Assembly (NCBI GenBank): GCA_965112155.1
Contig: OZ218100.1
From: Podarcis liolepis
Taxonomy: Eukaryota
DNA: 64,000 nt
Reading direction: 5' to 3' (one strand)
Shown: positions 1-64,000 of the stretch, piece after piece
How the letters are laid out: every line of letters starts with the position of its first letter
How positions within the stretch are numbered: the stretch's first letter is position 1
The notes under the pieces: model-generated
Seen by the model: the letters and a program-made list of their open reading frames with translations, nothing else
Told to the model about the DNA's origin: nothing
Databases searched by the model: none
Translations under genes and position numbers: made by a program

Positions 1-355
1 TAATAGCTGCTGTCTGAAGTTTCAGACTGGGGACATTCACAGGAATACCTGAAGAGGCCAGGGACTGAATATGTGCAAAGCAAAATTCCACTACTAAAGT
101 ATGGCCCTTCTTCAAGATTCCCCGCTAAAGTTTTGAAAGCCAAAAAGCACAAAAACATGTATAGTACTTGGCTGCATTTTCTAAATTATCAAGCATGCTA
201 CAATTGTTGCACTGTGCATATTCAGGTATTAATGGCTTTGCAGTAGCTTTTCCTGACGTTGCCCTCCCAATATTTTGGAATAAAAATCCCAATAAGTGCA
301 CCAGCATGGCCAATGGTCAGGGATGATGAGAGTTGCAGCCCAGCAATATCTAGGG

Positions 356-495
356 CAGGCATGGGCAAACTCCGGTCCTCCGGACTACAATGGGACTATA
401 ATTCCCATCATCCCTAGCTAACAGGACCAGTGGTCAGGGATGATGGGAATTATAGTCCCATTGTAGTCCAGAGGGCTGGAGTTTGCCTATGCCTG
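356..495. mobile_element. hAT-like MITE, almost fully palindromic
   Basis: TIRs caggcatgggcaaac / gtttgcctatgcctg; internal arms ggactacaatgggactataattcccatcatccct / agggatgatgggaattatagtcccattgtagtcc. Related partial copies near 300-350 and 21260-21575. Confidence 0.75.
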
Positions 496-916
496 ATGGG
501 GGGGGGTGCCATTCTGGGGAATGCTACTTTGCGGGGTATTTTTATTTGAGGCCTCCTTGCTATGCACATCAAAGCTTGACTTTATGGTCTCCTTACACTC
601 AGACGTTGGACTCTATTCATACACCCATGGGGCTGCACACCAATTTACATGCCACAGATATGTGGCACTTTCTCTAATGCCATTGTGAAAAATAGCTCTT
701 ACTTCACACATCACATGACTTGCATGGTAGAGGGGAACTCACTGAGCGCCTGGAGAAAATGTAGGTTATAAATGTAAAAGTAAAAACAAAACACTAATCA
801 GCAGTCCAGCCTTGTTGTGAGGAGACTGCCCGGACATCAGGATTTTTGGTTTGTCTTCACAAAACCAAATGCCATTGGGAATTTGTGTTGGAGTGAGAAA
901 GAGACCATGGAGTATT

Positions 917-970
917 CTATTATTATTTTTATTATTATTATTATTATTATTATTAATAATAATAATAATA
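917..970. repeat. (ATT)n followed by (AAT)n microsatellite
   Basis: Read directly; the two tracts are reverse complements of each other. Confidence 0.9.
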
Positions 971-990
971 CATCCATTAAAAGGATCACA

Positions 991-1232
991 AAAAGAAAAA
1001 GAAGAGTTTGGATTTGATATCCTGCCTTTCACTTTTAAGGAGTCTCAAAGTGGCTAACAATTTCCTTTCCCTTCCTCCCCGACAACAAACACTCTGTGAG
1101 GTGAGTGAGGCTGAAAGACTTCAGAGAAGTGTGACTAGCCCAAGGCCACCCAGCAGCTGCATGTGGAGGAGCGGAGACACGAACCTGGTTCACCAGATTA
1201 CGAGTCTATCGTTCGTAACCACTACTACACCA
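991..1232 (-). mobile_element. tRNA-derived squamate SINE (Squam3-like)
   Basis: Reverse complement of the copy at 41307-41560: B-box-like head, ctgggtgaccttgggctagtcac-type core, simple-repeat tail. Family name from recall. Confidence 0.8.
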
Positions 1233-3001
1233 TGCAGGACATTACTGTGGGGCATGAGGGCTGCTCATGTTTACCACTTTTTTATTTTTTAAAAACTGCA
1301 TATTGCTCTAGAGAAGACAGATTTAATGAAGTTTGTTTTGAAATATCACAAAATAGCACAAGCAGGAAGGGGTTGTGTCATTCATTATTATTTAGTAACA
1401 TCCAGTGGGACTGGTGAGTGCTATGCAACCACATGCCATGCACAAATTGTATGAACAATGCATGTTCTGGAACTACATTTTCTAAGTAACCAAACATGAA
1501 GGTTTCAGATGCTAGGAAAAAGAGAAGTCTCAGCAAAAGAAGCCATTCAGCCTCAAAAACAGACATTTGAATCTCCTTCAGAATTTGGTTAACAACTAGC
1601 TATCCTACAAACAAAAAACAAAAACACCACCTGGGTCTGAAATTACCCATGAATGCTCTTTGCCTCAATTAATTATATAATGCTTCACAGTCATTTTGTT
1701 TTATTGAGGATAGTCCCATAATAGAGAGGCAGATAGATATAAAATGAAGCAATATGAATGTTTGGGTCCATAAATAGCTTATTATTATCAATCTTATCTT
1801 CACAAGTGCCACACCTGAAACAGCTGTTTAAAATATTTATTCTTGATCACCTACACATTCAGATAAACAAGTGCAATACTCTGTGGTCTTCTTATAAAGT
1901 TTCTGTACAAAGTCATTATGAGTGAGGGGGATTCTGCATCCCAGAACAGCCTCTTATTCATGCAAAGAGTAACCTGCACAATGAAACCTCTTGCTGGATT
2001 AGAGCTATCAATTAATCCATGTTCTCTACGGAACTTTGCACATGATTTATTTAAATAATTAGAATTCACATTTACTTTGCAACCCAACTGTCCTGATAAA
2101 AATATTGAATAATGAATAATTGTAGTGTTCTTGTGAGGAACTATTCACCACAAGAACAATCAAAAATATTCACCATGGATATGACTTTATTACCAAACTA
2201 TTGTGCAATCAGAACTAATCTCATATTGGGTCAGATAATGGTTCCATTCAGAGGCTTCAACCAATCAAACTACAGTATCAAAGTCAATAATGGTACATTC
2301 AAAAGCAGCCCTAATATTCTAGCACTTGGCAGGCATAATCGCTGCTTCAAGTGGATGGTATAGATTTTAGTAAACATACTAAACTGAAATGAAAAAAACA
2401 TAATGGTACAAAGATTTCCAGGTTTGACAATAAGGGTGTCACATTTTGTCCAGCAGCAGGATACTATTATAACCAGCAACATTCTTTTAAATCAATCTAT
2501 TTTATTATTCACTTCTGTATTAGCCTAGCAAACTAAGTATACAAACAAATTGATGTAACAGTAGGACATGCTGGGAAGCACCTGTCAATTCTTAATCACA
2601 TGTGTGCATTTCTCACAAGCTTCTATCCTTTTACTTTCAGGAAGATCTGCTGGTTGTTCTGAAAGACTTGGAAGTTGTTTATTTTCCCCACTTGTTTTTC
2701 TATGCATTTTCTTATAGAAATGGGTAACTGTTGTTGTTTTTGGACAGTGGGTTCACCCCTCACCCACTCTCCTTAGTAATACTGTATAACACGTGAAAAG
2801 CCATAAAAAATACTTACAGTATGGCAGGTGTGTTCTTTTTAGATATTACAACCCTATTGTTTAAAGCACATACTATTGCTTCATTTTACCATAGATACAG
2901 TGCAAGCGAACAATATTTTAAAAGCGAAGCATACTTTGCAAATGTGTGTATGATGCAAATAAATTTAAAGCTAATTGTAAAAATTTAAAAAATGCCCTCA
3001 A

Positions 3002-3183
3002 GCTCTGTAGTAAAGCACATTCATTACAGGCAAAAGGTCTCGGGTTCAGTCACTGGCATCTCCAAACATGGTTGGCAAAGACCCCTGTCTAAAACCCTGG
3101 AGAGCCTAGCCTTGCCAGTTAGTGTCAACAATAATGAGCAAGATGGACCAAAGCACTGACATGCTGTAAGGTAGATTCCTATT
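3002..3183 (+). mobile_element. tRNA-derived squamate SINE (Squam2-like), diverged
   Basis: tRNA-like head then aaaccctggagagc...gccagttagtgtcaacaataatgagcaagatggacc body; similar copies at about 1-110, 28170-28265 and 44887-45078. Confidence 0.65.
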
Positions 3184-4783
3184 TTCCTTTCACTTTACAG
3201 CAAACAGAATACACACAGAACTGAATAGGCAGCTGTAAGTCTTGTACCAACAGTGCCCAGGGGTGGGGTGGGGGGAATCAGTGCTGTGTTTATCCTAGAC
3301 TAGGAGAATAAGGTAGAGATATCTTCTAGCGAACCAGCAGGGTTGGTTCATACTTGAGTCATATACAATTATTTTAGTAAACCAGTCACAAATTCTGGAT
3401 TTGTTTCTGGAACTGCCAATTTTAATCATTGCTTCAATTTCTGGATGGATTAAGGAATAGGAAATTATTTATGTACAGCAAGCCCTGATCATTAATTAAA
3501 AAGTTAGCAAATGAACGGTATGCACAGTAAACAACAGAATCTGCACAGTCTACTTAATAGTTCTCCCCCAGAACAGCTGACAACTTAAAGCTATAAGCCA
3601 CTCCTCACATGTAACAAACAGTTCAGTAATTCATAGTGTTACCAAAGAATGGTAATTTATTCTAAAGTGCTGTGCAGACAAGTACAGTTTGTTCTCATGC
3701 ACTGCAAGAGAACTACAGTATTCAGTACAGTATCAGTAACAGGAGCTGATGACTAAAACACTACCTAGTTTGGGGCCATCAGTGCAAGAATATTCAACCT
3801 AATCCTATCTTGCATGGTTTAATTATAGAGATAACTGTATGGCTTAATTAATTTATCAAGGACATGCGAGCTACACAGGCCCAACTGAATTCCACCCGTT
3901 TTAACCTACCCATTTCAACAGCAGCATCACATTGGAAGCCTCGACAGAGATGTATCCGGTTTTAACAGCACTACTGAGCTTTAAAGCTTTCCTTCCAAAA
4001 TAAAGCCCTAACCCTGAGTTATCACTACTTCCCGGAAGCAGAGCATACAGTGTCTCTCTGAGGAAACTGGGCTCCATGACTGGGAGACGAGACAAGCACA
4101 CATTTATTGCAGGGCCATGTGCAAAACCGGGCAGCACTAGGGTCTTCTCCCCACCCCCCGTATCTGGGAACTTCCAAAGAAAAAAGCAAGTGTGGTGATT
4201 TTGTTTAGTTTGTTTCCCGCAGGGGGTTGCTTTTCTTTTCCTCTTTGGATTAAGCCGCGTTCACCAATCCTGCCAGGTTTAAGGGTGATTAGCGGAGAAA
4301 GCGCTAAATATAGCCGCGTAGTAACTAATTGCATTGCTTTCCCCGGCTTTAATGGCTCCCTGAAGCGGCGGCGGCGCCCCGCTTCCTTTCCCACCCAGGC
4401 TGGGCTGCAATCTGCATCGCCGGGCGGGCGGATTTGTTGCAGTGACCTTCTTCTTCTTCCTCCGCTCCTCTCTCCGCAACTCTGCCCGACACCCGCCCCT
4501 TCTCCTCCTCCCAAATCACGAAACCAGATGGCGACGCGCGTTAACGAACATCTGAAGCAACTGTAGGGAAAGGGGAAGAAGCCAGGCACAAACTGAGGAG
4601 AGAAGAGACCCTCACCGAGAGCGCCAAAACCGAGGGGAGAAATCTGGCCTGGAAACTGAAACAAGCGAGTGGGGCGGGGAGAGAGAGGGACAGGCTTTGT
4701 GGAGGCGCTACACAACCCAAACCCGGTTCGCGTTCACACGTTTGCTGCCCGAAGAGATGGGACCGGCCTCCCCCCGACGCTAC

Positions 4784-4835
4784 CTGCTCTGTAGTCGCCG
4801 TTTTGGCCCAACTCGGAGAGGAGCCTCCCCCACAT
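4784..4835 (-). CDS. CEP85L: CEP85L (centrosomal protein 85-like) first coding exon; rest of gene lies beyond the window start
   Basis: ATG at 4835 in gccATG context encoding MWGRLLSELGQNGDYRA(G), similar to the human N-terminus MWGRFLAPE...; phase-1 donor AG|GTAGC at 4783; synteny with MCM9/ASF1A. Confidence 0.75.
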
Positions 4836-5107
4836 GGCGGGGCCTCCGCGGGCGGAGAGAGGGCCGTCGAGGAGGAGAAGCTCCGGGGGTCCGCACGGAG
4901 ACCCGCGCCCGCGCGCGGCCTGGACGGCAGAGGCTGGAAGGGGCAGCTGCTGCTGGTCGCTCATTGTCGGCCCGCCGCCGCCGCTGCTCCTGCCCTTCGC
5001 GCTTGGCAGCCCGCCTCTGGCCTGCGAGGACCCGAGGCCATGGTTGCTGCCGGCCAGTTCCTTCGCAGGACTAGCAGCGGAAAGGACAAAACTCGCCTCC
5101 TTCCTTC

Positions 5108-5108
<1 letters not shown>

Positions 5109-5140
<32 letters not shown>

Positions 5141-5198
5141 CACACACTGCAGCTTCCCGTCTCTTTTCTTCCTCCGCCTCCTGCTGCTGCTGCTGCTG
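5109..5198 (-). repeat. (CAG)10 and (CAG)6 tracts in the CEP85L leader
   Basis: (ctg)10 at 5109-5138 and (ctg)6 at 5181-5198 on the plus strand. Confidence 0.95.
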
Positions 5199-5756
5199 CT
5201 CGGTGCCGGGCGGGGACAGAGGCGGGAACTCAGCAGATGCTGCCGCTACTCTCTGAAGAGAGGGGAGTTGGCAGCAGAAGCGGGAGGAGGCGGCAGGCAG
5301 CACGGAGCCCGCCAGGGGTAACTGGAGAAGCGGGAGAGGAGGGAGGGGAGAGGGCTGTTTCTTGGAAAGTAGCAGGAGGCAGCCCGGGAACGTGGATCCG
5401 GGAGCACATGCGATAGGGCTTCTGAGCACGTGCAGAGGGCCGGACCCCGTGCGTCTGAGATCATTAGGAGGAGAGAAAGAAAACAAGTTCCAGGTCAACA
5501 GAGAGGCTTGATAGCATGGTCACCAACGGGTGAACTTTGTAACGATAGCGTGGTCCCACTCAGAAGGCAGTTTTGAGTACAATAACACACTGGTTGTTGA
5601 GTTGAGCTAGTTCAACCACAATGGGTAAAAGGGAAGAAGTAATCTTTCTGGTTTGGTTAATACTGGACGAAACCCTATTGGAGATACTTTACACAGGGCA
5701 TGATAAGGCATGGAGGCTGCCAAGAAATGAAAAGAACGTAAGCACTTAAATACTTA

Positions 5757-5902
5757 ACCTGGATAGCTCAGTTGGTTAGAACATGGTGCTGATAATGCCA
5801 AGGTTGCAGGTTTGATCCCCGCATGGGGCAGCTGCATATTCCTGCATTGCAGGGGGCTGACCAGGTGATCCTCAGTGTCCTTTCCAACAATTCTATGATA
5901 TG
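5757..5902 (+). mobile_element. tRNA-derived SINE with CR1-like 3' tail
   Basis: A box tagctcagttgg, B box ggtttgatccc, tail ttccaacaattctatgat; 5'-truncated copy at 40987-41098. Confidence 0.75.
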
Positions 5903-5952
5903 GTGGTAATGGCTGTATCTGAAGGCCTTTTGTTCAGAAAGATCACATGGCA

Positions 5953-6257
5953 CAGTGGTGCCCCGCAAGATGAATGCCTCGCAAGATGGAAAACCCGCTA
6001 GACGAAAGGGTTTTCCGTTTTTGAGCTGCTTCGCAAGACGATTTTCCCTATGGGCTTGCTTCGCAAGACGAAAACGTCTTGCAAGTTTTCGCCCCCCCCC
6101 TTTTTCTAAGCCGCTAATAGCCTTTTAGCCGCTAAGCCTTTAATAGCCGCTAATCCGCTAATAGCGCTAAGCCGCTAATAGGGTTGCTTCGCAAGACGAA
6201 AAAACCGCTAGACGAGACTCGCGGAACGGATTATTTTTGTCTTGCGAGGCACCACTG
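5953..6257. mobile_element. Tc1/mariner (Tigger-like) MITE, family A
   Basis: TIRs cagtggtgccccgcaaga / tcttgcgaggcaccactg; internal (agccgctaat)-like repeats; same family at 10835-11140 and 49590-49720. Confidence 0.85.
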
Positions 6258-6722
6258 CACTTCCTTGTGCAAATGCAGTATCTAGCTGTAGCTCTGTAGC
6301 TGTAGCAATGTGGTGCTCTTCGATGTGATGATGTGGATTGCAGCGCCCTTCAATCCCCACTAGCATGGCCAACAAGAGAGATGGGCACCGCAGTACACAC
6401 TAAATGGAGGGTGTCATGAAGTCTATCCCTGCCCAATGTGATTAAATAATTGGGGTTTTTTTGTCGAGGGGGGGGGCTGGAATTGAGCCAAAAATCCACC
6501 TATATCTGTAATCCATAAAGTTGTGGTCATTTCTAATCCAGTCATGGTCTGCTTGAGTTGATTAATTACATCTTACATTTAGCAACTGCCTGGAGTGGGG
6601 GTGTGGCACTGCGACTGGGCCCACAATAAACTAACTTTGTGTTGAGTTCCCCCATCTTTCTTCCAGAAAGAAAGCACAAGTCACAAGGATAATATGAGAA
6701 TCAGGCCACAAATGGCTTCCCA

Positions 6723-6908
6723 CAGAGGTGGATTTAGGGCAACACAACTGATTTCCTCACACTGGGCGCCAAGCTGAGGGGGTCACCACACAGCATCACA
6801 TCTATGACATAGTGCACATGCAGAATGGAAGGCAAGAGGCAGGGGGGCACCAAATTTTGGCCTCTCAAAGGGTGCCACTGAAATTCGAAAGACCAAAGTC
6901 CACCCCTG
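6723..6908. mobile_element. Small TIR element (MITE) with apparent 7-bp TSD
   Basis: TIR cagaggtggattt / aagtccacccctg; flanks cttccca / cttccct; related copy at 21298-21474. Confidence 0.7.
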
Positions 6909-7096
6909 CTTCCCTCATAGATAGGCTCCCTCACCACACAGTTTGTCTTTTCTGCAAATTACAAGTAAAGCTGTCCTTATACAAGTAGTTTCTACTTGTT
7001 TTACATCTTTGTCTCAGGACTTTAACTCAATTTTAACCTCTCTTGGATTCGTAAACATATTAATAGAGATCAGTGCACCAAATATAAGACAATATA

Positions 7097-7567
7097 CCGT
7101 ATTTTTCGCCCTATAGGACGCACTTTTTCCTCTCCAAAAATGAAGGGGAAATGTGTGTGCATCCTATGGGGTGAATGCAGGCTTTCACTGAAGCCTGGAG
7201 AGCGAGAGGGGTTGGTGCGCACCGACCCCTCTCGCTCTCCAGGCTTCAGGAAGCTCTCCGCAAGTGGTGGGAGAGCTGCCCGAAGTCGCGCAGCTCTCCC
7301 ACCGCTTTGCGGAGAGCTGCCTGGACCCAGAAGCCTGGGGAGCACTGCACAGCGCGCCCCGGGCTTTGTGCAGATATCGGGCAGCTCCACAAGCTCGGGG
7401 GACAGCAGGGAGGCGCAGCGCGCCATCCCGCTGTTCCCCGTCCTGGTTTGGATTCCCCGACCTGGTTTTGGGGGGAAAATAAAGGGGGGAAATTCCTTTA
7501 TTCCCCCCCCCCAAAAAAACTAGGTGAGTCCTATAGGCCGGTGCGCCCTATGGGGCGAAAAATACAG
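7097..7567. mobile_element. pogo/Tigger-like MITE with GC-rich internal hairpins
   Basis: TIRs ccgtatttttcgccctataggacgcac / gtgcgccctatggggcgaaaaatacag; TA on both flanks. Confidence 0.85.
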
Positions 7568-10500
7568 TATATGGTTTCTAGACTATGCTAGACCTGTTTC
7601 AGGTCTATGCTAGACCTGTCTAGATACATACAAAGTTTGGTATTTGCCCAAAGCAGGAACATTGATAAATACTAGATATACACCTCTCTCAAAAAAAGTT
7701 AGTCAACCTATTAATCACCAGCACACCTGCAGACATATATAATTTGTAAAGTACAAGCTACATTTACTGTGGATTTCTGTGTTCTTAATACACACCACAT
7801 AGAAGCATGATTATGTTGAAGTTGAGAGACCAACTGCTGAAATCGTGTGGTATAATATATGATGCAATGACAATTAATCACTCTCATATTGTCAGCTTAT
7901 GGTGGTTTTTTTCTTAAGCATATTAAGTCTGAGAGATTTTATTAACAAGCTATCATTCAAGACAGAAAAGGAGTATTCTTACAAAATCTGTAAGAAACAA
8001 GAACATCAGTTATGTAAGACTCAGTCCCCCCCCCCCACTTGGGGTAAGCGTAAAAATACAATTTTCAGACATAACATTGCAGATTATTTGCATTTTGTGT
8101 ATCTTGAGTACAAGAGTATATGCCTTGATACATTTTGTGCATCTTGTGCATCTTCAGGTGTTCTAGACAAGTGTGCACTAGTGGAAAATATACCATCACT
8201 GTAGCTGCTATGTGCATACACAATCCCCCCTCACCTTTCATTCTCTAGCTTGACTATAATAAACAGATTGAAAGCTTTCATATTTCAACTATACAGAGTT
8301 CTTCACTATGTCTAAACTCAGTAAACATTTTCATCTAATTTAAACTATGATTTGTTCAAACAACTCAGAATCAAACTGGTTTATGAGCTACCTTATTAAC
8401 AAAACAGACTAACCAGAGTTCACCCTAATTTGTATATAACAATTTAGAAGCAAATGCTTCCAGTTGCTGCTTGTGCATTTAATGCTGAACCATAGTTTTC
8501 TGTTATGTCCAAAAAGGATTCATAACTTACTGAAAGGTGGCGTTTGAGTCTGTAGCAATGAAAACAACATAATGTATTACTTTTTAAAAGTTGCAGATTT
8601 ATTCTGATATGATGAATTTTCATCAGTTGATGTGTGTATGTAAAGGAAGAAGGTGTAAACTTCAGTAAAATGTTAGTTAAATGGAAAAAGCAAGTCTGTG
8701 AGAGGCTTGTAAAGTGACCATTCCCTACAATAGTAACTGATGATAACATAATCATATGATATCTGTAATGGGACAGGAAATCATTTTCTTGATTCAAGAC
8801 AAAACATAAACATCTTGATAAGTTCTAATTCAATAATTTCACAATGGAGTTTTCCTTTGAAATTCCTTTGTTGGCAAATGGCATTATAGAAATTGGCCCT
8901 TATCTTGATTTGTCATTCTCTTCTGTTTCACAAGTGTCTGATAAACACTGCATTGAGTTACAGCTTCTCCAAGACTGATGCACTCTTGGTAAACAGTGTG
9001 CAACATTTATAGTTTGAAATTCCATTTATAAATCCTGCAGTCTTCTTAAAGCAACTGCAGAATAAACAAACTGAATAGCAGCAAGCGTATCAGTCCCTAG
9101 ACAAGTTTAATTGGGATACAACCAATGGAAGGCAACTGACCCAGAAAAGCAAAATTATAGAATTCTGTATGCTTTGCTGCACTCTGGATTTGACTGAGCA
9201 GAGGGAACAGTTCACGCCATTGACACAAACACAAAATTGTTAATTATGTATTGTCCTTGATTGTGAGCAGAAATTAAATTTACCCCATGGTATGTTAATT
9301 TAAAATACAGTCATGCCATGGTTATAGAACCGAGGCTTCATTATCTCCTGTTTCTTAAGCCACACACAATAAATCTAACTGGAAAACAACAACAACAAAA
9401 TTATTAGAAATATGCTTTACAGTTCTTCACAAGATCAAAATATTGAAAAGTAATGGAAGTGAATAGAGAATAGATATGTTCAAGGACATAACATAATCTC
9501 CCCCCCCCCCAAGTCTGCTGCACTTACTCTTGATCTGCTTCAGGATGCAAAACTTTTTGTTTAAGCAAACTATTTGGGGTGAGCAGGGGATTTAATAGCT
9601 GTCTTTTAAATGGCTGTGTTATACTGTATTTCTATATTGCTTTCATATGTAATAAATAAGTCAATTCCAGCCTAACATAAAGCCAAGGAAGTGGGTAGCT
9701 CTTGTATCAGGAGGAAGGATGGGTAAGAATAGCAGAAATAACAGAGTCACGTTAGGCCTAAGCAAGTGAAGCAGAGTCAAATATTGCATATTCAGTATTT
9801 TGAATATAATACATAAATAAAATCTGGTGATATCTAACCATGAAATTAAAAAAATTAAAATGGTAACTGGATGTTGTCAATCATGAAAAAGTCTAGTTTA
9901 GCCAAAAGTTCCATAATCTCTTTGATCTTCTGAGATGATTGTGAACTAAAGGATCCAAGTTTGGATCTGCACTGCAGGTGTTTCTTGGTTAACATACATT
10001 TTTGTCTTGCTCTGTACTATCTTGGAGCAAACGATCATGTCAATTATATTCTGTAGTTATCTCAGGAATGCAGAGGTGGATGGAATTCAAAATTCACTGC
10101 ATTGTTCGTGGGAGGCTTGAAACCGTCTTTTAATATCACATTTGTTGCAAAGTTAAGCAGAAAATGTGTGAAGTGTCTATAGCTCAGATACTAAGCTAAC
10201 CGATCCAAAGAAACTGCACAACCAAGTTTCCTATTGCAAAATCATTGTAGGAGAAATAAGGTGTGCATCTCCCCTTTCAAGCTTTAGGAGTTCATGTATT
10301 TTGCAGAGCTTGCAAAGGGCCACATTCGAAGCCAGCACATGGCTCCTGCCAGCACATTAGGTCCCCCACCTTTCCTCCCCCCATGTGCCACTGCAACTCC
10401 CCCAAATCTGTCCTGGAGGGTCAGGAGAGCCCATGCTCTCCCTGAACAGGCCTGGAGGCAAGGCTGGAATATAATTCTGCCAGGCAATCGGAAATACCTG

Positions 10501-10834
10501 CATTGAAGTAGTGGTCTCCTTAGCACTACAGTGAATATAACCCTAAATTACCCTTCAAACCCAGCTTAATATATTGCACCATTATTGAAGCAAATCAACT
10601 AAAATGGAGTGTTATTCCTAGAAAAAAATATTATTTACAGTTGCTGCTAATTTGCATATGTTAAGACACATATATTATGCCAGGTCAGCATATTTCTTCA
10701 CCTAACCAAATATGATCTAATAATAAGCCTTCTGATATGAAATTTACTGAAGTTAAGAATTGGCCCCAAGGATACTGCTGGACCAGGCAGCTGCAAGAGA
10801 GACATTAAAGGCAGAAGAAACAGGATCAAGCATA

Positions 10835-11140
10835 CAGTGGTGCCCCGCAAGACGAATGCTTTGCAAGACGGAAAACTCGCTAGACATTTTGGAGGTGCTT
10901 CGCAAAACGAATCTCCTATGGGCTTGCTTCGCAAGACAAAAATGTCTTGCGAGTTCCTGCGGGTTTTTTTCCCTTCCCCCCCTTTTTCTAAGCCGCTAAG
11001 CCGCTTATCAGCTGATCCGATAAGCCGCTAAAAGCCGCTAATAGCGCTAATCCGTCAATGGGCTTGCTTCGCAAGACGAATAAACCGCTAGACGAAGAGA
11101 ATCACAGAACGGATTCTTTTCGTCTTGCGAGGCACCACTG
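10835..11140. mobile_element. Tc1/mariner (Tigger-like) MITE, family A
   Basis: TA|cagtggtgccccgcaagacg ... cgtcttgcgaggcaccactg|TA. Confidence 0.9.
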
Positions 11141-12386
11141 TATTTGGACTGTAGGAAACGAAACTGCACTGATTTTCTTGCAGGTCACCAAGAAAATGTA
11201 CAGGACCAGCGTTGACCTGAACAGGAAGCAGGAGATAAGAGTGGCAAATCATGACTTAAAATGTGTTTTTTAATATTCATGACTGCTTTTAGTGAGGTAG
11301 TGTAAAAGGTAGGAGCCTCTATTTTTATTGGGATGGCCAGTTGAACAAATTGTATTATAAGTGAAATTGTTTCACTGTTGTGTATAAAACACTTGTTTGA
11401 CAGCAGTTCCATTTGCAAAACCATTTGTGTGCATGTAGCTCTGGGGACATTAGTTAAAACATCACAAACCCCTCTTTTTGCTCTTTGCATTGCTGCGATT
11501 TAAGGAGAACCATATGGGGAGCTAGCTTATACACACATTTTGCCACATGGAGTTGTTTTCAAGCAGCTGCCACACTTGAGAGAGCTTGCAAGTATCAAAT
11601 AGATCAATGACCCCCCCCCCCTCCCGAGGAAGCAGAGATGCATGATTTTACTGCTTCTTAATCCTTCCATTCTTCTTCCTCCTCTAGACCTGGGCTCCTC
11701 TCATGCTTGGCTTCTGAGTCCTTGGTTGTGCTGAGCTAGTAGCTCCCCTGGTTGGGTCAGTGGAATGGTAGTGCTAGCTTGATAGATAAATATGTGCACT
11801 TACTTCATATTACATATCACCAGTGCTTTTTTTCTGGGGGGATACAGGGGTACGCATACCACTAAACATTTTGTGAGGGATATGCCACGTGTGTTCATTA
11901 GCATAGCAGGACAGTATCCTAGTTATCAGTTTGTTCTATGTTTTATTGCAGGTACATCAAGTGGTCTTCAGTTATCTAGACTTTAATATGTTTTGATAGG
12001 TTTGTTACATGGCATACTGTGTTATTTTTCTTACATCTTTATTGACATGCTGCTGTCTCCTGTTCCATTTGCTATGGCTGCTATATTTATTCTTATGAGG
12101 CCTAAAAGTAGCCAAGAGGAACTTTTTTGGGGCACTCAGTCATGTGGATTTTGGAATAGCACAGAAGGGGTGGCTATATATGTTTTGGAAGTGCTAAAAG
12201 GGATCCAACTTCTCTTTCTCACACACTACTCCTAAGCATATTACCTGGAAGTGAATCATGACTGGTTGCAGTCAGCCTTATTGCCAAATAAACTCTGTGT
12301 GTGTGTGTCATAGTATATATAGAGAGAGAGAAGGGGAGAGAGTTTAAATCAAGTTTTCAATAATCTTTGGCTATGAACTTCATATA

Positions 12387-12627
12387 CAGTGGTACCTCAG
12401 TTTAAGAATAGCCCTGTTTATGAACTATTCGGTTTATGAACTCCACAAAACCGGAAGTAGTGTCCCGGTTTGCGAACTTTACCTCGGTCTAAGAATGGAA
12501 GCCGAACGATGGAATGGCACTGGCGGCAGGAGGCTTCATTAGGGAAAGCATGCCTTGGTTTAAGAACGGTTTTGGTTTAAGAACAGATTTCCGGAACAGA
12601 TTAAGTTCGTAAATTGAGGTACCACTG
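12387..12627. mobile_element. Tigger-like MITE, family B
   Basis: TA|cagtggtacctcagttta ... taaattgaggtaccactg|TA. Confidence 0.88.
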
Positions 12628-12994
12628 TATTGCAACAAGCTGCTAGCTGCATGAACAAAAAAAAAGGGGGGGGGAGTATTTGATCAGGCAGGAACTGCTC
12701 CTTCTTTTTTCCTTTCTTCACTTAGTAATCTGCTCAGCAGGGAAGATAAGGACAGGCCTCTATGCAAGCTGATAACCACCACCAGAGATAAGCTGCAGAA
12801 ATTCCATCCTCCCACTCTCTCAATTATAATATCGGCAAGGCTAATATAAATTAAGCTCCCCTGGTTTCCACCTCTAGAAAGTCTATGTATTGCTTATTCA
12901 ACCACCTTCAGATGAAAACGGGTTGTTACTTGTTAAAGCTGATTTGACAGTAGAGAGCAGTCAAAGTGCACTTAAGCAGTACAGAGTGTAAGCC

Positions 12995-13525
12995 AATGCA
13001 CATCTACTCGGGAGTAAGTCCCACTAAGCTCAATGGGAATTACTTCCAACTGTGTGTAGGATTGCATATGGCTGACAAATTATGAAGCCGAAATAAATCT
13101 GCAGGTTCTATGATTATTAGCAAAAGTTCCTTTCAGATGTTTCAGTGTTTTTGCTGGCATATATGGCAGATGTATAGAAGTATGTTTATGTCCTGTGTAT
13201 GTTTATTCAGAAGTAAGCTCACCTGAGTAACTGAGTAGCTTACTTCTGAGTTGACACGTAAAGGATTACGTTATTAGAAACCGTAATGGTATTGTTCATA
13301 ATCCAGCAAAATTCAGTTGTGATGTACTAGTGAAATCATTAAGGCAGGTTAGTCACAGCTAAAACTTACTCCACTACTGTTACTTATTCTTCGTTATAAT
13401 GGTTGAATTCTGCCAATTCACCTATTCCAGCTGCGGTCTAATTTTATGCATACCTATATGGTATGCATAAAATCCCACTGAGTTCAATGTGGTCTACTCC
13501 CAAGTAAATGTGCCTAGAATTGCAG
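12995..13525. repeat. Cluster of three old, roughly 70-bp palindromic repeats
   Basis: Decayed copies of a ...gagtaagtcccact...aatggg...ttactt...aggattgca motif at about 12995-13066, 13195-13270 and 13465-13525; others near 38995, 40250, 47515, 56385 and 62100. Confidence 0.55.
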
Positions 13526-13873
13526 CAGTTTCTGCTTGCTAGAAAATAATACCCTGCTCCCCTGGGAAGAGGAGAAGGGTACGTGATGTACCACCATAGG
13601 AATGACAACTCCCACTAGTCAGCTCATAATGCAATGTTGACATATAACCTGAGAAGATTGCTTATTATAACAGAGTAAGTGCTTCCAAAGCTGTTCAAAT
13701 GGCCTTATATTTCAAAAAGTTGAAGGAGGAAACAAGAATGACATGACAAGGATTGCATCATAATAGAGCCTAGCTCTAGAATATTTCCAGCTAGCTAGCT
13801 AAGTAATAAAGAGGGTAAATGGAGGTTTAACATAACAGATGACTGTAATGTTTTTGCTTAAGAACACTTTCAG

Positions 13874-13876
<3 letters not shown>

Positions 13877-13917
<41 letters not shown>
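13877..13917. repeat. (CA)n microsatellite
   Basis: Read directly. Confidence 0.95.
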
Positions 13918-13919
<2 letters not shown>

Positions 13920-14364
13920 AGGATAATCAAAAGATTAAAAAAACATATCACAAATACATTGGTTTTGGTATTTATGTCTTTTGCAATTCCAGTGGAATTG
14001 CTGTTGGTTCTGTCTATGTGATGAGAGACTAGGAAACACTTATCGACAGGGAGTCAATTGTATCTGAGTTCTAGTTACTGCTTGGAGTCAGACCTGGGAA
14101 CAGGAACCAAATCCTTGGTATCACATGGTACATGTTGACATCGCAGCAGTCATACTTAAGGTGGAACCAGCCACATCACTGTTAAAGCAGAGAAACAAGA
14201 GAAAGCATTGCTTTCATGTTTCTCTGGCTAACCGCAGGGATTTTAAAAAGATCCAAAAATAGTGCTCATATCCTTCTAATCTCAAAGGAGGCTGGGCACA
14301 GTGCCACTGTAGTTTATTATGATCCGCTCCCAAACCAACCAAGAGTTGTTCTTAAAAATTAAGC

Positions 14365-14720
14365 TATTACGGCATAAGCTTTCATGGACAAGTCCACTTC
14401 ATCAGATGCATGCAGTATAATCCTCAATTGCAGCTATACAGTATATTCACAATGGGGATGGGTGGGTGGAGGAATTGTAAGCAGATAAGAGAGAAATTAA
14501 ATCCCAAAAATTACAGAGACTATTCTATAAGAGCTAAAATGTATGCAAAACAAGCACAGTGAAGCTTTACAACAACAGTAATAGGTGATAGGAAACAGCT
14601 TGGTAATGTTGCATTAATTAACCCAGTGTAATGGGATGGGAAACCATAGACCCAAATGAATAGAATCAAACTTCTTAGAAAATTGCTATTCAGCAGTTTC
14701 ACATTGGAGTCTCTCTTTGT
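14365..14720 (-). mobile_element. Penelope-like element (PLE) 3' remnant
   Basis: Minus-strand 14720-14630 translates RLQCETAE*QFSKKFDSIHLGL, resembling the C-terminus of the PLE GIY-YIG endonuclease region, followed by a pLTR-type hammerhead motif. Confidence 0.65.
14372..14409 (-). ncRNA. Minimal type-I hammerhead ribozyme motif (PLE-type)
   Basis: Minus strand GCAU-CUGAUGA-A-GUGGAC-UU-GUCCAU-GAAA-GCUU-AUGC: conserved CUGANGA and GAAA boxes, stem I, stem II and a palindromic AGCU helix III. Confidence 0.75.
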
Positions 14721-15216
14721 AATTCTGAGTCTTTATCGAATTTTGACAAACCATACACTATTAACTTCCCGAGTCTTCTGAGTGTCCATCTCCCCCAAAC
14801 ATATAAACATCCCTGGGTCTCCAGACCAATTCCTACACTGCTGTAATAAGAGCAACCCAGAAATGAAAGAAACATTCCTTGCACGAGCGTACAGGAGGAA
14901 AACAGGGAGCATATTAGTCTGCAGCAGGGCTCCCATTTTCATAACCATGGCTTGGAGGATTATTTGAGCAGAGCTCATATAGTCTATTATCTAAGAGAAC
15001 TGTAGTCAGTGAAACTTCTTATCACTTGTTGAAATGTGAGTTTTGAAATAAATTATTTAACTGTAACTCTGGTATATTTTTAACAGATCTGAGGCAGGTC
15101 TGGGAAGTTGCTAAGTGTTTTATTTCAGCCAGCTCCACAAACTGGCTATCCCTTCCTGATAACATCATCTGTCTCTATTCCTGGACAGAAGGTTAGCCCT
15201 TTCTACTTTGAAGGTA

Positions 15217-15858
15217 CAGTGGTACCTTGGTTCTCAAATGCCAAAAACCCAGAAGTAAGTGTTCCGGTTTTCAAATGTTTTTCAGAAGTCAAACGCCTGA
15301 TGCGGCTGTCGGCTATTGTTTCCAGGGCGCCTGCACCAATCAGAAGCTGCGCCTTGGTTTTTGAACATTTCAGAAGTCAAATGGACTTCCAGAACAGATT
15401 AAGTTTGGTGCTTTTGTTTTTGCTATTTATTTTGCATTTTTGTTTTTGAGGCTTTTTCAGTTAATTTGTTTTTGTGACTCTGTCGAACCCAGTTCAGCTA
15501 ATGATTGATTGATTGTGTGACTGCGGAAATGGATAAAAGCCCCCCCCCCATCCAAACAGTGACTATCATCAGTGCAGGTAAGAAAACAATTTAATTTTAA
15601 TTTTTATCATCTACAATACTGTCTTATTTATTTTATAGTACAGTACATTGATTATTGCTTTCATTTTATGGGTCAATGGTCTCGTTAGATAGTAGAATTC
15701 ATGTTACATTGCTGTTTTAGGGGTTGTTTTTAAAAGTCTGGAATGGATTAATCCGTTTTGCATTACTTTCTATGGGAAAGTGTGCCTTGGTTTTGGAACG
15801 CTTTGGTTTTGGAACGGACTTCCAGAACAGATTAAGTTTGAGAACCAAGGTACCACTG
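15217..15858. mobile_element. Tigger-like non-autonomous DNA transposon
   Basis: TA|cagtggtaccttggttctcaaa ... tttgagaaccaaggtaccactg|TA; subterminal segment ggacttccagaacagattaagtttg repeated internally. Confidence 0.88.
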
Positions 15859-18800
15859 TATTTCAAACAACAACAAAAACCTCTTGCTGCAGTTTCTGCA
15901 GATTGAAATCACAAATCAAGCAATATAAGCCAAACTGTAGCAAACAGTGGTAGGTTTAAGTCAAATTCATGCAATGGGAATCAGAAAGATAACAACTGGC
16001 TTGTTTGAAAACTCAGCTGTCCCTTTCTTTCAAAAATGCTTCTTGATTTCTCCACGCTTTGCAGTTTCCCTACCAGCTTTCACCCTTTAAAACACAAATT
16101 ATTTTGGTCACAATAAACAGAGATGCAGATCTACTGAAAGCACAACAGCTGACTCTCATCATCACTGGCAACAGCATGTATTTCTCAGAAAGAGGAGAAA
16201 CAATGATTAAAGCAAAAGGACTCTGATTCAACAGTCCAATTTCCCTCTTTGGCCCCTGCTCTTTCCCCCTTCTATACGTAATGTATGTTTGATCCCCTTC
16301 CTTCCATGCAATTAATTGCAGGTTTTGAAATAAGGAACAATAGAAAACAGCTGTGAAATACACTGGAGGTTTCTTTTTGGGTATTATTACTATAATGGCA
16401 CCTACTTTCATTACTGCACTCCAGGATCTAATCGGCACTGAGTGCACTATAAACCCATTTCCAGACATTTACAACTCCAGCTGCGCAAAGTCTCCCTGGA
16501 CCAAAACTTCCAACACAGCAAATCTCGGCCTGGAAATATATTATTTATTTATCACTCAGAAAGGACCCGTGGGCCACCATCGATTAGGCCTTGGAGGCTT
16601 ATGACGGGAGGCCCATATGGAAAGAAGCCATTTTTCTTCTTCTCACTTTTGAACACAGGACTACTCAGTGTTTGTGTGACTTATCGATCCCCCAGAAGTC
16701 TCTACTGAAATGGTTGGGTTGCAGGGATAGAGGGAATTGAGCAAGGCATCCTTGTTATAGAACAACTGCATGGGGCTGTTTTCAATCAACTGCTGATCCC
16801 CATCGCTTATCTAATGGCCCTAAATCTACTTGTGCTTCATTTCTACGGGCTCAATAGAAAAGCATTATTTAGATTGGAAACATTGTGTGATGAGGAAGAG
16901 AACCTCTGTCCCAGTGGTATACAGGAAATGGAAGGTGTTCAGATATGAACACAGGATGGGCTAGAGCGTTTCAACTAGAGATATGCTAAGAAGACAGGAT
17001 TGTCCATGAACTTTTTTTTTGGGGGGGGGGGTTGGTCTTTTAGGCAGAAAATAGCCTTCTGGCTGTTTGACTAAATGGTTCTTTCCAATGCCACAATAAT
17101 ATTGTGTCTGTTTTTGCCTGTTTGTTGGTGCCCAGGATCTCAGAGAAAGGTCTTTCCCTATACCTGCTACAAGATGCCAGGGACTGAATCAAGGAACTTG
17201 TGCATGTGTGGGCACACACACAGGTTATACATCATCTACATTATCTATTCATAATGCTTAATCATTTCTCTCTTCTGGTTATTTTAAATCCTCTTGCCCC
17301 AAATTAGAGTGAAGCTCTTTAAAACACTAAGGTGCAAACATTTGTTTAAAATGCAAGCTGACCAAAACCTGAAGAAAACAAAACCTGAAGAAAATGTGGG
17401 GGAAGATGAAACCAAGGTTAGTTGGCTACCTAAATCCACAGAGAGGGAAGAAATTGTTTCTTAATGACTGAGCATCACTTTTTGAGCAAATTCTCCCAGC
17501 CTTCCCGTGGCTTATACAATGCAAGTGTTGAGCCGCACTGTTACATTTGGCATATAATCTGTTGTGGTGGCGCATGAGCCTTGGTGCTCACAGCACAGCT
17601 ATTGTCTGTGTGACATTTAACCACCAAAAACAAAAGCTGTGTTTAGCACTTGGCAGCCAATGGGAGTTACAAGACAGCTTTGCAGATTTCCTAAGACTCT
17701 CATTCAAAAAGCCGCTTGTAGAAATACAGTGTGGTGGAATCATGCCTTGTGAATTTAAATTACCCAAACTCTAGAACTGACATATACACACACATATACC
17801 GGGAATCTCCCAGATACATTCATGCACAAGCCTTTAGGCAAAACCAGCAGCCCCTACCCAAGTTAAGCCTAACTGAAACCTTCTGCAAATTGAGTGAAGC
17901 CACATTCAGCTATTGTTCAGCTATTGTTTTCATTGTTTGGAAGGAAGTGAGGGGAGGTCTGGGAAGGAAGAGCAGAGGCCCATTCAGTTTATCAGACAAG
18001 ACAGTTCAGTTTGGAATTCTTGTTCTTTTTTTGCACCCTTGGCATTGCAGGATGTTCGTAATGATAATAATGCGCCATTCAATCCCACCCATGTTCATTT
18101 GGAAGTATCCCTTACTGCAGCCTTTGCCAACTTGGTGTCCAGCAACTTTTACTTGGTTTCGCTTCTTCAGAAATTGCCTCCTGACAGATTCCCCTTCTGC
18201 CCTCGCTTCCTAATTTTAAGAGGGTTTTCATCCAGTTGTTTTTTTTACATTATCTGCATTAGGTCTCACAGGGTTTCAAACCAGCATTAAGACGCACATG
18301 CAAGACCAGGCTAAAGCTCCCTTCCGCAGCCTGTGCAGAAACTGAGGGCGGAGAAGACTAATTTTACTAGCATCCCAAGATGGATTGGCTGCAGATACGA
18401 AAGGAAGGCATGAGAAAGGGGAAACCCTGTCCTCTTCCCCCCTCCCCCCATCTCTCTTTCATGAAGAGGAGCTTGTGTTGCACCATGTTAATGGTGGTTG
18501 TCACACACAGCACGTTCCACAACATGTGCTCTGCATGGAGCAGTGCTGCTCCCCCCAGCTTCCTGCAAAAAGCAACCCCCAAGAAACATAAGCAGTGCCA
18601 GGAGGGAGTAAACAGCTTTCTAATTATAGCGTATCTTTCCTGGGAGGAAGAGGTAGCAAAGATTTCAAGAGGTATGACATGTCCATTGGATAAACTGTGT
18701 TTTGTCTCCTGTCATGTCTAAGAATTGTGCACAAAAGCAATTAATGGAAAGCTGTAGTGCAGCTGAAGAGGATCATTCAGCTCTGTAATGTGTGTGTATG

Positions 18801-19139
18801 GCTATCCCAGAAGAGAACAGAGAGGAGCCCCCGCTAGTCTTTCAGTAAAATAGCAGGGTGTTAGAATGACCCCAAGCTTCCCACCCTTCTACCCATCCTC
18901 ATAAAACTGCACTCCCTCATTCAGCTGGGTAATATGTCATTAATGTATTCAAACATTTATATACCAGCTTTTATCAATTATTTCAAGGGGCTTACAAGAT
19001 ATCTGCAGCAGCAGACACTGCCTTGGGTCCTAGAGCGGGGAAAGTTAGATAAATGGGGGGAGGGGTGTCTACACATGAGTCTCTCACCACTGTCCTGTTG
19101 TTTCTCAAAAGAGAGACTACCTCCCCCCATATTCCCAAT

Positions 19140-19345
19140 TCCAGAAAGTGGGATGTTGGCCTGTCCTAAAGAGGGTTGCATATCCCCTAGAAGGAGCAGG
19201 ACCACAGCTTGGAGGTGCTCCTGGATTCAATCTTGTCATTGGAGGCTCAAGTGGCCTCCCTGGCTAGGATTGCTCCAGCTGATTTGCCGGATACTACCCT
19301 TTTTTTGGACAAAGACAGCTTGTCCACAGTACTCCACCCTAGGTC
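19140..19345 (+). mobile_element. L2-type LINE fragment
   Basis: gttgcatatcccctagaaggagcagg...agcttggaggtgctcctggat...gaggctcaagtggcctcc resembles the post-RT region of squamate L2 ORF2; degenerate. Confidence 0.5.
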
Positions 19346-21297
19346 TTTCTGTTGAGGGGCGAATAACAACTCTAACAACAATTACAGTAACAATAGCAAT
19401 CCTCCTGCTCACTCCGCTTGCAAACTCCCACCAGCTCCGTTTGGATTCACTCTGCTTTAGCCTGTCTACTCTTTTGCAACAGCCCACTCCACCTATCTCA
19501 ATCGGAGCATCTCAAATGGAGGCCCAAGGAAGAACAGCTCCACCCTCCACTCCCGCTCCACTTGATCGGCTATGAGACATGAGATCAAGGGCCCTTGTGC
19601 CCACTGGGTTTCTACCTTGCCACCTTGACCATCCACTGCCCATCCATTTCCTATCTCCCATCCACTCCCTCAACTCTTACAGTCCAGACACAAATCCAGC
19701 CATTCCACTGCTACCACATCACCCCTCCCGCTCTGAACTACACAGGACGCAGAAGCCCCCCTGATGCCCCTCTTAGCTCCAACACTGGTATAATTCCAAG
19801 CTAAGGCCCAAGCCCAGGCCATTCTTCTTCCACCAGCTCCAACCGGCATGTAAAGTCTGCTGCCTGATGCAGACTCGTCCTCACTGTCAAAAGTCCCTTA
19901 TGCCCCACCCCAATCCCACTTTCCCTCGGACAGATCCAACCTGGCATGTATTTGGCACTGCAGCCGCCTCTGCTCAGTTAGAAGCCTCTGCCCACCTGTG
20001 CAGGAAACCTGTCTTTCCCAACTAAGGTGGAGGTTAGGCTAAAATTTAAAATGTGCTCTCTCTCTCTCTCCCCCTCCATTTCCTCACGCCGTGGCATTTC
20101 ATGCAGCAGCAAGGCTTGTTTGATTCAAACCTCTACCTCAGCTTTGTACCTATTGGCACAGCTGTTGTTAATCAAGTCTACCCAGGGCACTGCATGTTGA
20201 CAAACTAGTAGAATATAGTACAGCAAGAAACACCCGCAATTAATACAAAGCTCACTTAGATAAGGGAAATCACACATGCTTCAAAGACCTTACTGAACAA
20301 TTTGAACAAAATCACTTTAAATGGACAATCTAAAACTGCTGGATGGGTCAGAATTGTTCGTCTGGATCAGGGCCATGCTGAATGCACTAGATTTCTGTCT
20401 AAAGAAGGTCCGCAGTTGGCAGGTACCCATTATTATCTCTACCTTTACAATTTTGGCTGGGATGGGAACAGATTTTTTAAATTAGCTAATTGGGGAGGGG
20501 ATAACATCCAGAGTAGCATCATCAATTAGTCAAATAGTTTAAATAAGAGCATTGAAAAGTATTAGGGAAATTGACAAATCTAATTCTACCTTGTCCACAG
20601 TTAATAGAGTAAATTTCAAAAAAGCTAGAATATTCCAAGTTTTTATCAACCAACTTTTAACATGCAGATTGACAGAGTCTAAAAAGAAACCCCATCCCAC
20701 ACACAAACAACACACACATGTCTAGTTGGATATAGCATTTCTGAATGACCACACAGCACTTTTCAAGAGTCACAAAGCACTTTTTGAGAGTTACAAACAG
20801 CGTCGGATATGTAGATCACACTTTTGTCTATCAGTGAAGAAGTAGCATTTTTTAAAGAGACAAAATAGAAATCCATGTCAAATAGTGATATCTGGCAAGA
20901 GAAGTGATTATGAGAGTCTTCATGCCATTGAGTACACTTGAGCTTCGAAGCCCTGCATCATTTTGATAGCATTAATATCTAAATTAAGTATGATTGGTCA
21001 ATACTGTGCATCTACACATGTGCAGTTTCTGCAAAATAGTGCCCTCTGCAGGTAAACCTACAGATCCCATGGACAATATGCTTCCTACTTGATTTTTTTT
21101 TTAAAAAAAATAGGAAATTAGAGAAGGGTATCCTTGCTTGGTCCAATCCTACAATGCCTTCAAAATTATGGAATGCATTCACTTTCCCATATTGCTTTTG
21201 CCACTGACTTTTTTTATTTTTCCTTTAAGTAAGCATGCCTAGTTAGTTACTACCCTACTGCAGGTATGGGGAAGCTTTGGCCCTCCAGACATTGCTG

Positions 21298-21474
21298 CAG
21301 AGGCAGATTTAGGGCAGTGGAGCCAATTCCGCCACACTGGCCGCCGAGGCACTGTAGGGTGTTGCAACAATGACGTAATGAATTTAGCAGATAGGAAGAG
21401 CAGAGGCAGGGAGCTCCAAATTTTGGGCTCGCACAGGGCACTGCTGAAATATGAAAGACCAAAGTCTGCCCCTG
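21298..21474. mobile_element. MITE with 7-bp TSD nested inside a hAT-like MITE (about 21260-21575)
   Basis: TIR cagaggcagattt / aagtctgcccctg; flanks attgctg / gttgctg split the host MITE. Confidence 0.7.
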
Positions 21475-22759
21475 GTTGCTGAAATAGTACCATCATCCAT
21501 GGCCATTGGCCATGTTTGCTGGAGCTGATGGGAGTTGTAGTTCAACAACGTCTGGGGAGCCAAAGGTCCGCCCCCTACTCTTCTTTTTGTCATTAATTTT
21601 TTGTTGCTATTCAATTTCATATAGAAGAGGACTTAAAAATGAAGACTGCCTATTCTGTCCAGAGTTTACATGAAGGGAAATGTATATAGCCTTCTCAATT
21701 AGCATATATAGAACTAACGTAGAGAGCAAATGCCATGTGTTTTGCCAAATATGTTTTCTTGACGTGTGTGTATTGAAAATAATAGTCCTTTTTTTAATTG
21801 CTACTGCAATGGGTACAGTACTCTGAAAATTATTTCTGAAACAGCAGTAGAGACGTTTTTGGAGAATAGGACTTCTCCATCAGTTCAAAAAATATTACTC
21901 CTGGGCCATTCAGATTCTACTGTCAGATACTGATGTTTTGTTTTGTATAGAGTATCTCTTTTTCACCAGCTTTTGCAAGGATCCATGCAAATATAGTTTC
22001 ACAGACAGCTATAAATAGTTTTGGTGATGCCTGATTTGATGATAATTTGTTTATTCATTTTAATACTTTTTTACCCCTTGTTTTGTTGTTTGCAGTTGTT
22101 TGTCCTTGATCCTGACTGCGTTTTTTGTACACAGTATTTTCAGTATTTATATTTTCAAATGTGGGTTTTTTTGTCCCTTTGAGCCTGCTTGAATTTCTGC
22201 AGAGGTTTTTGGTATAAGCAATAAAAGTCTGACCTGACCTGACCTGGAACTGTTATTTCCGCTGCTGCTGAAAGAACTAAAGGCAGCAGAGCTAGAAGCT
22301 TTAGGGCCTTTTACATTGGATGATCGACAGAGCTTCACCTTGTGATCAGGAGCTTTGCACAAAAAGGTATGTGGTGGGGAGCATGTAGGGAGCATGCAAA
22401 AGATGACAAAAAGTTTCAAATTCTGTAAACTAAAGGCAATGAAACCATTTTTATATTTGTGCAATTATTATTCCATGAAATGACTGACTCACATTTCAGG
22501 GAAAGGTTTCGTAAACAAAAATGTCTCCGATAGACATTTATCACAGACCATGCCAATGGTCATTTACTAAATATTAAAATGCTAGGCACTTCTCTAATTT
22601 CAGTTAGTATCTACTTCCAGAGGGCTGGAACTGCAACATTAAAAGCTCAGTTTCTAGTACATACTAAGTGCCCCTGTGCAGCATGTCCCATCTGAGGCGC
22701 GGAGTTGCTAGGCAGATACATGCAGCACAAGGCAGCCCTTAGGTAACTTTCTCCCAACT

Positions 22760-23220
22760 TATTTAGGGTTTCAAATGATGAAAGCAAAACCCTGAACCGT
22801 GCCTATTGGTAGCCATTGCAGCTCCCTCAGCATCTCTGGAGATGGAAGTGGAGTCACACTTAAATGGGAAGAGGTGCTGGAAGCAGCTCCATAGCAGGAG
22901 GTGTTGAGGTAGGGGTGTTTGATATCATGGAATGGGATGCTCCTGCTCATTCCGTCCCCCCGGATCCATATCTCTATGCCCCAAACTGCTGGACCCCTGC
23001 ACTTATTATGGTCCTGATTGCACCTCCCCCATCCCATCAGAGCTCTCCAAGCTCCTCTGAATCCTCAGGATCCATCCATCTCCTCCATGACCTCTCCTTG
23101 GGGCTCATGACAGCTTTCATCTTGCCTGGATTTAAACTCCTCTTATTGGCCCTAATCCAGCCCACTATTGTGTTCAGACACTGGTCAGGAACCTGCATTG
23201 CCACACCTGATTCAGATGTT
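22760..23220 (-). mobile_element. L2-type LINE ORF2 fragment
   Basis: Translation IVGWIRANKRSLNPGKMK matches the WMxxNKLKLNPxKTE motif at the end of L2/CR1-clade RT. Confidence 0.7.
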
Positions 23221-26200
23221 AAAATAGAGCTGTGAGTCATCGACCCATGTTATGTATGAAGCTAAACTTCCACTATATTCTGCTGTAATTCTAGAAGTGG
23301 CTCTTAAGTTGTGCAAAAGCTCAAATATAATGTGAAAATTAATAATTAGGGAAACTCCAGGAAATGGAATAAACTGATGTGTGAATGCAACTAAAATAAC
23401 ATCCAGCTGCCAGCTGGCTTCTGTGTGTGGAACGGGAACCCACGTGTTGGGTTGGCCCTTGGAATTCTGAACCCTGTTCTTCAGAGCAAAATATGGGTGA
23501 GTTGGCCTCAGAAGCAAGCAGCATGAAGAGGAAGAAGAGGAGCAGGTCAGTCCATAGAAAGGTAGCAGCTGGAGCACCTTGTCTCAGGCAGTGAAATATC
23601 TTGCACTGGTTCTGAGAGAAGAGGTGGGAAAGCACTGTTATGCATTTGGACTTCTCTGGATTCAACAGTGTGTCTCCAAAAGCCAAGTGTGATGATTGAA
23701 AATGCTCTTTCTGGACCTATCAAAGCTACTTCTTGAAGCGCAGTTCATTTTCTTGGTCTTTTGATCAAGCTTGCATTTCCAGTTCAGTGACTGAAGAGCT
23801 TACAATTTTCTGAACTGCATCAGCGTATTACCCAGGGGCTGTATTTTTCCCTCTCAGTGTTATCTCAGAAATGGAAATTAGTTCCAATTAGGGAGGCATC
23901 TGCCACAAGATTATTATAGGGTGTTTCTGAGTCCTCTCACAAACTATTAGGGATCTCTTTGGATCTCTGCATTGCACCAGATCCAGAACTATGGATGATT
24001 TAAACTATTGTTTTGGATTTAGGAATAAAATTAATTGCAGGGCCAGTCTGCATGAATTCCACAGCAGTTTTCAATGTGCACTCATTGCCTTTGTGAGGAT
24101 TATTGCTGTCATATGATATTCTCAAAATCAAACTAACTGTGGCATCTGTACCTCTATCATTCTATTATTTATGGAGCACATTTATAGCCTGCCCTTCATC
24201 ATACTAGATGCCAGAGTAGAGTACAGTACACAAGTTAGAACAGACAAATTACATAAAATTAACTATCAGTACATATCTCTAGACATCAGGCAACAACATT
24301 CTTCTTCTCCCAGGCCTTTGGCTAATTAAACAATCAATGGTCTTTTAAACTGTGAGGGGTAGTATTATTTTGATTGTTACTATGTTATGTATTTTGGGGT
24401 TTTAATGTAAACCATCCTGTGATCTACGGATGAAGGAGAGTTAATTTAAGGAGAGGAAATTTAATAAATAATAACAATAACAAAAGTGATCAAAACTATA
24501 AATCAACAAATTAGAATACACAAGTGACATAAAGTAAAGCAACAAAATATATTGGGTGGAACTGAAGTCTGCAATCACATTACTTCATTGCACATCAGGA
24601 AGGCAATGGTTCACAGACCGTAAAACAATATGTATTGGAAGCAGAAAATTCAGATTCTAATGTCTCCCTTACAACTGATGTTAGAGTTTCAGACTCAGAT
24701 CTTATCTTAACTTTTCGCAGAGCCGTTGCAAAAAGAGCCAACCTGATGTCACAAAAATTTGGGACCAGATTTGCTTCACTGATGCATTACAACGCACCAA
24801 CGCCACTCCAAGCACTTCTTCTTATGCACATAAAGGCAGTCTTGCAACATGAAACAGAAAACCGAGAAGCTGATCAAGATGAGGCTCGAAATGGGTATTG
24901 CTGGGACATGTGGAGGTTCCTAGTAGTAAATTACAAACCTTGGCTTCTTCACGTGGATTTATGGTACCTAGATAGCATCAAATCCAGCACTCGCTTATGA
25001 AGGAAGGAGCAGCAATGTACAAAGACATGCAGGCATTCAAAGTTTCAGAGTGGAGCTGAGTAAAACCTTTCAGGGCCTTGTGTTTTTTCAAAAGCCAATG
25101 AAAACAGACTTCACTCCTCACTCTTCCCCTCCCCCCCCCTTTCCACGTTGCCAGTGAAACAGCAGCCCAGCAACTCAACTTTTCTCGTAGCATTTCCTCT
25201 TCCTTCAGGAAAACAACAACAACAACATTGTTTTATTGTTGCTCAGCCTTTTGGGGCTTTTTTTGAAATATGGTCACAACCTAAGTGCGTTTATGAAATC
25301 GAGCTGCAACGGTTGAGAGACCTGCCTCTAAATGGGTTTCTATTGAGAGCGTCTCTCTGCAGAGCACCATAATTCAATGTGTGGGGAACAGGTTATCTGA
25401 ACTGGTCAGGCGGTGGATCTGCTTTGCTTTCGCCCTCCACCCTATTTCCTGTTACAAAGTCAGGAAACCATTACCATTAAGCAAAAGCTACAAATATAAT
25501 TTCCTTCATACTAAATGAGCTGTTTTATGACTAAGGTTAGGAGAAGGTTGTACTCCAGTAGTGCATAAAGGCCTCATTAGGAGACATAAATAATTATCAC
25601 CACCACTTTGAGGGGGAAAATGCCTGGTTAATGTGTGTGCAGCAGCATGAGGTAGTTGAATCCTGAGGTGGTGGAATGAACTCCCTTAAGGCACCACAAA
25701 GGCTTTTAATGTCCCCAAATGTAAATTGGCCCCTACAAGAATAAAACTAGAGAGGCAGGTTTCTAGCCCTCCCTGTTGTTCCAGTTGAAGGTAATTTTTT
25801 TAATATACCATTCCAGTTTTCAGGGAGTTTTTATAGTAGGGAAGCATTGAAAATGTAATGCCCACCTGCAGACTGAAGTAACAGAGTTCAGTTTACTACC
25901 TCAGGACTGCATCGCTTCACTCAGATACATATGCAGACCACCAGGCCTTAGCATTGGGGCACAAAAGGCTCAGTTTGCTTATCCAATGTTTTAAAATGTA
26001 CAAACCAAATGCAAGCAGGGTGGCCCCAAAAAATAAAATGAAAGGGGATGAAAGAGGATACTGGTTTGCAGAAAACTGGCATGTGGTGATTTGTGGGTAC
26101 AGATGCCAATTTAAGGATGATTATTATAATTAAAATAGAATTGCAATCCGTCTCACTTTAATGGGAAAAGCTGTGACCAGTGTGTCTGCTGCAACGCCAA

Positions 26201-29200
26201 AACCCAACCTTTCTCTTCTGGTATTTTATCAATAAACCGGACTTGGACCAGACAGACCTTTGAGCAGAGGACCCCTTGAAACAGAGGACTGTCCTCTGAC
26301 AGCCCTCCAGAACAGAGGAGTGCCTTCTGTAAAATATGATAGCTGGCCACCTAAAAATACAACTGTACATTCTGAACCCTGTGCAGGGCAGGAGAGGGCG
26401 GCTTTGCACTTTGTCACCAATATAACTTTTGATCCATAGCCTTTGTAACTCTGTAGTCAAGGTGCTCATCAACGTTCATGAGAGCTAGAGTTGTAACAAG
26501 CAGAGAAAAGAGAAGAAAAATCTGAATCAAATACCTTGAAATTAAAGCTGCACCTTACTTGCCTTACTAACTTCCTCTGAAGCATGTTTGGTTGTAATGC
26601 TTTTGGCAGGAAACTGTGGTGTTTTTCTGGTACAAATTGTGAGAACACATATCAAAAGAGCAAAACCACATGCTGCAGTTTGCAGGAGCAAGTCAGCACT
26701 GAGCTGTGAAAAACATCTGTGTCTCCACTTTGTTTGCACTTCACAAAACCTAAAAGGGCACACACAAAAAGAGACCACTGATATCACAACCTGCTGTCAG
26801 GTGGGTGAAAATTTGCACTGTTAATGGGCATCTACTCGGGAGGATTAGCACTTACACTAATCTCTAGGAGATCTACTTATGAAAGTCATCATATACTTAC
26901 TGAGTGCTGTTAAGTACTGAGTGTAAATAACCTGTCTTATCTGAGAATTTCCATGATTGCTGGAAGAGATGCTGCATTTTAAATAAAATGTTAGGATATC
27001 TATCCTACATCAGTTTTGCAGAGCCAGATAAGTCGCTGACCTTTAGAAGACTTGGTCAAGCCACAATCTTCAAACTAAAGTGTGACTTCACATAGTACAG
27101 TATTTTAAAAGGTATTTGCACTGCTTTTTTCTGGAAAAAAAATGTTTAGGGGTACACTCATTATCCTACTCATATTGAAATACCGCCCCTCAATGAAGCC
27201 AAACTTAGATTTACAAAATGTTTAGGGGTATGCATCCCCCTGCATCCCCGCAGAAAGGGGGAAGGCTGTGACCCGTGTGTCTGCTGGGTATTTGTACATA
27301 GTATGTCCCAGGAAGGAACACATTTAAATGGAAGAGACATGTCTGCAGTTGCCTGACCTGTGGTTGGCTGTGTGCCTCCAGACACCCGATTGGGAAAGAC
27401 AGTGGTCATAACTCTATTCTGTATCCTTGGAAGTGGCCCAAGCCACATAGCTTTCTTCTGTGATTCACAACATTCTTGCAGATCTGTGCTTTCTGTTTAT
27501 TTAAGCAATTTTCATAGGAACACAGGAATCTGCTAAATGAGGCTATTAATTTAGCTCTCCAGGTTTCAGGCCGGTGCCTTTCCTAGTCCTACTGGGAGAT
27601 GGCAGGACTAAGAATATAAGAAGAGCCCTAATGAATCTGACCAAAGGCCCACCTAGTCCAGACATCCTGTTCTCAGTGACCCACCAGACACCTATGGGAA
27701 GCCCATAAGCAGAATATGAGTGTAGCAGCAACCCCCAACAACTGGCATTCAGAGGCACCAACACCAGAGGGGGTGCACAACCTCCTTGTACACTAGTAGT
27801 GCGGAAAGAGGGCGGTAAATTGCAGTTCCACTCTGTGTGGAATTCCACCCAGCTGATATGCAGAAGGTCTCATCACTTGGCCATTAAACAGGCATAACAG
27901 ATGGAGTTTTCGTCTCCTAAGGCAGGCATGGGGAACCTTTTCAATGAGTGCATTTGACCAACAGCTGTGCCTTTTAACCATTGCACAGTAGGCCACACTC
28001 CAGTTATGCAACAGGCAGAGGTTTCTACACACACACCCTCTGTCCAGACAAGCAAGAGGCATCGCAGTTGAAAGACACATCCCAGCCAGGTAAAAGCACC
28101 TGACCAGAGTGCAGAGCAGAGCTGGGGAAGAGGAGTGATCTGGGCAGAGTCCCAGATAGGACCAGGAAAGAGACCCCTGCCTAGCTGAAACCCTGGAAGG
28201 CTGTTCCAGTCAGTGCTGACCTAGATGGACCAACGGTCTGACTCAATACAAGGCAGCTTCCTATGTAATAATGGTAACAATAATATGCACACATAAGTTT
28301 TGGAAGATATGTAGAAGCATTCAAATACACCCAGAGTATACTAAGCTAGAAAACCCAAATTCCCGTTCCAGGAAGTTAGTAAGCAATAGGCAACAGATAG
28401 ACAGAATGGATTTTAGAAAATGTGATGTCACTGAAAAGTAAACACTGATTTCAATAGGATACTATACCATGCTTGACTTCCACGAGACACATACCTTTAC
28501 CCATTACAGAGTGGGGAGCCCCAATGAACTTTCCAGGTAGTGTAAAGGACCAAAGAGACACTCTTATAGCTGAGGGACACACCACATTTACACACCCTTT
28601 CCAAAGACTGTGCTGTACATTCTGTTTCCTGCCTCCACATGATAATTTGTACAAACAGATGCTCACCGTGGATTGATTTAATAGGTGCTAATTGTACAGA
28701 TAGCACCCCAGATGCTTAGAAAGCCACCCTAGTTCCATTATGTTAATAATGGAATTGTGCAACATGACCCTTTGAATAATGGAAAACACTTGGATTCCCA
28801 TTCTGTGCAGAACAAGGCACGCCTAAGCCCACTGTAACCAACAATCTAATAGTTTAGGATTGTGGCCTAGGAATCCAAAGCACTCTAGAGGTTTAAAAAA
28901 GAAATATTTAAACCCATGCAAAAAAGTGTCAACATCACACTCTGCTCACGTTGACATTTTCCATAGTGAGGAAAGGAAACTAGGTAGGGCAGGGTTGGAC
29001 CTGGCCCACAGCACAGATGGAACACAGAATGCAATTCTATCCAGCACATTGCTGACATTTTGTTTGCGGGATCCTGTGTATAACATTGTATAAATTATCA
29101 GAGAATAGATGGTTCCTCTGGATAATGAGTGTTAAAGTAAAATAAATATAATTTTGTCCAGGAGGTAATATTACCTCTGGGACACGTCAGGACTTCATGG

Positions 29201-29613
29201 CCACCATGACAACCATACAGCTGTCCTAAGATGCCATTGGCCTGATGTGTGATGTGGCACTCTGGTTTTCTTGACTAGGCAGGAATAAATGTGATCTGAA
29301 AGTGGAGGATATTAACATCAGTCCCTTGTCATGGTCAACTCACCTCCTGTTGAATTTTAGGCTTTCAGCAGTTTTCCCCCCTTTGCAGAAGCAGGGGACC
29401 TATTAAGGTGGTCCACTCTCAGAGGCTGATGGATTCAACTGGTTTCCAGATGGATAGATATTTCAGCTAATATGACTGGCACTTCTGTTGAAACTCTGGC
29501 CAATGTGTGGAATATACAGTCCAGGCTCCCTTGGATGAAACCAATTTTCTAGATCCATTTCAACTGGGGTTCTGAGAATGTAGAATACATTGCTGCAAAT
29601 ATATATATATATT

Positions 29614-30405
29614 TGTCAGAGCTGCTTGAAGATCCTAGCTCACAGAGGATCACGCTAGCCAGCGGTCATTAAGTAAAAGTCTTTATTGAATTACAGTTTC
29701 CATTCTCACGCTGCTGCGCGCAACTCTACGCCTAGTAGCTAGGTCGGCGAAGCTCCGTCTGAGTCTCCGCCCTGTGTGCACCAACTTAATATCCTAGCCT
29801 TGCTCCACCTTTTCCTCCTGACTGTCCTCCTCTGGGTCCCTCTACCCCCCGGGGCTTCTTCCTTCCGGGATTCTTCTGACGCTGACCCAGACCCTCCTGC
29901 CTCTTTGCGCCGGGCTTTAGGACCTGGCTCTCTTTCGGGGCTGCTTACTGCGCCGCCTTCCTCTGCATTTGAACTTGGCGCGCGCGCCCAACCTTCCACT
30001 TTCCTCTCAACCGTTTCTTCGCTCCCCGATGGAGGTGTGGCCATCCCCGACTCATGTCCTCCCTCCTGTGGAGGTGTGGCCACTCCTGACTCATGTCCTC
30101 CCTCCTGTGGTGAGCTGCCAGCGCTTCCCCCCTGGCTCCCTTCCTCTTCCCTGCTTCCTGGCGGTGACGCTGGTCCCGATTTCCAGCTGCTCCCCCCTGA
30201 GTCCTCTCTGGCTCTGTCTTCCTGGGGTGCCCCCCTAGACTCCCCCCTTGCCCTCGCCACTGGTGCTCCTTTCTGTGAATCCTCTGATTCACTGGAAAGA
30301 CTAGGAGATCTCGGGTCGTCGTCGTCACTCATCTTTTCTTCTGCCTCCTCCCCTTCGCTCTCTGTTTCCTCCCTTGCCCGTGCTTCTGCTCCTAAACCCC
30401 TGACA
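29614..30405 (-). repeat. 3' LTR (792 bp)
   Basis: Identical by eye to 35444-36235 (offset 5830); AATAAA on the minus strand at 29682-29687. Confidence 0.97.
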
Positions 30406-33400
30406 TCCATCCCCCCCTCGAAGCCCCCCATTCCCCCCTCCCCTCCTTCCGGTGCTGGAGCTGGGGGCTGCTGTTGCAAAGGGACGAACGTCGGGTATCG
30501 GTCGCTTCCCGTGGCAGGCCTCCATCTGAAGTCTCCCGGGTCTTCCTCCCCGCTCTCGTCGACGACAGTCACCTCCGCTTCCATCTCTGTGCCGCCGTGC
30601 TCGAAACCAGGGTCGTCCCCGAAAACGTCCATGTCCGTCTCTCCCTCACTTCCTCCTGTCGGTGTTGCTCGTCCTGGGCCTTCCAGCCACCGTCTGCGCC
30701 ACTGCTCCTCTGGCCTATCGTCCCACCAATACGAGGGTTCTGATGCAGATCCCGAGGGTGACCCCTCCGGGGAACGGACGTCTTGTGTCGGGTCCTCGTC
30801 CGAGTCGAACCCCCGGAAAGTGCTGGCCGAAAGTGTGGGCGTGAAAAGCCAGTCGTCAAAATATTCTGCTGGCATAGGTCTATGGGGAAAGAGGGCATGA
30901 AACTCGTCTTTGAGGAGAGGTTCGTCCAAGGCGTAGCCCGGCACCCAGCTGTTCGCACTGGCCGGGGTGCCCTCCTTGGCGAGAAAGTATTCTACCCCCT
31001 CTTCCCCCCATCTGGAGTCCAAAATCTCAGTGACTTCGTTGATGCGCTCCTTCTGTGCCACTTCCGCGTGCCCTGTTCTGTCTCTGACCGGACTCGGCGC
31101 TGTTCCGGGTTCCTGGAACCTGTGCGGTGCCTTGTAGGGAGTGAGCACCGATCTGTGGAATACCGGATGCATTCTGGAACCCTCCGGAAGTGCCAGTCTG
31201 AAAGCTACCGGGTTGACCTGCTCTTCGACTTGGTAGGGCCCCAGTTGTTTATGCCCTAGTTTCTTCTTGGCCAACGACCTGGCCGGCACTGCGTGGGCTG
31301 CTAACCAAACCCAGTCTCCCACGTGGAGCTCTTCTCCAACCCTTCTGTGCTTGTCTGCTTGTACCTTGTATGCGTGCTTGGCCAGCTCCAGGTGGCGCCT
31401 CAGCTGATCGTGGACCTCCTGCAGCTCCGACGCGAACGCATCTGCTGTCTGCGGCTCCCCCTCCCCCATTCTTTCCAGTCCCGGGAAGGTTCTGGGGTGC
31501 CTCCCGTTGTTGGCGAAGAACGGCGTGACCCCCGTGGACACGTGCTTCGTGTTGTTGTAGGCGAACTCGGCAAGCGGTAGGTAATCCACCCACGTCGCAG
31601 GCTGTTGATTTGCATAACATCTCAGGTACTGCTGCATGATGGCATTGACCCGCTCCGCTTGCCCGTTGGTCTGCGGGTGTCTCGCCGACGCCAGGTTGAT
31701 CTTGACGTTCAGGAAGCCCATCAGCTTCTGCCAGAAATTCGAGATGAACTGCCGCCCCCGGTCGGACAGAATAGACCGTGGCAGACCATGAACCTTGAAC
31801 ACGTGGTCTATGAACAGTTTGGCGGTTTGCTCCGCCGTGGCCACCTTCGCACACGGAATGAAATGCGCCATCTTGGAAAACAGGTCCACCACCACCAGCA
31901 CTGCCGTCTTGCCCCTTGAGCTGGGCAGATCCGTGACAAAGTCCAGAGCCACCCTTTCCCAAGGTTCGACCGGAGTTTGCAGCGGTTCCAACAGTCCGGC
32001 CGGCGGTTTGTGCACTGGTTTGGCCCTCTGGCAGGTGTCGCACCTCGCCACGTAGTCTGCGACCTCCCCTCTCATTCCAGGCCACCAGAAATCCCTGGCT
32101 ACTAATTCCACCGTCTTCTCCTTGCCAAAGTGCCCGGCCGTGGGCGCGTCGTGCAGCTGCTGCAGCACCTTGGCTCGAAGTTCGTCTCCCGGCACGTAGA
32201 TGGCCCCTTTTCGGATGAGCAATCCATCTCGTAGCCGGAAACCGTCGGCCGCTGCCTTGCCCCTTTGCACCTCTGCCATCTTTGCTTGTGCGAAGGAGTC
32301 CTCCTGCAACGCACGTCGCACCGCCTCTAGGTCCACGGTCGCCGCGGCGCACGCCCACACTGCTGGTGCGAAGATGTGCATGGCGGCCGCTGGCGTTGCG
32401 TCCTCCAGATACTGTGGCTTACGGGAGAGAGCGTCTGCCATGATGTTGGTGTCCCCCGGGACATACTCTATTCGGAAGTCGAAGTTTGCAAAGAACTCAG
32501 CCCAACGTATCTGCCTCTGGTTCAGGAACTGTGCCGTGCGCCAGTGCTCTAGATTCTTGTGGTCCGTGCAAACCTGCACCGTGTGCTTGGCGCCGATCAG
32601 AAAGTGCCTCCACGCCTTGAACGCTGCGTGAATGGCCAGCAACTCCCTGTCCCAGATGGTGTAGTTCTGTTCGGACTTGCTGAGCTTCCTGGAGTAAAAC
32701 GCTCCCGGTCGCCACACCCCCTGTGGGTCTTTCTGCAACAGGACCGCCCCCACGGCTCTGTCCGAGGCGTCTGTCTCCACCCTCATCGGCTTGCTGGGGT
32801 TGACATGAAGCAGCTGCTCTTCCGACGCGAAGAGACGCTTGAGTGCCTGAAAGGACTGCTCCGCCTGCGCTGTCCAAACGAACTTCTTCTTCTTGGAGCT
32901 AAGCGTGTCAGTGATGGCCGCTGTCTGCATCGCGAAGCCCTTGATAAACTTGCGATAGAAGTTCGCAAAGCCGACAAACCGTTGGACCTCCTTCCGGTTG
33001 CGCGGACTCTTCCAATCCAACACCGCTCGAACCTTGGCGCTGTCCATGGCGAGCCCCTTGTCAGACAGCTTGTAGCCCAGAAAATCCACCTCCGGCACGT
33101 CAAATTGGCACTTCTCCAGCTTGGCGTAGAGCCTATGTTGCTTTAGCCTGCTCAGCACTTCTTTGACGTGTCCGTCATGCTCCTGCTGCGACTCCGAAAA
33201 GATCAGGATGTCATCTAAGAAACAGACGCACGTCTTGTAGAGAAGTCCCGCCAATACGTGATGCATAAACGCTTGAAAAACGTGGGAGCCATTTTGCAAT
33301 CCAAAAGGCATAACTCTATATTCGTAGGTCCCCAGTGGCGTGAACATGGCTGTCTTCCACTCATCTCCTTCCCGCATGCGAATGAGGTTGTACGCCCCCC

Positions 33401-34340
33401 GCAGGTCCAACTTGGTGAACACTCTGCCCTTCCGTACCTTTGCGAGGAGGTCGTCAATACGGGGCATGGGGAAGTCCGATGGCCTAGTCAGACTGTTCAA
33501 AATCCTGTAATCCACTACCAGTCTTTTCTGGGGCGTGTCCCGCTTCTTAACAAAGAATACGGGACTGCCCCCCACTGCCCTGGACTCCCGGATGAAGCCG
33601 CGTTGCAAATTATGGTCAATGAACTCTTTGAGTTCCTGCAGTTCGTCCTCTGACATGGAATACAGTTTCCCTTTAGGCAGCGCCGCCCCCGGCAGCAGGT
33701 CAATTTTGCAGTCATATGGTCTGTGAGGGGGTAGCCTGTCTGCCTCCTTCTCGCAGAAAACTTCCAAAAATTCAGCGTACTTGTGTGGAATCGCTTGCAG
33801 CGTGCCTAGCAGCAGCTGTGACTCCTCTTCCTCTCCTTCCTGCCTGGGCACGATGCAGTGTTCAGCACAAAAGGAAGAGCCGAAGGTCAGCTGCCTCTGG
33901 TACCAAGCCATCGCTGGGCTGTGCTTGTCCAGCCAACTCATGCCCAATACAATGGGCGTGTCAGATAGTCGAGTGACGTTGAAGCTGATGATTTCTCTGT
34001 GATTCCCAAGTCGCATCACCATTGGTGGCGTCTGCTTCACCACTTGCCCCCCGAGCAGCTCCCTGCCATCCACCGTGACAACCTGCAGGGGCAGTGTGGC
34101 CGGCAGCAACTGCACAGCGTGCCTGTCGACAAAGTCCTGCCCTATAAAGTCCGCATTGCTGCCTGAGTCAATGGTGATTGGCACGTCCATGGTGATTCCA
34201 TTGGGCAGTTGGAGAGACGCTGTGAGCCTCACTACTGGTTTGGGCGGGAGGGGGTTCACGGGCTGTAAAACCGCTGGGGACTGCGTCACTAACACGTCTG
34301 GCTGGGCCCCAGTGCCTCTTCCTCCAGCCAGACAGCCTCG
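29739..34340 (-). CDS. pol: Pol (protease, RT, RNase H, integrase, GPY/F, chromodomain, long acidic tail), expressed as Gag-Pol by -1 frameshift, about 1871 aa in total
   Basis: Motifs IDSGS (PR); LDLRGAYN, MPFGL, FLDDILI (RT); ETDASD (RH); H..H..CDTC, LDFVTD, SDRG, GQAERVN (IN); GPYQ..HPVFH; EILDSRW..EYF..NSW (chromodomain). The ORF-track start at 34424 is not an ATG. Confidence 0.95.
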   Translation of the reverse strand, partial: RGCLAGGRGTGAQPDVLVTQSPAVLQPVNPLPPKPVVRLTASLQLPNGITMDVPITIDSGSNADFIGQDFVDRHAVQLLPATLPLQVVTVDGRELLGGQVVKQTPPMVMRLGNHREIISFNVTRLSDTPIVLGMSWLDKHSPAMAWYQRQLTFGSSFCAEHCIVPRQEGEEEESQLLLGTLQAIPHKYAEFLEVFCEKEADRLPPHRPYDCKIDLLPGAALPKGKLYSMSEDELQELKEFIDHNLQRGFIRESRAVGGSPVFFVKKRDTPQKRLVVDYRILNSLTRPSDFPMPRIDDLLAKVRKGRVFTKLDLRGAYNLIRMREGDEWKTAMFTPLGTYEYRVMPFGLQNGSHVFQAFMHHVLAGLLYKTCVCFLDDILIFSESQQEHDGHVKEVLSRLKQHRLYAKLEKCQFDVPEVDFLGYKLSDKGLAMDSAKVRAVLDWKSPRNRKEVQRFVGFANFYRKFIKGFAMQTAAITDTLSSKKKKFVWTAQAEQSFQALKRLFASEEQLLHVNPSKPMRVETDASDRAVGAVLLQKDPQGVWRPGAFYSRKLSKSEQNYTIWDRELLAIHAAFKAWRHFLIGAKHTVQVCTDHKNLEHWRTAQFLNQRQIRWAEFFANFDFRIEYVPGDTNIMADALSRKPQYLEDATPAAAMHIFAPAVWACAAATVDLEAVRRALQEDSFAQAKMAEVQRGKAAADGFRLRDGLLIRKGAIYVPGDELRAKVLQQLHDAPTAGHFGKEKTVELVARDFWWPGMRGEVADYVARCDTCQRAKPVHKPPAGLLEPLQTPVEPWERVALDFVTDLPSSRGKTAVLVVVDLFSKMAHFIPCAKVATAEQTAKLFIDHVFKVHGLPRSILSDRGRQFISNFWQKLMGFLNVKINLASARHPQTNGQAERVNAIMQQYLRCYANQQPATWVDYLPLAEFAYNNTKHVSTGVTPFFANNGRHPRTFPGLERMGEGEPQTADAFASELQEVHDQLRRHLELAKHAYKVQADKHRRVGEELHVGDWVWLAAHAVPARSLAKKKLGHKQLGPYQVEEQVNPVAFRLALPEGSRMHPVFHRSVLTPYKAPHRFQEPGTAPSPVRDRTGHAEVAQKERINEVTEILDSRWGEEGVEYFLAKEGTPASANSWVPGYALDEPLLKDEFHALFPHRPMPAEYFDDWLFTPTLSASTFRGFDSDEDPTQDVRSPEGSPSGSASEPSYWWDDRPEEQWRRRWLEGPGRATPTGGSEGETDMDVFGDDPGFEHGGTEMEAEVTVVDESGEEDPGDFRWRPATGSDRYPTFVPLQQQPPAPAPEGGEGGMGGFEGGMDVRGLGAEARAREETESEGEEAEEKMSDDDDPRSPSLSSESEDSQKGAPVARARGESRGAPQEDRAREDSGGSSWKSGPASPPGSREEEGSQGGSAGSSPQEGGHESGVATPPQEGGHESGMATPPSGSEETVERKVEGWARAPSSNAEEGGAVSSPEREPGPKARRKEAGGSGSASEESRKEEAPGGRGTQRRTVRRKRWSKARILSWCTQGGDSDGASPT
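30406..30420 (-). other. Polypurine tract (PPT)
   Basis: Minus strand cgagggggggatgga directly precedes the TGTCA start of the 3' LTR. Confidence 0.9.
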
Positions 34341-34346
34341 TTTCCC
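34274..34346 (-). promoter_or_regulatory. -1 ribosomal frameshift signal (G GGA AAC plus H-type pseudoknot)
   Basis: Heptamer at 34346-34340 in the gag frame, 6-nt spacer, 10-bp stem 1 GUCUGGCUGG/CCAGCCAGAC, stem 2 CUGGGG/CCCCAG; pol is in the -1 frame. Confidence 0.88.
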
Positions 34347-35353
34347 TGCTGTGGTCCCCCTTGCTGTGTTGCAGCAGTCACCATTGCTGAGGCTGCAGTG
34401 AGCTTGTGGGGCCTCTGGGGACACTCTTTCGCCATATGCCCTGGCTCCTCACAGACGTAACACTTCCTGTTTCCTCTAGGAGGCTTCGCTTTCACTGCTG
34501 CTGGTGCTAGGGCTCTGGTTGCTGACTGAGCCCTTGCACCTCCCACCTCCATAGGTTCGGCTCCTCCTCCTGGCGGAGGCGTGGATTGCGCCCGCGCTGC
34601 TTCCCTGGGAAAGAAGGAGGGGCCCCCGGCTGGTTCGCGCCCTCCACGCCCTTCGTCCCTGTTCCACGGACGTCCTTCCAGCCTCACCCCCACTGCCAGT
34701 GCCCTCTGAACGACCTCCTGGGTGGTTCGGGGTCTCTCCCCCCTGGCGATCTCATCTTTAATCGAGTTATGCAGCCCCTCCCAAAAGAGGTCTCTTACAG
34801 GAGCCGAATCTCTGTCCCATTCCAGGGCACTGACCAAGGCGAAAAAGCGGGCATGGTACTGCCTGACGCTGGCCCTCCCTTGTCTCAGCCCATGCACCTC
34901 CTTCCGTGCAAGATCCACGTCAATACTTGATAAAAAACACCCATCCATTGCTTTAATAAAGGCATCTGCATTCTGTAGCGCCGGATCCTTATCTCTCCAT
35001 AAATTGCGTAGCCATGCTCTCGCATCCCCATGCAGATGGGACATGATGAACCCCACTCTCTCTTGTTCATCTCTAAAGTCTTTATGCAGCAGTTGCAGTG
35101 CGCACAGTACGTCGGCTCTAAAGTTGGGATACTGTTGCAGGTTCCCATCGAAGTGAGAGACCAGCCCGCCTGTCCGTCTCGCCAACCCAATGCCCTCCTG
35201 CCGGGGTGTCTGCTTTGTCAGCACGTCTAACCTGACCTGGAGATCCCTGCAGGCTGCGGCTGCTTCCTCCTCCCTCTTCCTGGATGCTAGAGCCTCGGCG
35301 TTCAGTTGTGCCACCGCGTTTCTGAGTTCCTCTATCTGCTGCTCAGCCGTCAT
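34289..35353 (-). CDS. gag: Gag (354 aa): coiled coil, capsid-like domain, CCHC zinc knuckle
   Basis: ATG 90 nt downstream of the 5' LTR; LHGDARAW and LRQG..SV..Y capsid motifs; CYVCEEPGHMAKEC knuckle. Confidence 0.95.
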   Translation of the reverse strand: MTAEQQIEELRNAVAQLNAEALASRKREEEAAAACRDLQVRLDVLTKQTPRQEGIGLARRTGGLVSHFDGNLQQYPNFRADVLCALQLLHKDFRDEQERVGFIMSHLHGDARAWLRNLWRDKDPALQNADAFIKAMDGCFLSSIDVDLARKEVHGLRQGRASVRQYHARFFALVSALEWDRDSAPVRDLFWEGLHNSIKDEIARGERPRTTQEVVQRALAVGVRLEGRPWNRDEGRGGREPAGGPSFFPREAARAQSTPPPGGGAEPMEVGGARAQSATRALAPAAVKAKPPRGNRKCYVCEEPGHMAKECPQRPHKLTAASAMVTAATQQGGPQQGNEAVWLEEEALGPSQTC

Positions 35354-35430
35354 GTCGTCTGCCGTTCGTGAGCTTGCTAGTAGGCACCTGTGTCTCTCCC
35401 CTCCTCGAGGCTGTAGATGCCCACAAGTGG

Positions 35431-35441
35431 AGACGGAGCTT
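35431..35441 (-). other. Primer-binding site, self-priming type
   Basis: AAGCTCCGTCT lies 2 nt after the 5' LTR, has no TGG start, and is exactly complementary to AGACGGAGCTT at 35590-35580 in the LTR. Confidence 0.88.
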
Positions 35442-35443
35442 AC

Positions 35444-36235
35444 TGTCAGAGCTGCTTGAAGATCCTAGCTCACAGAGGATCACGCTAGCCAGCGGTCATT
35501 AAGTAAAAGTCTTTATTGAATTACAGTTTCCATTCTCACGCTGCTGCGCGCAACTCTACGCCTAGTAGCTAGGTCGGCGAAGCTCCGTCTGAGTCTCCGC
35601 CCTGTGTGCACCAACTTAATATCCTAGCCTTGCTCCACCTTTTCCTCCTGACTGTCCTCCTCTGGGTCCCTCTACCCCCCGGGGCTTCTTCCTTCCGGGA
35701 TTCTTCTGACGCTGACCCAGACCCTCCTGCCTCTTTGCGCCGGGCTTTAGGACCTGGCTCTCTTTCGGGGCTGCTTACTGCGCCGCCTTCCTCTGCATTT
35801 GAACTTGGCGCGCGCGCCCAACCTTCCACTTTCCTCTCAACCGTTTCTTCGCTCCCCGATGGAGGTGTGGCCATCCCCGACTCATGTCCTCCCTCCTGTG
35901 GAGGTGTGGCCACTCCTGACTCATGTCCTCCCTCCTGTGGTGAGCTGCCAGCGCTTCCCCCCTGGCTCCCTTCCTCTTCCCTGCTTCCTGGCGGTGACGC
36001 TGGTCCCGATTTCCAGCTGCTCCCCCCTGAGTCCTCTCTGGCTCTGTCTTCCTGGGGTGCCCCCCTAGACTCCCCCCTTGCCCTCGCCACTGGTGCTCCT
36101 TTCTGTGAATCCTCTGATTCACTGGAAAGACTAGGAGATCTCGGGTCGTCGTCGTCACTCATCTTTTCTTCTGCCTCCTCCCCTTCGCTCTCTGTTTCCT
36201 CCCTTGCCCGTGCTTCTGCTCCTAAACCCCTGACA
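35444..36235 (-). repeat. 5' LTR (792 bp): U3 about 36235-35591, R from about 35590, then U5
   Basis: TATTAA at 35621-35616 (about -31 from the predicted start), AATAAA at 35517-35512, TG...CA ends. Confidence 0.97.
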
Positions 36236-37213
36236 ATATTAAAAATTCAGAAATATAGGAAAATAAATAGGAACCATCCTAGGAACCAGTAACACATCAT
36301 AAGTTACAGCACAAAGGGAACTTCATAAGCAACTTAGTAGTTTCCACTATCTAGGAACATATGATGTTCAGACTATTCAACACTATTTTCATCACTCTCT
36401 GAAAAGCACCAACATTCTTGTCATCAGTGATGGGATTTTCTATTCAACCACACCTATTTATTATCTGTATAGCAACTAATGCAAATGTGGCAAGAAGAGA
36501 AAGGAATTGGGCATTAACTTCTCTGCCAATTATATTTCGTGCTGCCTTATTTTGTTCCAGTTGCATCTTATTGAACAAAAAGGAAGGAATGCCAATACAC
36601 TGTTGATAACCAATTGTTTAAAGTGCTATGCCCAGTTTTTATGGTGAGTATTTAAGTTGCGTATGGGAAATGAAAATCAATAGCTGAGCAATGAGGCATG
36701 CAGGTTGGAGAGATGTGAGTGGAAATGGAGTATTGGTGTTAAGCAGTACTAACAGGGCTTATAATTTACGGTTGAATTTGGTTTTCTTTCTTTTGGAATC
36801 AGAAGAATAAGTTGGCACATTTTCAGCCCCTTTATTTATCATTTGGTATTTAAGACAAATATATAGGGACTGCATAAACAACCCCAGCTTTTTATTAAAA
36901 ACGCCACAATTTGTTTTTCCATTCTTGAACCTGGGAACTTCTGCACGTAAAGCAGGTGCTCTGCTACTGAGCAATGGTCCCAACCTCTACGTCCAGTGGG
37001 GCTTACTCCTTGTAGGATTCAGTATTCAAATATGCTTACATTGGCCAATGCATCTGACCGCCTTTACAGGGCTGCTTGAGTAGAAACCATCTGCTGTGGA
37101 GATTGTGGAAACTATTCCATTTCCCCTAGAGAAACAGTTGTGGAGGCTGGGCAGTAGGATCAATGGGTTTATAGGCTAATCCAGTTTAGCAAATCCTGTG
37201 AAATGCTACATTC

Positions 37214-37233
37214 GTGTGTGTGTGTGTGTGTGT

Positions 37234-37266
<33 letters not shown>
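37214..37266. repeat. (TG)n microsatellite
   Basis: Read directly; one interruption. Confidence 0.95.
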
Positions 37267-37270
<4 letters not shown>

Positions 37271-40200
37271 ATAAAAGAAACCTCTTCTGAATATCACTGA
37301 GGAGACCACTAGTGATAGATCCACTGGAGAGTCAAACAATTAAAATGCAAAGGTTTCGGGATGCATGTAACCAAACAACCTACATATTAAGAATGAGCAG
37401 AAAAGGCAAAAGCAAACAAAATGGAGTAAGTGGAGGGGTGGGATGAAGTGGGTGCAGGAGGGAGACAATCCCTCCATAAGCCACTGCCACAACAAACAAT
37501 ATACATATCCCCAAAGATGCATACTAAAGAGAAAGGCACAATACTTTTCTTCCATTGCAAAGACTGTCCTTGAGCCCAGCTCCCCATGGGGTGACTTAGA
37601 AGCTTTTGAAAGGGAGTTTAAAAGAAATGAGTGGGGAAATAGGTTTCGTTTGAATATCTATTTAAAAAACTGTATTGAAGTCAGTTTATAGACAGCCCCA
37701 TAAAGCTGTCTGTCAAGCGGCGACCCAATCTGGGTGAGAAATCTGTTCAATTAAAAAGGAAAGATCACTCCAGATGGAATTGGCTGGATGAACGGCCAGC
37801 TACTCAGAGATAGGATTCTCTCTTTGAAGGGGAGATACCAGGAGCGCAAGAAAAATGTATAAAAATGCAAGTGCCAATAATTTCTGGGTTATTTTGTTTG
37901 GGTTTTGTCTGAAGTCATGACAGGTTTCTCAGCCACCTGAGCCTCATTATTCTCAGGAGAAGGAATGGCCCTCAACACACCAGCCTCTACAAAAAAGAGG
38001 CCTGACTGGCTAATTTGATATTTCTCCACCATTAATATTCATCTTTTCACTCAAGTGACACCAAATGCGACCTGTCAGATTTACCTCCCCTGCTGCTTTC
38101 TGTTTTGGTTTGAGAAAGTCAGGCTGATATGGCAGCTTTAGCTGATGCAATTCGCAGATCATTGCCATTCAGAAGCAGCTTTTGTGTAATGAGATTGGAA
38201 AGTCAAGCCATCTAGCCTTAGCCTCTGCAGAGGGCTACTGATTTCCTAGAGAACCTGAGTTGGTATCAGCCTTCAGTTGTTGTTGTTTTGTCAGCCAATT
38301 CTATAAGAATACAAATTTAAAAGGTAATGAAATGGGATTCAAAATTTAAAGGACAGTAAAATGAGTGGCACATGTTCATCTCCCAAGATGGAGCCAGAAT
38401 GAAACCATTTCAGTACGAATTCATTATCCAAAATGAAGTTGTCACAGAAATAGTAGAGAAATGCATCTGGATTGCAAAACCAAAGACTAATATGAGGAGA
38501 CATTCAGCACGTCTGGTCTTCCAGTTGCTGTTGGACATTCCCCGACCACCTACCTTGTTGTCTGAGACTGATGGGATAACATCTGAATAGTCACAAGTCC
38601 CTCATCTCAGGCTTAGGAAACACACCTGTCAGGAAACCCAACCAGGAGGTTTTTCTCAGAAAAACAACAGGGACAACTGGACAAGATACAACTAAGTCAA
38701 GTGCCACCTAGTGACTAAATTATATAATGACAGACACCCTGATTATAAATAGATTTCTGTACATATAGCTGTTCAGGATGCATGACAGCAGAAAATAGCT
38801 TTTCATATGGGCCTTGACAGGTTTCTACAAGAATATACAATATTTTGCAACTGATCAGGCAGGACTATTACAGGAACCCAATGCATGCTTCCTCGGAACT
38901 AAGGCTTTGACTAAGGCAGCTTCCTACCTAATTACAGTAATCTGATTAGGATTACAGCTCTACAGAATGACCCCATTTAGTTGAGTATGGTTGCATTACC
39001 TGGGAGTAAGCCCATGGAACTCAGTGGGGCTTCTGAGAAGACATATATAGGACTGCACTGTAAGGCAAGCCAGCACCTATTTGGATACAAAGCAGGATTT
39101 ACTTTGAAGTAAACATTTATAGGAGGATTAAGATGGCCAGTTCCACTAGGATGCAAGATATATTTCTATATCCAGCAGACGTAGCTTAAGGGGAAAGCTC
39201 TTGGCTGTTGCAGCTGGAGAAAAAAATACTGACATTGCTAGGTAACTAAAAGTGATACATCTCTGTGCTTTCTATAAACACATGCTCACCACGCGCAGAT
39301 ATTTTTTTGTGTGTGTGTAGCATTTCGATATTTATCTAGTGTAAATCTGATACACACACACGATATTACATTCTTACTAAACATTGCTTCATATTGCTTA
39401 AAAAACCCCAATCTTGAATCAACAATTCAAGGAGGCAAATGTGTGTTTCCTGTACATATAGTACATGCTAAAACCAGTGAAGGGCAAAACTAAAATGAAA
39501 GAGAATGACTGAATCGCCAAGAGTAATAGGAGAATATCAAGGCTTGGGAAGATGACATAAGGCAGGAAGGCAGGAAAAGGTTGTGCGGTTACTACCCGCA
39601 TGCAAATCAATCCCTTTGTCAATGTCTGCAGCACATCTCTTTGAAGGATGAGTCACTGATTGAGTCATAGGTAAGTATACTTAATTGATTTGATAAGGGT
39701 GAGTGGGTGGGAAATGGAACTGGGGGATTATCTTTATATTTTGTACAGTTTATGACTAGCTAGCAAAGAGTTCCAGCTCCAGGTGAGTCATTTGCTGCAG
39801 AGAAGCAGACTGAATTCAACATTCAGACTAAAAAAATAATAATCTAAGAACAATAATGGGGATTTGCAAAATTATAAAATTGCCAATTTTTGGAAAAAAA
39901 TGCCAAGAAAGAGAGAGATTTGGAGCTGTATAAGCTTTATCTAAAGTCCTTCTGCAATATATTGGCATGAAGAAGTCATATGCACACACGGGGGGGGGGG
40001 GAGGAGAAGGCGAGGGATAGAAATATTTATCAGGGGTGTGTGACTGCAAATTGATGAACTGGGGTCTTGAGTCTGAATTTCAACACGTAACAGGAATGTT
40101 GAAAGCACTGCTGGAATAACCATGAAATAGGATAGCCCTTGAAGTAGTTCTGTGGCAAAATCTGAAGTTATATTACAATTGAAAGTAGTTGACTTGTATT

Positions 40201-41306
40201 ATAGCAGGATATATGAAATATACATTTATGGAATTTAAGGCAGCAATATACTTACCTAGGAATGAGTCACACTGAATTAAGTGTGGCTCACTTCCAACTA
40301 GATATGTATAGGATCACACTGTAAGTTTACATATGAAAAAGCTACATTGAATTCCAAATAATACCCTAAAGATGCAGCAACTGTGAAGTAAATTAAGCAA
40401 TCTTTCATCCTTAACTATCGACTTAAGAGCTTTGATTTCAGCTAGTACTGGATACATTAATATAGTTAATCATTAGATTAATCAAAGATAGCTTTAATTG
40501 CAGATTAATACTTGCCATTAATTGCATGTTGGAACAGAAAACAAAGAAAACTCAGTTTTTCTGAGAGGCATGCCATGCGTACATGTCACAGAGGCCCTGG
40601 AACCTGCATCAAATTTGACTTTTAAACAATTCCCTCTCCCAGTTTGTTTGTTCAAAAATGAGGTGTTATTCCCTACCCGCTCCCAATGGCAAAATTAGGG
40701 CTTTTCTATTAATAATTTGAAGAACAACAGGCTACTGAAATAGACAATGCTCAGCTGAGGTATATGTACAACGTATACCCAAATATTCCACAGGACAAAA
40801 GGGTCTTGAACTTCTTGCTTCTCATTCTATTGTGATGTGGAATAAATAATATTTCCTATGACATTGAAGCAATTTTGTTTCCCAGTCTATTGCGATACCA
40901 AGTGAAGAATATTATTTATTTCAAAATTGAGAAAGAAAATCTTAAAGAGGAGCAGTTGGATTTTATTTGTCAGGCTGTAAATTATTGGCCAAGGTTGCAG
41001 GTTTGATCTCCGTAAGGGACAGCTGAATATTCCTACATTGCAGGGGTTTGAAACAGATCATCCTCAGAGTCCCGTCCAACTATATGATTCTATGATTCAT
41101 ATACTTGGGGCTGGTTCATACCAATACAGTGGGTGTATGCATTGGATCTGAATGGATTTTCATGGAGCTTGACGGGACCCCCAAGGGAGCTTCCCTTAAC
41201 TTGCTCCCCCCCCCCAATATTTTATTGTTTTTTTCACAAACATAAATAAAACTTGATCTTTTACAATCATCATATTATATCATCTTATTTACACTGCGTG
41301 AGTTCA

Positions 41307-41560
41307 CGCCCAGTGGTTAAGAGCAGTAGATTCGTAATCTGGGGAACCGGGTTCGCGTCTCCGTTCCTCCACATGCAGCTGCTGGGTGACCTTGGGCTAG
41401 TCACACTTCTCTAAAGTCTCTCAGCCCCACTCACCTCACAGAGTGTTTGTTGTGGGGGAGGAAGGGAAAGGAGAATGTTAACCACTTTGAGACTCCTTCG
41501 GGTAGTGATAAAGCGGGATATCAAATCCAAACTCCTCCTCCTCCTCTTCTTCTTCTTCCT
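41307..41560 (+). mobile_element. tRNA-derived squamate SINE (Squam3-like)
   Basis: cagtggttaagagc A-box remnant, gggttcgcgtctcc B box, (CCT/CTT)n tail; matches 991-1232. Confidence 0.82.
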
Positions 41561-42599
41561 TCCCTGCTTCGGTTTTATTAATTTATATCTTCTCTCCCTT
41601 AACTTGATGATACTTCTTCCTTGGGTGCAGATGGTGTTGTTTTAGCTACATAAGGATCAGCACCCAGAGAACTGAGTTTGTTGTTGTTTTGAGTGGATAG
41701 AGCAATGGATAGAGCAGCCTGTGAAGCCAACATCAAAAATTGAAGACAAGCTTTCTGCATGCAAGTGATTTCTCTTGATCGGAACCTAATGGGTTAATAA
41801 CTGCATGTTGAAAAACCTTGAGGTGGCTAGAATGCTGGGCAGCTGCAGACATGCTCCACCAGAGGCATTAAAGCTTAGTACTTCCTTAAGATGCACAATA
41901 GACGATGCACACTATAAATCAACCTGCACTTATTATGTCAGCTCAGGTTTGATTCTGCTTTTCAGTTTGTATTGGGGAAAACCGAGCTCTATCTGGAAAA
42001 AGACTGTTTACTAACCTCCTGCCAGAGGCACTAAGGAGATACTTACTTATGAAAAGAAGTGATTTTGCTTTCGCTTGGCTGAACATCAGCACAATGGTAT
42101 TCTGCTTGCTAAAGGCTTTTAGTTTAAAAATACCTAAAGCAAAAATGGTAGAAAAGTGAGTGGTCTAGAAAGGGTCAATTTAACACAAAGGGCCTTTCTC
42201 CAGAAATGTAGAGATTAACATCATGCCAGAAGCAAAGTTCAAATATATTACTGTTGCTTGAATGGTGCTTTGGCTGCAGTTTCCTTCTCTGAGTCACAAT
42301 TTCCAGCAACTTTATCAAACTATAGTTCCCAGGATTCTTTGGGGGAAGCCATGTGCTATAATGTGCACTGTATGTGCATTAAATATTTGTTGTAGATCTG
42401 CCCAGTATTAGTTGTGGTTCGCTTTCTGACTTCCCAACTTACTTGTCTATTTTTATTTTTCACACAGAGAGACACCTAGGTGACATTACCTCCAGCCATA
42501 CTGGGGGCAGGGTGATGGTGAAGAAAAACATTCCCTCTTTTCAACAAGGATTGTTCTTCTGTATGTTTGGTTACTGTATCTTTAGCAATACCTTTCACC

Positions 42600-43392
42600 G
42601 ATTTTTCCAGGAAATAGGTTAAGCTAGCCAGCCTGAAATTCTAGAACTCTGCTGGATCAAGTTATGGACAAGTTATGGACAAGTTACATATTTTTGTTAG
42701 AAGATTAACTATTTCACAATTCCTACCCACAACTCTTGGATGAATGCCATTGAGGTCTGGTGATTTGTCAGTTTTTATTTCGTCAATAAGGCCTAGAACT
42801 TTGTCACAACTATTTCCTTCAATTCCTCACTCTCTCCTAGAGTTAATTCAGGCTCGGGACTCGGCCCTATATCTTCTGCTGTGAAGATAAAGGGAAATAA
42901 TTCATTCAGCTTCTCTGCAATCTTCTTTCCCTCTGTTTGCAGATCTTTAATTCCCGTGTCACCAAGGTCCAACTGCCTCCCTAGACAGTCTCTTGCTACT
43001 AAGGCATTTAAATATGTTGCTGATGGTGGCCGTTATGCTTTTAGCAATGTGCACCTCAAATTCCTTTTTACCATACTTTCTTGTCTGTGTGCATTTTCCT
43101 TTGCAAAGTTTGTGTTCCTTTTTGTTCTCATTATTTTGAAAGAAGTGTCTGTGAACCTGGGAGTTTTGAGGATGTTCAGAAACTGAACTAAATCTCAGAG
43201 TGTCGCCTGCAGGACCCTCTTGTTAACCACAGTGGCATCCCCCTGGCCCCAGTGGTACATTCCCTGCTCTTCCATATGTACTCCAGTTGAGCTTGGAATA
43301 TTGTATTTTTAAAGCATTTTGGAAAGATTAGACCCTCTTGACTTTGCCTTTTGACTTCCTTTTTACCAATCCCTTTATTCTGGGGAAGGGAA
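42600..43392 (-). mobile_element. CR1 LINE ORF2 internal fragment
   Basis: Minus strand DKSPDLNGIHPRV matches the CR1 KSxGPDGIHPRVL motif; degenerate; flanked by a 27-bp direct repeat. Confidence 0.65.
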
Positions 43393-44886
43393 ACTGTATT
43401 TTTAGCAATACCTTTCACCAGTTTGAAGTTGAATGTGATCTTGCATGTTCTTGGCAATTGGCATTTTACATATATATTTAATTTAATAGCACTGTGCTCA
43501 CTGTTCCCAATTGTTTCAGTAGCACTTACTACTCACACCACATCCTGGGCACCATGTACAGCTCAGAGATCTAGCTTGAATGGCCTGTGGTTTCTCTTTC
43601 GGGCTTCTACAGGTCTTTGTATCACTTGTACTGTTTGCAATAAGATAGCTGTCTGGGAAGAGCTTTTTCAGTGCCCTTCCTACATTTCAACGTTTTTTTC
43701 ATCCTCCTTCTCCTCCAGTCTTGGGGAGTGGGAATTCATCAAGGTCCACAGTGACGTGAATCCAAGGAGAACTGAAAGTGATCCGATGTTGGAGAAAGTG
43801 CCTCAGATTTACTTGCCTCAGCACTTTCTGCTCCTCCAGCACGAAGGATCTTCTTACATAGGCAGAAGCAAAATAAATGTCATTCAATGACACTTTCTCC
43901 TTGGACAAAGCAGACAAAGGGAGGCAGGGTGAGGGAATCCTTTTTTTCTTTCCTTTCCTAAGCGGCTTTACTTGAAGGAATCCAAGTTCAGCTAATTAGT
44001 ATGCTTGATTAGAAGGCAAGGACCAGGACCCTTTCCAGAACTTACACAAGGAGTCGTCGTATACTTGCCCATAGGAAGCTACCATATGCATTGTTCCATG
44101 TAACTCAGTACTGCCTACAATGAATGGCAGCATCGGTCCAAGTTTTTAGATGGGGGACATTTTCATCCAATCCCAATGCCGGGGATTATACCTGGGACCT
44201 TTTGCACATGCTCTACCTCTGAGCCACGTCCCTTCTATCTAGTCCAATATTGTCTACAGCTAGCAGCTGCTTTCAAGGTGAGGGTCTTACCCAGAAGCCT
44301 GTGTGAGGTGAGTGGTGGTGGGGACAGCAGGGCTGGGGAAGGGAATGGCAGGAGAAATGGTGGCTGCCTTCTCTTCTGCTGCAACGGCAGAATTGAAAGC
44401 ATATGAATGTTCTTTGGCTTGCAACCTTGTCTCCAGAGGAGACGAAATAAAATATGCAGGCAGCTATGCATGCATTAACTGCATTATTAACACAGTTGCC
44501 TGCCTCTATTAAGCTAGAGAGACAAGAATAACTATCTAGATGACGACTGAAGACATCATTTGCCAACCTGGTGCCATTGAGATGTTTTGGAGTCGACATG
44601 CCAGCTGGGACAGATGGAAGTTGTGGTGTAAAAATCAGGGAGGTTGGCAAAGGCTGATCTGTGAATTCTTGGTGAAGGGTGCTGGAAGTCATTCCCCCCT
44701 CAAAGCCAAGTGGGACGCTGCATGAGCGCCCTGCGGTTGCCAACTTTTCAACTGGCTCCATTTGGTGTGCCTTTCACCACTGATTTGCAGACCTTAGTGG
44801 GTGGAGCAATGCTCCATGCTGTGAAAAGGCTTCAACTACTGGCTCCTGCTTATCAAATGACTCTTAAGAAGTCTTCCCTGCTGGGC

Positions 44887-45078
44887 AGGGCCCCAGCTCA
44901 GTGGTGAAGCACCCGCTTTGCATGCTGAATGTCCCAGGTTCAATTCCCCAGGCTGAGAATACTGCCTGTGTGGAACCCTGAAGAACCACAGAACCATACA
45001 GTTGGAAGGGACTCCAAGGGTCAGGCCAGTCAGTGTAGACAACACTGAGCTAGACAGACTAGGGTTCTGACTTGTTAT
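44887..45078 (+). mobile_element. tRNA(Ala)-like SINE (Squam2-like)
   Basis: agctcagtgg A box, ttgca anticodon-like loop, ggttcaattccc B box, ccagtcagtgtagacaacactgagctaga body. Confidence 0.7.
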
Positions 45079-46366
45079 AATGACTACATCCTAAAGGCTC
45101 CGCCCCCCGCAGCTGCCCAATCAAGTGGCAACCCAGGAAACACATGATCCTTTTTACAACACAGTGGCAGCAAAACAAAGGCAACAGCGCCTTCTTCCTT
45201 CCAAAGGTGGTGAACCTCAGGCCCGGTAGTGCTCCGTTGCTGGGTTGCAAGGCATCCTTGAACTGTGACAGCGTCTCTTGCCTTTCCTGGATGGGAATGG
45301 AGAGGATCTCTGTGTTCAGAAACCTCAGGCTTGCATGCGGCTGGGATGTGGCCTATTTGTACAAAAGTAAGAATCACACCCAGTTGTTTCACCCACTTTC
45401 TGCCTCTCGCCCTGCCCACCGCTGCCACACAACCCCTGCTAAAAACATTTTTGTTTGGATAAACCTAACCAGATATGGCAGGTGCTTTTATCTTATCAAT
45501 GACTTTAATTATTTTTGAATGTTTTAAAATAGCTGTTTTAACTCTTTTTTTACTGATAATTTTATCGTTTTATTCTTTTTGAATATATATATATATATAT
45601 ATATTGTGTACATATTGTACATAGATCTATACTTTTGTATATATATTCTCTTTGAGGTTTGTAAAAAAAAAAACCCCAAGCAGTGTATAATTTTTATGAT
45701 ATAATAATAATTAAAAAATGGTTTTTTTATTTATTTACTGCCTTTCACCCAAAGGTCCCAGGGTGAGTCACAGCATTAAAACCCAATATTAAAAGCAAAC
45801 TTTTAAAACAACTTTCTTTAAAAAGGTGCAAATTATTTTCTTTCTTTTTTGCACAGCAAAATGTTCCAGCTAGAAAATGCTTGAAAATGTTCAAGTGATA
45901 CTTGTGAGCATGCTCAAAATGATATCCAGCTTGGACCAAGAGCAGAAAACAGTGGGGGGGGGGCGGGCGGGGTCTGGCTCACCTGTCTGGCTTGTGGACT
46001 ACCTGATGAGCCACTGTAGAGAGCAGGATGCTGCACTAGGATGCCTGTTGGGGATGGTCCAGCAGGGCTCCTCTTATGCTGTTAGGTATACAGGTTGAAC
46101 ATATGTTGTAACAAACACAGCAGTACCCCGATCACAAAGCCGATAAGCAAAAGTAAATCAGCAGTTGTTTTTAAAATTCTGCCTAGAAATTATTCCGAGC
46201 AAGCGAACAGATCCGCGAGAGAAAAAGAAATAAAAGAGGGTTTTGTTGTTATTGTTTTTAAATTACAGCTTGAATACTAACAGAGAAACGACCTTTCCAT
46301 GAGATACTCTCAAAGGCTGCATAAACCAGCTGAAAAAATGCAGAGGAAGACTTTAAACATTGGAGA

Positions 46367-46382
46367 GTGCCCTCTGGTGGCC
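46367..46382 (-). promoter_or_regulatory. Candidate CTCF site
   Basis: Minus strand GGCCACCAGAGGGCAC closely matches the CTCF core consensus; motif only. Confidence 0.5.
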
Positions 46383-49300
46383 GACACACACACAACTTCT
46401 TAAAACAATAATGTTTCCAAACCCCAACCACACCCCAAATAAGCAACTGTAAACGCGGGGGGGGGGGGGAGTGAGAGAAAAGCCCTTGCCCAAGGCAGTA
46501 TTATGCTCACCAGGTGCTCTGAAAGGCCTCTCTGCAGCGTTTGAGCTCTGATTCTAGTTTCATACATTAAAGTCATCCTTTTGATGTCGCAGTTCTCAAG
46601 GGATGAAAAAGCATGGGTAGTAATGCAAAGGTATGCCATTTCCATCATTGCCACCACCACGGCCCCAAATTGAGAGAATATTTGCATCTAGCAACATCTG
46701 ACCAGGTATACTTTCCACTCATAGTAAACCACTTTCAAGTACTGTTATTTCAGTGAACAAATAAATGAAGTCTTATAGAAACATTTTTTCTTGCGGGTGG
46801 GGGAGAAACTTTGTAAGATCAAAAGATGTCCTTACCAACAGAGCCTGAAAGCAGGATAACTACCCTTGTAAACTCTGGCCTAGTTCACTGCATCCGATTC
46901 ATTTGTTTTACCATTATTCATTCATCGAAGTGATAAGCACTCACAGGTGCAAATGCAAAACCAGTTTATGGAGGGAAGTGCACAGGAAAGGTCAGTGGGA
47001 AAACTGCTGGAGGGTGAGGCTTTCATTGATAAAATAAATGCGGATGTGTTCCTACACAAGGTTCTGTCAAGGAAGAATAATTATGATTCCAATGAGATCT
47101 CTCCCCCCCCCCCCCATTCTCAAGTATAATAGAAAGCAATCTGTTCTCAAAATGGATAAAACAGGAAATATCAGTATCTAGCAGATAAAGAGCATATCAT
47201 TTATTATTAATGAAATTTGTGGTTCAATTGCAACAAATACTGAGCATTTAATACCAAGTTTTCCGTCAATAAATGCATCCCCTATGATATGCAATACTAC
47301 TTGCCATCACTTGGGAGACCCAACTGATGCTTTATTTATTCAGTAAGAATTCCAGCTTTGCCTTTCAATGTGACCTACTGTGCTCTCTACTCACAGATAA
47401 CCCATGCACATTAATGGAACTTCTGCTGACGCGGTGCTGCAAGGATCAGACCAGTGTAATACGTGAATTTATTTCTCAATCAACAAGAGAACAGTCTTTG
47501 ATAAGTGCAGTGCAGTCCTACGTCTCTCTGTTCAGAAGCATCCCCTCCCCACTTAATTCAATGAGACTTACTCACAGGTAAGCGTGTATACGATTTCAGC
47601 CAGAATGGTACAAAACTACAAGGGAAAAAAGACGAAAGCCTAGGGGATAAAAAGAAAGCACAGGCAAATGCTGTCATTCATTAAGTCTCTTGACTAAAGC
47701 CTTGACTGTTACTTCACTCTTGAGCTGTTTCACACACACATCCAAGCAACTGGACTAAAGGATACACATGATGCTTAAGAAAACTGTGAAATCTCTTCCT
47801 TTGTTTGAAACAGCATTGCAAAATCACAGCTGTATTTCTAACAGCAAAAGCCCTCTGATATAAGGAAAGCTGTTAAGAGCGTGGCTTTCAGTTCCATTCT
47901 GGAGTCGTGATTTTGTCTTTTATGGCAAGTACAACTAAGAGAAATAATCTGAAATGATCTAGAACGAGATTGTCTTTCACTAAAGGTCACACCAGTCTTG
48001 TCCATCAATGCACTTCTGTTACAAGCACATTGTCCCTGATTCTCAGCATGAACTCTACATAGCTTTGGATACAGGAGGAATACAGAGACCCTCTTGTGTG
48101 GAATGTGCTCTAGTGCATTCATTGTGCGGAGAAGGGAAAAATGTTCTGCTTATGTCAGTGCCCTGCAGAGACTGGAGAACTGCTGGTGCTGCCGTCACTG
48201 GGCACCAAAACCAGGGCACGGATTGTGCACCAAAGCCAGAGTCAGCCACTAAGGAGCCAGCTATTTGTTTCACAACAAAGCACTGCAAGTAAGTAGTAGT
48301 TGAGGGCTGGGTAGAGATTAGATCAGAAATCAACACCAACACATACAGTAACTTGAAGACAGGCTGCGAAGTTCAGTAACCCCCAAATTCAGGACATCAA
48401 CCAAGTGTGGGCTGTGGACCTCATTACACTTGGTTTCTGTTACCCTAAAGGTGGAAAAGTACCAAATTATCTCCTAGGCAAGATCCACATTGCAGCCCCT
48501 GCATTTGCAAGGCAGGGTTGCCTTGGGGATTTTTGCAAATGCAATTGCTGCTCACCATGGAGCACATTCATAACTCGAGTCCATACTACCTGCCACTGGG
48601 AAGCACAATAAAAAGTGGGAGGATCTATGTGGCATTTGAGATGTCTTTTTAAAAATTATGTACTCAGGGTTTATGTAGACTGCTTGATTGTAAAAGCAAC
48701 AGCAACTTCTAAGTAGATTACCAAAATATATCCCCTGCCATCGCTGATTCTCCACCTCCCACTGCATGTTACATAGCCTGTTTCTTTCCTTATGCCTAAT
48801 TCTCTTTCTCATGCCATACCCTGGCAGGGCGAACCATTCACTGTGTATCCATCCATTCAAGGCAGCAGCAAGCACAGAGTGAATCAAAAGGAGGCAAGGA
48901 GCAATACCAGCCCTGAACGTGGATCAGCCCCTAAAGTTCAAAAAATAATCTATCCCAATCTTATAAACTGGAACACAGAAGAAGCTGGATTTTCAACCAA
49001 CCAGCCAATCAATATCCAATGCATATGGTATCTTAGGAAACAAATTCAGCACCTTAAAGCAGCTTTCCCAACCTGGTGCTCTGTAGATGCTTTGAACTAC
49101 AACTTCCATCTAGTTGATGGAAGCAGCACAACATAGCTATGCCAGTCACATTAAATCACCACCATATTTTAAAGACAGGGAGAAACTCCACTGGTAGGAC
49201 TCCCAGCCTAAATAAGGACACACTTTCTCTGCACCTTGTGCTATTGGTTACTTATTAGTTTTCCACGCTAATAGCGGAAACACATGCACGATAAATGAGA

Positions 49301-49589
49301 AGAAAATCACGTCTGAGAGGTAACATGATTTATGCAATTGGCATTTAGCTATAGATCCATGGTACTGCTAAGCAATACTTTAATTCCTTCAAATATGGAC
49401 CAGTTGGCTAGCAGTACATAAGCCACCAATTATGGCTGCGAAAGGACAATTTCAATGGGACATGGATGGGATCCTAACAGAAGCATCACAGAAGGAAGGA
49501 AGGATTTTCTTGAAGTGGATTGTGCCCAAGTAAGCCATAAGGAAAGTGTTGTGTATCCATATATAGGCTTAGAAAAAAAAGGGGGGGAG

Positions 49590-49720
49590 CGAAAAAAATT
49601 GCAAGAAAAAAAGCAAGCCCATAGGGAAATTCGTCTTGCGAAGCGCATCGAAAAACGGAAAACCCTTTCGTCTAGCGGGTTTTTCGTCTTGCGAGGCATT
49701 CGTCTTGCGGGGCACCACTG
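49590..49720. mobile_element. Truncated family A MITE (one TIR)
   Basis: cgtcttgcggggcaccactg|TA end, reverse complement of the start of 5953-6257. Confidence 0.8.
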
Positions 49721-51269
49721 TACATGTACAAACCTGTAACTTTAATGGAATTATGTGCTTTATATAATTGTTTCAACAATTACTGCCTATGCATTTCTTA
49801 ATACAAAGAAGAACTCTTTCTTTTAAGGGCATCTGTCCAATACTTACTCAGTTTTTCACACACCCATGTGAAACTACTTGCATTTACTAAATAATTAGAT
49901 CAAGGCAAAGTAGGAACCTGCTAACTGATACTTTATTGAAGGACAGCAATGAAGATCACAGATTTTAAATAGCGTATGTATGGTGCCAAAGCCCATCTTC
50001 TCCATCAATCATTTTAAGCTGTGCAGTTTCTTTGGACTGGGCAAAGAAATAAAACCCCTTATTGAACAAATACGTATGTACTCCCCCAATTATTGTGATA
50101 TAATACAACAATGAAAAAACTAATTTATGTCGAGGGACCTATAGCAAATAATTAAATGAAATTCTCCAGTAAAATACCATGAACCAAACAGCTTTGGGTT
50201 ATTCTGTATTACTAGATGAACAGAGCTCATTCATAGTCTTTGCACAAAAAGCTGTGGTATGTTACTTACGCCACAAAATGTAAATTTCGCAGCTGGAAGA
50301 CAATGAAAGGCGTAGCCCAAAAGCCACATTCTGAAATGGAACCAGCCTGGGATAAATGATTTGAGGTGCTTTATGGCCTAAGCATTGCAATGCAGCAAGC
50401 ATTAAAAGGAAGATGGAGAAGAGAAAACTATGCAATAGCTCTTTTTAAAGGCATGATTTTTCTCGGGTGGGAGGTATTAATAGGAAGATGACTATAATTA
50501 CACCTGGTGGAATCAAGCATTTGTGCAGTAGACTGACTGAAAGAGAAATCTAAATAAAAAAACCTATGCTTCATTGTCAGGGGTTATTCCTCCCTCGGTT
50601 TAACCAAGTGGTATCTAAAATATGCCAACAAAACAGTCAGTGGAATCAGACATCTTGGAGGAAAAGAGGAATTAGTTGCAATGGCACCTGATCTGGTGCT
50701 TGCCTCAAGGCAATGCTCCATAGTAGTCTACTATCTTCAACACAGTAGTCTGCTAACTCCATAGCTGTCTACTAACTTGAGGACAGCAGTCTGGGCGTCC
50801 TAAAAGTACCACATTTAAGGACGCCAAGATTTAGAAAACCTGTATGTTCTTTGTAATTACCTTGAATCCTAACTAGGTTTCTGTGAATGGAGAGGATCCT
50901 TCGATTCACTGATGGGACTTGGATCTAGTGCATGATTCTGCTGGCAGAAAGGGGCAAGGCATTTTCTCCAGTTCTTCATTCCCATGTCTCATGCTGCTTT
51001 GGAGAACTGTCCAAACAAGGTTTTTGGGACAGGGCAGGAGGGACGGGACTACAAAAGGAAGGAGAAAATTACTGAAGGTCACTTGTTCTGCTGACAGAAG
51101 TGTCACATGAGTGGAACTTTGCTCAGAGGATGCTTCTACCAGCAGGAGTAAGCTCAGGATCCCAGCCTTTGTAAAGAGGCCATTTTGTAGGTTCATTTAG
51201 GCAAGATTAAAACAGATTTCATTTTCAGCATTTTGCAGTGCCATTTTGAGGAGGAAGCAGAAGTTCTTT

Positions 51270-52722
51270 TTAAGATTTGAGTTTCCTCTTGCTTTCTTCA
51301 TCCCAGTCAAAGTCTAGGGTGGAATCATCAAAATCAGCTACTGAGAACAAAGATTTTCCTGTGCCAGTGCTGGCTCTTCCCGGTTCAAAGCACTTCCTTG
51401 AGTGCCCCACGCTATTGGAGGTTTGGGCTTCCAATGGCTCCCTCTGTCTGTCCCTGTCATTACTGGTGACATGCAACAAAACTGGAGACTTTGGCTTTGA
51501 TTCAGCTGATGGCTTGAAGGCAAAGCTGGCTAATTTTGCCAGTATACCGGAGCACACTTTTTTCGTGTTCGCACCATCTGATATTTCCTCTCTCATTCTT
51601 GCCTTTTTTGTGGAGGAAGGGAGTGAATGATCGTTTTGCTCCTCCTCCTCTCTTTGGTTATCACAAGGGCGTTTCTCCATTCTATTATTTCCCACCTTAG
51701 TATTGTGTTCCTTGTGGTGTTTCTCAGGACAGCCTTGTCCCCTTGGCTTCCCCACTTTTGACACAGTGTTGGTAGAAGTGTGAGGGCTGCAGACAGTATC
51801 AGGCAATTGGGCATGATTTTCATTTTCAGAAGGCCAAGCAAGCTTTGGCTTCTGCTTACGCTGAAACTTAGCTAGTTTAGCAGCTGCAGGTCCCAAATCT
51901 TCCAGGATTTCAGGTTTAGTAGAACTTCCTGCTGCACCTTTATTTGTTTGGCCTCTGTTTCGCTTTCTGGTTGAAGTAGCACACTTCTGTTGCCTTAAAA
52001 ATGTGCTGTGAGGTGGGGAAGCACCCAAGTCTGTTCTGGGGTGTTGTGGAAGAGCAGCTGGACCAGGAGAAAATAAAGTTGGAGAACACTCAACCTTCGG
52101 ATCTGGGGTACTTGCACAAAACCCATTAACTCCTTCAATGTTTTCCCTGTGCCATTTCTTAGAGGCCCTGTGAGTAATCACTAAATCAGGTGAGGTACAA
52201 TCCGCTGCATTTGGGCCTTTGTCACTTGCTCCTGAAGGTAAGCTTGTGGGCTTGGTTGCCTTCCCCCCATCAAGACTAGAGGCAGCCTGTCTGCAAGCAT
52301 TTCCCAGAGCTATTGTTGTTGGTGTGGTTTGCTTGGCTTCACTTAAGTCATTTCTTTCTTTAGAGCAGGGTTTGTTGTGTGGGGCTTTCAAAGACGTTCT
52401 TGCAGTTGGAGACATTCTTGCAACTGGAGACTCATAAATGCTCTTCTCAGCTTCAGTGCTGCTGTCCGTCATACTGTCAAACCAGCTCAAGCTACTGTCC
52501 TTGCTGCATTCACTGGGTTTGCCCCACTCCTTTGTTACTCTGTTATCATCAGATGTCTGGCTGCTTGAGAATATTAGGTACTTATCAGGTTGCAATTGTA
52601 TATTATTGCCCTCTTGGTCTGAATGTTGTGGACGAGACATCTGCTCCGGTTTCTCAAGTGTGCAATTGTTTGAGGATGCCTCTTTGGACTGCAGAAACTG
52701 AGACAAATTTTCATTCTGCAAT
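51270..52722 (-). CDS. MCM9: MCM9 terminal coding exon (long disordered C-terminal extension)
   Basis: Acceptor ttttgcAG|A in phase 2, continuing the previous exon; motifs AKLAKF, LAKLASFAFKP, KSLFS..LDFDWDEE typical of the MCM9 tail; stop TAA at 51272-51270. Confidence 0.92.
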
Positions 52723-53051
52723 CTGCAAAACAAAAACAAAATATATTTTACAAAAATAAACTATATTTTCCCCTTCCCTGATCCTATGAAATGCAGGATC
52801 TGCTCCATCTATGTTTGGGTTCACAGCCCTAATTATTTATTTTGATTTTGGTAAGCATATAAGTAAATGTAAGCAACTGTCTAATTACAGAGTTATTATT
52901 CGGCACCATGCCTCTTCACTTTGATACCCTGGACAGTAAGTTTATTAGTGGCCATCCTATGCTACTGCCTATTGCAATAGCACATGTGTTGCCTGAATCC
53001 ACTGTGATTTGCAAGGGCTTTTTTTTTGCCTCCCGTATAAATGTTTATCAC

Positions 53052-53197
53052 CTGTCAAGTCTTTGGAATTCTTCACGCAGAATGTCCTGGAGTTCCAGCT
53101 TCTCGAGGATCAGTTTACACTGCATTCGATACTGCTCCAGTGGATTTTCAGGAAATGATGTGTGCAGTGCATTGACACCTCCAAGGAGTGCACCTCC
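53052..53197 (-). CDS. MCM9: MCM9 exon (146 nt)
   Basis: [49 protein letters not shown]; AG/GT boundaries, phases consistent. Confidence 0.95.
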
Positions 53198-53691
53198 CTA
53201 CAGGAAAGAAGGAGAAATACAATGCAAATGAACTTTAATTAGATATGTCTGTGTGTAAACTTATATGCCGTTAAAAGGGTTATGACACAGCACACAGATC
53301 GGCAGGTTTTCTAGCACTGAATAAAACTGCTATCAAACTAACCCTGTATATTTAGCTTATAAAAACAGGCATTTGCACCCTTCTTCAGTGCAGCGTGTGT
53401 GGGCACAATGACATGCACGAGGACCTTCCATTCTGCCTGCACAAGGCTCTCCTTCCCTGATGCCTTGCTCACCATCATGGTTTCAGTAGTGGTGGTGGTA
53501 GGACAGTAGAAGCAGAAGACATTTTATTTACAGGCTCAAATGTACAAAACTGAGGGCTAATGTTAGGAATTGTTGAAGATTAGTTCTGAGGTGTGGAAAC
53601 GTGGTCTCCTTGTTGCGTTGTGAAGCTTGCTTTCCGATCACATGTACCACAAAGAACTGTTTCAACTGCCAGTCTCTACAAGGAAACTCAC

Positions 53692-53774
53692 CTGCATTGA
53701 AGACTCCATCACTGAAACCACGGTTACTGCATCTTCCACAGTCACAGTATCTCTAAACATCAACCGAGCATGTG
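53692..53774 (-). CDS. MCM9: MCM9 exon (83 nt)
   Basis: [28 protein letters not shown]; AG/GT boundaries. Confidence 0.95.
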
Positions 53775-54370
53775 CTAAAAACAAACAACAACAACAAATG
53801 TTGCTGAAACTGATGAGCAGATGGTTAGGTTAAATTTATTAAATGCATATGCCACCTATTTAGAAAGCTCTAGATGGAAAGCGATAATGGAATTACACTA
53901 GCAACAGTTTCTGATTTAAATCTAAAAAAAGTACTGTTGCACATGACCCCAACCTCTGAGCGGTGTGAGATTCCAGGCGCTTACTTACACCCACCAACTG
54001 AAGCACTGCTTACCCATATTAGGGCTCCTGGTGGTAGGTGTAGTATTTAAAAGCCTCTCAATCCGTGTTACAACTCACACATTTGCAAGCCAGAGTGGCC
54101 ATAGCCTAGCTACAGCATACAATGCTGGGGCATGGAAACCCTATATATATGCAGGTGCTGCTGCACTGTATAAAACCCTTTTAGAGCTTCACCATACTGA
54201 GTGCCAACAGAAACAAGCATTTGTTGTAGCCCCTGGAGTATTCAAACACGCACTTAGGAGTTTAGTCCAATCAGCTGCATGACCTGGTTCCAGCACTGCC
54301 ATGAAACGTTTCCCAATTTATTTTGTGTGATGTAAGTGCTAGAAAAGGACGAGGAAACCCAAGCTCTCAC

Positions 54371-54574
54371 CTTCAGCTAATCGTATCAAGCTCTCTAATA
54401 AGCGGATGGTGGTTCGCGCAGCGTTCCTGCAATCGCTCTGCCTCTGCATCTGATAATAGCGGACAAGAATCAAGTTGCTTTCATCAGTCAATACCGGCTG
54501 CAGGTTCTTTATAAGGCAGAAATATGTTTTCATTTTTTCCATAGTCCACAGCTTTTCAGACACACTTGGGCAAG
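54371..54574 (-). CDS. MCM9: MCM9 exon (204 nt; sensor-2/lid region)
   Basis: [18 protein letters not shown]...[19 protein letters not shown]; AG/GT boundaries. Confidence 0.95.
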
Positions 54575-54777
54575 CTGCATGAGAAGAGTTTGCAGAAAGA
54601 ACTGCATTAACAAAATAAGACATAGAGTAGAAATCAATAGACTTCATAATGACTACGCCATAGTTGGCTCCAACCCTCTGGTGCACTTATTCTGCATGAG
54701 CACAAATGGATATATAGTCTAGGTAGTGTAGAGATTCAGATATATTCTCTGTAACCGATTGCAAAAGCCACTGCTAC

Positions 54778-54980
54778 CTTTGTTTTCCAGTATGAATGAG
54801 GAAATTATGCGATCCCATTCTTCATTTCTTGTATCCAACAATACCAGGACAAGGTCGAACCTGCTAAGGAGAGGGCTGCCAAGGGCGATGTTCACAGAGA
54901 CAGATTCATTAGGGTCATACTGCCCCTTTGGATTGGTTGCTGCCAAGATAGTGGTCCTTGTATTCAGCTTGCACACTAAA
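54778..54980 (-). CDS. MCM9: MCM9 exon (203 nt; sensor 1, arginine finger)
   Basis: [19 protein letters not shown]...[14 protein letters not shown]...ILENK; AG/GT boundaries. Confidence 0.96.
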
Positions 54981-56432
54981 CTGAAGAGAAACATGATCGA
55001 TATTGACACAGAACTATGTTAAACCACCACCCTATTGCCCAAAGGAACACTTTCGGGTACTTTCCATTTTGAACCTTCCCTTCAGAAATTTCACATAGGC
55101 TGATCGGATAGGAGAAAAGATGAGGTGACAAACTAGCTGGAAAGGTTTGCGGAACCTAAGGCAAATAAAGTGTGGTTTTGGATGAATGTGATGAACTGCA
55201 AATATAGGTAACAGGTAAGATCAGCAGCCAGAACCCTGTCTGGACTGGAGGCCACATCCATAATTTTAAATTGGCAGTAGAGTTGCTAATAAGCCAGCAT
55301 TAGATCAGTAAACTTGTTTTGTCAGGTAGCTAAAACTAAAGTCTGAAAAGCCAATTTTAAAAACCTGAATACTCCAGATTCTGCTCATAACCCACCCAGC
55401 TCCATCCTCCCTCTTCTACAATCTACCAGAAGGTCTCACTACGTAGCATCACCGGGGGGGCGGGGAGGGGAAGGATTTTTTAGATCAAAAGTTGACAATC
55501 TTAACACTGGGGGGGGAAATTGCATGCTCTCTCCTATGTGGGCAAATGTAAACTCTTTTAAACGGTTGTCTCTGCCACTTGGACACACACACACACGCCT
55601 GTTTGATGCACAGACATGTCTGTGTTCTTCCACTTGCAGGCACACTCATAAATACACAGATGTTTGCAAATATACACAATCTCACTATACAAACTACCAC
55701 GATCATAAGAACGGTGTCTATAACAACATTTAGTTTGGTGCACCCCCCCCCCAATCCCTTAATTCATTTGACCTTGACCCGAGGTTTGTTTTCAGAGCTA
55801 CAGAAGGGTGTTTTGTCCAAGTAAGCATAACTCTCTCAGTGCAGACATTTAGACAGCTGTTCTAAATCTGACTTCGAAGTGATCTATTTCCAGTTGGTGC
55901 CATCTTCGCTCTTACCTCATTGTACTGAGAGGGAGCAAGTACAGCACCAAGAATCTTAGCTTTCATATTTGTAGTACATAACATGGGAAAAGTATTTTGA
56001 CTCTTAGCCAGTAACAACAGAGATTCAAAAAAGAAATCAAGAGTTGACCCCCACTCTGTAATGCCTTAAGGATGTCTAAATATGGAAGTGAAAGGTTGCA
56101 GCCCCAGAACACATACTTGGAATGGAGGAAAGGTCTAAAATTCCATCTGCAGCACAAAACAACTGTTTCATTGCTCTCCTGACTAAAAATGGTTTTCCTT
56201 TTTTAAAAAAAACAACAACACTGAAAATAGTTCCCAATAGTGGTCATTTTAAAGTTGTGTATATGTCTGGTCTAGTACTGGTACAATAAGATGCAAACAT
56301 AGGGTCAAAGAACATAATTCCCTCCCATTTTTGTGGCTTGTAAAAGCTGAACAAGTACACTTAGCTCTTGCACCTTATGAATGTTTACTCAGAAGCCAAG
56401 CCCCACTATGTTCAGTGGGGCATGCTCCCTAG

Positions 56433-56505
56433 TAAGGTAAAAGGTAAAGGATCCTTGGATGAATAAGTCCAGTCAAAGGCGACTATGGGGCTGCAGCGCT
56501 CATCA
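56433..56505 (-). mobile_element. Sauria SINE 3' fragment
   Basis: (aaggta)n tail followed by ccagtc..cgactatggg..gcgctcatc, as in 57313-57380. Confidence 0.65.
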
Positions 56506-56982
56506 ATTGTAGGGATAAGTTTCACCTCTTCACTGCGGGAAGTTGGGAAGGTGGTGAGACAAAAAGGGAATGAACAGCCAGTCAACAGAAGCTGTGTTTT
56601 TCCCTACCTGGTAGAGGTCTGAAAATTGAAGGAAGTACTTAGCACTGACTGCAATGGCTAATACCTTGTCATATAGTGAGAACAGCTAAAACTTTGAGAT
56701 TTGCTGGGATGGAATTTTATACTCCTTAGCTTTCTGGTTTCATGTATATTCGTGGGCATACGCCAGTTAGGCTGGAAGCAAATTAAAAAATAAATAAATT
56801 CCCTAGAGAGTTTAAAAGAAGGTCCATTGCTCATTCTGCTTTCCCTTCTGGAAAATGGACTGCAGGTTTCTGGCTTCTTTGAAAACCTACAAAGTTTGTT
56901 TGAGCAGACCCTCATGCAACAACAATACAAGAGTGGTGAAATAAACTAGCATCCATGGCGCTTAAAAAAAAAAAATTACTTA

Positions 56983-57195
<213 letters not shown>

Positions 57196-57312
57196 TCAAG
57201 ATCATTTGAACAAGGCTTAACAAGGGTCAGCCTAAAAAACGTAAAGGTGACAGTAGTACAATTTCCGGTGAAGACAGACCTGGTGCAGCTAGTGCCTTTT
57301 GTTACCACGAAA

Positions 57313-57679
57313 GTAAAGGTAAAGGTACCCCTGCCCATCAGGGCCAGTCGTGACCGACTCTAGGGTTGCGCGCTCATCTCGCTCAAGAGGCCGGGAGCCG
57401 GCGCTGTCCAAAGACACTTCCGGGTAACGTGGCCAGCGTGACTAAGCTGCATCTGGCGAGCCAGCACCAGCGCCGCACACGGAAACGCCGTTTACCTTCC
57501 CGCTAGAAAGCGGTCCCTATTTATCTACTTGCACTTAGGGGTGCTTTCGAACTGCTAGGTAGGCAGGAGCTGGGACCGAATGACGGGAGCTCACCCCGCC
57601 ACGGGGATTTGAACCGCCGACCTTTCGATTGGCAGGTCCTAGGCTCTGTGGTTTAACCCACAGCGCCACCCGTGTCCCC
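57313..57679 (-). mobile_element. Full-length Sauria SINE (Squam1-type)
   Basis: tRNA-like head ggggacacgggtggcgctgtggg, B box, (ACCTTT)n tail; 13-bp TSD tgttaccaYgaaa (57300-57312 and 57680-57692). Confidence 0.92.
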
Positions 57680-58947
57680 TGTTACCATGAAACTTCCTCA
57701 GAATTCCCTATGGAAGTTTAGTGTTTGTTTGTTTGTTTAAAAAAATCATTTTCTTAATTAACAAGGCAAAACAACAACTTACTTACCCAAGTACATGCAG
57801 ATTTAAAAATAAAATAAAATTAAGAACTGGGCAGCCTGCTTGGAGCATGTGTGAGGGGGGAAACTGGAGAAACTAGTGTTATGAGGTGTGTTTTTTGGGC
57901 GGGGGTATGTATTGGTATGTGTAGGCTGTATGCCTGAGCCTTCTTCTAATTTCTGGATCCAGCACAGACTCAATTCCTGGAGGAACCAGGCTTGCTTCCT
58001 GATGAGGTAAGTATGGGTCATTAAGGTAACAAAGGAAGTGGCTCTGTACCAGATGAATAAGGGGTGACACCCCCCCCCCTTCAACTCACTGGTAGTTAGA
58101 AAGACAAAGGGCAGAGTTGAGAGTTATGTGAACTAGCAAGTAGAAGCAAGGCTGCAAGCTGGGCAGCTGGGAGACAGAACCATGCCTGATTTCTGTTGGA
58201 ATAAAAGGCTGTGGCTATGAGAGGAGCAAGACCATTGGGGGGGTGTTAATGCTGTGAACCTCTACATGTAGGATCAGGTTGAGTATATGTGTAAGTAAAC
58301 AAGATAACATAGAGACACCACATTCTCCACTGTCTCTCATTCCAAAAGAAACACAAGCCCTGAATAAGTGCGTGGAACCCCCGTAATCTCGCATTGCTCA
58401 GAGACTGGGGTGGTGTGCAATACCTGTCATTCAAAATGCAAACCAAGGATGGAAGCCAGACTTAGTCCCTTGGCTAAGGGACCTCCTGCAAGTTCTCTCT
58501 TTACATTACACCTGCCTGCACCCTAAATCTGATATGTTATCATTCATGATACTATATAGTATAAATAGACTAATGGAAAATCAATTCACATTCATTTGTC
58601 AAAGGAAACTTGAAATTCAGTTGCATTTATGAAAGAGAGCACAGCAGCAGTGCATCCTTATCTCTGCTGCTCTGGTGGTTTCTTTTTTGAGTATGTTGCT
58701 GTCTGCTGAGCTACGCAAAGGGTGGGTAAGTTCTGGAGCAATGACTGTTGTACTTATCAACAGCTGTGGAGTGCACTTGTGCAAGTAAACACCTGGGACG
58801 CTGAACCAGGGTAGTAAGTTAAAGAGGTGCAATTGCACCATTAAAGCTTTTTATGGCTCACATGTGTGCAGCAAGAAATCAAACCTGGGACTTCCTCCTC
58901 ACACTGCAATTTTAAAAAGAGCTGGCCTGTGAGTGACAGTGCCTTAT

Positions 58948-59144
58948 AATAAAAAATTCCTTCCAGTAGCACCTTAAAGACCAACTAAGTTAGTTCTTGG
59001 TATGAGCTTTCGTGTGCATGCACACTTCTTCAGATACACACGAAAGCTCATACCAAGAACTAACTTAGTTGGTCTTTAAGGTGCTACTGGAAGGAATTTT
59101 TTATTTTGACTATGGCAGACCAACACGGCTACCTATCTACTACT
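58948..59144. mobile_element. Short Penelope-like insertion with inverted pseudo-LTR
   Basis: Perfect 69-bp inverted repeat (58948-59016 / 59037-59105), ggtctttaaggtgctac...ggcagaccaacacggcta PLE-type end, 12-bp TSD agtgccttataa (58938-58949 and 59145-59156). Confidence 0.85.
59000..59037 (-). ncRNA. Minimal type-I hammerhead ribozyme motif (PLE-type)
   Basis: Minus strand GUAU-CUGAAGA-A-GUGUGC-AU-GCACAC-GAAA-GCUC-AUAC. Confidence 0.8.
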
Positions 59145-60499
59145 AGTGCCTTATAAGTCACATGTCCATAAGCCACACAATGGCATGATTTAAATGTTGT
59201 AGTGCAAGAGAACAACCACTAGGGGGTTCCTGTAATTGTCATCCCTAGTTTGTCCCTCTGGGGGTTCCATAGAGGCTTCCTGTGCGAGCCAACAAGCAAC
59301 CACAAGAAAACGCCACCTATCACTAGAAAATAAAGACTGCTCCTCTTACCAACTGCCTGAATCCTATCTTTCCAACGCTACAAAAACATAGCATATGTTT
59401 AAAACACCCAGTGAAAAGGTAATTAGCAGTAACAATAACCTGAGCAGCAGAAAAAAGACAAAGGGATAATCAAAGCAATCTGAAAGACCTCCAGAAGAGA
59501 GCTACCATGGTCTGGCATCTGAAAGTTAGCAAGAAAACAAAGGCAAACTAGGACGTCCCACAGTTTTGATGCCCTTGCAGAAAAGGCCCTGGCTCATGTT
59601 GCAACCTACTGTGTTTCGGAAGGGGAGAACACACAAAAGCAGGGGCTCTGGAGGTGTCCACAATACGGCATTAATGCATATGTGGACTGCTGTTTCCATG
59701 TGCATGTTTGTGTGTGTACAGAAGTACAATTTTATGCCTCTATCCTGATGTTTCCCATCCAAAATCCGAATTCAGTCTGTGTGTTTTGGACGGGGGTGGG
59801 GGCAGATTGCTGCCACTTGGATGAAGACATCATATAGACACCAGGGGGAAAAACAGACACAAGCAGCTTCAAGTGCACTTTAAAATTCAGTGTGGACAAG
59901 CCCTCTGAGGAGGAGCCTGCACTTTGGTAGGTTTATGTGGGACCAGTCAATCCTTAAGCTAACCTGGGCCCAGACTATTTGTCTAGGGTTTTAAAAGTCA
60001 AAAACGAAGACTTTAAATTGAATCCAGAAACCAAGTGGGAGCTATTTTGGAGAGCAACCTAAACCCTGGCCAGGCAGTGATGGACCGATGGAGTGGCGTA
60101 GTCCCTACATTAACGCTCTTGTTCCACAGGTTAGCTGGGGTAGTAGTCCAGCAGATCTTGAGCTGACTCAGCCCCTCCATGGGGGGGGGGGCTTGTGGTG
60201 TGTTTATGCACTTTGCAGATCACCACGCTTTTATTCCACACTTTTCAATGCACTCCTCACTTTCCAATTCGCAAAAAAAAAATCTGTTTCTTTTTTAAAA
60301 GAGGATTTGTTTCACTAGGCCGAGTGTGTGCTTTAATCCACTTTAACTGCACAAATCCATCCCACAGAATGCTGAGAGGTATGGAGGCATCCTAAAAGCA
60401 CATACATGCAATCATTAGTTTAAAATAAAGCCCGCCATTTATTCTTTTTTTTGGGGGGGGAGCAATCAACATGGGCAGTGTTTCTTTTCCCCTTTTCTT

Positions 60500-61700
60500 T
60501 TCACTTCGCTTCAATTACGCCAAGGCCCCTCTTCTTGCTAGTTCACTTCTCTCAAGAGCCTCGCTCGCTTCCCTCTCCAGCCCTTTCACCCTCCTCTGGT
60601 CCAGCAGGTGGAGCGCCAGCTAAAGCTTCCCACTCCACTCGGGCTACGGGAGCCCATCTTGCTCTTTCGGGGAAGCCTCGGCTGCAGGAGGAGGGCCATA
60701 GCTCAGCGTGCAGCCAATCCGCGCCAGCCCTGCCAGTTAACAGAGCAGAATGGGCTGTAGTTTAGTGTAACAGGAAAGCTGCAAAACAGTGTGGAGTGCT
60801 CTCGGTGCAACATTAAAAAAGAGAGAGAGGAAAACAAGAAAGGGGAAGACGGAGAAGGGCGAGTTTTTGGGTGGTGCTTTTTTTTTTTTTAAGCAACCCA
60901 AACCTCAAAGTTTCCTAACTCTCAACGTGCTCGCTTGCCGGCGCTGGGGTTCGCGCCCTGCAAACGGGGAGCCCCCTGGACTTTTCCCGGGCTGCGGTAA
61001 CACACTATTGTTTGCGGGTCTCCCCTCCCCCCCTCCCCGAAATATGGCAAAGGTTCAGGTGAACAACGTCGTGGTGCTGGACAACCCTTCTCCTTTCTAC
61101 AACCCTTTCCAGTTCGAGATCACGTTCGAGTGCATCGAGGACTTATCCGAAGGTGAGTTTGCCCGGGGTGGATTTTTCGCCCCCTCGGCGCTGACCAAGC
61201 CCTTTCGGGCTATTTCCCTTCCCAGGCTTAAAGTTTGCAAAGGCCTCGCTGCTGCTGCTGCTCCCTCTCCTCCTCCACCTCCTCTGCATCTGGCATGATG
61301 GAAGGACGGTGGGCTTTGCAGCCGCCGCCGCCTCCTTCTCTCCCACCCAACCCGGCAGCGCCCGCACGGTGCGCCCAGCTTCTCCGGTCTTCCGCTCGCG
61401 AGGAAGGGAAGCCTTTAAGTTGCAAGGAACTTGTTTGAGCGCTGGGAGCAGCCATGTTGCCAGCATTGTGCTGCTGCCGCTGCTGCTGGTATGTGTTGGA
61501 GGGGGCGGCGGGGCGCGTACGCGAGAGAAGGAGGGCTCAACGGAAACACCTCGCACGCTTCGGGTTTTGGTGGCGGGAGGCGAGCCGGGAGTGGCTCAAC
61601 TACCCAGTGCAAAGGAACCAAAGGGGTGCTACAGATGGGCGGGGGGGGGGCCGCTGAGAACACCTGCAAGTTAAGTGGTTTCCACTCATCAGCTTTTAGT
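60500..61700 (+). promoter_or_regulatory. ASF1A: ASF1A CpG-island promoter region
   Basis: CpG-rich stretch around exon 1; CCAAT box at 60714-60718. Confidence 0.75.
61044..61152 (+). CDS. ASF1A: ASF1A histone chaperone, coding exon 1
   Basis: MAKVQVNNVVVLDNPSPFYNPFQFEITFECIEDLSE matches the ASF1A N-terminus; donor G|GTGAGT. Confidence 0.98.
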
Positions 61701-62488
61701 GCTCGCACGAAGGGGTGTGTGTGTGACATGTTTAAAACGCTTTAGGGGAAAAACAACAGAATTTTAACGATGCCTTTTTTAAAAAAGTGTTAAATGGCCT
61801 TAAAAGCACTTCTGGTACTACTTTACGTTTGCATAACTTTTTAATTGTGACACCCCTTTCAGACGGAAGTTCGCTTTGGGGAACGCCCTGGAGGTTTGTA
61901 GTGGGTGTTTTGTTTTTCGTCTGGATAGCCTAATAAGCCTCTCTTCGGACCTCCACCCTTGCCCCCTCCCGGGGTAGTGAGGTCAGCAACACTTTCCCTA
62001 CTAGAGGTAGCTAGCAACTTTTGCCGCCACCCTTCAAAAACGTCTTTGCCCTAGGCGGGCAGGAAGAATTCTTAAAGACTCCTCCAGAACTTGCTATCCT
62101 AACCTACTGTCTAGTGAAGTCCTGTTGAATTCAGCAGGGTTTACTCCCAAGTAACAGGTTAGGGTCTACAGCCTCAACTACTAAATATTACGAAGTCATG
62201 CAGTAATTGAGCAGAATGCTACAGTTGTCTAGAACAACACTTAAAAGTGCTAGTATCAACAAACCTCTTCAAAACTATTTTTCAGTATTGTAAAACATTT
62301 CCTTGGATGTAAATACTAATTATTTTCAGCCAGCCCTGCTGGTTTTCAGTATTTGCTTTCAAATAAATGTAAACATCATCGAGTTAATGTCAACTGGCTT
62401 TACTAATGTTAAGAGGCTACAATGATTTTTGTGTGTTTTATTTTAGGTAAAGCAAAAGTACTAAAAGGTTTTTCTTCTTCTAATGTAG

Positions 62489-62604
62489 ATTTGGAATGGA
62501 AAATTATCTACGTGGGCTCCGCAGAAAGCGAGGAGTACGATCAAGTTCTAGATTCAGTTTTGGTGGGCCCTGTTCCTGCAGGAAGACACATGTTTGTATT
62601 TCAG
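62489..62604 (+). CDS. ASF1A: ASF1A coding exon 2 (116 nt; GC donor)
   Basis: [39 protein letters not shown]; acceptor tgtAG, donor CAG|GCAAGT. Remaining exons lie beyond the window. Confidence 0.96.
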
Positions 62605-64000
62605 GCAAGTCTGCTTTTAAACATTTAGGAAATTCTAAAGCATTGTGTGTGTTTATGTTCAGATGGCTACTTTTGCGACAAGCAGTCACAAATTACAGGT
62701 GACTGAAGTTCAGCACTGCCCTTTGCTTTAAAAGGGTAGCAAATCTAATGTTTAACCCAAGGCTGGACAGCTCTTTCTTTGGGTACTGATTTTTAACCAA
62801 GAACATGGGGACAGACATACCCAAGCGTGTGAGCTATTCATCATAAACAGTAAGTTGGCTCTGCTCTAGAAGAGAGAGAGTTGCTACAGAAAAATCTGTT
62901 CTGGGAATAGAAGGGAGGGAAATACTGTATATGGGGTAATAAATTTAATTTCAGTAGTTTTTCTTTTTTTAGTGTTTTAGAGGAAAGATTTTTCATGCAT
63001 TTTTCATAAATACAGTAACATAAGCTATGCACATGCAATCGTAGGTAATATTTTGGCCATCAGACTTGCAATTGCTCACACTGAGTATGAGTTAGATATC
63101 ACCAAACTTTTCAGGAGAGGCTGTGTGTCCTCCTGCTTTCTGACATGCAAGTGGTGGGTGTGCAAGATACTGACTTCTTTGTAAATGTGCCTGGGCTCTG
63201 GAATTTACAACCCTAGGGGGCCCATCTAGCCCAGTCTCCAAATCATCAAGAGGGCTGTAAAGGAATGTCATTTTTGTAGACGGCTTTTAACATTATCTGA
63301 ACCCATGAGTTAATTGTTATATGTTGCTTCTGGTCACCTCCTTAACTGGTGGCAATATAGATGCATACATAAAATTTGTAGGCCTCATTGGGACCTCTGT
63401 GGAGCCAAAAATCTGCACAGAAATATTAAGAGCACACAATGCTTTTTGGGCGGAGTGTTCTTCAGGAAAGGGGGAAACAAGTGCATTTAGAGGCCACTGA
63501 ACACTGTGTGACTTGCAACTGCAGCACAGATTGCATTTGCTAAGCTAATACACTCTAGTTATGTGCATCTCTCTACAAGGGGATTATTACACAGTCACGT
63601 AGTTGCATTTGTATGTAGCTGGTTTTAACCATGATGTGTTCAAGAAGCCAATGTTTTGTTTCTCCAAAGTTTGGTTTGTTAACCAGTGGCTCTTGCCTTG
63701 TGCCTCTGTAGCTTGGTGTGTGCCTAGTACTAAGCTACTAAGCAGAGCATGGTTAGGTAAGGCTGCTATGTTCAGACATGACAAACCATAGTTAAAACAA
63801 GCTGTGGTTTGTACGCCAACAACAAACTGGCTTCACATAATGATTTGTTGCCAGGAAAAAAATGATTAGTCCGCTGGGCAGGGTTCAGATATTCAAATGA
63901 ACCATGGTTTAACATTATGTGCAGACGAGGTATGTGTGTGTTTATGTAAATAGCTGGGTGAATCCACACAGCTAAAAGCTGTGATGTTTGCTCTTTGGGG

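Follow-up and report, generated by a model that had tools for sequence, protein, structure and literature searches.

Proteins encoded in the U3 region of the 3' LTR are familiar from HIV (Nef) and MMTV (Sag), where they are separate genes with mRNAs of their own. A sequence-only reading of the DNA studied here held that U3-encoded proteins are mainly found in such complex retroviruses, but this proved too narrow: LTR-encoded integrase tails are described for the plant CRM group A and for some Reina elements of beet in the available text of two papers (PMC3059260, PMC3605345). CRM group A, in which according to the same text the ORF also enters the 3' LTR, is the closest known case to the element presented below. 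Self-priming is given as a mark of Tf1/sushi elements in the available part of PMC6317226. The TND-interacting motif (TIM) of host proteins consists of a helix, an acidic S/T-rich linker of 8-16 residues and FxGF, the latter being required for LEDGF and HRP2. In the available part of the review concerned (PMC9987994), tethering by LEDGF/HRP2 is said to favour transcribed gene bodies, and only lentiviral integrases are named as hijackers of TND domains.

The window, a 64-kb stretch of lacertid lizard DNA, carries an intact chromovirus, the features of which are collected in Table 1. It represents what we call lineage 1; lineages 2 and 3 are relatives from the same genome. The pol frame is free of stops from 34448 to 29742, and of the 378 codons that follow the chromodomain (30875-29742) 221 lie within the 3' LTR, so that the sequence-only reading was right in describing a frame that crosses the PPT and ends on a TAG about 50 nt before AATAAA. 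The LTR begins at the third base of an Asp codon in lineages 1 and 2. Residue counts (G57 E53 S47 P37 R34 in 381 residues) and 11 SP/TP sites agree with the acidic, S/E/G/P-rich tail with many such sites that had been noted; its net charge is negative apart from the last 50 residues, where the proposed NLS-like end is basic in all aligned copies. Zero Pfam matches were obtained for the tail at E<=1.

Table 1. Positions of the features of the element in the 64-kb window
Feature	Position	Strand	Remark
Full-length LTR retrotransposon, Ty3/Gypsy chromovirus, intact, self-priming	29614-36235	-	lacertid lizard, 64-kb window
3' LTR, 792 nt	29614..30405	-	likely U3 = 30405-29761 (all in pol frame), R from 29760
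5' LTR	35444..36235	-	identical to 3' LTR over 792 nt
Target-site duplication ATATT, 5 bp	29609..29613; second copy 36236-36240	.	
gag: Retrotrans_gag, Ty3_capsid, zf-CCHC	34289..35353	-	frame differs from pol
pol frame: protease, RT, RNase H, integrase, SH3 (SH3_Tf2-1), chromodomain, tail	29739..34448	-	1569 codons stop to stop
Chromodomain without all three aromatic-cage residues (N, K, T for Y, W, Y/F)	30885..31037	-	Pfam Chromo E 0.12; Pol 1138-1184
Acidic low-complexity tail, 378 codons	29742..30875	-	purifying selection
Aromatic helix-like stretch, 8-residue S/T linker, FRGF, acidic run	30792..30869	-	resembles TND-interacting motif
Polypurine tract (PPT)	30406..30419	-	in the pol frame as E-G-G-M-D
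39-nt (13-codon) tandem duplication within U3	30030..30106	-	single copy in most sister subfamilies and L026
Basic patch RRTVRRKRW, candidate NLS	29805..29831	-	basic in 19/19 aligned copies
TATA-like TATTAA at -31	29786..29791	-	over I-L codons of the [ILV]-L-[SN]-W motif, which is conserved; TATA-like sequence itself degenerate in most subfamilies
Self-primer, 11 nt, 3' copy	29750..29760; 5' copy 35580-35590	-	LTR nt 646-656; also D-S-D-G-A-S codons
Primer-binding site (PBS), 11 nt, starting 2 nt past 5' LTR	35431..35441	-	complementary to LTR nt 646-656
pol stop TAG	29739..29741	-	LTR nt 665-667; stop codon in this column in 94/96 LTRs
AATAAA (LTR nt 719)	29682..29687	-	51 nt after pol stop; present in 94/96 LTRs

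The 11 nt of LTR positions 646-656 are exactly complementary to those starting 2 nt after the 5' LTR, and a match of 9-11 nt was found in 24 of the 28 elements examined; in the four others (L066, L069, L076 and L152) the LTR pairs were apparently miscalled or absent. Self-primer and PBS co-vary, with three bases altered on both sides in subfamily D and with paired changes of their own in lineages 2 and 3. Because of this complementarity and co-variation, R likely starts at nt 646. Transcription likely starts at the same nucleotide, which would place TATTAA at -31, make U3 wholly coding and leave the stop 19 nt into R; on this reasoning the stop inside R and the self-primer that had been read from the sequence both hold. 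The additional claim that the LTR DNA serves as promoter through a TATA box stood as regards position, but only about 22 of the 96 LTRs retain TATTAA, the majority of the rest having CTTAA, CTTGAA or CATAA, and the TATA box was therefore dropped as a conserved element. In lineages 1 and 2 the C-terminus of the tail consists of a basic patch followed by L-x-W. Since L-x-W sits on the TATA position in both lineages, constraint on DNA and constraint on protein are inseparable here, and the shared motif may reflect the former. One stretch of DNA would combine the roles of promoter, start site and self-primer with that of a coding sequence under selection. No RNA run was among the sequencing runs listed as containing the sequence. 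Contigs from three sequencing runs, taken to be RNA by guess, cover 30 of 30 bins; one spans the PPT/LTR junction, and they show no start, end or poly(A) end.

A 30-nt internal probe had 269 exact matches in the genome, and with a family of at least 269 near-identical copies every solo LTR also holds coding-shaped DNA. The same full tail was found in 28 of 30 young copies (the window copy included), in keeping with the expectation that such copies lack early stops; one of the remaining two misses a 39-nt repeat unit, in frame, and one is interrupted by an insertion. These copies were picked by identity over 30200-30900, so that only the distal U3 gives an unbiased test. Homologues labelled Podarcis muralis and P. 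lilfordi have the tail as well. With a diverged tail as query we retrieved sister subfamilies in which the LTR DNA is up to 40% diverged. Among 62 older or sister rows, which include some copies fetched twice, 31 remain open as far as the homologous stop and the other 31 have a broken tail, many of the latter also being broken upstream within pol. Named close homologues of both long tails came from Podarcis only; chromovirus proteins labelled Vipera and Rhineura, known here from proteins alone, have ends of about 100 residues that are acidic and then basic.

Comparison of the window element with eight subfamily representatives (NG86) gave dN/dS values of 0.18-0.31 for U3 and 0.23-0.47 for the part of the tail before the LTR, next to 0.06-0.11 for SH3 and chromodomain (computable for seven of the eight) and 0.71-2.23 for the other sense frames of U3. 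With a codon model run in IQ-TREE on 19 intact copies, omega=1 was rejected for U3 (2dlnL 153) and for the pre-LTR part (2dlnL 122), the optima on a fixed omega grid being 0.4 and 0.3, respectively. As the 19 copies had been chosen for an open tail, the test was repeated on a nucleotide alignment of 96 distinct LTRs, out of the 110 retrieved, in which broken and solo LTRs were kept. In U3 the three codon positions diverged by, for instance, 0.21/0.31/0.52, third positions evolving about twice as fast, and downstream of the stop this third-position excess was absent in six of seven clusters. Variants shared by at least three copies were distributed 32/31/82 over the codon positions and singletons 96/126/169, while the stop column held TAG (45), TAA (36), TGA (13) or a gap (2). 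All seven length classes present in at least nine of the 96 LTRs were multiples of 3 in the coding part, as were none of the three past nt 660. Frameshifts also occur, in four classes of 3-5 copies; these are located in G runs or in a (GC)n run, and three of the classes are scattered over different subfamilies. A 4-nt loss is common to two copies. Judged by these substitution patterns, the U3 part is under purifying selection as a protein, with a dN/dS of about 0.2-0.4 across sister subfamilies. The open frame in diverged subfamilies, the common indels in multiples of 3 and the dN/dS below 1 are what the sequence-only reading had led us to look for.

A coding LTR is not unique to the window element: three chromovirus lineages in this genome share it. 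In lineage 2, whose integrase is 52-54% identical and whose LTR is about 436 nt long, 31 of 40 loci have a tail of 200-213 residues, with about 109 codons within the LTR in the same junction phase and an omega of 0.3-0.4 on 15 copies. In lineage 3 (48%) the tail, of 125-131 residues, ends just short of the TATA-like box. Lineages 1 and 2 and P0053 formed a clade (100/100), joined by lineage 3 at 93/92, in a tree that took in relatives and two catfish proteins and from which four short rows were omitted. Most other relatives stop 10-120 residues past the chromodomain; two long exceptions look like gene-model fusions.

We also found that the chromodomain of the window element, which aligns gap-free to an HP1-like chromodomain, is not alone in its missing aromatic cage (defined after the available text of PMC3059260 and PMC6317226): the cage is lost in five of five lineage-1 chromodomains (N, K/R and T/A). 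It is intact in lineage 3, matching HP1, and its loss coincides with the longest tail. Directly after the chromodomain, lineages 1 and 2 have an aromatic helix-like stretch ending in F, a linker of 8-9 residues and FxGF. The pattern F-x8/9-[F]xG[FW] was present in all 20 aligned motifs of these lineages (F-x-G in 20, the last F in 18) and in P0053. In a scan of 116 proteins, 10 have [FL]xGF after the chromodomain, six of the ten from the lineage 1/2/P0053 clade. The linker of the window element has 8 residues, five of them S/T and none D/E; that of lineage 2 is acidic. By sequence, the resemblance to a TIM appears good for lineage 2 and partial for the window element. Both the LEDGF and the HRP2 gene are present in this genome. 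When the PDB was searched with a profile of the motif, known TIM chains were not among the matches; the only hits, adiponectin at E 0.72 and a Numb peptide at E 1, were at chance level. The single-sequence AlphaFold model of chromodomain and tail had a pLDDT of 45 with the chromodomain itself unfolded, and was for that reason kept out of the fold search; a helix was modelled on exactly the nine pre-linker residues at a pLDDT of about 50, in this unreliable model. The best ESM Atlas score of 0.80 is a lead only. A predicted complex of the lizard LEDGF IBD (P0202 290-375) with a 39-residue FxGF peptide scored 0.01, by a method without a peptide benchmark, and counts neither way. A CENP-C-like motif in the tail was rejected because the Pro and Arg spacing did not fit and Pfam gave no match.

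Another finding concerned the distribution of the copies. Six of the 30 young copies adjoin an AT-rich satellite (~500 bp), at six different junctions, and, judged on the best candidates only, this satellite lies in higher-order arrays near contig ends. On C1 and C3-C6, 19 of 77 window-family sites, counted after merging neighbours within 10 kb, lie <=0.6 Mb from the satellite end and two at the other end, with 0.5% expected; lineage 3 had 0 of 28 near the satellite end (Fisher p about 0.003, computed with n=78). The satellite end had partly been identified from regions beside lineage-1 hits, and windows at a fixed offset are therefore the unbiased test. Of such 9-kb windows, placed 100 kb in from either end on 10 large contigs, 8 of 20 contained lineage 1, always at one end per contig, compared with 1 of 20 interior windows, and all six satellite-bearing terminal windows were among these eight. 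The lineage-1 clade is about 50-fold enriched at one satellite-bearing chromosome end. About three quarters of the young copies nevertheless lie on chromosome arms, as does the interstitial window copy, and some terminal copies are tandem duplicates. Many lineage-1 LTRs also adjoin TTAGGG arrays, some at satellite-free ends, although short matches mixed with telomeric repeats may be library artefacts. A satellite flank was seen in 0 of 40 loci of lineage 2 and 0 of 35 of lineage 3; lineage 2 is not end-biased at 0.5 Mb, with 1 of 44 (7 of 44 at 2 Mb). As both lineages code in their LTRs without a link to the satellite, a coding LTR alone is insufficient for the bias. In lacertids most chromosomes are acrocentric, and telomere-like repeats occur in pericentromeric position (PMC7290949, available part), so the satellite-bearing end is probably (peri)centromeric.

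We consider the tail likely to be a disordered C-terminal extension of the integrase that would act in nuclear import and in chromatin tethering in place of the cage-less chromodomain, and so give a partial bias to satellite and telomeric-repeat chromatin; the probability of this reading is roughly 0.55. An extension for import or chromatin targeting was already the earlier suggestion, and with the open frame and the purifying selection it is also the best reading here. In a full-length RNA from nt 646, U3 would be confined to the 3' end; the tail would accordingly be made as part of Pol and would stay on the integrase. Its basic end may be an NLS or a contact with DNA or the nucleosome, and the helix-linker-FxGF motif, together with many CK2/SP sites, may be the binding site of a chromatin factor of the host. 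The lead for this partner, though with considerable doubt, is a TND protein, for example LEDGF or HRP2. That the tail, not another part of the integrase, causes the bias to satellite-bearing ends, as the LTR-encoded CR motif does in plant CRM, is possible by analogy, at somewhat less than even odds. LEDGF/HRP2 point to gene bodies and lineage 2, with the better motif, has no bias, so FxGF and the bias to satellites cannot so far be brought under a single account; each may be the function of a different part of the tail.

The tail could also be translated and selected without any role in site choice, for instance as an import signal, in particle assembly or as a spacer of RT and integrase, with the satellite pile-up due to another part of the integrase, to retention in non-recombining DNA or to array amplification. 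The unbiased lineages 2 and 3, the dispersal of most young copies and the tandem duplicates are in line with this, but lineage 3, though just as young, shows no retention at these ends (0/28 against 19/77), the six satellite junctions are distinct and cage loss accompanies the longest tail, and we regard it as unlikely. Still less likely is a separate Nef/Sag-like accessory protein, released from Pol by protease cleavage or translated from a spliced RNA, that would act on the host, e.g. by titrating out LEDGF/HRP2 or factors of silencing. The length and disorder of the tail, and several short motifs conserved in it, would suit such a protein, and gene callers predict stand-alone LTR products (P0051, P0055). 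However, no Met inside the LTR is conserved across 19 copies, which disfavours separate initiation, the frame is continuous with the integrase in every intact copy, and U3 is upstream of the inferred start site.

Neutral read-through, in which a T-poor, purine-rich strand is short of stops and the conservation is that of promoter DNA, is a very remote prospect. T makes up 11.7% of the tail strand, the antisense frame is likewise open in the window copy (385 codons, 29743-30900) and half of the older or sister rows have a broken tail, all of which speaks for this explanation. Yet shuffles of the tail, for which a chance stop-free run had been named as the alternative, are stop-free in only 3/5000 cases (dinucleotide) and 0/5000 (mononucleotide), the LTR part alone in 47/5000 and 5/5000. 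The antisense ORF was rejected as a shadow, being closed in 11/19 (U3) and 15/19 (pre-LTR) copies, and the upstream breaks within pol in many tail-broken rows are also at odds with this explanation. The third-position bias, the in-frame indels and a conserved stop that uses three codons oppose it too, and dN/dS below 1 in two lineages already refutes it.

Under the integrase-extension reading, if the tail is a targeting domain, the element would be a vertebrate counterpart of plant CRM and a handle on how retrotransposons find centromeres, with lineages 2 and 3 as built-in controls that have coding LTRs, other tails and other distributions. If FxGF binds LEDGF/HRP2, a lentiviral cofactor would have been reached by mimicking host partners and not via the integrase core. 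Convergence on the plant CRM design, with methyl-lysine reading lost and the whole promoter coding a TIM-mimicking tail that homes, on the acrocentric chromosomes of the lizard, to chromatin of the centromeric satellite and of telomeric repeats, seems rather doubtful as a complete account. In the literature searched, outside subscription papers and Repbase/Dfam, we found no vertebrate report of a chromovirus pol running into the 3' LTR, and for reptile chromoviruses neither a coding LTR nor an FxGF tail nor a centromere bias was reported. A 2009 study reportedly described an Anolis chromodomain element. Centrophilic Gypsy elements are widespread according to a 2026 centromere atlas (10.64898/2026.09.17.752431), the available main text of which has no mention of lizard, Podarcis, squamat or chromodomain; its supplements may list such species. 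New here are the cage-less chromodomain, the helix/8-residue linker/FxGF motif at the start of the tail and the satellite-end enrichment of the clade.

Compared with the known systems, the frame of the window element differs from HIV Nef and MMTV Sag in being continuous with the integrase and in having no conserved start. The TIMs of JPO2, IWS1 and MLL1, which bind LEDGF/HRP2, share by description (PMC9987994, available part) the hydrophobic helix-like stretch, an S/T linker of 8-9 residues (with D/E in lineage 2) and FxGF, and also the two FxGF motifs in series of lineage 2; they differ in that the motif of the window element is retrotransposon-encoded and its linker lacks D/E. By its domains and its priming the window element belongs to the Tf1/sushi or V-clade type, as far as this is set out in the available text of PMC2774666: it has the order PR-RT-RH-IN, a C-terminal chromodomain (weak, E 0.12) and a PBS complementary to the 5' end of R. 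With the Tf1/sushi (V-clade, Amn/Sushi-like) chromoviruses of vertebrates it shares domain order, SH3 and chromodomain and the 11-nt self-primer (PMC2774666, PMC6317226, available parts), and it differs from them in the absent cage and the long selected tail. With CRM group A, as described in the available part of PMC3059260, it has in common a chromovirus polyprotein that continues through the PPT into the 3' LTR, a duplication of 5 bp at the target site, the lack of a canonical cage-bearing chromodomain and a concentration in satellite-rich DNA, centromeric in plants. However, the window element retains a degenerate chromodomain upstream of the PPT, whereas in CRM group A a CR motif downstream of the PPT replaces this domain, which by Pfam is not so here; the LTR part is 221 codons long, acidic but basic at its end, and extends over the TATA position and the start site; self-priming stands in for a tRNA-Met PBS; the host is a vertebrate; and only about a quarter of young window-family copies lie at the satellite end. 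The window element thus is like CRM group A in layout but, with its self-primer and retained chromodomain, not a member of it.

In the window element, the clade of which is referred to here as lineage 1, gag ends in a frame different from that of pol, the two overlapping by about 160 nt (window 34289-34448). The long antisense ORF that covers the tail (the pol-frame extension past the chromodomain) is not kept in relatives. Two further features lie in the window, the larger of which we assume, by synteny, to be perhaps the last exon of MCM9, and the window element seems to lie outside both.

Reading frames and exon of the window, and tandem elements of genome G000
Feature	Location	Strand
Antisense ORF over tail, 385 codons	window 29743-30900	+
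ASF1 histone chaperone gene, first exon	window 60771-61298	+
496-codon frame without Pfam match	window 51270-52760	-
Tandem pair	G000 C7:16345/22175	
Tandem pair	G000 C4:35209583/35215413	
Tandem elements	G000 C1:139387179-139398841	

On contigs C7, C4 and C1 (loci L001/L002 and L014/L015), neighbouring elements are arranged head-to-tail with an LTR in common, at a spacing of 5830 nt; the same arrangement, with one LTR between elements, was seen in lineage 3, another chromovirus lineage of this genome, at 5005 nt.

Direct insertions of lineage-1 LTRs were found in TTAGGG arrays at contig ends (L200, L202, L203, L206, L210, L213 and L216). Many contigs carry, close to one end, arrays of a satellite that is rich in AT, measures about 500 bp and shows higher-order repeats of 2-10 kb (L198, L199, L201 and L205); it is a candidate (peri)centromeric satellite. 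A large share of the older copies of lineages 1 and 2 is located on the 40-Mb contig C20, possibly the W chromosome.

In the lineage-2 LTRs of L151, L153, L154 and L159, no AATAAA was found 3' of the stop. In lineage 3 (L188:5105-5480 and L189-L192), gag-pol is a single frame of 1558 codons, the aromatic cage of the chromodomain is intact and the LTR-coded tail stops immediately upstream of a TATA-like box, its C-terminal end being RRSARLKA, which we take to resemble the nucleosome-binding core of HMGN proteins.

Follow-up and report, generated by a model that had tools for sequence, protein, structure and literature searches.

A lizard Ty3/gypsy retrotransposon with the sequence design of Tf1-type self-priming

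Main finding

The window analyzed here, by which we mean the whole 64-kb stretch of DNA, contains on its minus strand a Ty3/gypsy retrotransposon that inserted recently, appears to be intact and most likely belongs among the vertebrate chromoviruses. This element very probably begins reverse transcription by self-priming in the manner of Tf1 and not with a tRNA, through a start site, a cleavage and a priming step that we infer. Support for self-priming comes from an 11/11 complement that pairs the primer-binding site (PBS) with a segment of the element's own LTR, from the position and the rarity of this pair, and from the shared architecture and covariation of the equivalent pairs in related elements. 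The earlier note on this DNA had interpreted the locus as an intact amniote element using the Tf1-type mechanism, and this interpretation is supported by the complete pairing, the intact and young state of the element and the covariation in its relatives.

Architecture of the element and its copies

Direct-repeat searches and alignments delimited the element and its parts (Table 1). The LTR pair consists of 792-bp direct repeats with 100% identity and TG..CA termini, and a 5-bp target duplication (ATATT) abuts both LTR outer ends. The LTRs are identical, both the gag and the pol frames are open, and the element is very young. We found no second copy or fragment of it within the 64-kb window. 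The inner end of the 3' LTR is preceded by a polypurine tract, and junctions of the form GGGGAT(G)A/TGTCA, which are similar to this tract/LTR junction, occur in three related metagenome loci (L004, L005 and L053; see below). Based on the position of the polyadenylation signal, R is predicted to end approximately 10-30 nt past AATAAA, which would put the R/U5 border at approximately 35502-35482 and give an R of approximately 90-100 nt and a U5 of approximately 50 nt.

Table 1. Features of the lizard element and their positions in the window
Feature	Position	Strand	Basis or remark
Complete LTR retrotransposon, 6622 bp, LTR-PBS-gag-pol-PPT-LTR	29614..36235	minus	Direct-repeat search and alignment
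5' LTR, 792 bp	35444..36235	minus	LTR alignment; 35444 and 36235 are the exact points at which contigs from other copies diverge
3' LTR, 792 bp	29614..30405	minus	LTR alignment; same sequence as 5' LTR
Target-site duplication ATATT, one side	29609..29613		Adjoins LTR outer end
Target-site duplication ATATT, other side	36236..36240		Adjoins LTR outer end
TATA-like box TATTAA	35616..35621	minus	First T lies 31 nt before predicted start 35590
Predicted self-primer AGACGGAGCTT, taken as RNA nt 1-11 and start of R	35580..35590	minus	Predicted start
Polyadenylation signal AATAAA	35512..35517	minus	Sequence
GT dinucleotide between LTR end and PBS	35442..35443	minus	The CA-GT-PBS junction also occurs in most signature-bearing relatives
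Primer-binding site AAGCTCCGTCT	35431..35441	minus	Exact complement of 35590-35580
11-mer copy in 3' LTR, SDGAS in pol frame	29750..29760	minus	Twin of 35590-35580
Polypurine tract GAGGGGGGGATGGA	30406..30419	minus	Sequence; abuts 3' LTR
gag, 354 aa: Retrotrans_gag / Ty3 capsid and CCHC zinc knuckle	34289..35353	minus	Domain matches
pol frame, 1561 codons: PR-RT-RNase H-IN-SH3_Tf2-1, degenerate chromodomain and long tail	29739..34424	minus	-1 relative to gag

Four sequencing runs from four organisms contain many copies of the element, which at the level of contigs are up to more than 10% diverged. At precisely 35444 and 36235 these contigs either break off or pass into a different context, thereby confirming the LTR borders. 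The U3 region displays a tandem duplication with a unit of approximately 39 nt (window 35862-35939, minus strand). In two runs of other organisms the contigs skip 52 nt here (joint 35859 to 35912) and carry 13 other letters instead, which makes them 39 nt shorter; one possible reading is that these are single-unit copies. One run (X12) has a summed depth of contigs across the LTR (35444-36235) that exceeds that of the flank by four to five orders of magnitude, and the LTR family is very abundant in the organism concerned. Several runs also show a higher depth over the LTR than over the internal region, consistent with the presence of many solo LTRs.

The primer-binding site and its complement in the LTR

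The 5' LTR terminates in ...CTGACA at 35444 and is followed by GT at 35443-35442 and then by AAGCTCCGTCT at 35441-35431. The earlier statement that a PBS lies 2 nt after U5 and lacks a TGG proved exact to the base on the minus strand: the first TGG occurs approximately 22 nt past the 5' LTR, with none nearer the LTR end. Comparison of AAGCTCCGTCT with AGACGGAGCTT (35590-35580) showed an exact 11/11 reverse complement. The duplex formed by PBS and LTR is exactly 11 bp long, with a mismatch at both flanking positions, and its first paired base, 35590, is the A of an initiator-like CTCAGA. The location claimed for this complement, 31 nt after the start of TATTAA, is correct in every coordinate. 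The TATTAA element is not a canonical TATA box, and a transcription start at 35590 is a prediction from the TATA/initiator geometry together with the same geometry in relatives.

We then considered how often such a match would arise by chance. In the window there are three occurrences of the 11-mer, one being the PBS and the other two lying in the LTRs, whereas 100 shuffles gave an expectation of 0. A complement of at least 11 nt to the 16 nt that follow the LTR was present in 17 of 3000 shuffled LTRs (0.6%). When 1664 internal 16-nt windows were compared with the real LTR, no match as long as 11 nt arose, the maximum of 10 being seen twice. Both the shuffle and the internal-window figures were computed prior to any requirement on position; the need for one arm to lie at +2 after the LTR and the other 31 nt past a TATA-like box cuts the chance much further. 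An Rfam search of positions 35300-36300 returned no match, and a search for tRNA genes recovered none within the 64-kb window.

In the predicted fold of the leader RNA (35590..35415), nucleotides 1-11 pair 11/11 with the PBS in both the minimum free energy (MFE) and the centroid structures, across a primer-to-PBS distance of 149 nt. The fold energy of this whole leader is no more stable than that of shuffled sequences (z = -0.70). With regard to variation between copies, the best 40 of 156 differences in the sequencing runs include 0 inside either 11-mer, the nearest flankers being 35429, 35573, 35603 and 35608; as only about 0.9 of these 40 would be expected inside the 11-mers by chance, this says little about their conservation.

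The copy of the 11-mer in the 3' LTR had also been claimed to encode part of the Pol tail. In the pol frame it does read S-D-G-A-S, six codons before the stop. The frame enters the 3' LTR for 667 nt (29739-30405), where it crosses U3, passes the TATA-like box as well as the predicted start, and ends six codons past the 11-mer. The LTR is purine-rich on the minus strand, other frames on both strands are open for 127-228 codons, and the LTRs of diverged copies contain small indels. It is therefore doubtful that the pol tail in the LTR represents real coding. A Pol protein of Podarcis muralis with 94% identity over the core terminates in ...GGDSDGASPV, such that the region of the 11-mer is kept and the neighbouring residues differ. 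We consider it fairly unlikely that the family is mobile now in lacertids and that the pol tail is truly translated, in which case the same 11 nt would act at once as transcription start, reverse transcription primer, partner of the PBS and coding sequence (SDGAS). If both were true, this would be the first amniote system for studying Tf1-type self-priming.

Covariation of primer and binding site in related elements

An alignment of the Pol core yielded 80 metagenome loci with 36-47% Pol identity. Among those that possess an inter-element region, L004, L005 and L053 are the three closest. All three show an LTR end of the form ...ACA followed by GT and then by a site of 11-12 nt, namely TTGATTCGAATT, TTGAACCGGAAT and TTGTTCACCTT respectively, and the exact complement of each site is located in the same LTR, where a TATAAATA or TATATAAG box precedes it by 31-33 nt. 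These loci (L004 4450-4510, L005 4270-4325, L053 1950-2005) additionally share a conserved CACCAGT directly after the primer. The nucleotides immediately preceding the predicted start in L005 and L053 duplicate a portion of the PBS sequence and are able to fold into a hairpin together with the primer region.

All 80 loci were scanned blindly, in both orientations, for the full signature, defined as: 1) an inverted pair of at least 10 nt; 2) a downstream arm 0-3 nt after CA; and 3) an upstream arm preceded, at 24-36 nt, by a TATA-like box. The scan recovered 10 sense matches versus 1 match in the antisense control, which is AT-rich. Three further loci contain the inverted pair in the sense orientation, with the TATA box unflagged. 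The layout in these 13 relatives is a primer of 10-13 nt, an LTR end in ...CA, 0-2 nt, and then the exact complement of the primer; a TATA-like box precedes the primer by 31-35 nt in 10 of the 13, and nine have the same CA-GT-PBS junction as the lizard element. Their primer/PBS pairs comprise 11 different sequences, none resembling that of the lizard, and most of the primers begin with A. The distance between primer and PBS ranges from 104 to 384 nt. In the MFE folds, 11 of the 13 relatives form every pair of the primer-PBS duplex, and L015 and L078 are one pair short.

Within the vertebrate clade, comparable matches were seen in two loci: in L036 the bases just past the LTR pair with the LTR (ATAATCCAGC with GCTGGATTAT), and in L014 the PBS pairs over 10-11 nt with its own 3' LTR. 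The LTRs of L014 (877-1262 and 5597-6058) are alike only in their last approximately 115 nt, and the 5' LTR carries a variant of the PBS match with two mismatches; the contig is a chimeric assembly, or else the element is a recombinant. Covariation of the PBS with the 5' end of R, which had been set as a check on the self-priming idea, is thus seen in the 13 metagenome relatives together with L014 and L036, each with a self-matching pair of its own. Priming by a tRNA predicts conserved sites, and hence sites that differ from element to element, each matched by its own LTR, speak against a tRNA primer. The signature also discriminates between lineages, as the other clades lack it and one locus, L069, has a TGG-type site instead. 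In this more distant relative (5596-5620) the sequence TGGTTGCGTCACC occurs two bases past the LTR, with no primer-type complement near a TATA box, so that this broad set of elements possibly includes a PBS of the tRNA type as well.

Affinities of the element

The closest protein matches of the element are entries from Podarcis muralis (84-94% identity), followed by a Podarcis family at 61%, families in Podarcis, Anolis and Gekko at about 50%, and amphibian, fish, fungal and metagenome elements at 36-47%. These matches identify the host as a lacertid lizard. In a Pol tree (FastTree, midpoint root), computed without named Tf1, sushi or Amn reference sequences, the lizard element falls in a squamate clade, the sister group of which consists of elements of Xenopus, Ascaphus and fishes. 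The next clades out comprise Batrachochytrium, the loci L007 and L010, and a clade with the signature-carriers L004, L005, L019 and L053. The best relative with a solved structure is Ty3 Gag-Pol, and the pol frame contains an RNase H domain and a match to Pfam SH3_Tf2-1. At the integrase's C-terminus (30645-31124, minus strand) the Pfam Chromo profile matches with E = 0.0064 and 16.8 bits, under the cut-off of 25.1; PF00385 scores in relatives at 50-62% identity, and the lizard chromodomain looks like a decayed version of this domain. Allowing for a tree without named references and a sub-threshold chromodomain, the vertebrate Tf1/sushi lineage is the most likely home of the element.

The proposed priming mechanism and its alternatives

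We propose that reverse transcription of the element would proceed as follows: 1) The RNA is predicted to begin with the A at 35590, which lies 31 nt from the first T of TATTAA. 2) Nucleotides 1-11 of the RNA (AGACGGAGCUU) would loop back across R-U5, a distance of 147 nt up to the LTR end, to pair with the PBS (AAGCUCCGUCU) located 2 nt past the LTR. 3) If Tf1 is taken as the model, the RNase H of the element would cleave behind nucleotide 11 and free a 3'-OH. 4) The freed 11-mer would then prime minus-strand strong-stop DNA across U5 and R. 5) Upon transfer to the 3' R, the intact 11-mer at 29760-29750 would restore the primer sequence.

A variant of this scheme retains self-priming and places the start of the RNA upstream of 35590, so that the 11-mer would be internal, and an unpaired 5' overhang would remain once cleavage had set it free. 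A start at 35590 is after all predicted, TATTAA is a weak TATA box, and the proposal for Tj1 speaks only of a 'potential cleavage site' beside the upstream LTR complement (PMC4600332). Nevertheless, a spacing of 31-35 nt between TATA box and primer recurs in 10 relatives, and the first paired base in the lizard element coincides with the A of an initiator-like motif, which makes an upstream start unlikely. A more radical departure would be priming at the PBS by a piece of a host tRNA or by some other small RNA of the host, with the LTR complement being incidental. Such a route has a precedent in the half-tRNA primers known from some Ty1/copia lineages (PMC6317226). However, the PBS has no TGG to accommodate a CCA end, an 11-nt complement in the LTR is improbable by chance, and conserved host RNAs would predict conserved sites rather than the 11 different PBS sequences of the relatives, each with its own LTR match. 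On these sequence grounds we regard a host RNA primer as extremely unlikely.

It is also conceivable that the pairing is real and serves in circularization of the genome during packaging, in dimerization or in control of translation, with priming taking another route. In retroviruses, long-range pairings of the 5' leader serve circularization and packaging, dimerization and translation control, and in the lizard element it is the pairing that the sequence displays, priming being a prediction. Yet, the downstream arm lies exactly at the place required of a PBS, 2 nt after U5, no alternative PBS is present, and the design equals the one experimentally tested in Tf1 (PMC7175516). A role of the pairing apart from priming is accordingly very unlikely.

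Comparison with known self-priming systems

The lizard element is a good new example of the Tf1-type self-priming design, the mechanism of which is already known, and it leaves the knowledge of that mechanism unchanged. To our knowledge, self-priming has been demonstrated experimentally only in fission-yeast elements, the vertebrate case being deduced from sequences. A search limited to open papers recovered none linking self-priming to a lizard element. As an intact copy with identical LTRs and a clean 11/11 pair, the element provides a concrete amniote candidate with a testable prediction of the start at 35590. The relatives further suggest a rule for annotation: LTR finders that require a tRNA-type PBS would miss or mis-score elements with a layout consisting of a TATA box, approximately 31-35 nt, the primer and then ...CA-GT-PBS.

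In Tf1, an 11-nt duplex forms between the 5' end of the RNA and the PBS beside the 5' LTR independently of tRNA, and RNase H cuts between bases 11 and 12 (PMC7175516). Tf1 and Tf2 of Schizosaccharomyces pombe are the founding self-priming Ty3/gypsy elements, and the lizard element resembles them in the 11-nt duplex of RNA 5' end and PBS (predicted in the lizard), in its Ty3/gypsy affinity and in the Tf2-1-type SH3 domain of the integrase. It differs in residing in a lizard rather than a yeast, in the -1 frame change that separates gag and pol, in its larger LTR (792 bp) and in being known from sequence alone. The primer sequences are likewise unrelated, with the PBS of Tf1 starting with ATAAC (PMC11042837) and that of the lizard element with AAGCT. 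Self-priming has also been predicted for Tj1 of S. japonicus and for the Tcn1 clade of fungi and non-seed plants, on the basis of an LTR segment complementary to the PBS (PMC4600332, PMC6317226, PMC7175516). This is the same kind of evidence as is available for the lizard element, although those elements belong to other hosts and other Pol clades, and mobility has been demonstrated for Tj1 and not for the lizard element.

Another close system is that of the vertebrate Tf1/sushi elements, i.e. the V-clade chromoviruses such as sushi-ichi and Amn-ichi/ni/san, which have been reported from fish, amphibians and sauropsids (PMC2774666). As the earlier note stated, the same mechanism had been proposed for these elements; this proposal is indeed already published, in that two papers (PMC6317226 and PMC4600332, citing Butler 2001) describe self-priming in Tf1/sushi elements "from yeast and vertebrates". 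The lizard Pol groups with elements of Anolis, Gekko, Xenopus, Ascaphus and fishes, and the lizard element departs from the V-clade in its degenerate chromodomain and in a pol frame that continues deep into the 3' LTR.
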